The position numbers were made by a program, and so were the translations under genes. DNA of 40,115 bases from Candidatus Brocadiia bacterium (lineage in GTDB: Bacteria > Planctomycetota > Brocadiia > SM23-32). The DNA lies in the NCBI GenBank assembly GCA_046538485.1, contig JBKHIT010000045.1, forward strand, positions 1-40,115, given 5' to 3'. How positions within the stretch are numbered: position 1 is the stretch's first letter; each line of letters starts with the position of its first letter. The notes below the pieces were generated by a model. It did no database searches. It was given only the letters and a program-made list of their open reading frames with translations, and was not told the DNA's origin. Positions 1 through 40,115 of the stretch are shown piece by piece.

Positions 1-1640
1 ACAGTGGTACTTTCACGGTGCAGTTCAGCGAACCGACTGCCGGAAGTGACACCGCCACCGCTACATTTGTGGACGATGGAGGAGATCAATCCGGCTTTGA
101 CCTGGCGATGGAAGAGGATCCGATCACCGCAGGCGAGACCGCCCGGGTGAATGTGACCAACGCCAAGGATACTGAAGGCAACGCTATCGACGGTGCGGAT
201 GTGGCCGTAACCATTACCAGTAATGAAGACGGCTCAGTGTTTGACGGCACCGCTGACTTCAGCGACCCGGCCGGTGAAGCGCAAATCACCACAAGTGTCC
301 TGACTACAGTCGCCACCCACACCCTGACGGTCAGCATTGACGGCGTGACCGACAGCGACAGCGTGACGGTGACGGTAAATGATCCCAATGACGCGCCAAC
401 GGCGCAGGACGATGAAATCAACACCGACGAGGATACTCCCACCGGGAATATCCACGACACCCTGCTGGCGAATGACAGCGATCCAGACGATGACACGCTG
501 GATATAAACGCTGTGGATGATGGCGCAACCACCGGAACAGTCAGTTTCGATGATGGTTCGGACAGTCTGAGCTACGATCCGGCTGGGCAGTTTGAGAGTC
601 TTGGCGGTGATGACACTGCCACCGATACCTTCACCTACACCATCGGCGATGGGAACGGTGGCACCGACAGCGCGATGGTGACGGTGACGATCACCGGGGT
701 TAACGATCCACCCACTATTGGAGGGCTGATAGATACCCCCGATCCGGTTACGATTGGCGAGCCCCTGACGCTGAAAGCTACGGAAGTGAGCGACCCCGAA
801 GATAATATCAGTCATCTGGAATTTTTCCTCGATGATGGTGATGGAATCTTTGACGCGAATGAAGATGGCTATCTGGGGGACGGGGTGGATATTGGTGGGG
901 GAGACTGGGAGCTGACGGGGATAGATACGAGCGGCTGGTCGGCCGGTGAGGCGACGTATTTCGCCCGCGCCCAGGATACGGATGGAGCATGGAGCAATGT
1001 GGTCTCTACCACCGGAACCCTGGAGGAGCCGAATGAGCCGCCGGAGGCGACCGACGATAGCTACAGCACCAACGAAGACCAGACCCTTACAGTCGAGGCT
1101 CCCGGCGTGCTGGATAATGACAGCGATCCGGACGGGGATCCCCTCAGCGCATCCCTGGAGACGGGCCCCGACCACGGGACGGTGACCCTGGACTCGGACG
1201 GATCTTTCACCTGCGATCCGGACGCCGATTACAATGGCACCGATAGTTTCACCTACACCGCAAGCGACGGTAACGGCGGGAGCGACACCGCCACCGTGAC
1301 CATCACGGTCAATGACGGCAACGAGGCACCCACAGCCGATGCCGGCAGCGACCAGACGGTGGCAGATGCTGACGATAACGGTTCTGAGATTGTAACTCTC
1401 GACGGGTCGGGATCGAGTGACCCTGACGGGACGATTACGAGTTACAGTTGGAGCGAAGACGGCACTGAGATCGCCACGGGTGCCACGCCGGAGGTTGAAC
1501 TCGAGGTGGGCACGCACGAGATCACGCTGACGGTCACCGATGAGGATGGGGCCACCGAGAGCGACAGCGTGACGGTGACGGTGAACGCTCTTATTGATAT
1601 CTGGCCGAAGTGGGCACCCATCTCGTGGATGGGGCTGTGA
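1..1640 (+). CDS. Large surface/adhesin-like protein with Ig-like (Big_9/cadherin-like, VCBS-type) and PKD repeats; 5' end outside the window
   Basis: Frame open from the window edge. Repeated motifs NDAPTAQDD..TDED, LLANDSDPDDD, DTFTYTIGDGNGG, NEAPTADAG..VTLDGSGSSDPDG..ITSYSW; very acidic and Thr-rich. Confidence 0.9.
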   Translation, partial: SGTFTVQFSEPTAGSDTATATFVDDGGDQSGFDLAMEEDPITAGETARVNVTNAKDTEGNAIDGADVAVTITSNEDGSVFDGTADFSDPAGEAQITTSVLTTVATHTLTVSIDGVTDSDSVTVTVNDPNDAPTAQDDEINTDEDTPTGNIHDTLLANDSDPDDDTLDINAVDDGATTGTVSFDDGSDSLSYDPAGQFESLGGDDTATDTFTYTIGDGNGGTDSAMVTVTITGVNDPPTIGGLIDTPDPVTIGEPLTLKATEVSDPEDNISHLEFFLDDGDGIFDANEDGYLGDGVDIGGGDWELTGIDTSGWSAGEATYFARAQDTDGAWSNVVSTTGTLEEPNEPPEATDDSYSTNEDQTLTVEAPGVLDNDSDPDGDPLSASLETGPDHGTVTLDSDGSFTCDPDADYNGTDSFTYTASDGNGGSDTATVTITVNDGNEAPTADAGSDQTVADADDNGSEIVTLDGSGSSDPDGTITSYSWSEDGTEIATGATPEVELEVGTHEITLTVTDEDGATESDSVTVTVNALIDIWPKWAPISWMGL

Positions 1641-1707
1641 TGGCCGGGTAGATAAAGATGGCAACGATAAATGTGGATAATAATATCCTACGGGAGAGGA
1701 TAACCCG

Positions 1708-2853
1708 ATGAGAAAAGGTTTGAATCTGGCGGTATGTTTGTTCTGGATACTGGCGATGATTCCTGTGGTAGCAGGGCAGGAGAGGCATGAGGAAAAGACA
1801 ACGGTTCCTTTTCTGCAGCAGACCCTCACCGGGGGAGGCGGTTTAATGCTGGTGCCGACTGCTTATCTGTCGAATCCGCCCGGAGGAGCCACTCGCGTGG
1901 GGAGCCTGGCCGCGGGAGGTCATTTCGCGACGATGGGTGATAAGACCATTTACTTAGTGAGTCTGGCTGAGACGGTGGAGGTGCCGACTGCTTATCTGTC
2001 GAATCCGCCCGGAGGAGCCACTCGCGTGGGGAGCCTGGCCACGGGAGGTCATTTCGCGACGATGGGTGATAAGACCATTTACTCAGTGAGTCTGGCTGGG
2101 ACGGTGGAGGTGCCGGGCGGTATGGATCTGGAGCTGGGATACGCCTACACGAATCTGCAGCTGGGGGATGCGCGGGAGAATGTGGAGGAGGATACGACTC
2201 CGCCGGGTCTGGATATGGGGACCAATCACGTGGCTCTGCACACAGTGGGCGCGCGGCTAAATCTTCTGAAGGAGAACGCTTTTAATACGAATTGGGTGCC
2301 GGCGCTGACCCTGGGTGGACACTGGAAGAAAAACAATGATCTCAGTGCGATCCGGCGGGGACTGACCTTCAGGGCGGGCTCGATTGCACCGGGGGTGCCA
2401 AGCAGTGATATCGATACAATGGAGAGGGCAATGGGAATCGAGGACGACGAGACGGCGGAGGCTACCCTGTTTGCCTCCAAGAAAGTCACAGAACCGCTGA
2501 CGGGCCGTCCTCTGTATCTGACGGCTGGTGCGCGTTATACCGACGCTGCCCATATGGGTCTCTGGGGATTCACCGACGATCACAAGGTGCAGCTGGAGGG
2601 GAGCGTGGCGTATCTGGTGACCGACTGGCTGGGGGTGACCGGTGAGTACAAGAGCAAGCCGGGATATGATGAGTGGAGGGATGCTACAACGGGGGAGACG
2701 ATTATTTACGACGGTGATGACTGGTGGAATGTGGGTGTGACCTGTATGGCGGCGGACTCGCTGTCGTTGAGCGTGGGGTATATCCACTGGGGTAAGGTGC
2801 TGGATGAGGATGTGGGTGGAGGGATGTTCACGTCTTTGAATTGCCGTTTTTAA
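1708..2853 (+). CDS. Secreted/outer-membrane beta-barrel protein, DUF3034-like
   Basis: Signal peptide; TLTGGGGLMLVPTAYLSNP N-terminal motif; alternating amphipathic strands; C-terminal Phe; RBS GGAGAGG upstream. Confidence 0.7.
   Translation: MRKGLNLAVCLFWILAMIPVVAGQERHEEKTTVPFLQQTLTGGGGLMLVPTAYLSNPPGGATRVGSLAAGGHFATMGDKTIYLVSLAETVEVPTAYLSNPPGGATRVGSLATGGHFATMGDKTIYSVSLAGTVEVPGGMDLELGYAYTNLQLGDARENVEEDTTPPGLDMGTNHVALHTVGARLNLLKENAFNTNWVPALTLGGHWKKNNDLSAIRRGLTFRAGSIAPGVPSSDIDTMERAMGIEDDETAEATLFASKKVTEPLTGRPLYLTAGARYTDAAHMGLWGFTDDHKVQLEGSVAYLVTDWLGVTGEYKSKPGYDEWRDATTGETIIYDGDDWWNVGVTCMAADSLSLSVGYIHWGKVLDEDVGGGMFTSLNCRF
1852..2109 (+). repeat. 129-bp in-frame tandem duplication (2 copies, 43 aa each) inside the DUF3034-like gene
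   Basis: 1852-1980 and 1981-2109 are identical except at 3 positions; GGTGCCG occurs at all three junctions. Confidence 0.95.
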
Positions 2854-2854
2854 T

Positions 2855-2889
2855 CGCCGTTTTTTATTAATGACAAAAATGGGCGTTTA
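2855..2889 (+). terminator. Possible intrinsic terminator hairpin
   Basis: CGCCGTTTTT...AAAAATGGGCG imperfect stem directly after the stop codon, followed by a short T tract. Confidence 0.4.
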
Positions 2890-3442
2890 ACTCGCAAGCG
2901 CCTTCAGTGCTGTCGGTGCGGGGAAACCAGGCGCAGGAGTTCCGCCAAACGGGATACTTCAGGTGCAGGCGGACAGAGCAGAAGGGCAGAGCCTCTTTCA
3001 TCACTGTGAAAATCGTGGCGGTCTCCCTGCAACTTTTGGGAGCTTATGGTAATTTATCTTCAGAGAAACCGCCAACTGGCGGCTGACGATGCTCCCGGAG
3101 GGTGAACCGGTGATTTGTATGTATGGGGATCGGGCGGACCTCCCTCTTGACTGCCATTGTTTTTTCCGGGATCATTTTTGTGGGGGCTGCCTTTGGGCTG
3201 GGTCCCCGGCGCAACCGGACCGTACGGGAGAAGCAGCAGATCACGATGACTGCCTACCGTCACAGGAGCTAAGCGGTCCCGCATAAGCCGCCTGAGGTTC
3301 TTTACAGGCATCAGTCCGGCTACGATGGTATGAATTACCAACTGTGGAAAACGAAAACGTTGTCCAGAAGCTGCCTTTGGGGTCGGGTGATGGGGCCCGA
3401 AGGGCCGTACCAGTTTAGCGTATCAATTGCCGTTCCAAAAGA

Positions 3443-3546
3443 GGCCCGCAGGGCCGATTCAGACGTAGCCCCGTGCGATCCCGGGCCGTTTGGGGGCGAG
3501 CCCCGGGTTACCATTGGGAAACAGCCGAAGGAGCCGGATCGCCTCG
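3443..3546 (+). repeat. REP/MITE-like palindromic element
   Basis: Hairpin GGCCCGCAGGGCC - TAGCCCCG - internal hairpin - CCCCGGGT. First ~65 nt nearly identical to 32503-32566; 3497-3546 nearly identical to the reverse complement of 32641-32690. Confidence 0.85.
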
Positions 3547-3675
3547 CGTCGAACTGACCTCGGCAGAATTGCTCTGAACCCACAACATCAAGTGGAATGG
3601 ACCACCAGGTCTCCACGTATCCGGGATGTCACGCAGATCCAGGGGGTTATCGCCGAGCTCGCCCTGCCGTTCATT

Positions 3676-3779
3676 GCCCTGAAAGGGCAGTATATGACAG
3701 CCCGGGGTGCAGACGGCTGAAGGTCGTCGGAGCCCTGGGGCACAGGTGTGCATGGAGAAAAAAGTGGGCTGAAGGGACA
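3676..3779 (+). repeat. REP/MITE-like palindromic element
   Basis: GCCCTGAAAGGGC hairpin, then AGCCCGGGG...GCCCTGGGG; same architecture as the other copies. Confidence 0.75.
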
Positions 3780-3800
3780 CCACAAAACTGGTGCCTCTTG

Positions 3801-3870
3801 CAGCACGGGACAGTTCCCGAAAACCAGGGATGTCGGCGGCACCGGCCCGTGGGGTGTCGCGCGCGCCAGC
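3801..3870. repeat. Dispersed repeat (second module), inverted copy at ~32779-32848
   Basis: GGCACCGGCCCGTGGGGTGTCGCGCGCGCCA aligns with the reverse complement of TGGCGCGCGGGACACCACACGGGCCGGTGCC. Confidence 0.8.
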
Positions 3871-4153
3871 GGCGCCCCCCGCGGGGGATACAATTTCCGG
3901 GAATACCAGTTTCGCCATCAGAGCTCACTAAGTACACTGCAGCAACCTTAATGTAGTCCCCCGCGACTCGCGGTGGATTGCGGTGTGTTAAAACGGGCCC
4001 GAGGCACGTTTTACTCACCGCTGCGCCGTTCCGGAAAACGTCGGATACCGCAACTCTCATTTTGGGGGTTCTGGACGCATTCAAGCCGTCCCTCACCGAC
4101 AGGGCCGACGCTGACCTACAGTCTGCTTTGCCGTTTCACTTGCAATGCCGTCG

Positions 4154-4281
4154 CTGACTTCTGACCTCTGCAGCTCTGACCTCTGGTTGTTTCCCCGTGA
4201 CCAGCAAGCTGGCGCCACGTCGTTTCGTTCGCCGTTCCTCGATTTTCTCAACTCACAACTCAGAACTCTAAACTCAGAACT
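4154..4281. repeat. Short heptamer tandem repeat tracts
   Basis: CTGACTT/CTGACCT units at 4154-4185 and CAACTCA/GAACTCT/AAACTCA units at 4249-4281. Confidence 0.7.
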
Positions 4282-4409
4282 GCCGCTTTAAGCCCATATA
4301 TTACCCCCCGTGTTGTCGTATCCACTTGTTCCGCATGCTGATATCGTGGTCCGACCCCTATTACGCAGCTCAGCTTCATCAGCCCCGAGATAATCCCCAC
4401 CGATTTGAT

Positions 4410-4853
4410 TCAGTTTTGTGACGATTCGATCTGCCTGATCTTATCCTGCATTTTTTTCAGTGCCTTCGACCGTTCTTGTCCGTCCTGATCCCCCCAGTAA
4501 TCTGCGAGTTCTAAAATGCGGTCGTAGTATCCCCACACACGTTCAAAATCGGGATCAAAAGAGCCACCTGTGTCGTAGTCAGCCACTTTTCGCTGATCAT
4601 GCAGCTCTACCATGTGATTACCGATTTTCCATAAAGCACGCACCCCAGAGCACTTAAGCCCTTCGGCAACTTCTGCATGGACCCTTCCACCAGATCCAAA
4701 ATCACATCCCCAGTTCGTCATCATCTCCCTCGCAAACAGAAAGGCAGCATAGTATATTCTGCCGACGGCCGTCCGATGCGCTGCTTCCTGCAACCCGCTC
4801 GGCGGCTCATTCTCAAGACAGCTTGCTATCTTTGCAAATGCGTCCGCATCCAT
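4410..4853 (-). CDS. HEPN domain protein (UPF0332-like), putative toxin/RNase
   Basis: RTAVGRIYYAAF motif, central His (GRVHAEV), LHDQRKVADYD; start 7 nt after the upstream stop. Confidence 0.8.
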   Translation of the reverse strand: MDADAFAKIASCLENEPPSGLQEAAHRTAVGRIYYAAFLFAREMMTNWGCDFGSGGRVHAEVAEGLKCSGVRALWKIGNHMVELHDQRKVADYDTGGSFDPDFERVWGYYDRILELADYWGDQDGQERSKALKKMQDKIRQIESSQN

Positions 4854-4860
4854 GCCGGGC

Positions 4861-5655
4861 TCAGTCCACCTCTATGACAAATGCATTGACTGTTTCGGGG
4901 CCGATCGCGTCGAACAGCCGGTCCAATAGCTCATCTTCCTTTTCCACTGCTTCCGTCCCCCTCAAGCCGGCCTCAATGGTTACCTTCAGAAGCTGCATGC
5001 CCGACATATCATCGTATTCCGAAACGGATAAATGAAGCGTTTTGTAAGTGATGCAATCGTTGATTGCCGATATGACAGCCAATAGAGCATCGCCTAATTG
5101 ATTCCCCAAAACATACTCATAGGCTTCATTCGTAAAAGTCGTGCGTGATATCCAAGCCAACAAATCAGCAAATCTTGAATTGTCCAGTGCAATACGACTA
5201 TGAACACCTTCCTCCGCCCATTCCAAAATGGAACGTTCAATATCCTTCAACCATGACGAGTCATTTGTTAGGAAAAAGCTTGGACCGCCTACTATGTCCC
5301 GCACGGCATCGGCCAACCGATCTGAAATGTAGCCCTCACAGTGCTCCCGAGCCTCCATCCCCGCCGAACGGCCGAGCACTTCGGAACTCTCGGAATCTAC
5401 AAATTCCAATTTGACGTCCTTGCTCCACTCCAGTATTGCGGCACTGGGACTCGGTGCTTGAGATTCCCATGCGTCCCAGAAAAGTTCCTGCCACGAAGGC
5501 ATATCTCCAGAATCAGACCTCCATTCCCGAGGAGTCCCACTTGCCCATTCAGTTGGTGAGCCCGCAGCGTACGTAACCTTCACCTCTGGGATATTGGGCA
5601 ACTGGAGCATGCGAAACACATCGCATTCAAACCTATCGCGTAACGCGTTGCTCAT
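4861..5655 (-). CDS. Hypothetical protein (264 aa) with a C-terminal degenerate nucleotidyltransferase-like domain of the kind found upstream of HEPN genes
   Basis: ATG at 5655 with GGAGGT RBS, overlapping the upstream gene end by 23 nt; C-terminal beta-beta-alpha-beta pattern LHLSVSEYDD..LLKVTIE..EAVEKEDELLDRLF..FVIEVD. Confidence 0.6.
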   Translation of the reverse strand: MSNALRDRFECDVFRMLQLPNIPEVKVTYAAGSPTEWASGTPREWRSDSGDMPSWQELFWDAWESQAPSPSAAILEWSKDVKLEFVDSESSEVLGRSAGMEAREHCEGYISDRLADAVRDIVGGPSFFLTNDSSWLKDIERSILEWAEEGVHSRIALDNSRFADLLAWISRTTFTNEAYEYVLGNQLGDALLAVISAINDCITYKTLHLSVSEYDDMSGMQLLKVTIEAGLRGTEAVEKEDELLDRLFDAIGPETVNAFVIEVD

Positions 5656-6379
5656 CCAGCACCTCCATAATCGTGGCGTTCCTATCAAAGAGCCCTTCAA
5701 AAAACCGCGAGACCTCGCCCTCCTGGAAACGAATCTCCGGCTCATCGGGATTTGTGTTTATGTCCGTTTCAACGAAAAGGACCTTTTCGTTCTCTCGCTC
5801 CTCAGAAAGTCGCACGGCTTTGACCCGGACAATTCTATTCAGTTCGCAGGTCTTTTCCCCGCTGTCCCAAGGAATACGATTGTTAAAATGCCACTCCGCC
5901 GAGTATGGATTCGCATCAAAGAAGTCGGGCATATTGGGGGTAAATAGTGTCTGTTTGAGTCGCTGAACGGCGGCCGCCTCAAGATCACACCTGACGTGCA
6001 TCACCCCAGATACTCGACTAACGTCCAAGCTCAGATTCGTCTGCAGGCCCGGCAGTAGGCGTCGGCACAAATCCCAGAATTCAGCAGGTGCAGTGTTTTC
6101 CTGCGACTCGTCCTCACGTGCAGGGAAATAGAGCAAGTTGATTCTTGTGCCTGTGCATACAATCTGCCAGACTTGAGACGCCTCAGTAAGTATTGCTCTG
6201 GGGGCCTCGGCAGGCGTCTGACCGGGGAGGTCAATGGGGAGGGGCGAAAGGGAAGCCAGACGATCATACTCGGCACATTCGCTCTGCAGTTTCTGAGCGA
6301 GCTTCCGCGGACTTCCAAGCAGAGGGTCCACGATAAAAATACTCCCCATTAGCCGTATTACATTTTTTTTCTCAGGCAC
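5633..6379 (-). CDS. Hypothetical protein, TIGR04255-like
   Basis: GTG start with AGGAG RBS; 248 aa; motifs PAEAPRAIL..WQIVC..RINL, VSRVSG, FVETDINT. Confidence 0.55.
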   Translation of the reverse strand: MPEKKNVIRLMGSIFIVDPLLGSPRKLAQKLQSECAEYDRLASLSPLPIDLPGQTPAEAPRAILTEASQVWQIVCTGTRINLLYFPAREDESQENTAPAEFWDLCRRLLPGLQTNLSLDVSRVSGVMHVRCDLEAAAVQRLKQTLFTPNMPDFFDANPYSAEWHFNNRIPWDSGEKTCELNRIVRVKAVRLSEERENEKVLFVETDINTNPDEPEIRFQEGEVSRFFEGLFDRNATIMEVLDEQRVTR

Positions 6380-6450
6380 CTTGAACTCCTATCTTTGTTT
6401 CTTGCGTTACATTAGAGCATAGTAACACATCCTGGCACAAGCATCCAATA

Positions 6451-6596
6451 CCATCGCCCAGAGAATTACTACGTGTATATTTTCCGTACAAAATTGTCCG
6501 CTACCCATTAGAGCCGTAACAGAGGGAGCACGACAGATAACTATAGAACATGCTAAAGAAGCGGCGAAACAACTTCGCCTGAAAAGCGAACAATAA
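6451..6596 (+). pseudogene. Possible remnant of an AAA+ ATPase C-terminal lid
   Basis: SPRELLRV, then in another frame AVTEGARQITIEHAKEAAKQLRLKSEQ*; no start codon or N-terminus. Confidence 0.25.
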
Positions 6597-6929
6597 CGCT
6601 TCGCGTGTGATCACATAATTATTGTTCTCACCTCCGGCACCACCGGCACACCCGCATCAGCTACCGCTGATTTGACGTTTTTATTGTCTGTTTCGATCCT
6701 TGGTCCAGATGCGTGCCCGTCCCGATCCTCTCCTCGGCAACTTTTCGTGATCGCCGTTAAACGTTGTGATGTGCTAATTAGGTTCGGTGATAGGCTATAC
6801 ACGAAGAATCCGAGTGAAATCATTACCCTTCACACAGACTTAGCCCGTGTGACACCGGGAGCTGCAGTAAGCACATCCGTTTGCCTTGTAACCCTTCCTT
6901 TTTGCTTTTCGCACCGCCGGTTTGCAACT

Positions 6930-7069
6930 GGAAAAATTACCCCGTCCACCGCGCGCGAGACACCTTCCTCCGTGTGGAACCAGGTATGCAAATCACGCAC
7001 CTCAAGCAGGGGAGAGGTATCTTTTTTATTATCGGGAGTATTTTCCTGGGTTGTGTTTTCGGGAGTCAT
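6930..7069 (-). pseudogene. 5' fragment of an oligo/dipeptide ABC transporter ATP-binding gene (OppD/DppD-like)
   Basis: PLLEVRDLHTWFHTEEGVSRAVDGVIF, then similarity ends before Walker A; frame stops at 6830. Confidence 0.8.
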
Positions 7070-7080
7070 AAAAAAGCCGT

Positions 7081-7233
7081 TCAATCTTTATTGCATATAA
7101 TAATAGCGCCGATTACGCCGGGAATCCAGCCAAAGAGCCACAAAATGAAAACCAGAAGAATCGAGCCGCAACCCTTGTCGATGACTGCCAGCGGCGGCAG
7201 CAGAATGCAGGCGATTGCCCGAAGGATACTCAT
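7081..7233 (-). CDS. yqaE: YqaE/Pmp3 family small membrane protein (50 aa; absent from the ORF track)
   Basis: Manual translation MSILRAIACILLPPLAVIDKGCGSILLVFILWLFGWIPGVIGAIIICNKD; LPPLAV and GWIPGVI signatures; AAGGAGG RBS. Confidence 0.9.
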   Translation of the reverse strand: MSILRAIACILLPPLAVIDKGCGSILLVFILWLFGWIPGVIGAIIICNKD

Positions 7234-7496
7234 GTCACGAAGCCTCCTTGATCACGCGGTCGTAGATATGCATGATTTTTTCACAGTGTTTTGCGATGGT
7301 AAAATGCTCACGCACACGCTTCTCGGCGAATCTCACCACAAAACTCAATCGCATTATATCGCTCATAACGCTAAAGGTCGACAATAAAACCTACCAACCC
7401 ATCCTTCCACTGGGGAAAATTGGCGGTTGACGATGACCTTTTGCGTCATGCCAGATCGCTCATGTCCCCAGAAGGATCTTTCGGGATCAAAAGCTG

Positions 7497-8243
7497 TTAT
7501 TGCGATTCCGCCCACATCTCGACTTTGCTCAGCAGCAGAATTTCGCCTTTGTGCACGGTGCAGGCGAGACGGCTGGGGGCGGTTTTCTTGCCTTTGTAGT
7601 TTTTTGCAGTCACTTCCGCTTCTTCACCGTTGATTCTGGCCGATAATTCGCCGTCCTGGCGTCGGATCTCCACGTATGCCAGTTTTTTGCGGGGAAGGGA
7701 CAGACGGAAACCTTTCTTCAGTTTCGCCGCGCTCTTGCCCTGAGCCAGTTCCACGACCGAATCACCGGACGCTTTGAGCGCCAGTCGGACGACGAAATCG
7801 CCTTTGAGGGTCGCGTTGTGCAGGATGCGGCTGCGTTTGGCGCGGTCGGCTCCTTCCAATCTGATGGCGCCGCTTTTCTTGTCGCCCGTTCGTTTCACAC
7901 TCCATTTTCGTTTCCGCCAGCTGTAACCAACGTAATGCCATTCCGTCCACGTGCCGGGATGGGCCGGGATCTGTTGAAGCTTTTTGACACCCCGGCTGTC
8001 CTGTTCTTTTGTTTCGGCAGCATCATCCGTTTTTTCAGCCGTTTCGGCCGCCGTTTGCGCTTCTTCGAGCTTATCGATCTTCTTTTCCAGAACGGCGATG
8101 CGCCCGCGAAGGTTACCGATGACTTCCGACTGGTCGTAGACCCGTTTTTTAAGTTTATCGAATTCTTCCCTCTTAATTTCACCGCCTGCCAACGCTGGCA
8201 CAGCCAATGCTGTCAATGCCAGAATCATAAGCACTTTTCGCAT
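7497..8243 (-). CDS. Secreted hypothetical protein (signal peptide, coiled coil, beta-sandwich-like C-terminal domain)
   Basis: MRKVLMILALTALAVPALA signal peptide; GGAGGAGG RBS; Lys-rich. Confidence 0.75.
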   Translation of the reverse strand: MRKVLMILALTALAVPALAGGEIKREEFDKLKKRVYDQSEVIGNLRGRIAVLEKKIDKLEEAQTAAETAEKTDDAAETKEQDSRGVKKLQQIPAHPGTWTEWHYVGYSWRKRKWSVKRTGDKKSGAIRLEGADRAKRSRILHNATLKGDFVVRLALKASGDSVVELAQGKSAAKLKKGFRLSLPRKKLAYVEIRRQDGELSARINGEEAEVTAKNYKGKKTAPSRLACTVHKGEILLLSKVEMWAESQ

Positions 8244-8408
8244 AGTGTTGCCTCCTCCAAGTCGTTCTGTGAAATACAGATTGAGTCATCAAGCTCTCTC
8301 GGTCATATACATTAAGCAAAAGAACAGGTCCCAGCAAAGATATAACTGAACACTCTGCCATTCGCCGTCCCCGCGCCACAAAAATCTCTGAAAGGGAAAC
8401 CGCAATTG

Positions 8409-8525
8409 TTATCCTTCCTCTACAACCCCCACTTCCTCCTCCGTCAGGCCGTCGGGTCTGTAGACTATCTGGTCTATGAGCCAGTCGGTGGAGCGGATGG
8501 TTTCGACGTCATACTCGCCCGTCTC
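8409..8525 (-). pseudogene. 3' remnant of a Type IIG (Eco57I/TaqI-like) restriction-methyltransferase gene
   Basis: IRSTDWLIDQIVYRPDGLTEEEVGVVEEG* matches the family C-terminal consensus IDxxVYxLYGLTEEEIxxVE, with LY decayed to PD. Confidence 0.75.
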
Positions 8526-8613
8526 CGGGTTTCTCTGTGGAGACCAGGGGCCGGAGCCTATTCGTTCACTATAACGTAGAACTGCTTCAGGTATCGGTAT
8601 TCTCCCACCGGCC

Positions 8614-10176
8614 TCAAATCGACGCGCGGACGCTTTCGAGGTTGAATCGTCCCGGCCGCGCGAGCATGCCAAGGGGGAAAGGCTGCGACCGGTTCTTGTT
8701 GTCCTCGCTCGACCATAGATCGGCCAGTTCCTTGAGCTCACCGGCCTCGATCAGAACTATGTTTCTGCCAATGTGCTCGGCAGTGTAACGCAAGGCAGTT
8801 GTGTCGGACTCTGGGGTGAATGAGGGAGCGACGACCAGAAATACCGGCACATCCTTCTCCGCACGATCCATGTATGAATCAAACTGGCGAAGAAAATCCT
8901 TCAGGCGGATCGGCGATGCAGAACTCTTGTTGTCCCACATTACCCACTTGTCTTCAAAAGATAAAAGCCCGTCCGAGTGCTCAGTCCCAGCCTGACGCAA
9001 AGGCGAAAGGTTGAGTTTGGTTTCAAAAAGATAAGTCGTTGCATCCTCGAAATACCCGTCGATTTCGCTGTCGCGCTCAATAATATGTTGCTTTCGGAGA
9101 ATATCTGTATCACGGGAACCCAGTTCTGTGAAATAATGATACCACACTTCCCGTTCGTCACCTTCTTCGACACCGTGTAGTTCCAGCTGATCGTAATGTT
9201 TGATTATTCTATCTATTCGGTCGTCTTTGAGCCCGGCTACATTAAGTCCCAGATCAGCACACCATTCAGCCAAATCCTGGCTGTTTAATCCCCCGCGCGG
9301 GCTGTCACCCCCAAGAACAACTGACGGCCGCACCGTCTCCATAACGCGGCTTTGTAGCTCCGTCAGGGTTGTGCGAGTCGGATACGGCACCCCGGCGTTT
9401 TTCAGCACATTTTTCAGATATGATTTGTTACGTACCGCCTTGTATTCGAGCAGTTGTTCGTATCCGGGGCGGCGAATCTCGACGTTGAGGGCCTCCTTAA
9501 TTTTGTCGGCGATTTCTTCAGGAATAACAACGAAATCGATCCCATCATCATCCCGCACCTCAAACAGCAGTCCCTTGCTCTCAAGAAGTCGGACTGTGTC
9601 GGTTATCTCATCCCGGGTGTGGAGCCGATTGTCAGATTTTGGGTACTTGCCCAGTTTCGCCTCTAAAATGCGATGCTCGCGTTCCGTTATTTGAAGACGT
9701 TCCCGCAGTTTACGAAGCAAATTCGCCTCATCCACAGACTTTGTCTCGCGATGCTCCCACGCGGTCTCAAGAACGAATTGGTAAAGGGAGAGATTCTTGT
9801 AGCGAACGCTACTTTCTTTATCGCCAGCAAGTTCGCGAAGTGTCTTTTCGTCGGCCGCTTTGACGATCTGTTGCTCCTTCTGTTGCACCTCTTCACTGAG
9901 CTCTTCGAACTCAAGGAGGTGGCCATATTCGTTGAGCAGAACATCATGGAGTATGATCCACGCTAATACACGGTGGCTAAGGTCATCGTTCACATAAAAA
10001 ACTTCATTGAGCGCCTTTTTAACTGTCTCGGGATGGGTATACTGGTTCTTTGTATCACAGATGCTCTCCCGAAGCCGTTGCTCGCCCAAGTGCTGATAAT
10101 CACGCACGTGCGCTGAGGCCGTACGCTTGAGCGCGTTCTTGGTAGGTATTGCTTCCAATGCCTTTTCGAATCTCAT
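8614..10176 (-). CDS. Multi-domain putative nuclease: TerB-like helices, wHTH-like segment, SAP/HEH motifs, C-terminal PD-(D/E)xK domain
   Basis: YQFVLETAW..DEANLLRKLRERLQITEREH (TerB-like); LAEWCADLGLNVAGLKDDRIDRI (SAP-like); FEDAT..HSDGLL..WDNKS (nuclease-like); GGGAGG RBS. Confidence 0.6.
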   Translation of the reverse strand: MRFEKALEAIPTKNALKRTASAHVRDYQHLGEQRLRESICDTKNQYTHPETVKKALNEVFYVNDDLSHRVLAWIILHDVLLNEYGHLLEFEELSEEVQQKEQQIVKAADEKTLRELAGDKESSVRYKNLSLYQFVLETAWEHRETKSVDEANLLRKLRERLQITEREHRILEAKLGKYPKSDNRLHTRDEITDTVRLLESKGLLFEVRDDDGIDFVVIPEEIADKIKEALNVEIRRPGYEQLLEYKAVRNKSYLKNVLKNAGVPYPTRTTLTELQSRVMETVRPSVVLGGDSPRGGLNSQDLAEWCADLGLNVAGLKDDRIDRIIKHYDQLELHGVEEGDEREVWYHYFTELGSRDTDILRKQHIIERDSEIDGYFEDATTYLFETKLNLSPLRQAGTEHSDGLLSFEDKWVMWDNKSSASPIRLKDFLRQFDSYMDRAEKDVPVFLVVAPSFTPESDTTALRYTAEHIGRNIVLIEAGELKELADLWSSEDNKNRSQPFPLGMLARPGRFNLESVRASI

Positions 10177-10332
10177 TTTGCCTCCCTAACAATTTGGTGG
10201 TCCCTTTTCCTCTGCTCAGCCTCCCTCAGAAGTCATTCTCATGGTACAATCAATCGTTTAGATTTCAAGGGTTTCCGCATACGAAAGCGGTTTTCCGGGT
10301 GTCTTGAACTTGCGTCTGAACCCTCGTGGGCG

Positions 10333-13278
10333 TCAATCTCCCCCCCGTTCCAGATTCAAGGCCAGCAGTTTTTCCAAAATTTGCTCATCGTCCATGTCCG
10401 GGGTCCACTCTTCGTCGCCGGTGGTCTGGCGGTAGGCGGCGCAGACTGCTTCGTCGAGTTTGGCGTGGGCGTTCTGGAGCCAGGTGGGTTGCTCGTTATA
10501 CAGGTTGGTCAGCGTGCGTTTTTTCAGAGCATCGGCGAAAGGTGGATCCGCCACCGTGCGTTCATACCGGACCGTGCCTATCCCCCGCTCGTCGGGGTCC
10601 TCCACGTAGCGGGACCACGGACCGTCCACCGAACCGGGAAATTCGAGCGTCTCCGTAACGGTCCACTCGGGAGGATTCAGCCAATTTTCACGCAATTCGT
10701 CCAGTTCCCGGGCCGCCCCGGCAATGTTTTCCACGAGCGGATCGCGCTCCGGCTCGTCACCTGGCGGCCAGGGGAACGGGAAGGTCTGGAAGCAAGTGGT
10801 GGGCGTGTAGCGGAAACCGCTCTCCGCCTCACGAAGCTGCGTTCCCTGCGCTCGGGCCCAAACTTCATGCACCCTGGAGTGCAAAACGCCGAAAAAGTAA
10901 TGGTCAGACCGTGGAAAGACGATCAACTGATCGTCCGGCAAAACGGGTTGGGAAAGCCATGCGAAAAGACGATGTTTGGAAACTCGTGGGCTGACGCAGA
11001 AGCGTGCCAATGTACCGGCGCGCTCTCGCATATCGGGTTGGGTTACTCCGTGCAACCACCACTGTTCCCGCAACCGGGGATCATTATTTTCCAAACGCTT
11101 TTTCTTGACGTTATCTACAATATACTGGAACGGCAATTCGTACAAAGCAGCTTTTTCTTGAGACATATCCACGCCAAAATCTATTACCCAAATTCTTCGG
11201 GTGCGCGACGTAATGTCTCTTCCATTGTAATAAGGTCTTATTACATCAGAATTCGGATTCCCGTGTGGGTTGGGCGATTCCTGTAGGAATTGGAGAGCCA
11301 ACTTCTCGCCGATATCGAAATCCCCCCTCTTCTGAGAACCTCGCGACGAGAGTTCACCGGTTATCGGAATCTTCACCGCTTTCGTAACATCTATTGTTCC
11401 CGTTAGATTGGAGTGAATGCTCTCCACTTCCCGCCCATCCAAAACCTTCCTTTCTTCACGGCCAGTATCAAAAGCAACCATGGAAACGTGAACGTGAGCT
11501 CCATCAAGCACCCACGGCCGATCGCTTTCTGCAAAAAACATTTCGCATTCTTTCTTTATCCGCTGCAGAACGGTTCTGTTTGCCCCGCCGCGTATCCCTT
11601 GGGTTGCAAGTAGCCCTACTCGTTTGCAATGCGCGTGCTTCAATTGCCGAAGTGCGTTTTCGAACCAGTAGCAACATAAATCCGAAGATTTCGGCAATCG
11701 ATCAGAGTACACAGTAAAAAGTTGCTCAAGATACTCGTCTCCCAATTGCTCTCTCAGGAAACTACGGCCCAAAAACGGCGGGTTCCCCACGATGTAATCA
11801 ACTTTGGGCCACTCGGGTTCTTGTGGATTATCCGGGTCGCTCAAGTCGAGGATGGCGTCTTTGTTCTGGAAGTTCCCCTCCATGGGTCTGAGCACGGGAT
11901 CACTGCTGATGCCGAACCCGTTGGCTTTGACCCATTGCAAATACCCGATCCATACCACCATCTGCGCCAGATCATACGCATACGGGCTCACCTCGATGCC
12001 GTAGAGCTGCCATGGACCCACCATGGTCATGATCTGACCCAGGTTGTGCTGTTCGGCAAACAAAATAACCTCTTTTTCCAGATCTTTGAGCTTCTGAAGC
12101 GTCACGTACAGAAAATTCCCCGAGCCGCAGGCCGGATCCAGCACCTTCACCTGGGTCAGCCGCTCGTGAAACCGTCTCACCAACCGCTCGGCTTCATTGC
12201 GACTGCGGGTGCGCACGGATTTTGACATCGGTTTGTCGCGTTCTTTCCCGCTTTTCCGGCCGGTGCGGATGAGATTCTCGACCGTCTCTTTGGTCTCTCC
12301 CCACCGGTCTTCCAGCGGCCACATGACGACGGGGTCGACAAGGGTTTCGATGTCTTCGCGGCTGGTATAATGTGCACCGATCTGCGCGCGTTTGTCGGGA
12401 TCCATACCCCGTTCGAAAAGCGTGCCGAAGATAGACGGATCGACTGCGCCCCAATCGAGCTGGGCCGCCTGGCGGATGCGTTCGATCTCGTCGGCGGTCA
12501 TCTCAAGAACCGGCCCGCCCACGAACAGGTTGCCGTTGAAATGCCGGATCTCTTCCATCCCAAAATCGCCGCCTTCCGACATGGCATCGAAAAGCTGCCC
12601 CACCAGTTTGTGGAACCGCTCGGGTTCCTCACGCGTCTTCTCCACCAGGCGGCTGAAAAGGTTCTCGGGCAGAAGCTCGATATCTTCCGCGAACAGGCAA
12701 AAGACCATGCGATCGAGGAAATGTGCCACCTCCTGGCTGTCCAGCCCCCTCTCGCGCATGTCCTGAGCGATACTGCCGATTCGTTCCGCGGCCTCGCTGG
12801 TGATAGCCTCGCTGGTGCGGCCGGGACGCAGTTTATCGGGATGGTAGAAAACCGCACGCAAAATCTCCAGACTGCGCGGGTCGGCCAGTTCGCTGAGCGC
12901 GATTTCATGGACCTCGGTCCGCGTCGCGGTAAAATTAGTATGGATCACGATACGGTCGAGGTCGCAGACTACCAGCAGCGGGGGATTTTCGAGGGCTTCC
13001 CGGTATTCCAGAAGCTGATCATAGGCGTCATCGAGATCGCGTCCGGGACCCTTGTATTCCCAGGCGAAATGGCCTTTTTTCCAGACATCCGCCCAACCGT
13101 GGGAACCGTGGTGTTTTTCGGTGAGTTTCTCGAAAGTAAATTCTTCCCCGGTGGTGTCCGCGGCGGCCGGTTTGGGATGGTCCAGTAGTTCGCAGAGGTC
13201 GCAGAAATGCTGCTGGGCGGCAGACCGTTCGCTGAGGTCGTGGTCGCACCATTTCTGGATGAACTGTGACGGATTCAT
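10333..13278 (-). CDS. Type IIL (MmeI/YeeA-like) fused restriction endonuclease-N6-adenine methyltransferase
   Basis: N-terminal SERSAAQQHF..ADV..WEYK; IFGTLFE; GAHYTS; VLDPACGSGNF; GNPPF; RYTPTTCFQTFPFP; RTLTNLYN..WL..AH..LD.AV..AY. Confidence 0.92.
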   Translation of the reverse strand: MNPSQFIQKWCDHDLSERSAAQQHFCDLCELLDHPKPAAADTTGEEFTFEKLTEKHHGSHGWADVWKKGHFAWEYKGPGRDLDDAYDQLLEYREALENPPLLVVCDLDRIVIHTNFTATRTEVHEIALSELADPRSLEILRAVFYHPDKLRPGRTSEAITSEAAERIGSIAQDMRERGLDSQEVAHFLDRMVFCLFAEDIELLPENLFSRLVEKTREEPERFHKLVGQLFDAMSEGGDFGMEEIRHFNGNLFVGGPVLEMTADEIERIRQAAQLDWGAVDPSIFGTLFERGMDPDKRAQIGAHYTSREDIETLVDPVVMWPLEDRWGETKETVENLIRTGRKSGKERDKPMSKSVRTRSRNEAERLVRRFHERLTQVKVLDPACGSGNFLYVTLQKLKDLEKEVILFAEQHNLGQIMTMVGPWQLYGIEVSPYAYDLAQMVVWIGYLQWVKANGFGISSDPVLRPMEGNFQNKDAILDLSDPDNPQEPEWPKVDYIVGNPPFLGRSFLREQLGDEYLEQLFTVYSDRLPKSSDLCCYWFENALRQLKHAHCKRVGLLATQGIRGGANRTVLQRIKKECEMFFAESDRPWVLDGAHVHVSMVAFDTGREERKVLDGREVESIHSNLTGTIDVTKAVKIPITGELSSRGSQKRGDFDIGEKLALQFLQESPNPHGNPNSDVIRPYYNGRDITSRTRRIWVIDFGVDMSQEKAALYELPFQYIVDNVKKKRLENNDPRLREQWWLHGVTQPDMRERAGTLARFCVSPRVSKHRLFAWLSQPVLPDDQLIVFPRSDHYFFGVLHSRVHEVWARAQGTQLREAESGFRYTPTTCFQTFPFPWPPGDEPERDPLVENIAGAARELDELRENWLNPPEWTVTETLEFPGSVDGPWSRYVEDPDERGIGTVRYERTVADPPFADALKKRTLTNLYNEQPTWLQNAHAKLDEAVCAAYRQTTGDEEWTPDMDDEQILEKLLALNLERGGD

Positions 13279-13367
13279 GGTAGCCTGATTATAAGAAGCA
13301 GGCAGGGATGGGGCAAGACGGAAGGTCGGCAGAGATCGGGGTCAAGGACTACGGATAACAGCAAAGC

Positions 13368-13486
13368 GGCGCCCTCCGTTCGGGGGCTTTGATATGCGGG
13401 CACCTTCTCATCCCGGAGCTTGCGCGCCAGACAGCGGCGCGGCCGCGCACCGGGATACGTCTGCTTCGCCCCCATCCGGGGGCTTA
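13368..13486 (-). repeat. Degenerate REP/MITE-like element
   Basis: Terminal hairpins GCCCTCCGTTCGGGGGC and GCCCCCATCCGGGGGC enclose CCCGG...CCGGG with an internal hairpin. Confidence 0.55.
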
Positions 13487-13590
13487 TGTAGGGGACCAGA
13501 TAACTGGCTCGTATTCATGTTTGCAGACAAATCGGGCAACCAGCAATGGGCGAGGCCGCGAAAAGCCCGAGAATTGATTGTATCCGTTTC

Positions 13591-13706
13591 CTCTCAAGCG
13601 CCTCTTCGGGACGCGTTTTGTTTGGTGACCCTTGAAACCCCGAACTCCGGCGGCTGTCGCCGCCTCCGCACGGCGCTACACTCTCAAGCGACCCTCCGGG
13701 CCGCCT
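13591..13706 (-). repeat. REP/MITE-like element, inverted copy of 25394-25506
   Basis: Reverse complement contains CCGTGCGGAGGCGGCGACAGCCGCCGGAGTTCGGGG..GCGTCCCGAAGAGGCGCTTGAGA, matching 25394-25506. Confidence 0.85.
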
Positions 13707-13893
13707 CCGACTCCCGTTACACATCGATTACCGGTTAATGGCGTTCCCCGGCAGCCCGGGTCACCAGGTGTTGGCCCGTTCAGTATGACAGGCATTTTGT
13801 CAGTACGCGTTCAGCGTATCGAGTGCCGTTCCACTTGATTCTGTGCCGTTGTTGGTAGTACATTGCCGGGTGCGGGGGATATGAGATGAGGAT

Positions 13894-15000
13894 ATGAGCA
13901 AACGGAAAACTATCTTGACGGTCGGGAAGTTTCTCGCCATTTTCTTTGTGCTGGGGCTTCTGTACTTTGTTCTCCGGAGTATAGGATTTCAGGAAATACT
14001 TTCGGCGATTCACGAGGCGCGTTTCGATACGGTTCTTGCGGCGATTGGGCTGAATTTTGTTGTTTTTTTGTTGTGGACATTTCGCCTTCAGCTGATGATG
14101 AATCCCGAGGATAGAGCCAGCATTTTAGTGCTTTTCCCGATCTATATGGCGGGAGTTTTTGGAAATATTATCACTCCGGGGGCTCGCGTGGGCGGGGAAC
14201 CAATTCGGGCGTATTATATGGGTAAAGTGCTCGGGGGGGAGCGCAGCAGTCACCTGGGGATTTTAATCGCTGACAAACTCGGCAATATGGCCGTTTATTT
14301 CGGTTATCTGCTCGTTGCCGTGAGTTTTGTGGCTCTGTTTGTCCCTCTCCGTTTGGAATTCAAGATTCTGCTTGAAGGGCTTGTTCTGCTGATAATCGGT
14401 GCCGCTGTGAGTGGCGTCTTGCTGCGACATCACATCGGGGTTAATTCGCCGTTTATGAGTAAGCTACTCCGGTTTCTCTACAATGAACCTATTCTTCGTT
14501 TTGCTCGAAAGAGATTCCAAACCTATCAGCATTTTGAGAGTTGGGTTATTGAAAAACTCGACAATATTTTCACTCCCATAGGCAATGCGGCCACCAGCCC
14601 AACAACATTGGCGAAAGTTATCTCCATATCGAGCGTGGCCTGGTTGCTTTTCTTCCTGGCCAATTTCATTTTGTTCTTTGGGTTTGGCGAACCGGTCAGT
14701 TTCTTCAAAGTCCTTGTCATCGTCTCCATTGCGAATTTCTGTGGCGACCTCGGCGTCTCTCCGGGGGGGGCAGGATTTATGGAGACGGCGATGATTGCTC
14801 TCTGTGCTGCCTTTGGAGTGGAAAGTCATGCAGCGGCCGCCGTTGCGCTCGTGAGCCGAGGCATTTTCTACTTCTGTGGACTTGGCATAGGTGGGGCCTG
14901 TTTTGTGGTTCTGGCTTTGATGTATGGCCGACGTAAAGAGAACGACGAAGAACCGTCGCCAGAGCCCGAATCCGCATCGACCAAAAGCGAAATCGGTTGA
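13894..15000 (+). CDS. Lysylphosphatidylglycerol synthase TM / UPF0104 flippase-like membrane protein
   Basis: Multi-TM; GNIITPGARVGGEPIRAYY and SPGGAGFME motifs. Confidence 0.88.
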   Translation: MSKRKTILTVGKFLAIFFVLGLLYFVLRSIGFQEILSAIHEARFDTVLAAIGLNFVVFLLWTFRLQLMMNPEDRASILVLFPIYMAGVFGNIITPGARVGGEPIRAYYMGKVLGGERSSHLGILIADKLGNMAVYFGYLLVAVSFVALFVPLRLEFKILLEGLVLLIIGAAVSGVLLRHHIGVNSPFMSKLLRFLYNEPILRFARKRFQTYQHFESWVIEKLDNIFTPIGNAATSPTTLAKVISISSVAWLLFFLANFILFFGFGEPVSFFKVLVIVSIANFCGDLGVSPGGAGFMETAMIALCAAFGVESHAAAAVALVSRGIFYFCGLGIGGACFVVLALMYGRRKENDEEPSPEPESASTKSEIG

Positions 15001-15013
15001 CGAAGCTCTTTGG

Positions 15014-16201
15014 TTACGATCCGGTTGCATCAACTTCTCTCTGCTGCTGCGTTTCCTCAGCGTGGGTGGCAGAAACATGCAAAACGATCTGGATTATGAC
15101 CAGGCACAGAACGATTCCGGCCGCGGGAATGTAGGGGGTTCGCAGGCCGAATTTATGGGCCACGACACCCCCTCCTACGGTCCCAAGGAGGATGCCGCCG
15201 AGAAGCGCGGCTTCGTGGAGGCCACTTTTCAAACCCCGGGACCCCACATCGGCGAGGCTTGCGTAGAGGCTGAGGGAATAGACGAATCCGAGCGTCAGGC
15301 CCAGGAACACAAAAACGACTCCGAGCCAGAGATGGCTGCTGGCGAGGGCAACGGTCGCGAGCAAACAGGCCGAGATGATCTGAACGACGATTGACAGCCC
15401 CCATTTGTGGGGAGCGGAGGCGCCGCGGAAACTTGCCCAGAAAACAGCCGTCCGAGCGAGACCAAGCGCCGCCACGAGCAGACCAAACAGTCCTGATCCG
15501 ACGCCGATGGTTGTGCCGAGATCGGGAAAGACTCCCGTCATCAAGCCGATCATGCAGCAGACAGCGGTGTTGCCGAGCCAGCAGGCGGCCAGTCGACGTT
15601 TGGTGCCCGGCGGGGCCGGGGGGGCGGAGTGAGTCTCGGGATGCGGCTCGCCGCGGTCTTCCTGGTGAGCGGGGGCGAATCGGGCCAGGCAAACGCCGAT
15701 GACGGCCAGCAAGAAAGGCAGAGATGGTTCGAGCTGGAAAAGCCACCCGGAAAGCAACGACCCTACCATTAATCCGCAGCTCCACCCCAGGTTGACCATT
15801 CCCGTGGCGCGCGCCAGATTCGGAGGCTCGTGGGCATCACCCAGCCACGCGAACAGTGAGGGCCAGAAGAAAGAAAGCGAGGTGGCCCAGAGGATGGCGG
15901 CGAGGTAAAGGTGCCAGAGCTTCTCTGCGGAAGCGGTGAAAATAAAGGAAAACGCAATACCGGCGGCGGCAATCCCTATCAGACGGTTCCGCCGGGTCCG
16001 ATCGGCCAGCAGTGCCACAGGGATACACGCGACCATATAAGCCACTCCCCGGGCGGCGCCGAGTATTCCGAGGTCCAGAGAGTTCCCCCCCATCTCGAGG
16101 GCAAAATACGGGAGAGCAACGATAAACATCGCCGAACTGAAGTCCATCCAGAAAGCGGCCCGGAAGAAACGACCGCTATGACGCCACGTGAGCTTTTTCA
16201 T
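15014..16201 (-). CDS. MFS transporter
   Basis: About 12 TM segments; motif-A-like LLADRTRRNRL. Confidence 0.85.
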   Translation of the reverse strand: MKKLTWRHSGRFFRAAFWMDFSSAMFIVALPYFALEMGGNSLDLGILGAARGVAYMVACIPVALLADRTRRNRLIGIAAAGIAFSFIFTASAEKLWHLYLAAILWATSLSFFWPSLFAWLGDAHEPPNLARATGMVNLGWSCGLMVGSLLSGWLFQLEPSLPFLLAVIGVCLARFAPAHQEDRGEPHPETHSAPPAPPGTKRRLAACWLGNTAVCCMIGLMTGVFPDLGTTIGVGSGLFGLLVAALGLARTAVFWASFRGASAPHKWGLSIVVQIISACLLATVALASSHLWLGVVFVFLGLTLGFVYSLSLYASLADVGSRGLKSGLHEAALLGGILLGTVGGGVVAHKFGLRTPYIPAAGIVLCLVIIQIVLHVSATHAEETQQQREVDATGS

Positions 16202-16286
16202 TCCTGTAGTTAATCCTGATTTTGATGATCCGGCAAAGATCAGGTTTTAAAGCACTGCCCCCCGAAATTGCAAATGCGGGACATCT

Positions 16287-16315
16287 TTGACGGGTGCAAG
16301 GACGGATTGTATTGT
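16287..16315 (+). promoter_or_regulatory. Possible sigma70 promoter
   Basis: TTGACG-17 nt-TATTGT upstream of the epimerase. Confidence 0.4.
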
Positions 16316-16361
16316 ATACTTAGCTTATTGTTTTCATAGACCTGATCGGCGGGGAGGAAAT

Positions 16362-17327
16362 ATGAGAAGCGCACTGGTGACCGGCGGGGCCGGTTTTATC
16401 GGTTCACATCTGACGGAACGGTTGCTTGATGAGGGATGGGAAGTCTACGTTATCGACAACCTGACAACCGGAAATATCCGCAATCTGGACGGCGTAAGGG
16501 ACCATGAGAATCTGCACGTTACGATTGACGGAATCGAGAACGAACCTGTTTTAATGGAGCTGGTTGACCGTGCGGATGTCGTATTTCATCTTGCGGCCGC
16601 GGTGGGAGTCAAACTCATTGTCGAAGACCCCGTGCATACAATTGAGACCAATATCCACGGTACCGAACACCTTCTGCGGCATTGTTCAACAAAAGCGAAA
16701 AAGGTTGTCCTTGCCTCAACCAGCGAAGTTTACGGGAAAGGCAGCAGAGAGAGGTTCGCTGAAGAGGATGATCTGGTGTTTGGACCAACGACACGGGCGC
16801 GGTGGAGTTATGGGTGTTCGAAAGCGATCGATGAGTTCCTCGCGTTGGCTTACTGTCGTTCCCGGAACTTGCCCACGGTGATACTGCGGCTGTTCAACAC
16901 CGTAGGGCCCCGACAGGTCGGGCGCTACGGCATGGTGGTGCCGCGATTCGTGCGTCAGGCTCTGGAAGGAGACCCCATTACGGTCTACGGTGATGGCAAG
17001 CAGGTCAGGTGCTTTACTCATGTGCGAGACGTTGTGGAAGCAATTGTCCATCTGGTTGATTGCGATGAAGCAGTAGGCGAGATTTTCAATGTTGGGAGCG
17101 GAAATCCCGTTACGATCCAACAACTTGCTGAGCGGGTCAGGGAACTTGTCAATACCGACGCTGATATTACTCATATTCCCTACGAAGAAGCTTATGGGTC
17201 GGGCTTTGAAGATATTCGCATGAGAGCGCCGGATATTACAAAACTCCGTGCGGCTGTAAATTTCGAGCCGACGGCTGATCTTGAACGTATTATTATCGAT
17301 GTTCGGAACTATTTGGAAGAACAGTAA
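16362..17327 (+). CDS. NAD-dependent nucleotide-sugar epimerase/dehydratase (extended SDR)
   Basis: VTGGAGFIGSHL, HLAAAVGV, ASTSEVYG, YGCSK; ATG at 16362 with GGGAGG RBS. Confidence 0.93.
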   Translation: MRSALVTGGAGFIGSHLTERLLDEGWEVYVIDNLTTGNIRNLDGVRDHENLHVTIDGIENEPVLMELVDRADVVFHLAAAVGVKLIVEDPVHTIETNIHGTEHLLRHCSTKAKKVVLASTSEVYGKGSRERFAEEDDLVFGPTTRARWSYGCSKAIDEFLALAYCRSRNLPTVILRLFNTVGPRQVGRYGMVVPRFVRQALEGDPITVYGDGKQVRCFTHVRDVVEAIVHLVDCDEAVGEIFNVGSGNPVTIQQLAERVRELVNTDADITHIPYEEAYGSGFEDIRMRAPDITKLRAAVNFEPTADLERIIIDVRNYLEEQ

Positions 17328-17357
17328 ACAAGATTGCGATGTAACGGAGCCACTAAA

Positions 17358-18665
17358 ATGTACTCTTTGAACCCGAGAGCCGTTTTTGCGCATGAGCGAG
17401 TGTTCGACAATCCCCGGGCACTGGAAAGAATGGACAGGATGCTCGACGCACTTGGCATGGATCGCAACGAGGTCCCGACGGTTAATATTGCGGATGTCCC
17501 TGATATTCTGGAAGTAGCAGGTGTTGATGAGAATCTGGCCAGTGAAAGAAATCTGGAGGCCGGACACGGAAGAATTCGGCAGGGCCTTCTCAAAGTTGAA
17601 GACGATCCGGTAATGGTTTTCAACACCTTCGTGTGGGACGAGGACGAGCGGCTTGAAGCGCCGCGAGAATATGCCAATCCCCACGCCCGCCGGCTCCAGG
17701 CCCAGTTCTGTGGAGTTGGCGAAGATTTTGCTTTCAGCCGGCGCGATCTGTTCAGCCCACAGTCCCCGCATTACATCTGCCAGGGTGGCTGGGGCGTTCA
17801 TACGCTTGGCGGTTGCGTTCACAAGTGCGATTACTGCGGCCAGGGCTTCATCGTCAATGTGATGCTCGATATCGACGAATTTTGCGAGCACGTGGCGGCA
17901 ATGTTCGAGCGACGCCCCCGCCAGCTTCTTTACCGATACGATCTTTATAGCGATATCCTTGCTTTTGAACCCGAGTACGGCGCGAGCGAGACGCTTGTTC
18001 GCACGTTTGCGGAATACGATAAATATTTGCTTCTCTACACCCGCAGCAACAATGTCGAATGGTTGGCGGACCTGCCGCACAAAGACCATGCGCCGATCAA
18101 CTGGACGATCTCGATGGATACACAGGCTCGCCTCATCGAACGCGATTCTCCAACGCTTGAAGAGCGTCTCGATGCCATGCGGTTCTGCCAGGAACACGGT
18201 TTCACCGTCCGAGCCGGGTTTTCGCCGGTGGTCCCGGTGTCCAACTGGCGTGAAGAGACCACAGAGATGCTGGAGATGATGTTCGATCGCGTCGAGCCGG
18301 AGGTGCTTCGTGCCTGGGTGCTGGCCATGATGGACGCCGATGAGTTCGAGCGGATCTTCGATACGGATGCGATGGACCAGAGATTCATGCGTCGCATGCG
18401 GGAAGAAGCGGACAAACTCGACGGGACCCACCAGGCGCCGTTTCCACTGGACGGGCGGACCGAGATCTATCAATACTATATCGATGAGATAAAACGTATT
18501 TCTCCCGAGACGCCTTTTGCGATTTGCACTGAGCACCCCGCAGTTTGGGATGCGCTGGAAGATCAGTTGAAGATGACACGCACGAAAATGTTTTGTTGTT
18601 GCGGAGGAATGAGCCCGCCGGGGGCCTGGGACGGGGAAAATACGGTGTTGACAGGAGAGAAGTAA
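17358..18665 (+). CDS. Radical SAM protein, spore photoproduct lyase (SPL)-like family
   Basis: GCVHKCDYC (CxxxCxxC); YSDIL.FEP; INWTI..IERDSPTLEERLDAM..GF.PVVP; ATG at 17358 with GGAG RBS. Confidence 0.75.
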   Translation: MYSLNPRAVFAHERVFDNPRALERMDRMLDALGMDRNEVPTVNIADVPDILEVAGVDENLASERNLEAGHGRIRQGLLKVEDDPVMVFNTFVWDEDERLEAPREYANPHARRLQAQFCGVGEDFAFSRRDLFSPQSPHYICQGGWGVHTLGGCVHKCDYCGQGFIVNVMLDIDEFCEHVAAMFERRPRQLLYRYDLYSDILAFEPEYGASETLVRTFAEYDKYLLLYTRSNNVEWLADLPHKDHAPINWTISMDTQARLIERDSPTLEERLDAMRFCQEHGFTVRAGFSPVVPVSNWREETTEMLEMMFDRVEPEVLRAWVLAMMDADEFERIFDTDAMDQRFMRRMREEADKLDGTHQAPFPLDGRTEIYQYYIDEIKRISPETPFAICTEHPAVWDALEDQLKMTRTKMFCCCGGMSPPGAWDGENTVLTGEK

Positions 18666-18830
18666 AGCTGGACTGATTGGACAGAGTGGGCGTTCTTATG
18701 GGGAGACCAATTTGAGTGACAATTAGCTGATTCTGAAGCATGGCGGCTACCGGGATTTCGAAGAGCAGGGTGGATTTGCCGAGAGGCTCTACAGGACGCG
18801 GAAACGGAAAAGGGACAGTTAATCCCCGGT

Positions 18831-21797
18831 TCAGGGGATCTGAATTTCCAAAATCAGCTTCCCGCCGGGACATTCGAGGTGGGTTTCTCTCTCCGGGGAT
18901 TCGACGGGTTCGGCCGATCCGGTCTTTACCTGAAGTTCCCCGGTGAAAGGCAGCTCAAGAAGAGTCGGTACCGATTCTGGGAGGCCGACATCCAGATGGA
19001 AAATCCCGTTTTCTGCTTGCCAGAGGCATTCGATGCAGCCGCGAGGCGTGGGGACACGCCCATGGGCCCAGGTCAAATTGCCAACATGGGGCGCGATCAC
19101 TACACGGGCATAGCCGGGCTCTAGCGGTTTGACCCCCAGTACTTCGCGAGGCAAGAAATACGAAGGTGCAGCGCTCCAAGCGTGACAGTGACTCCGGGTG
19201 AGCCTTTCCTGTTCGGCATGATAATTTTCCCAGAAAGTCGTCGCCCCGGCATTAATTTGCAGCCCCCAGTAATTGCGAATTGTTTGCACCAGGTCATCAT
19301 ATTTCCCGGCTTTCACCATCGTTTCCAGAAGGAAGAACATGAAAAAAGGACTTCCTGCCGTGACGAAATCCTCGGGAGGCTCAATCGCGAGCGACAACGC
19401 GCGTTCGGCCCGGTCCGCTTCGGCAACTTCCGCCAGATAGGCCATGGTTTGAGTTTGCTGACTGAACGTTTCACTATGAACGCCGTCGGAATGAATGGAA
19501 TCGATATAGGCGCGTCTGTCCTCGTCCCAGAGGTGTTCATTAATGGCGTTCTTGAGCCGATCAGCGCTTTCTTCCCATCGCTGAGCACGTCCTTTCTGCG
19601 TCGTACGGAACGCCAGGTCGGCGCATTGTCGAAGAGCGAGCACAGCGAGACAATTCAAGTGGGTAACGATGCCCTCGTTTGGTGCATCCATCGGCGCCCA
19701 ATCGAGCATATTCCAGGCTTCGATGTCGAGAAGGTCGTCGTCATTGATATATTGTTCGAGTCCGCAGATATTGCGTTCGAGGTATCGGAGCATATCTTTC
19801 GCGAGCGGTTCATCGTCGGTCAAAAGGTAGTGTTCCTGAGCCCATCGCATCCAGAGAAGACTCCAGGTACTGAGGATTGATGCCCATGCACTCGGGACGT
19901 GGCACTCGACCAGTTCCGAACGGTCCAGGCTACGAGCAGCTTGAAGCCAGCAATGCCGGCTGAGTTGCGGATCGCCGTTGACAAGCAGATCGACAAGCGC
20001 TTCGTTTCGCGCATCGCCCACCCAATGCGTCTGTTCATAGGTTGGGCAATCGGTATAGGTATCTTCGGAGCAACACCGAAGTGTCCGCGCACCGACCTCC
20101 CAGATGCGCGAGAGCATGCGGTCGGAACATTCAAATGCACCATCGCTTTTCTGCGGATAGGTGTTAAAAATTGCCCGCACGTAGCGAATCCGGACAGGTT
20201 TATTGAAGTTCCGCAGTGTCAACCAGCTATATCGGAAACCCCTCCGAACGAAGGTTTTGTAATGCTGGATACCTTCCCGGCAGACGTAACGAAATGTGTT
20301 ATTCATCCCTTCTGCGAGATTTTTCCGTCCGTCACGTTGAATAAATTCGAAATTATGGTCATCAATAATCGTGTTTTTGGGAGCGTCGATTTCAAGCTCG
20401 TGGTAACCGACCAGTTCATCCCCGAAATCCAGCAGAAGCCGGACCGAACACCCATCTTCCGGGGGGAACACGACCGTCCATTCGGGAGTGTCTTGGAGCA
20501 TGGCCTCCGGATTTTCGAGCTCGACCGGGCTGTTTTCAACGGTTTCCTCAGACGCGCATATGGCGAAGACGTCCGTGGTTGTCCAGGAGTCTTCGGGCAT
20601 CGGGCGGGCGAATTCTGCTATGAGGTCATCTGGATCGGGTCGACCGCTTTCCCAGAGAGCTTCGTATTTTTCTTCTGTTGCACCTTCCGGTATCTCCTCG
20701 GCCGTAATGAACTTTCCGAGGGGGTGTTTTGTCTCTGAAATCCCTTCGAAAGGTCCCAGTGCAAGCCAGGGGATGTCTGAATTTTCAGCGGAGGGAATAG
20801 CCGCGAATCGCACTGCTTTTTCAGTCCAGAGATTGATCGATGTCCGGTAGAAATGAGTTTTTTCTGGCATTCGGTGCATGAGAACGTTCCATCCGTTCTC
20901 CAGCCGAACGGTCGTTGTGCCGGCTGAGGAAGTTTCCTTGCCGTGCTCTTGAAAATCCAGAATTTCACCGTTCAATTTCCAGTCAGCGTCCCCATGGGGA
21001 CTTTGCAACCGGAGATCCTGAGCTTCCTGACTGTAGATGTGGGTTACCAGCAGCATTTTGCCTCGAAACATACTGGCTGATAGATCCTGACTGTTGAGGA
21101 GGCGTCGGGGATTCAGAGACCAGGTGAACGGTGCCGCGCGAACCATTTCGGCGCTGACGAGACGTTGAGGCTTAACCGGTTCGCGCGTGAGGTGAGGAAT
21201 ATCTCGCAGGACGAGTGTTTCATGCGGAGGTTGCCCGGGACGGCGCAAAACCCGGGAACGTTCCCATCCAGAGTCGTCAAAACTCAGTGATCGCCAGTCG
21301 GAATCGTTGGGAGACACTTTTCGGGCGTCGTATTGTTCTTCCCAGGCCTGCTGGCAGCTGATTCTGGGGACAGGCCATCCGTATCCCGGATGGGCTCGGC
21401 TTTGCCAGGCACGGTTGGTGACGATGCGCTGGCCGTTCTGAGCGGTTTTGATGTCGACTTGAGCGAGAAGACCCGGTTCGGAGTTGATATACTGGAACGT
21501 ACCAACACCGATATCCTGAACGATTGCTGCGAGGACGTTATCTCCCGGCTGCAAAAATCCGGTAAGATCGTAGCGGTCGACGCGCCAGGAGGAAGGCCAG
21601 GAGCGAATGGGACCGTGGCCAATCCATGAGCCGTTCAGGTACATTTCATACCTTGCGTCGGCGGTTATTAAAATCTGCGCTTCCTCGACCACATCCTTTA
21701 CCGTGAAGCAGCGCCGAAAACAGGCGAAGTTATTGGCGGGTCGTTTGGACCTATCGTTCCAGATCCATCGTGCGTTTTCATCAAACGTAACTTTCAT
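18831..21797 (-). CDS. Alpha-L-rhamnosidase-like glycoside hydrolase, family GH78
   Basis: ITADARYEMYLNG, LLLDFG, GFRY, YTDCPTYEQ..WVGD, GATTFWE, SHCHAWS; ATG at 21797 with GGAG RBS. Confidence 0.9.
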   Translation of the reverse strand: MKVTFDENARWIWNDRSKRPANNFACFRRCFTVKDVVEEAQILITADARYEMYLNGSWIGHGPIRSWPSSWRVDRYDLTGFLQPGDNVLAAIVQDIGVGTFQYINSEPGLLAQVDIKTAQNGQRIVTNRAWQSRAHPGYGWPVPRISCQQAWEEQYDARKVSPNDSDWRSLSFDDSGWERSRVLRRPGQPPHETLVLRDIPHLTREPVKPQRLVSAEMVRAAPFTWSLNPRRLLNSQDLSASMFRGKMLLVTHIYSQEAQDLRLQSPHGDADWKLNGEILDFQEHGKETSSAGTTTVRLENGWNVLMHRMPEKTHFYRTSINLWTEKAVRFAAIPSAENSDIPWLALGPFEGISETKHPLGKFITAEEIPEGATEEKYEALWESGRPDPDDLIAEFARPMPEDSWTTTDVFAICASEETVENSPVELENPEAMLQDTPEWTVVFPPEDGCSVRLLLDFGDELVGYHELEIDAPKNTIIDDHNFEFIQRDGRKNLAEGMNNTFRYVCREGIQHYKTFVRRGFRYSWLTLRNFNKPVRIRYVRAIFNTYPQKSDGAFECSDRMLSRIWEVGARTLRCCSEDTYTDCPTYEQTHWVGDARNEALVDLLVNGDPQLSRHCWLQAARSLDRSELVECHVPSAWASILSTWSLLWMRWAQEHYLLTDDEPLAKDMLRYLERNICGLEQYINDDDLLDIEAWNMLDWAPMDAPNEGIVTHLNCLAVLALRQCADLAFRTTQKGRAQRWEESADRLKNAINEHLWDEDRRAYIDSIHSDGVHSETFSQQTQTMAYLAEVAEADRAERALSLAIEPPEDFVTAGSPFFMFFLLETMVKAGKYDDLVQTIRNYWGLQINAGATTFWENYHAEQERLTRSHCHAWSAAPSYFLPREVLGVKPLEPGYARVVIAPHVGNLTWAHGRVPTPRGCIECLWQAENGIFHLDVGLPESVPTLLELPFTGELQVKTGSAEPVESPERETHLECPGGKLILEIQIP

Positions 21798-22023
21798 CTG
21801 GTCAATCTCCAGGTTTGACAAAACCTTCAACCGCAGTCTGAAGAGTTAATGGCCTTAGTAAGTGGGGCCGGTAGCATAGACGGGTTGGACGTGAGTTTCA
21901 ATGAAAAAAGCGGGATGAAGTGCAAAATGATTGAAGGTTCTCAAGCGGAAGATTATACTGAATGTGAGGAGGACCGGACGCCTGATCGTTATTTGCGGCG
22001 TCCCTTGCCGGAGATCTAAACGT

Positions 22024-22743
22024 ATGTTTTTGTACCCTTTCGATCCTTTTATACTTCTTCTCGTCCCGCCTTTGATTCTTGCTTACTATGCCCGGTCGAA
22101 GGTGAAGAGTACTTTCGAGGAGTTTTCCCACCGCATTTCGAGTTCCGGGATCACCGGAGCCGAAGCGGCCAGGCGCATTCTGCGTCGGAACGGACTTGAG
22201 GAGGTGGAAATCGAGCAGGTGGAAGGTCACCTGAGCGATCACTACGATCCTCGGGAAAAAGTTTTACGTTTGAGCACGGGGGTTCATGACTCGAACTCTC
22301 TGGCGGCTCTCGGTGTGGCTGCGCATGAAACGGGACATGCACTACAGGATAAGCGGGGGTATTTACCACTCAAGATTCGGAAAGGCATTTTTCCGCTTGC
22401 GGCTTTTGGAAACAATCTCGGGCCCATTATTTTCATAGTGGGTCTTGGTATGCTGTTTTTTACTCAGGGTCGAGGGCAGATCCCTCAGCTGGTAGCGCAG
22501 GCGGGGATATTGCTTTTCAGTGCCGGCGCTTTCTTCACGATCGTGACTTTGCCGGTGGAATTTAACGCAAGCAAACGGGCTTTGCGAGTATTGGTTCAGC
22601 AGAACATTATCTCTCCCAGCGAACGGGAAGATGCTCGAAAGGTTCTCCGAGCGGCTGCGCTCACCTATGTGGCGGCGGCTTTCATGGCAGTGATGATGCT
22701 GGTGCGGTTTATTCTTATTTTCCTTGCAGTCAGGGACGAATGA
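22024..22743 (+). CDS. Membrane neutral zinc metallopeptidase (YugP/Zn_peptidase_2 family)
   Basis: LSDHYDP, VAAHETGHALQ (HExxH), TLPVEFNAS.RA, L.AAALTYVA. Confidence 0.93.
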   Translation: MFLYPFDPFILLLVPPLILAYYARSKVKSTFEEFSHRISSSGITGAEAARRILRRNGLEEVEIEQVEGHLSDHYDPREKVLRLSTGVHDSNSLAALGVAAHETGHALQDKRGYLPLKIRKGIFPLAAFGNNLGPIIFIVGLGMLFFTQGRGQIPQLVAQAGILLFSAGAFFTIVTLPVEFNASKRALRVLVQQNIISPSEREDARKVLRAAALTYVAAAFMAVMMLVRFILIFLAVRDE

Positions 22744-22851
22744 CCTTAAGGCCGCTTTTCGCAGGCAGTGAAAGCACATTAAGCCCTGAATTCTTTACCG
22801 GCGGAAGTGGATTTTTCGAGGCACAGAGATTGTGCCGCGGAGGGTGTCCGT

Positions 22852-22880
22852 TTGACAGGTCCCGAAAATGGAGTCAAAAT
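22852..22880 (+). promoter_or_regulatory. Putative sigma70 promoter of the V-ATPase operon
   Basis: TTGACA-17 nt-CAAAAT. Confidence 0.5.
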
Positions 22881-22942
22881 AGGGTTTCATTTTCCGTGCT
22901 CCCCACGTGAGTTATTCCGTCTGATTTTTTGGCGCCTTACCT

Positions 22943-23257
22943 ATGTCCGAAAACATCGTTAAACAGGTCCAGAGTATCGAAGAGAAGGCCGACCGAATCG
23001 TCCAGGAGGCGAGAGAAAAGGCCCGTGAACTGAAAGCCTCGGTCGAGGAAGAAGCAGAAAATTACCGAGAAGAGAAGGAGCAACAACTTCAGCAAGAGCT
23101 TGAGGTGTTTACTGAAGAGGTTGAAGAACAGACGGAGCAACAACTTGAAGAGATAGACCAGAAGGCTGAGTCCGCGGAGAACAAGCTTGATTCCCTTCCC
23201 GAAAACACCCTCAACGGGGCCGTGAAAGATATTGTTGAGAAGATGCGGAGCGACTGA
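22943..23257 (+). CDS. atpH: V/A-type ATPase subunit H/G (peripheral stalk)
   Basis: Charged coiled coil IEEKADRIVQEAREKA; first gene of the operon. Confidence 0.8.
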   Translation: MSENIVKQVQSIEEKADRIVQEAREKARELKASVEEEAENYREEKEQQLQQELEVFTEEVEEQTEQQLEEIDQKAESAENKLDSLPENTLNGAVKDIVEKMRSD

Positions 23258-23259
23258 GA

Positions 23260-25260
23260 ATGGCCATTGATCGCATGAAACACGCAACCCTGCTTGCTCC
23301 GAAACGGTTGACGGGGCAGCTGCTCGATTCCCTCCAGGAGCAGGGCGTCATCCACGTCGAGGAAACGGCCGAAGAGTTGCCCGAATCCGAAGGATTTGCA
23401 AAGCCGGCAAAATCGACCGACGAGGCCGACCAGCATGTGAATAAACTCGAGGAGATTCTGCGCATCTTCGACGATTTTGAGGTCAAAGAATCCTCCCTGG
23501 CCAAAATGGTCGTCCACCTGCCGACGCGAGTCGATCAAGCCGAACGCGGCCGCGTTCTTGAGAACTTCGACTACCGCCCCCTTTACGAAGAATGCACCGA
23601 AGCCGCGCGGGAACACCAAAAGCACCAGGACGCTATCGGGCGGCTGGAGGAGGAAATTGAGAACCTCGAATTTTTCCAGGATCTGCCGTTCTCCCCCGAA
23701 GACGTGCGGTCGTTGAAGACCGTCAAGTGCTGGGTGGGAACTATGCCAGCCACCCACTTTCAACACTTTGAGAATGATGAGGAAATGGCGGAGGTCGTGA
23801 GCGTGCAGAAGGTGCGGGCCCGCAAGCGGGGAATCGACATGGTCGCGGTTGCCCTCCCCGAAGACGCCGATGAGGCCGGGCGTATCCTGCGGCGCGAACA
23901 GTTTGCGGAACGGACCCTCCCCGAAATCGATGAGAGCATCGCGAGTCGTCTGGAAAAACTCCAGGTCCAGAAAAAGGAACATGATGAGGGTGCTCGGGAA
24001 TGCAGCAAACGCATCGAAGAAGCATCAGAGCATCAGCGTGAAGTCGAAATTATGCTCGGGTACTGGGAGGCCCAGAGCGCCCGGATACGCGCCGAAAACA
24101 ATGCTCTGAGGAGCAACCGTATCGCGGTGATCTCCGGTTACGTCCGCGCGAAAGACCAACATCGGCTGTATGATTTGCTCGATGCGGATTTTCCGCAGGT
24201 CAGCGCGCTGTATCGCGATCCGACGCCCGAAGATGATGTGCCCGTCTCTCTGACTCACGGCCCCCTGACCAAACCGGTGCGGGTGCTGGTGGATATGTTC
24301 GGGGTGCCCGATTATTTCGGGTTCGATCCGACGCCTTTCCTGGTGATAAGTTTCCTGGTGTTTTTCGGTATGTGTTTTGCCGACGCTGTCTACGGTCTCG
24401 CCCTGGCACTGATCTGCTGGTATTTATCCCGAAAAGCAAAAGGATACGAGGGCTTGAGAAATCTTATTCTGCTTTTCGCATACTGCGGCGTTTCAACCAT
24501 GGTTTTTGGGGTGCTGAGTGGGTCGTGGGCGGCCGATCTACCCATCCGTATCGCCGGGGACAAAAGCGCGGTGGCTACAGCCGTTAATACAATGGCGGTG
24601 GTCTCGCCCATGGACAGTGCGGTGGACCTGCTGCTGCTGACGTTTGCGATCGGTGTGGTTAACCAGCTGTATGCCATGGTTCTGAAAGGTTACGGTCAAA
24701 TACGCCGGGGGCATCCGCTTGACGCTTTTTTGGATGCCGGTCTCTGGATCATCATGATCCCGAGTTTCCTCATTATCATAGCTCCCATCTTTGTCGAGAT
24801 GCCCGAGAGAGTACACAGAATAGGCACGAGAGTGGGGTTGGTCACGGCGATTCTTCTGGTTCTGACACAGGGTCGCAAAGAGGAGAGCATCATCGGGAAA
24901 GCAGCCATCGGGCTGGTCAGTCTCTACGGTGTGATGGGATCTTACGGATGTGTTTCGTTTATCAGTGACATGTTAAGCTATTCGCGTCTTCTGGCGCTGG
25001 GTCTCGCGACGACCGTTATCGGGATGTCGCTCAATATCGTGGCGGAGATGCTGAACATCGGTGGTGTGATTGGGATTATTCTTTTTGCTCTCGTTGTGGT
25101 GTTTGGCCACAGTGTCAATTTTGCACTCGGTATGATCGGGGCGTTCGTCCATCCGGTGAGATTGATTTTCGTTGAGTTTTTCAGTCGGTTCTACAAGTCC
25201 GCAAGCGATCCGTTCCGTCCGCTTTCCTGGAGCACGGATCACGTCATTGTGGAAGGTTAG
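23260..25260 (+). CDS. atpI: V/A-type ATPase subunit I (a)
   Basis: MAIDRMK, FGVPDY..FDPT, SDMLSYSRLLALGL, HPVRLIFVEFFSRFY. Confidence 0.95.
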   Translation: MAIDRMKHATLLAPKRLTGQLLDSLQEQGVIHVEETAEELPESEGFAKPAKSTDEADQHVNKLEEILRIFDDFEVKESSLAKMVVHLPTRVDQAERGRVLENFDYRPLYEECTEAAREHQKHQDAIGRLEEEIENLEFFQDLPFSPEDVRSLKTVKCWVGTMPATHFQHFENDEEMAEVVSVQKVRARKRGIDMVAVALPEDADEAGRILRREQFAERTLPEIDESIASRLEKLQVQKKEHDEGARECSKRIEEASEHQREVEIMLGYWEAQSARIRAENNALRSNRIAVISGYVRAKDQHRLYDLLDADFPQVSALYRDPTPEDDVPVSLTHGPLTKPVRVLVDMFGVPDYFGFDPTPFLVISFLVFFGMCFADAVYGLALALICWYLSRKAKGYEGLRNLILLFAYCGVSTMVFGVLSGSWAADLPIRIAGDKSAVATAVNTMAVVSPMDSAVDLLLLTFAIGVVNQLYAMVLKGYGQIRRGHPLDAFLDAGLWIIMIPSFLIIIAPIFVEMPERVHRIGTRVGLVTAILLVLTQGRKEESIIGKAAIGLVSLYGVMGSYGCVSFISDMLSYSRLLALGLATTVIGMSLNIVAEMLNIGGVIGIILFALVVVFGHSVNFALGMIGAFVHPVRLIFVEFFSRFYKSASDPFRPLSWSTDHVIVEG

Positions 25261-25393
25261 CCCGGATTTTTGGCTCAGAAGGGTTGTGAACGGTGTTTAA
25301 TAAATATTCTACCCTAATTTGGCAAGGATGGCTTCCAGTTACCCGTAAAATCCGGGCCAAAAAACGACCATTTCCCCCGACGAGGGTCGTTCA

Positions 25394-25506
25394 GCGCTCC
25401 GAAGGAGTGCCTGAGAGCATAGCCCCGTGCGGAGGCGGCGTCAGCCGCCGGAGTTCGGGGGTCAGGGTGCGAAAAAATAGAATGCGTCCCGAAGGGACGC
25501 TTGAGA
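25394..25506 (+). repeat. REP/MITE-like element inside the ATPase operon
   Basis: GCGCTCCGAAGGAGTGC - AGCCCCG - GGCGGCGTCAGCCGCC - GCGTCCCGAAGGGACGC; homologous to 13591-13706. Confidence 0.85.
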
Positions 25507-25676
25507 AGAAACTGGTGCCTTCATGTTTTCGTAAGTTCTTACTTATGAACGGTATGCGCCGTTTTATATGGCCTGTACCCGTAAGTTGCAGGCCGGACAG
25601 TTGAGAGCGAGTTGCGCTGATTTGATAAACGACTTTGTCCTTTTCGTCTGGAAAGCACAAATTGGAGGATTTGACG

Positions 25677-26213
25677 ATGTTTGATGAACTGTTGAGGCAA
25701 TACTTCATTGCGTCGGGACTTGGCTGGGCCGCCGCGGGAGCGATGTTTGCCGTGATGTTTGCGTGCATCGGTTCCGCCCGCGGGATCCGCGTTGCCGCGT
25801 CTCAGGGGACCGGTATTCTCACCGAGAAGCCCGAACTCTATCCCTGGGTGCTGACATACTCGGTTCTGCCCGGAACTCAGGGCCTGTACGGTTTTGTGGC
25901 CGCGATCCTGATTGCGACCAACGGCGGTCTCAACGCCGGGAAGTTCACCGTGTCGCCGCTTGTCGGTGTTGCGCTGCTGTTCGTCGGGTTGTGTATGGGC
26001 CTGGTCGAGTGGAAGAGCGCCGTCTACCAGGGCGAAACCTGTTCTTCCTGCCTTAATCTGGTGAGCAAGGAACCCGACCAGGCGGGACGATCCCTCGCCC
26101 TGCCGGTTCTGGTGGAGTTCTACGGGCTGGTGGCGCTGCTGGTGGCCTTCCTGCTGATTAACTGGCTCACCGCCGGCGAGCTCGAATTGGTCAATCCCAT
26201 GATGGGCGGCTGA
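25677..26213 (+). CDS. atpK: V/A-type ATPase subunit K (c), four-TM NtpK type
   Basis: GSARGI, LPGTQGLYGF, AVYQG, LVEFYG; ATG at 25677 with GGAGG RBS. Confidence 0.95.
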   Translation: MFDELLRQYFIASGLGWAAAGAMFAVMFACIGSARGIRVAASQGTGILTEKPELYPWVLTYSVLPGTQGLYGFVAAILIATNGGLNAGKFTVSPLVGVALLFVGLCMGLVEWKSAVYQGETCSSCLNLVSKEPDQAGRSLALPVLVEFYGLVALLVAFLLINWLTAGELELVNPMMGG

Positions 26214-26248
26214 TTGACCGTACCTCGTCCATTTTCGAGAGGTCCACA

Positions 26249-26848
26249 ATGACAGTTGAACGTATACGTGAAGCGGTTCTCTCCGAGGCACGGGAAGAAG
26301 CCGAAGAGATTGTGAGAGAGGCCCAGGAACTCCACGACAGTCGGCTTGAGTCGAAGAAAAAAGAAATCGATCGTGAACTGGAAGGCCGCTACGAGCAAAA
26401 AGGTCGGCGCGCTGAACAGGAGCAGGAACGCCGGGTTATGAACCGCCGTTCCGAACATAACCTCAAACTCCTGCAGATGCGAAATTCCATTCTGGATGAC
26501 CTGTTTAAGCGAGCCGGGCAACGGGTGGCTGAGCTCCCCGACGATCAATACCGCGAATTGCTCGCCGAATGGATGGATGAGATCCCGGGTGGCACCGAAG
26601 GTAAAGTTCTGTGCCGCGAGAAAGACGCCGATCGCGTCCGTCCGCTCATTGACGAACTCAACCAGGAGCGGGAAACGGATGCCCAATTGGAGCTTGTTCC
26701 CGGAGACGACCCGGAGTTGGGCGGGGTGATCTTTCAGACCGAGAAACTTGAGGTGGACCTGTCGGTCAAATCCCGGGTCAATTCACTTCAAGAAGAACTG
26801 GCCCCTGAAATTGCTGCTGAAATCTTCCCTGAAGATATCAGCGTCTGA
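26249..26848 (+). CDS. atpE: V/A-type ATPase subunit E
   Basis: N-terminal coiled coil; LGGVI..EVDLS; operon position. Confidence 0.9.
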   Translation: MTVERIREAVLSEAREEAEEIVREAQELHDSRLESKKKEIDRELEGRYEQKGRRAEQEQERRVMNRRSEHNLKLLQMRNSILDDLFKRAGQRVAELPDDQYRELLAEWMDEIPGGTEGKVLCREKDADRVRPLIDELNQERETDAQLELVPGDDPELGGVIFQTEKLEVDLSVKSRVNSLQEELAPEIAAEIFPEDISV

Positions 26849-26884
26849 GGTCTCCAGCTACAAATTAAGGAAAACAAAATTCCG

Positions 26885-27877
26885 ATGTCCGCTGCCGTGA
26901 GAAGAGATCAATGGACCTACGCCAGTGGCCGCACCGCGGCCCTGGAGTCCCGGATGGTCGATATGGATTTTTTTCAGAATATCATCCAAATGTCGGACGC
27001 CGACAATATGGTGCCGCGACTGTCCGAGACTCTGCTGGGGGAAACTCTAAACCGGAGCGATGATCTGCGGGAAGCGGATCGGGCCATCGATGAGGCCTAC
27101 AGGGAATTTATTGTCGAGCTGCAGGGCGTGAGCCCGGACCCGCTGGTGGCGAATCTGACGTTGTGGCGGAAAGACCTGCGAAGTCTGCGCAATCACATTA
27201 AACGGAATTACATGGACGTCTCAGTTTCGGAAGTCCCCTCCCGCTGGCAACCGGCGCAATGGGACCGCCTCTGGCAGGACCTGCTGACTCCCCTGCCGCC
27301 GATTTTTGGCGAGATTGTGGAACGGTGCCAGGACGTGGCCGAATCGGCTGAAAGCCCGGAGATGTTCGATGCCGTATTCGACTCAGTCTCCCTCAAAGTG
27401 CTCTGCGATAAAGCGCGCGAAACCGAGTCTGAATTCATTACAAACTGGTGGCAGCGCTACGATACCGCGCACGGCGTCGAGTTTTTGTGGCGGGGCCGTG
27501 CTCTGGGCTGGGGCGATGAGGCCATGAATCTTCTGGTTCGCGAACGACAGGATACGGAGTTGTTCGATGAATTGTCGGTGCGGGAACTGGATGAATGGCC
27601 CGAGCTTTTGCCGTCCAGCATGGAAGGTCTGGACGTGAGCGGCCTCAGCAGCGGAAGCGGTGTGGAAAAGATCCGTTCCTTTGCACAGTCCTACGACCGA
27701 TGGTTGATGGATTACGCACGGGAAGCCCGTTACATCGCCTTCGGACCCGAAAGGATTTTTGGAGGTTTGCTCGGTCTCAGCGCGGAGTCCTACAATATGG
27801 GACTCGCCGTGGTGGGCCGGGCCAACCAGGTGGACCCGGATCGGTTAAGCAAGCGCATGAAAGCCCTTTACGTCTGA
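26885..27877 (+). CDS. atpC: V/A-type ATPase subunit C (d)
   Basis: YASGR..LE.RM, AFGPE, C-terminal RMKALYV; operon position. Confidence 0.88.
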   Translation: MSAAVRRDQWTYASGRTAALESRMVDMDFFQNIIQMSDADNMVPRLSETLLGETLNRSDDLREADRAIDEAYREFIVELQGVSPDPLVANLTLWRKDLRSLRNHIKRNYMDVSVSEVPSRWQPAQWDRLWQDLLTPLPPIFGEIVERCQDVAESAESPEMFDAVFDSVSLKVLCDKARETESEFITNWWQRYDTAHGVEFLWRGRALGWGDEAMNLLVRERQDTELFDELSVRELDEWPELLPSSMEGLDVSGLSSGSGVEKIRSFAQSYDRWLMDYAREARYIAFGPERIFGGLLGLSAESYNMGLAVVGRANQVDPDRLSKRMKALYV

Positions 27878-27891
27878 GCCTGGAGAAAGAA

Positions 27892-28221
27892 ATGGCGGAA
27901 ACAGACAAAGTTGTCGCGATCGGCCCCCGGGAAGAGATGAAAGGGCTTCGCACCATCGGAATCGAACTGGTTCCCGCCGAGAGGCCCGAACAAATGCTCG
28001 AAACGCTCGACGAACAGGTCAAAAAACCGGAAGTGCGGCTCGTGGTGGTCAGTGAGAGTGTGAGCGAAGGGAGCCGTGAAGAACTGATGAATCTGCGTCT
28101 TGAGACGGATACCGCGATCCTGCTGATTCCTTCTCACCGTGGTTCGCAGGGCGTAACGCTCGATTGGATCCGTCAGGAGATGGAACAGTCAATCGGAGTC
28201 GATGTTATTTCTGAGAAGTAG
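27892..28221 (+). CDS. atpF: V/A-type ATPase subunit F
   Basis: KVVAIG..GLRTIG, ILLIP, QSIGVDVI; true start is the ATG at 27892. Confidence 0.9.
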   Translation: MAETDKVVAIGPREEMKGLRTIGIELVPAERPEQMLETLDEQVKKPEVRLVVVSESVSEGSREELMNLRLETDTAILLIPSHRGSQGVTLDWIRQEMEQSIGVDVISEK

Positions 28222-28241
28222 ACCCCTCATGGGAGGGATAC

Positions 28242-30134
28242 GTGTCTGGCGAAATGAATGAAAAAAACAGCGAACAACAACCCGAGACCCCGGAAGAGTC
28301 CGAAAGGGAAGTCGGCCGTGTCCGACGTGTATCAGGCCCTCTGGTTGTGGCCGAAGGCCTGGCGGGCGCGGAAATGCACGAGATGGTCCGCGTCGGGGAA
28401 GATCAACTCTTCGGGGAAGTGATTGAAATACGCCGGGATGCTTACTCGATTCAGGTCTATGAAGAGACCGAGGGGATCGGCCCCGGGGCGCCCGTTCATC
28501 CGACGGGTGACCCCTTGAGCGTGGAACTCGGTCCCGGGCTCATAAGCGCCGTTTACGACGGCGTGCAGAGACCACTGGATATTCTCGAAGAACAGTGGGG
28601 CGCTTACATCGTCCGCGGAGCTCAGGTCGATCCGCTCGACCGGGAGAAATTGTGGACCTTCGAGCCGTCCCTCGAATCCGGAGAACAGGTTGAAACCGGG
28701 GACGTTCTTGGCGTTGTCCAGGAAACAGCTGTTGTGGAACACCGTATTATGGTTCCGCCCGGTGCCTCTGGGGAACTGGTATCGATCGAAGAAGGTGAAC
28801 ATACAATCACTGATACGATTGCGGTCATCGCCGGTGAGGACGGCGAGACGGAAGTGACAATGTCCCAAAGATGGCCGGTCCGAGAAGCGCGGGGTGTTCA
28901 GCGAAAACTCGCGCCAGAAACGATGCTTCTGACCGGACAACGTGTCATCGATATGTTTTTCCCACTGGCCAAAGGCGGAACCGCCTGCATCCCCGGACCG
29001 TTCGGGAGTGGCAAGACCGTCATCCAGCACCAGCTCTCCAAGTGGGCCGATGCCGAAATTATTGTCTACGTGGGCTGCGGAGAACGCGGGAACGAGATGA
29101 CCGACGTGCTGATGGAATTCCCGGAGTTGACGGATCCCCGCACGGGTGAACCGCTTATGAAACGCACAGTTCTGGTCGCCAATACCTCAAATATGCCTGT
29201 GGCGGCGCGGGACGCGTCGGTCTTCACCGGAATTACCATTGCTGAATATTTCCGCGATATGGGGTATTCCGTCGCGCTCATGGCCGATTCGACCTCACGA
29301 TGGGCCGAGGCAATGCGTGAGATTTCGGGGCGGCTGGAAGAGATGCCCGGCGAAGAAGGTTACCCGCCGTATCTGGCCAGCGAAATAGCGAACTTCTACG
29401 AACGAGCGGGTCGAGCGGTTTGTTATGGACAGGACGGCCGCGAGGGGTCTCTCAGCCTGATCGGCGCGGTGTCCCCGCCCGGCGGCGATCTGAGTGATCC
29501 AGTGGTCCAGGCGACCCTGCGGGTGGTGCAGGTTTTCTGGAGTCTGGAAGACGATCTGGCCTCGGCGCGGCATTTCCCGGCTATTTCCTGGCTGCGTAGT
29601 TATTCGCTTTACCAGGATGCGATCGACGACTGGGCTGATGAAAAGGTGCACGAAGATTGGTCGAAGAACCGTGGCCGGGCGATGGCGATTTTGCAGAAAG
29701 AATCCGAGCTCGAAGAACTTGTCCGCCTGGTCGGGATGGAATCGCTTTCCGGAAAAGATCGGCTTCTCATGGAAGTCGCCCGAATGATTCGGGAAGATTT
29801 CCTCCACCAGAACGCTTTCGATGAGATCGACACCTATACGGCTCTGGAAAAACAGTATCGGCTTCTGAATATCATCCTGCACTACGATGAACAGGCGCGT
29901 GATGTGCTGGAAGCGGGCGTGCAACTGGAGGACATTCTGGGTGTCGAGGTTGTGGAGGATATTGCACGGGCCAAATTCATCCCCGAGGAAGAGATGGAAC
30001 AGTTCGATGAAATAGACGACAAGATCGAAGAACAACTCAAAGCCCTTCGCGGCGGAGAGGATCAAATGACGCAGAGCACTCGAACTGAATCACAGACAGA
30101 ACAAACTGAAACCGAGGAGGCCGCCAGTGGCTAA
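28242..30134 (+). CDS. atpA: V/A-type ATPase catalytic subunit A
   Basis: [31 protein letters not shown]. Confidence 0.98.
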
Positions 30135-31566
30135 GCAATATCTGACAGTTCGCGAAATTGCCGGGCCGCTGATGCTCGTCGATGAAGTGGAAGATGTCGC
30201 CTATGGAGAACTCGCCGAAGTGGAGCTCACCGACGGCACAATGCGTCGGGCCCGCGTCCTTGATATCGACGAGGACCGTGCGCTTGTGCAGGTGTTTGAA
30301 GGTACACAGGGGATTCCGACCGAAAAGACGAAAGTCAAGTTCCTGGGGCGAGGGCAGGAGATCGGTGTCTCTCCCGATATGCTCGGTCGTGTTTTCGATG
30401 GCGGAGGCCGTCCTATCGATGACGGACCGGAAATTATTCCGGACAAACGGCTCAACATCAACGGAAATCCTCTCAATCCATACGCCAGAGATTATCCAAA
30501 CGAGTTCATCCAGACGGGCATCAGCACGATCGACGGGTTGAATCCACTTGTGCGCGGACAGAAACTGCCCATTTTCTCGGGCACAGGTTTGCCGCACGCG
30601 CGTCTGGCCGCTCAAATCGCCCGGCAGGCGTCGGTACTCGGCACCGAGGAAGATTTCGCGGTTATATTTGCGGCCATGGGAATCACATTTGAAGAGGCCA
30701 ATTTCTTCACGCGCGATTTCCAGGAGACCGGCGCGATTGAACGGACCGTTCTGTTTATTAATCTGGCCGATGACCCGCCGGTTGAGCGTATCGCCGTGCC
30801 GCGATTGGCTCTGACCGTGGCCGAGTATCTCGCGTTTGAAAAGGAGATGCACATCCTCGTAATCTTGACCGATATGACAAATTACTGCGAGGCCGTGCGC
30901 GAAATCTCCGCCGCCCGTAAAGAGATTCCCGGACGGCGCGGATACCCGGGTTATATGTACACGGACCTTGCCGAAATCTACGAACGGGCCGGGCGGGTCC
31001 GGGGCAAGACCGGGTCCATCACGCAGTTCCCTATCCTTACGATGCCCGAAGACGATAAAACGCACCCGATCCCGGACCTGACTGGATATATCACGGAAGG
31101 TCAGATCATCCTTGACCGGTCGCTGAACGGAGAAGGCGTTTACCCGCCGGTTGACGTGCTTCCGTCGCTGTCACGTCTGAAGGACAAAGGTATCGGCGAA
31201 GGCAAAACGCGCGAGGACCACGCCGATGTGATGAACCAGCTCTACGCCGCTTACAGCCGCGGTAAAGACGCCCAGGAACTGGCGATGGTGCTCGGGGAAA
31301 TGGCTCTCAGCGAGATGGATCTGCGGTTTGTCCGATTCGCGGAAGCTTTCGAGGAAGAGTTCATCCAGCAAGGCGAGAATGAGAATCGGACGGTGGAAGA
31401 GACGCTCGATATCGGCTGGCGGCTGATGGGATTGCTCCCGAAATCTCAGCTCAAACGTGTGCACGATGAATACATCGAAGAACGTTACGAAAACCGTACC
31501 GGCGAGAGCGGCGAGGAGATCCAAAAGGACGATACCGGTGAGAAAGATGAAAACGCTGGGTCCTGA
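30127..31566 (+). CDS. atpB: V/A-type ATPase subunit B
   Basis: [38 protein letters not shown]. Confidence 0.98.
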
Positions 31567-31599
31567 CCCTTCTTTCAGTCTCAAAAATGATCTAAGACA

Positions 31600-32271
31600 A
31601 TGGCAAAACGCCTCCAGGTAAATCCGACGCGAATGGAGCTGATGGAGCTCCGCCACCGGCTTCAGACGGCCGTCCACGGGCACAGCCTGCTCGAGGATAA
31701 ACTTGAAGGGCTGATGGCAGAATTGATGGAGCTGGTTGACCGATACAAGAAGAAACGGCGCGAGTTTAACGAGGATTACCCGGCTGTGGCGCGACTGTTC
31801 CTGCTGGCGGGTGTGGCGGGTTCTTCGGACGCCGTTGATGATGCCATCACGCAGAGCAGCGGCACGCTGGAACTGACCACGACGATGCGGAACGTGCTGA
31901 GCGTGCGAGTGCCGCAGTTTAAGAGTGAGGTGCGTGCCGGAGGCGGATACAGTCTGCTGGAGACGCCGCTCGAGCTGGACGAGGCGACGCAGCAACTGAA
32001 AGATTTCCTGCCGCGTCTCCTGGAGCTGGCTGAGGACGAACACGCATTGTGGTTGCTGATGGACGAGATCCAAAGAACCCGCCGTCGCGTGAATGCGCTG
32101 GATTACATCATGATCCCTCAACTGCGCGAGACCGTGAAATACGTCCAGTCCAGACTCGAGGAAAACGAGCGCGCCAACATCGTGCGGCTGATGAAAATCA
32201 AAGAGATGCGTCTTGAGGAAGAACGCGAGAAGATGATGAGCGAACGCGGCGAAGAGGCGGAGCAGTCCTGA
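31600..32271 (+). CDS. atpD: V/A-type ATPase subunit D
   Basis: VNPTRMEL, GH.LL.DK, TRRRVNALDY..IP. Confidence 0.97.
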   Translation: MAKRLQVNPTRMELMELRHRLQTAVHGHSLLEDKLEGLMAELMELVDRYKKKRREFNEDYPAVARLFLLAGVAGSSDAVDDAITQSSGTLELTTTMRNVLSVRVPQFKSEVRAGGGYSLLETPLELDEATQQLKDFLPRLLELAEDEHALWLLMDEIQRTRRRVNALDYIMIPQLRETVKYVQSRLEENERANIVRLMKIKEMRLEEEREKMMSERGEEAEQS

Positions 32272-32499
32272 GATGAGGTCGCGTTTCCTTTTGCATGTAG
32301 CACGGTCTCTCCAGCCTGTGGGCCGGGTCGCCAGACCCGGATTGATGTTTGGGCAAAATGAAAGCGGTGCTCCGTTCGGCGCCGCCGAACTCCTCACCAC
32401 ACTCCGAGAGCGCTCCGCGCAGGCGTCTCTTAAGTATTCCGATTCTTGAAAATCAGCCCTGCGTCTTGCCCTCACTCTGGAGTGTGCCAGAGAGCTGCA

Positions 32500-32850
32500 G
32501 GTCCGCAGGGCCGATTCAGACGTAGCCCGGGCGATCCCGGGCCGTTTGGGGGGGAGCCCGGGGTTAGCGGTTTCGAGGGACGTGCCGGCGGAGCGCGCGA
32601 ACTATGTTCGCCGCGGCAAGCTTGCCGCGTTCGCCTCCGGCGAGGCGATCCGCCTCCTTCGGCTGCTTCCGAATGGTAACCCGGGGCTCGTTCGGCCAAA
32701 CAACGGCCTCATTTCGCCCCGGGCGTCTGCCACGCCCGCTCCGCGGGCTTACCGACAGCACCAACGCTAAACGGATACGTTGGCGCGCGGGACACCACAC
32801 GGGCCGGTGCCGTCACCATTCCTGGTTTGCCGGGAGATCTGTCGGCTGAT
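32500..32850. repeat. Composite repeat: two REP/MITE-like units in opposite orientation (32500-32590 +, 32641-32750 -) plus a second module (32779-32848)
   Basis: Piecewise homology to 3443-3546 and 3801-3870; central palindrome GCGGCAAGCTTGCCGC. Confidence 0.85.
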
Positions 32851-32855
32851 GAGCC

Positions 32856-32935
32856 GCGTTCTGAACTCCAGTCCCGCGGGAGCGGTTCTGAAGTCCAGTC
32901 CGCTCATATGTCACGCAAGTGTGGACGGGATCTGG
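32856..32935. repeat. Dispersed repeat with internal CTGAA(C/G)TCCAG direct repeats; direct copy at ~37720-37800
   Basis: GCGTTCTGAACTCCAG...TCTGAAGTCCAGTCCGCTCAT...GGACGGGATC shared between the two loci. Confidence 0.8.
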
Positions 32936-33043
32936 GGGCGGCGACCCCGGCATCGCCTTTTGAAAACAGGTCGCCTCAACATCACATCAGAGGTTTTGCG
33001 CCCTCTATCCCCTCCCTGCAAATTTAAACTGAGCTGGGGGGCG

Positions 33044-34957
33044 CTATTCAATCATGTTCAAACGGCCGCCGGCGGTGACGATTTTTCTTTCGCGTTCGCT
33101 CAAATCGCACAGCACTTCGAAGGATGTTTCGCCGGTGATGTTTTCCACCGCCAATTTGCCTTCCTCAAGCCCCGCCCGCAGGTCTATGATCGCCAGTATG
33201 TCGTTTTGGCGCAGCTCGTCGTAATCACCCGGGTTGGCGAAAGTCAGGGGGAGGATGCCGAAATTGATGAGGTTGGAACGATGGATCCGCGCAAAACTTT
33301 TTGCGATCACCGCGATCACCCCGAGATGCATCGGCGCCAGCGCAGCGTGCTCGCGACTGGAACCCTGTCCATAATTTTCTCCCCCGACGATGAACCCGCC
33401 GCCGCGTTCGCGGGCTCGACCGGGGAATTCCGGGTCGACGCTTTCAAAAACATGCTCGCTGATGGCGGGAATGTTGGAACGTAGCGGCAGAATTTTGCTG
33501 CCGGCGGGCATGATGTGATCTGTGGTGATGTTATCGCCGACCTTCAATAGCACGCTCGCCTCAAGCATCTCCGGCATCGGCTGACGTTTGGGTATCGGTT
33601 TGATGTTCGGGCCACGTTTCACCTCGATGTCGGAACCATCTTCCGGCGGATAAATGATGAGACTTTCGCCGCCCGGGTATTGGTCCGGTTCTTCGACCTC
33701 CGGCGGATCGCCAAGAGTTCTGGGGTCGGTGATTTCGCCGTGCAGCGCCGCGGCGACGGCTGTCTCCGGGCTGCAGAGGTGGCACCGGGCGTTCTGCGTG
33801 CCGGTGCGTCCCTCGAAATTTCTGTTGAATGTTCGCAGCGTTACGGCATCGGTGCCCGGAGACTGTCCCATGCCGATGCAGGGGCCGCAGGCGGCCTCAA
33901 GGATCCGTGCCCCGGCTTCAACCATCGCCCCGAGCACGCTGCGTTCGGTGATTATCTCCAAAACCTGCTGAGATCCCGGCGAGATTGTCAGACTGACCTC
34001 AGGATGGACCGATCTCCCTTCCAGAACTTGTCCGACCGTGCTGAGATCGCGCAACGATGAGTTGGTGCAGCTACCGATACAGACCTGGTCGACGTGTTTC
34101 CCTTCGAGCTCTTTGACGGTTACCACATTGTCGGGGTTGTGGGGGAGGGCGACGAGCGGTTCGACCGTGGACAGGTCGATCTCGATGGTCTCATCGTATT
34201 CCGCGTCCGGATCGGGTTTCTGGGCGGTGAAGGATTCTTCGCGCTGCTGGCGACGAAGCCAGTCGCGGGTGTGTTCGTCGGAAGGGAATACGCTCGTGGT
34301 CAGGCCGAGTTCGGTGCCCATGTTGGTGATCGTGGCCCGGGCGGGGACGTCCAGTGTTTTCAATCCGGGTCCCGTGTATTCGAAGACCTTCCCGACTCCG
34401 CTCTTGACGCTCAACCGACGCAGAAGCTCAAGAATGACATCTTTGGCACTGACCCACGGCTGGAGTTTTCCGGTGAGACGGATGCGGACGACTTCCGGTC
34501 CGGTGAGCCGGAAGGGCAGACTCGCCATGGCGCAGGCGACATCTTGCCCGCCGACGCCGATGGCGATCATTCCGAGCGCTCCGCCGGTGGGTGTGTGGCT
34601 ATCGCTGCCCAGAAGTGTTTTGCCGGGGACGCCGAACCGTTCGAGGTGGACCTGGTGGCAGATACCGTTTCCCGGTCGGCTGAAGACGATTCCGTAACGG
34701 CCGGCGACGCTCTGGAGGTACCGATGGTCGTCAGCGTTTTCAAATCCGCTCTGCAATGTATTGTGATCGACGTAACTGACGGACAGGCCGGTTTTTACGC
34801 GGTCGACGCCCATAGCTTCGAATTGCAGGTAGGCGGCGGTCCCGGTGGCGTCCTGGGTGAGTGTTTGGTCGATGCGGATGCCAAATTCTTCGCCGGGGGC
34901 GGGTGTGCCCTCAACGCAATGGTCTTTCAAGATTTTGTAGGTCAGGTTGTCGCTCAT
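33044..34957 (-). CDS. Aconitate hydratase (fused ~640 aa type)
   Basis: DQTLTQDATGT, NGICHQVH, GSDSHT, IGSCTNSS, CGPCIG, RTFNRNFEGR, ITTDHI, NYGQGSSREHA; ATG at 34957 overlaps the upstream stop (ATGA). Confidence 0.95.
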   Translation of the reverse strand: MSDNLTYKILKDHCVEGTPAPGEEFGIRIDQTLTQDATGTAAYLQFEAMGVDRVKTGLSVSYVDHNTLQSGFENADDHRYLQSVAGRYGIVFSRPGNGICHQVHLERFGVPGKTLLGSDSHTPTGGALGMIAIGVGGQDVACAMASLPFRLTGPEVVRIRLTGKLQPWVSAKDVILELLRRLSVKSGVGKVFEYTGPGLKTLDVPARATITNMGTELGLTTSVFPSDEHTRDWLRRQQREESFTAQKPDPDAEYDETIEIDLSTVEPLVALPHNPDNVVTVKELEGKHVDQVCIGSCTNSSLRDLSTVGQVLEGRSVHPEVSLTISPGSQQVLEIITERSVLGAMVEAGARILEAACGPCIGMGQSPGTDAVTLRTFNRNFEGRTGTQNARCHLCSPETAVAAALHGEITDPRTLGDPPEVEEPDQYPGGESLIIYPPEDGSDIEVKRGPNIKPIPKRQPMPEMLEASVLLKVGDNITTDHIMPAGSKILPLRSNIPAISEHVFESVDPEFPGRARERGGGFIVGGENYGQGSSREHAALAPMHLGVIAVIAKSFARIHRSNLINFGILPLTFANPGDYDELRQNDILAIIDLRAGLEEGKLAVENITGETSFEVLCDLSERERKIVTAGGRLNMIE

Positions 34958-35541
34958 TGTTCCTCGTCGGTGTCTTCTATCCAGGCTTTTGAGAATCCAT
35001 GTTCGGCGAGACATTCCCCGGCGGAAAAATAGTGGCCGCCGGCGTAGATCAACATGTCGAGTTTACAGGGATCGGGCGAGCCATCTTCGGCCAGACACGA
35101 TTCATCGACGTGTTCGGCAATGACGTGTCCGAGGAAGAGTTGATGGTCGCCGACTTCTTGCTCGTCCAGAACGCGGCATTCAACGCTCACGGGACATTCT
35201 TTGATGATGGGTGGGCGGATTTTGTCGGCGGGGAAGGGGGTCAGGTCGAACCGTTCGAACTTATTGCATTCGGACCCGCTGACGCATCCGATACCGTCGA
35301 CTTGTTCGATGATATCGGTGGTCGGGAGGTTGACAGCGAATTCGGGCGTGCGGCAGATGAGATCGTAGGAGTAGGTCACTTTGCGGATGGCGATTCCCAC
35401 GATGGGAGGACGGGCGATGCTGATGTTGAAACATTCGCCGAGCGTTATGATATTCGGCGTGTCGTCTTCGCTAATGGTCGTGATGAGGGCGGCGGGGGAT
35501 GGGTAGACGGGTCGGTATGGCTCGATTTGCGTTTTGCTCAT
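34954..35541 (-). CDS. Flavin reductase family protein (flavoredoxin-like)
   Basis: YPSPAALIT, EFAVNLP, G.VSG..KF, P.IKECP..ECRV, GDH.LFLG.V. Confidence 0.9.
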   Translation of the reverse strand: MSKTQIEPYRPVYPSPAALITTISEDDTPNIITLGECFNISIARPPIVGIAIRKVTYSYDLICRTPEFAVNLPTTDIIEQVDGIGCVSGSECNKFERFDLTPFPADKIRPPIIKECPVSVECRVLDEQEVGDHQLFLGHVIAEHVDESCLAEDGSPDPCKLDMLIYAGGHYFSAGECLAEHGFSKAWIEDTDEEQ

Positions 35542-36073
35542 TTTGTCCTCCGTGGATGGGATCCGAATAGTGTCTATGATGAAATCCCAAGAATGCTGTC
35601 AGAGGCGGAAATTATGTGTCCAATTCCCCGAGGACCTCTGAATCCCTTGTCATGCCCTGATATACCGGTTGATAAGCGTTTGTCATATATTCGTTCGAGC
35701 ATGCGATATCTGGGATTTTAAGGCCAGATAGTGTATCCGTTTAAGGATGAGGCGTAAAGCACAAAGCGCTCGGGGGCGGAACAAATTCCCTTTTCACCGG
35801 TTGTAGGCGCTTTGTCCGTTGCAATGCGGTGGCGGCCATTGGGCGTAGTGTCTGGAGGGGAGGAGGCAGGCGGCGGCTCCAGGCAGAGGGGGGCGAAACA
35901 CCTGAATACCGACGCGGGCTCTGATTTTGTGAGGATCATGCCGTCCGGCCTGGTTCGCATGGGGAGACCCATCCCCTACCCATAAAGAGCTATCGGTGGG
36001 CTGGCCGCTGAGCGAATACTGCGCACGGGGACTCATTTCAAATGCAGTTTCGGGACCGCTGGGGCCAGCAATG

Positions 36074-36478
36074 TCAATTCACCCAGTTCTCCAGCGGCAG
36101 GTCGGGGACTCGCTCAAATTCCGACACGTTGTTGGTAACGAGGGTGGATCCGCTGGCCAATGCATGGGCGGCAATCAAAGTATCAAGAGAACCCATCGGA
36201 CTTCCCTCGCTTTCCAGATAGGAACGGAGGGGCCCATACTGGGCTGCGGCAGCACGACCATAGCTCAGTATTTCCAGCTCTGCCACGAAATGGATGAGTG
36301 CCACTTCGTTTTGCTGTGGTTTGCTGCTTTTGTTGACACCGAACTCAAGTTCGCTCAAGGTGATAGTCGAAATGCCGACATCCCCCCTGCCGAGGGTATT
36401 GAACCTTTCCAGGACCTCCCTCGGTTTTCGTTTGATCAGATAAATGCAGATGTTGGTGTCGAGCATATACCTGATCAC
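36074..36478 (-). CDS. vapC: VapC PIN-domain toxin
   Basis: YMLDTNICIY, ITLSELEFG, D.LIAAHA, LVTNN..EF.RV. Confidence 0.95.
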   Translation of the reverse strand: MIRYMLDTNICIYLIKRKPREVLERFNTLGRGDVGISTITLSELEFGVNKSSKPQQNEVALIHFVAELEILSYGRAAAAQYGPLRSYLESEGSPMGSLDTLIAAHALASGSTLVTNNVSEFERVPDLPLENWVN

Positions 36479-36711
36479 AGCTTTCCCCTTTCCTGCTGAG
36501 GTGGCTGTTCCCGTTCATCCATGAAATCGTCAGTAAAAAGACCAAGGGATTTTTGAAGATGTTCCCAGGGCTTGCCTTTCGGAATAAGAATCACCATTCC
36601 GTCGATTTTCTGAACGTAGACATCATCCCCCGGTTCCTGGGGAAGACGGTATTTTTTTGGCAAGCGAACGGCCTGACTTCGACCATTTTTGAACACACGT
36701 GCTGTGTCCAC
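36475..36711 (-). CDS. vapB: VapB antitoxin (AbrB/SpoVT fold)
   Basis: ARVFKNGRSQAVRLPK; GTG start with GAGGAG RBS; 4-nt overlap with vapC. Confidence 0.95.
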   Translation of the reverse strand: MDTARVFKNGRSQAVRLPKKYRLPQEPGDDVYVQKIDGMVILIPKGKPWEHLQKSLGLFTDDFMDEREQPPQQERGKL

Positions 36712-36739
36712 GGACGTCTCTCCTCACAAAAAGAGATTG

Positions 36740-36784
36740 TATCTATCATGATATATATATAGCTCAAATTGCTCCATTTTTCAA
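36740..36784 (-). promoter_or_regulatory. vapBC promoter with overlapping palindromic operator
   Basis: TTGAAA-17 nt-TATATA on the minus strand; palindrome TATCATGATA (36744-36753) extends imperfectly to 18 bp. Confidence 0.65.
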
Positions 36785-36874
36785 GATCAGGTTCCGTTGA
36801 AAGGCGGAGCCTGTTCGGTGTCCTGGGGATTGACACTGAGAGGCTTGAGCAGGGGATATAACAGGGGGGAGAGA

Positions 36875-36961
36875 TGGTGCCAGAGGTGGGATTCGAACCC
36901 ACAAGGGCTGATTGCCCACCGGTTTTTGAGACCGGCGCGTCTGCCTTTCCGCCACTCTGGC
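36875..36961 (-). tRNA. tRNA-Leu(CAA), 87 nt, CCA encoded
   Basis: Acceptor stem GCCAGAG/CTCTGGC; anticodon arm CCGGT-CTCAAAA-ACCGG; long variable arm; GGTTCGAATCC T arm. Confidence 0.97.
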
Positions 36962-36996
36962 ACCGCGGGAAACTGCCGCATAATGTGGAAATAAAC

Positions 36997-37025
36997 AATG
37001 TAGCCCAAAAGCTCGGTGAGGTCAA
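36997..37025 (-). promoter_or_regulatory. Putative sigma70 promoter of tRNA-Leu
   Basis: TTGACC-17 nt-TACATT. Confidence 0.6.
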
Positions 37026-37719
37026 GGTATGAGGGGTATGCAAGGAATTTGCGCTATGGGTCCCTGGGGGTGCTGGTAGCCGGAAATTTTCCGAAAATCG
37101 TGCTGCCTGTCCCCATCGCACCGAGCGCAAATTCCTCAAGTTTCCTTCGGAAAAGTCGTTAAAGGTTGTTGCAACACGAACCTAATGTCTGGTGTCAATG
37201 ATCCTGCAACCCCGTTTCTCGACCGCGTATGCCGCAGACTCGAGTTCAGCTGAGCCCGCCAGCGGCGGGCGAAACTGGACTTGAGGCGGACAAATCTTGC
37301 AGAAGTGCAAGGAAGGAAGGCCGGCCAACGAGAACACTTCGCTCCTCGCAGCCAGACCGTTGACAGGCAGGATGTACGTATTTATCCCGGAAATACCGCT
37401 TCACAAGTCATTGCGAGTCCATCGTAAGATGGGCGAAGCAATCTCGTTGTTTTTTCAGCCCAACAGCGAGATTGCCGCGGCGTGAGATAGATGGATCGAA
37501 TGGATTTGCGCATACATAATTCCAGAAACATCAAATGAGGGAAACATATCATGCGCAACAGGCGATTTCAGGTGCTTTTTGGGGCCGAAATCAAACAGGC
37601 CTCTCGGCCGCAGTATGCGGCCGTTCAGCCGAATAGCGCACTAAAACACCACGCAAAACTACCCATTGTTTGACATAAGGACGCCTACCTGCGACCTTCT
37701 CGTTGTATCGAATCGGCCC

Positions 37720-37800
37720 GCGTTCTGAACTCCAGCCTCCGCCCTTCGGTTTGCGTCTGAAGTCCAGTCCGCTCATGTGCCAGTGCCGGGGGACGGGATC
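37720..37800. repeat. Dispersed repeat, copy of 32856-32935
   Basis: GCGTTCTGAACTCCAG...CTGAAGTCCAGTCCGCTCAT...GGACGGGATC. Confidence 0.8.
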
Positions 37801-38147
37801 AAAGGGGGATAGGCGGCAAAAAGTTCTGGCCTCCGCCGGCCCTGTGCCGGCAATAAATAACGATGTTTCAACTCCCCTTTTAGCCCATACAGCGCTTTTA
37901 TCAGACGCCCTTGCAGGGCTTAGAAGGTTAATCAATCCAGCATCCACCGCCTTTGGAGCTGTGTTTTGAGGGGTGTCCTCCTGCTCTGGTTTTTCTTTCT
38001 GTGCATTGCTCCGCAAGGAAACCGATCTGTTTGGTCTCATCTCATACCGTTTATCAGATACTGCCATTTTTCTCTCGCAATTTCCGGACAGCGTATGCAA
38101 GCCTGTTTCGCATTTCGCACAGCAAAGGTTGAGCGCCCTGAAACGGT

Positions 38148-38297
38148 TACGTATAAGTAGTTTAGGCCTTTTAGCCCGTCTTTGTCGATCGCACTGTTTT
38201 TTTCTGGCGGTTCAATATATCACCTTAAATCTTCATTGTTTTATCCTTGACAGGGAATAGCCGGAGTGGTATATTTCCTGGGTGTAACGTATACGTA
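38148..38297 (+). promoter_or_regulatory. LacI-gene promoter with two palindromic operator-like sites
   Basis: TTGACA(38247)-17 nt-TATATT(38270) with an extended -10 TG; TACGTATAAGTA (38148-38159) and AACGTATACGTA (38286-38297). Confidence 0.7.
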
Positions 38298-38364
38298 GTC
38301 GTAAAAAGACGTCTCGCGGGTCCGGATGCGACGTTTTCTTTGTTCAACTCAGCGGGAAACAAAA

Positions 38365-39429
38365 ATGTCAATCACGCAAAAAGAACTGGCGCAGGTCCTC
38401 GGCGTCTCCCAGGTCTCTGTCTCCCGGGCTTTGCGGGGCTCAGATGGTGTTGGAGAGAAGTTGCGGGAGCGTATAATGGACGAGGCCAGGAAACGCGGGT
38501 ACTCCATTCGCGCCAGCAATCATGAGGCCCGTGCTATGCGCAAACGCGCGCTCGGCAAGAAGCAGACGACCGACGTGGTTTGCCTTATTGTGCCGATCGA
38601 TAGTGAATCGGGACAAGATTCTTTTCACGCTCGAATTTTTTCGGGGTTGAGCGATGAGGCCCGTAAGCTGGGGATGGAAACGGTATTGGCCGGAGAATAC
38701 AGCGCGGAGTTTCCCCTTTTGGTGCTGCGCGGTCAGGTCGACGGCGCGGTCTGTCTCCTTGGCGATATCGAGGTCTCGCGCGTTGAACGTACGTGTCCTG
38801 TTCCCCTGGTGAGCATATTCTCGGATCTACCGGGAGCGGACCTTGTGACGGTTGACAATATCGAGGGTTCTCGCCAGATAGGGAAATATCTGGTGTCTCA
38901 AGGGCACGAGCGTGCGGCGTTTTTTGGCCCTACTTGGGAACTCGCCCAGCAGCGGCTGGCCGGACTGCGCATGGCCAGCGGGCTTGAAGTGCCTGACGAA
39001 CTGGTTTTTATGCGGCGGTTCATGTCAGCCGGCCATCAGTTTGAAGAGGTATTGCAAAAGGCATTCGGGAAGAATCTCGTGGAGAATAAAGAAAAACTTC
39101 CGTTCACGGCTGCGGTGGGATACAACGACCTTATGGCCGCTGTGATGATGCACAAGTTGCGAGCCGCGGGATGGGATATCCCCGGAGAACTCAGCATCAC
39201 TGGTTTCGATGGCGTGTGGCCGACGAGAGCGACCGATCCACAATTGACGACGTGTGCTATACCTCTGGAAGAGCTGGGCGCAGAGGCGATGCGTGCTTTG
39301 GCCCAGAGGTTGAAGAATCCGGAGCAAGGGGAGAGGAGAGTGGTGCTGTCGCCGGAATTCATACCCGGCGAGACATCTTCTCCGCCGTTTCAAACCTCAG
39401 GAAATCTCGCAAAATCTCAGCTCAGGTGA
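38365..39429 (+). CDS. LacI family transcriptional regulator
   Basis: ITQKELAQVLGVSQVSVSRAL HTH; GH.R, YND.MA, IP.ELSITGFD, LTT; ATG at 38365. Confidence 0.95.
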   Translation: MSITQKELAQVLGVSQVSVSRALRGSDGVGEKLRERIMDEARKRGYSIRASNHEARAMRKRALGKKQTTDVVCLIVPIDSESGQDSFHARIFSGLSDEARKLGMETVLAGEYSAEFPLLVLRGQVDGAVCLLGDIEVSRVERTCPVPLVSIFSDLPGADLVTVDNIEGSRQIGKYLVSQGHERAAFFGPTWELAQQRLAGLRMASGLEVPDELVFMRRFMSAGHQFEEVLQKAFGKNLVENKEKLPFTAAVGYNDLMAAVMMHKLRAAGWDIPGELSITGFDGVWPTRATDPQLTTCAIPLEELGAEAMRALAQRLKNPEQGERRVVLSPEFIPGETSSPPFQTSGNLAKSQLR

Positions 39430-39456
39430 CTCCCTGATCACAAGGAGGCGACAGAG

Positions 39457-39628
39457 ATGTCGAGGGTTTCATTTCACAATAATCCTGGACGTGAGCGCAT
39501 GAATGTTGCTACCAGAGAACAATATCAATCCTCTGCTTTTACGCTGATTGAGCGCGCCGGATTTTGAAGGACTCCGGGTCATTACCGGACAGCACTACGG
39601 GTCGCATATTATCCAACTCGTGCCGTGA
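39457..39628 (+). pseudogene. Broken prepilin-type gene: leader ending AFTLIE joined out of frame to a probable C-terminal fragment
   Basis: AAGGAGG RBS; MSRVSF...SSAFTLIE-RAGF* (stop at 39567); another frame reads APDFEGLRVITGQHYGSHIIQLVP* to 39628. Confidence 0.65.
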
Positions 39629-39685
39629 TAGATGGATTTGGAAGTGACATAGAGGAGATCCATAACCAGTTGGGGGAGGAAAATT

Positions 39686-40115
39686 ATGAAAAATGTAAGT
39701 AAAAACAGAGAGTCCGTTTTTTCGCGGACTAAATGGGGTTTGAACTCAAGAAGAATATTCAGTGAGATTAAAGTGGGGGCTTTCACCCTTATTGAACTTC
39801 TGGTCGTCATAGCCATCATTGCCATTCTGGCGGCCATGCTGATGCCGGTTCTGGAAAAAGTTCGGGAATCGGCCCGACGAATCACATGTCTGTCGCAGCT
39901 GAAGCAGCTTGGTTACGGCAGTTTCATGTATGCCACGGACCATGACGAGATATTGCCGTGCCGGGGCGGGCAGTATTTTTCATGGGGAGGGGCTGAAGGC
40001 GGTACGGGAAAAGCCCTCTACGATGACGAATATGTTCCTGCGGTTGATGTTTTCATCTGTCCCAGTGCTGTCCAAAACATTTTTGAATGCGGTTTTGGAC
40101 GGGTTCTGACCTGCC
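39686..40115 (+). CDS. Prepilin-type N-terminal cleavage/methylation protein (DUF1559-like); 3' end outside the window
   Basis: [63 protein letters not shown]; absent from the ORF track because it has no stop in the window. Confidence 0.93.

Follow-up and report, generated by a model that had tools for sequence, protein, structure and literature searches.

Does a putative nuclease gene that lies directly beside a restriction-modification (RM) gene serve that neighbour, or does it encode an enzyme that acts on its own, and in what role? The question is raised by a locus in a 40,115-nucleotide stretch of DNA from a Candidatus Brocadiia bacterium (contig JBKHIT010000045.1), which was analysed as a whole and is called here the window. 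An earlier note, made from the sequence alone, proposed that the open reading frame (ORF) at 8614..10176 encodes a defence nuclease of unfamiliar architecture, either independent of the adjacent Type IIL RM enzyme or guarding it.

The gene and its restriction-modification neighbour

The ORF, whose product we call P0001, runs from ATG to stop on the minus strand and encodes 520 amino acids plus stop. It is genuine, with full-length homologues: of 8000 candidate proteins that were scored, 150 match P0001 at E ≤ 1e-3 and, among the 120 matches listed, most span nearly its whole length, so that it is not a chance ORF. All peptides on which the original domain assignments relied occur in its translation, namely ITDTVRLLESKGLLFEV (residues 191-207), YLKNVLKNAGVPYP...TLTELQSRV (residues 253-279), LAEWCADLGLNVAGLKDDRIDRI (residues 302-324) and EHSDG...WDNKS (residues 399-418). 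The spacing to the MmeI-like gene had also been given exactly, with P0001 lying 156 bp downstream of it. The locus is composed as follows:

8614..10176, minus strand: whole ORF P0001, member of a stand-alone SAP-domain / FokI-type nuclease family (homologues, AF2 model)
10177..10332, no strand: 156-bp gap separating P0001 from the MmeI-like gene (context, outside the protein)
10333..13278, minus strand: P0002, complete MmeI-like Type IIL/IIG RM enzyme of 981 aa (neighbour only, outside the conserved unit of the family)

The MmeI-like protein contains the MmeI_N, hel, Mtase, TRD and C domains (Pfam), matches the PADLOC family REase_MTase_IIG at 6e-276 and shows the motif D64-x9-E74-x-K76. Because all five MmeI domains are present together with this apparent D-x9-E-x-K nuclease motif, we consider it self-sufficient. 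This argues against the reading in which P0001 is tied to its neighbour, either as an additional nuclease or 'guard' that cooperates with the MmeI-like enzyme or as a Type IIS subunit protected by its methylase. The two genes do lie on the same strand, separated by only 156 bp, and a scan of 8200-13700 found no terminator-like hairpin on the minus strand of the gap. The top fold match of P0001, moreover, is FokI, a Type IIS enzyme. The same scan detected a minus-strand promoter-like site in the gap (10268-10241, 9/12 matches). Since the three promoter-like sites found in the region correspond to the chance level (2.8 expected), the scan is uninformative on co-transcription.

When we looked at the relatives of P0001, the association with the RM gene disappeared. 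No MmeI-like protein was found at any of the 79 homologue loci, and any DNA methyltransferase was present within 4 kb at only one (L015) of the 40 loci with full flanks (Pfam). The idea that P0001 works together with the Type IIL RM enzyme is therefore largely refuted by the family context, and we consider it very improbable. Relatives of P0001 normally stand alone, so that its placement beside the RM gene looks incidental, a co-location in a small variable island rather than a functional pairing. That two genes adjoin in a single genome says little for a functional link, and here the pairing is missing in all 79 relatives examined.

Two further observations concern the surroundings of the gene. 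The G+C content is 0.49-0.53 across most of 4-12 kb of the window and 0.57-0.59 on both flanks, and a weak HEPN_IX match occurs at 4410-4853.

Domain architecture of P0001

The AF2 model of P0001 has a mean pLDDT of 92.5 and a pTM of 0.77. From the models, the homologues and the profile searches we delineated the following features, from the N-terminus to the C-terminus:

9895..10176, minus strand: all-helical N-terminal region, residues 1-94, part of the compact 1-333 module (predicted helices)
9652..9894, minus strand: TerB-like candidate helical region, residues 95-175, with the motif S-x-DE-x-NLL-x-KLR (sub-threshold Pfam)
9481..9624, minus strand: winged-helix-like segment, residues 185-232, with helix 188-200, hairpin 205-208/214-217 and helix 220-229 (DSSP of models)
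9322..9435, minus strand: first SAP / helix-extension-helix (HEH) motif, residues 248-285, with helices 251-260 and 271-281 (SAP matches of distant members)
9181..9291, minus strand: second SAP motif, residues 296-332 (Pfam SAP at 304-328, homologues, PDB profiles)
9142..9180, minus strand: flexible linker from the N-terminal module to the nuclease, residues 333-345 (pLDDT, conservation)
8617..9141, minus strand: FokI-type PD-(D/E)xK cleavage domain, residues 346-520 (Foldseek, Pfam, secondary-structure order)
9046-9048, minus strand: helix glutamate E377 (conservation)
8923..8973, minus strand: predicted catalytic core DGLLSFEDKWVMWDNKS, residues 402-418, with D402 and D415-x-K417 (conservation)

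The AlphaFold and Foldseek comparison suggested in the earlier note returned a restriction-endonuclease fold for the C-terminus. The top PDB match was FokI (2fok_B, E 7.7e-6, probability 1.00; 1fok_A, E 8.8e-5), followed by the FokI-like nickase N.BspD6I (E 8.8e-4), and these two enzymes accounted for all four PDB matches at E ≤ 1e-3. Removal of residues 342-520 abolished the matches to both (0 at E ≤ 1e-3). In the AF2 model, the order of secondary structure elements (alpha, beta-beta-beta, alpha, beta) fits the core fold. At the sequence level, the Pfam domain FokI_cleav_dom (PF09254) was found at one consistent position in 17 of 38 family members, always below cut-off, with a best score of 23.8 bits (P0142) versus a gathering cut-off of 25; P0001 itself gave no match to this domain at E ≤ 1. 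Since phmmer and three profile searches of PDB sequences missed FokI and returned only SAP proteins or noise, the link to FokI rests on the fold and on the sub-threshold Pfam matches. A search of the viral structure library BFVD with the whole P0001 model gave no match at E ≤ 1e-3.

Conservation within the domain marks out a putative catalytic set. Among 31 nuclease-domain sequences, E377, D402, G403, W414, D415 and K417 are invariant and S418 is nearly so; these residues are likewise invariant or near-invariant in the alignment of 38 sequences. The modelling thus confirms the C-terminus of P0001 as a FokI-type PD-(D/E)xK domain with predicted catalytic residues. The motif had been read slightly differently before: E399 varies, whereas E377, in the helix before it, is the glutamate that is conserved. 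The catalytic residues of FokI are known, and its cleavage domain must dimerise. A two-copy prediction of the P0001 nuclease domain (residues 342-520) reached a median score of 0.61, yet one unrelated control scored 0.78, and we give the result no weight in either direction.

The remainder of the protein is of a different kind. When residues 1-341 were modelled separately (pLDDT 92, pTM 0.89), residues 1-333 formed one compact and confident unit, which had no PDB fold match at E ≤ 1e-3; FokI and BspD6I were absent from the 50 matches listed. The module is unlike the recognition domains of FokI or N.BspD6I. It is also nearly as conserved as the nuclease domain, and this across phyla, whereas sequence-specific recognition domains are expected to diverge. 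Both properties speak against P0001 being a Type IIS subunit of the RM neighbour. The near-equal conservation of the module disfavours diverse sequence specificities, and a housekeeping ligand would fit it equally well. The module ends in the linker, which is the least conserved part of the protein and contains the only segment with pLDDT below 50 (residues 336-338).

Within the module, the proposal of tandem SAP/HEH motifs was borne out at the level of the family. Pfam SAP (PF02037) matches 31 of 38 members at E ≤ 1, at both positions, and several exceed the cut-off of 23.9 bits (for example, 39.8 and 37.1). In P0001 itself, only the second motif is recovered (residues 304-328, E 0.051, 13.7 bits versus 23.9); this motif lies above the SAP cut-off in several homologues and gives PDB profile matches to the SAP domains of DEK, THO1 and SIZ1. 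The first motif is a significant SAP match in the distant members P0142, P0157 and P0141 (E 2e-9 to 2e-7), with profile matches to SAP proteins in PDB, including 1kcf. In the ESM Atlas, the best score for residues 1-235 was 0.79, to a cluster of SAP proteins and below lead level.

The other two assignments are candidates. For the winged helix, the predicted helix-helix-helix-hairpin order fits, and G202 and P219 are invariant. The MarR-type winged-helix fold matches are not significant (probability 0.2-0.44), however, and neither a PDB profile search with the segment alone nor Pfam on 31 such segments returned anything significant, with ENT as a weak match in 14 of the 31. Residues 1-94 have no Pfam, NCBIfam or PDB match, and R18, D26, Q45 and R69 are invariant among the closer homologues. 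As for the TerB-like region, Pfam TerB (PF05099) matches 7 of 38 members, each time at the same place (about residues 84-157 in distant members), but its scores of 16.5-23.0 bits remain below the cut-off of 24.4, P0001 itself has no TerB match and the fold search recovered no TerB structure.

The TerB-like signal bears on the possibility that P0001 is a trigger-activated nuclease of the abortive-infection type. Its N-terminal module, including the TerB-like region, would sense a phage protein, a stress or a membrane cue, and sensing would free the FokI-type domain for indiscriminate DNA degradation. TerB domains are found in Shango, Bunzi and Dionysus, where a surveillance role has been proposed (10.1101/2025.09.30.679545, in the portion of the text consulted). 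A conserved compact module with no structural neighbour and with uniform conservation fits a sensor of a conserved cue; P0001 is encoded by a single gene without a methyltransferase, and some loci of the family adjoin Gabija, AbiE, Uzume or PDC genes. This has to be weighed against a TerB signal that never reaches the Pfam cut-off, two SAP motifs and a winged-helix-like segment that point to DNA as the ligand, and the location of most loci (29 of 40) outside defence contexts. We regard this possibility as rather unlikely.

Distribution and genomic context of the family

The P0001 family is small, comprising 256 representative clusters at 50% identity (E ≤ 1e-3); it ranges over many bacterial phyla and a few archaea and is conserved over its full length. 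A locus scan with an alignment of the 20 closer sequences, covering one genome each of 185,579 species, yielded 284 candidate stretches; tblastn confirmed 215 of these, and 79 loci were retained. Because the scan was limited by its search pattern, 215 is a lower bound; the family is rare and patchy, with at least 215 stretches in the genomes of 185,579 species. Among 50,697 phage records only one contains a relative, as does only one among 72,556 plasmid records; distant homologues are present in a haloarchaeal virus and a megaplasmid. No fused or longer forms were detected among proteins of 911-2600 aa, which is weak evidence. Variants of about 600 aa have a longer stretch from the SAP motifs to the nuclease; they also have N-terminal extensions, in which no domain was recognised, save for a weak zinc ribbon in a single variant. 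The same nuclease domain is retained in two of them, P0235 and P0254 (hhalign probability 98 and 96, respectively), and therefore no swapping of effectors is seen.

The tree of the family mostly tracks phylum labels (17 changes versus a shuffled mean of 33.2, with none of 200 shuffles as low). Such a pattern resembles that of a resident gene more than that of a defence gene that moves quickly between genomes. Split copies are found at 2 of the 79 loci (L032 and L043). One genome carries three paralogues that are only 71-75% identical, each with orthologues elsewhere; these are therefore old and not recent copies, and each of the old lineages is kept in several Chloroflexota genomes.

The DNA similarity between the three copies is essentially confined to the ORF, with a single 56-bp match outside. 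This pattern, the varying neighbourhoods, and the LAGLIDADG and RT genes near some copies are compatible with a selfish gene for a free-standing endonuclease of the homing type, spreading as a unit the size of the ORF. Given the age of the paralogues, a tree that follows taxonomy and loci at which no recurrent target gene is interrupted and no intron or intein context is seen, we find such an origin highly unlikely.

The neighbourhoods of the homologues contain no conserved neighbour family: the largest flanking cluster was detected in 9 of 80 loci, and never within 300 bp. Pfam was run on the neighbours at two cut-offs (1e-5 and 1e-8); its results guided the choice of 19 ORFs, out of 260 in the flanks, for PADLOC. 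A restriction- or defence-type gene was present within 4 kb at 7 of the 40 full-flank loci, a raw count that is a lower bound because of the limited PADLOC coverage; these neighbours were Mrr/PDC-S02, MTase_II, GmrSD_C, AbiEi+GajA, UzuA, PDC-S20 and a protein with a Cap4 nuclease domain. Mobile-element genes (transposase, integrase and other) were found at 8 of the 40 loci. At 29 of them the neighbours were solely housekeeping, metabolic or unannotated genes, and three Chloroflexota loci (L004, L005 and L007) shared housekeeping synteny.

Such contexts would agree with a cellular role, in which P0001 is a structure-specific, non-immune nuclease for repair, recombination or chromosome maintenance, targeted by its SAP motifs and winged-helix-like segment. 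Besides the 29 loci without defence neighbours and the retained synteny, the taxonomic signal of the tree, the full-length conservation and the persistence of old paralogue lineages in several Chloroflexota genomes are in line with this role. So is the PDB entry 1kcf, presumably a yeast junction resolvase, which matches the first SAP motif and has a SAP motif before its nuclease. Repair or replication genes (MutS, Lhr, MgsA, Ogg, PolA, RecO+MutS2, LexA and SbcCD) also lie within 4 kb at 8 of the 40 loci, but they are never a conserved neighbour, and repair genes make up about 4% of the 260 flanking ORFs, roughly their genome-wide share. We therefore set this apparent signal aside as background. 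A cellular role is further at odds with the rare and patchy distribution of the family and with the existence of split copies, and FokI-type cleavage domains are, to our knowledge, otherwise known from restriction enzymes. We are inclined to doubt a cellular role; were it correct, P0001 would represent a rare prokaryotic use of tandem SAP motifs.

A proposed stand-alone restriction enzyme and its comparison with known systems

We tentatively favour a reading in which P0001 is an endonuclease that stands alone and is active only under certain conditions, most probably in the manner of the Type IV enzymes. Where no methyltransferase protects the host genome, a FokI-type nuclease has to be harmless to it, and for this reason a Type IV-like role seems the most likely one. 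The single chain combines a compact N-terminal module of some 333 residues, with a helical region, a winged-helix-like segment and two SAP motifs, and the FokI-type PD-(D/E)xK domain, to which the module is joined through a flexible linker. This module would bind DNA and might recognise foreign DNA by, for example, a modified base or an unusual structure. The tethered cleavage domain would then cut at a distance once two molecules pair, as in FokI, and the enzyme would act alone as a modification- or context-dependent restriction enzyme. Both the nuclease activity and the modification dependence are what we infer from the sequence.

Several traits of an accessory gene agree with a Type IV-like enzyme, namely the defence neighbours, the mobile-element genes, the split copies, the paralogues and the homologues in a virus and a megaplasmid. 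In the window itself, the adjacent RM gene, the weak HEPN_IX match and the lower G+C content point the same way. The non-defence neighbours at 29 of 40 loci, the housekeeping synteny of the three Chloroflexota loci, the tree that tracks phyla, the scarcity of relatives among phage and plasmid records and the lack of a PADLOC match count against it, as do the winged-helix and TerB-like assignments that stop short of significance and the sequence searches that did not connect P0001 to FokI. Separately, the methylase neighbouring P0001 is an adenine methylase, which could conflict with an enzyme that read N6-methyladenine.

If the N-terminal module does read a DNA modification or structure, the P0001 family would form a new class of modification-dependent restriction enzymes, possibly of use as a reagent. 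We also consider it possible, albeit with less confidence, that the family is a hitherto unrecognised single-gene immune nuclease of bacteria and archaea, in which the 333-residue module (TerB-like helices, a winged helix and tandem SAP motifs) is a new reader of foreign DNA that responds to, for instance, modification, damage or topology and gates the FokI-type cleavage domain. Type IV-like restriction would then gain a new class, and the module would offer a compact scaffold of natural origin for reading DNA, coupled from the outset to the cleavage domain that engineered nucleases use. What makes the protein unusual is the presence of a FokI-type cutting domain in a stand-alone protein, behind a large conserved module with no solved structural relative.

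The earlier view of P0001 as an independent nuclease whose architecture matches no named system is supported: P0001 matched none of the families of PADLOC-DB v2.0.0 at E ≤ 1, and NCBIfam returned nothing significant. In the literature, we found no description of a SAP domain combined with a FokI-type nuclease, and nothing on SAP domains and phage defense jointly; the candidate-system tables of 10.1101/2025.09.30.679545 may bear on this novelty. One article that came up, PMC13700489, concerns, in the portion of its text consulted, an unrelated viral SAP protein and was discarded.

The analogy with Shango, which had been drawn from the TerB-like region, did not hold. P0001 may share such a region (7 of 38 members, sub-threshold) with Shango (SngA TerB, helicase and ATPase), Bunzi and Dionysus. 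Its loci, however, lack partners of the helicase, ATPase or pore-forming kind, PADLOC returned no match, and in P0001 the TerB-like region lies on the same polypeptide as the nuclease. With eukaryotic-type SAP proteins (THO1, DEK, SIZ1/PIAS and MKL1), both HEH motifs align at weak E-values of 0.01-0.6; P0001 differs from them in being prokaryotic and in having tandem motifs embedded in a larger compact module. The arrangement of a SAP motif N-terminal to a nuclease is shared with 1kcf.

FokI (1fok/2fok, PF09254) resembles P0001 in its modular build, in which an N-terminal part for DNA binding is tethered to the PD-(D/E)xK cleavage domain at the C-terminus, and in the conserved D...D-x-K set. 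The FokI-type cleavage domain is familiar from Type IIS restriction enzymes, which are accompanied by a methyltransferase. The P0001 family shows neither a cognate methyltransferase (1 of 40 loci) nor a recognition domain like those of FokI or BspD6I, as the N-terminal 333 residues of P0001 have no match to the recognition domain of FokI. It also differs in being conserved over its whole length across phyla and in a sequence signal that stays below the Pfam cut-off and that the profile searches did not connect to FokI. N.BspD6I and the small subunit of R.BspD6I (6qnz, 2ewf and 2p14) have the same cleavage-domain fold and were the second group of fold matches (E 8.8e-4 and weaker; 2p14, probability 0.98, TM 0.49 on target). 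Their recognition part differs from that of P0001, and the similarity is lost when the nuclease domain is removed.

The last comparison is with Type IV enzymes made of a winged helix fused to a nuclease (DpnI, HhiV4I, FcyTI and Psp4BI, among others). According to the portion consulted of Helbrecht et al. 2024 (PMC11037411), 87% of winged-helix fusions have no neighbouring methyltransferase, stand-alone fusions of this type are argued to be likely modification-dependent, since they would otherwise be toxic, and several were validated as 6mA-dependent Type IV enzymes. In P0001, the winged helix is only predicted, the nuclease is FokI-type and C-terminal, and the protein contains two SAP motifs and a large helical region; SAP is mentioned nowhere in PMC11037411. 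Type IV readers include DpnI-type winged helices, SRA and PUA domains, and P0001 has a predicted winged-helix-like topology with no significant fold or profile match. As in these enzymes, a putative winged-helix-type DNA reader is coupled to a nuclease, the protein stands alone, with no protecting methyltransferase within 4 kb at 39 of the 40 full-flank loci (Pfam), and the same reasoning on self-tolerance applies.

The gene and its surroundings

P0001, the 520-residue protein under study, is encoded next to a Type IIL restriction-modification (RM) enzyme, P0002, which, according to the earlier note, it might guard. The relevant features of the window are:

4410-4853, minus strand: 147-aa ORF, weak PADLOC match to HEPN_IX (E 1.2e-5)
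4861-5745, minus strand: 294-aa ORF, no Pfam match at E<=1e-3 and no PADLOC match
8614-10176, minus strand: P0001 gene, 520 codons from ATG to stop
10333-13278, same strand and upstream of the P0001 gene: complete MmeI-like enzyme P0002, 981 aa
23260-32271: V/A-type ATPase gene cluster (subunit I, E, C/AC39, catalytic A; adjoining ORFs 30127-32271)

All peptides quoted in the earlier note were found in the P0001 translation, and the spacing of 156 bp between the two genes was correct. P0002 carries the Pfam domains MmeI_N, helicase-spacer, MTase, TRD and C, and matches REase_MTase_IIG in PADLOC (6e-276). The P0001 ORF is a genuine gene. In a word-indexed search, 150 of 8000 scored candidates matched at E<=1e-3, and the majority of the best 120 of these align over nearly their full length with 41-64% identity. 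When 1.84 billion cluster representatives were searched exhaustively with HMMER, 256 matched at E<=1e-3, 60 of them at E<=1e-30. Where named, these homologues are labelled 'hypothetical protein' or 'SAP domain-containing protein'.

The 147-aa ORF lies 7 bp downstream of the 294-aa ORF, and the pair may form a HEPN-type module of two genes. This possible module and the reduced G+C across most of 4-12 kb (0.49-0.53) suggest that P0001 and the MmeI-like gene share a small variable island with it. In the window (13894-15000), as in an Aegiribacteria locus (L023, 12913-14025), a gene for an LPG_synthase_TM-family membrane protein lies close to the family gene, probably by coincidence, since sides and strands differ.

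Domain architecture and predicted active site

P0001 alone had no significant match in Pfam, NCBIfam or PADLOC, with Pfam SAP at E 0.051 only, nor in PDB sequences. Among 38 aligned family members, scanned one by one, SAP was detected in 31, SAP_new25 in 26, FokI_cleav_dom in 17 (at about 350-424 in distant members) and TerB in seven. The proposed tandem SAP motifs were borne out, as distant members match SAP clearly at the first helix-extension-helix motif too (E 2e-9 to 2e-7, about 230-263). The candidate TerB-like signal recurs at one position, always about 84-157, and its 16.5-23.0 bits lie below the cut-off of 24.4. Family scores for the FokI domain also stay under the Pfam cut-off. Mean pairwise identity by domain ranges from 0.23 to 0.39 in the 38-sequence set, and conservation is fairly even along the protein.

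The AlphaFold2 model of P0001, built with the 38-sequence alignment, reached a mean pLDDT of 92.5 and a pTM of 0.77, with pLDDT <50 only at residues 336-338, within a linker. In a fold search of this model against the PDB, FokI ranked first (E 7.7e-6, prob 1.00). Of the four matches at E<=1e-3, three were FokI chains and the fourth was N.BspD6I, a FokI-like nickase; HindIII and the small BspD6I subunit followed with high probability and weaker E-values. The PD-(D/E)xK nuclease recognized from sequence is thus sharpened to a FokI-type domain. Residues 1-341, modelled separately using window and locus sequences, form one compact unit, as indicated by a pTM of 0.89 (pLDDT 92). The fold search with this part returned no PDB match at E<=1e-3 (best, RPC62 at 0.1), MarR-type winged-helix proteins reached prob 0.2-0.44, and the listed matches included no chain of FokI, BspD6I or TerB. 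The FokI likeness is therefore confined to the C-terminal domain, and the N-terminal module is without a solved relative.

The nuclease domain comprises a helix (371-387), strands (around 392, 403-407 and 410-416), a second helix (425-437) and a further strand (445-450), an order that, in the model, fits a PD-(D/E)xK core. E377, D402, G403, W414, D415, K417 and Q431 are invariant across 31 nuclease-domain sequences, and S418 is nearly so; E377 replaces E399, first taken for the conserved glutamate, which lies at a variable position. The catalytic residues of FokI are D, D and K. Because profile searches from sequence never reached FokI, we only infer that the predicted catalytic residues of P0001 are equivalent to them.

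Distribution and genomic context of the family

We scanned a single genome from each of 185,579 species with a pattern-limited search. This yielded 284 candidate stretches, 215 of them confirmed by tblastn, and the best 80 of the 215 were kept as 79 loci. We called 1166 ORFs in these loci and the window. The proposed functional tie to the Type IIL enzyme did not survive: phmmer detected an MmeI-like protein in none of the 79 loci and matched the window copy only. All-against-all clustering of the ORFs revealed no conserved neighbour, the largest flanking cluster occurring in 9 of 80 loci and never within 300 bp of the family gene. That P0001 guards an RM system, or has a Type IIS role, is largely refuted, as the family context speaks against it.

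In 40 of the 79 loci the family gene is flanked by 5 kb or more in either direction. Every ORF of 150 aa or longer that lay within 4 kb in these loci, 260 in total, was scanned against Pfam (E<=1e-5 for 135 ORFs, E<=1e-8 for 125), and PADLOC was run on 19 selected ORFs. A DNA methyltransferase lies near the family gene in one locus (L015). Restriction- or defence-type neighbours occur in 7 of the 40, a lower bound with no background rate for comparison:

L001: Mrr/PDC-S02
L015: MTase_II
L021: GmrSD_C
L060: AbiEi and GajA
L072: UzuA
L073: KAP NTPase/PDC-S20
L077: 1487-aa protein with a Cap4-nuclease domain

Mobile-element genes (transposase, integrase, other) are found in 8 loci, and either class in 11; in the other 29, neighbours are metabolic, housekeeping or unannotated only. 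Three Chloroflexota/SAR202 loci (L004, L005, L007) share housekeeping synteny. Overall, the defence association of the family is weak. Among the relatives, L060 (Verrucomicrobiae) most clearly has the setting of a defence island: at 8454-15350 the family gene has an AbiEi antitoxin-like gene on one side and Gabija GajA, in full length (E 3.6e-235), on the other, and an unannotated 603-aa ORF also lies between these two. Repair or replication genes are near in 8 of the 40 loci, none recurrently, and make up about 4% of the 260 ORFs, roughly their share in genomes at large.

A quick maximum-likelihood tree of 69 near-full-length proteins (of 82 family ORFs, the 13 shorter than 480 aa were excluded) largely follows phylum labels: the label changes 17 times, compared with 33.2 times on average after shuffling (0/200 shuffles as low). 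P0001 clusters with one Brocadiaceae and one Victivallales sequence (support 99). Three archaeal-labelled sequences are nested in bacterial clades, from Thorarchaeota (L018), Woesearchaeota (L039) and Nitrososphaera (L057) bins; L018, placed among Fermentibacterota sequences with a branch length of 0.034, may reflect recent transfer or a mis-binned contig. Three copies on one Chloroflexota chromosome, OZ242304.1 (L015, L025, L049), are 71-75% identical and, one 56-bp match aside, share DNA similarity essentially in the ORF only. Since each groups with sequences from other Chloroflexota genomes, they are old retained paralogue lineages rather than recent copies, which hints at diversified function. 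Split copies at L032 (10001-11562; 98 + 409 aa) and L043 (10001-11568; 297 + 250 aa, overlapping) are probable frameshifted pseudogenes or assembly errors.

Relatives are rare in mobile records, with one distant relative in 50,697 phage records (26% identity over residues 173-517) and one in 72,556 plasmid records:

L080, 5455-7095: HrrHm1_140 of Halorubrum virus Humcor1, a haloarchaeal tailed virus; 546 aa, 'hypothetical protein'
L081, 5455-7095: WP_138247088.1 of the Natrinema megaplasmid pNVE500; 546 aa, 'hypothetical protein', adjoining an integrase

Both align to P0001 residues 173-518 (26-28% identity), so the part made up of the winged-helix-like segment, SAP motifs and nuclease occurs here behind another N-terminus. 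It is unlikely that the family is a selfish gene of the homing type. Among proteins of 911-2600 aa, no longer, fused forms of the family were found. Representatives of about 600 aa (P0134, P0136, P0139, P0152, P0235, P0254) exceed the usual length by about 80-95 aa. In some of them the N-terminus is extended, and that of P0134 contains a weak zinc ribbon; P0235 and P0254 carry the extra length between the SAP motifs and the nuclease. These two variants retain the same nuclease domain, and the catalytic motif of P0254 is an E-x-K variant. The family is a fixed, stand-alone, single-chain architecture.

Proposed function and comparison with known systems

With no protecting methyltransferase, a FokI-type nuclease must be kept off host DNA. 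Helbrecht et al. 2024 (PMC11037411) reason in the same way about fusions of a winged helix with a nuclease that stand alone, and they showed several of these to be 6mA-dependent Type IV enzymes. By analogy with these fusions we tentatively favour a Type IV-like endonuclease, dependent on modification or DNA context, in which the N-terminal module would bind DNA and the tethered FokI-type domain would cut after pairing. The accessory-gene traits of the family (rarity, pseudogenes, paralogues, some defence or mobile contexts) fit this possibility, as do the adjoining Type IIL gene, the weak HEPN_IX match and the lower G+C in the window. The housekeeping neighbourhoods of most loci and the taxonomy-tracking tree count against it, and keep alive two rather improbable alternatives, an abortive nuclease that a TerB-like sensor would switch on in response to a trigger and, about equally doubtful, a cellular DNA-processing nuclease.

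As the earlier note had proposed, the architecture falls outside named systems: with no PADLOC match, P0001 is neither Shango nor any other PADLOC system, and NCBIfam gave no significant match either. We found no description in the literature of SAP combined with a FokI-type nuclease. The published TerB-bearing defence systems Shango, Bunzi and Dionysus (10.1101/2025.09.30.679545) are multi-gene and without a SAP/FokI-type nuclease, whereas P0001 is a single chain. P0001 resembles FokI in layout and cleavage fold but differs from Type IIS systems, to which it cannot be assigned, by having no methyltransferase and an unrelated recognition part. We regard it as a predicted modular nuclease of the restriction type, distinguished by its new N-terminal module.
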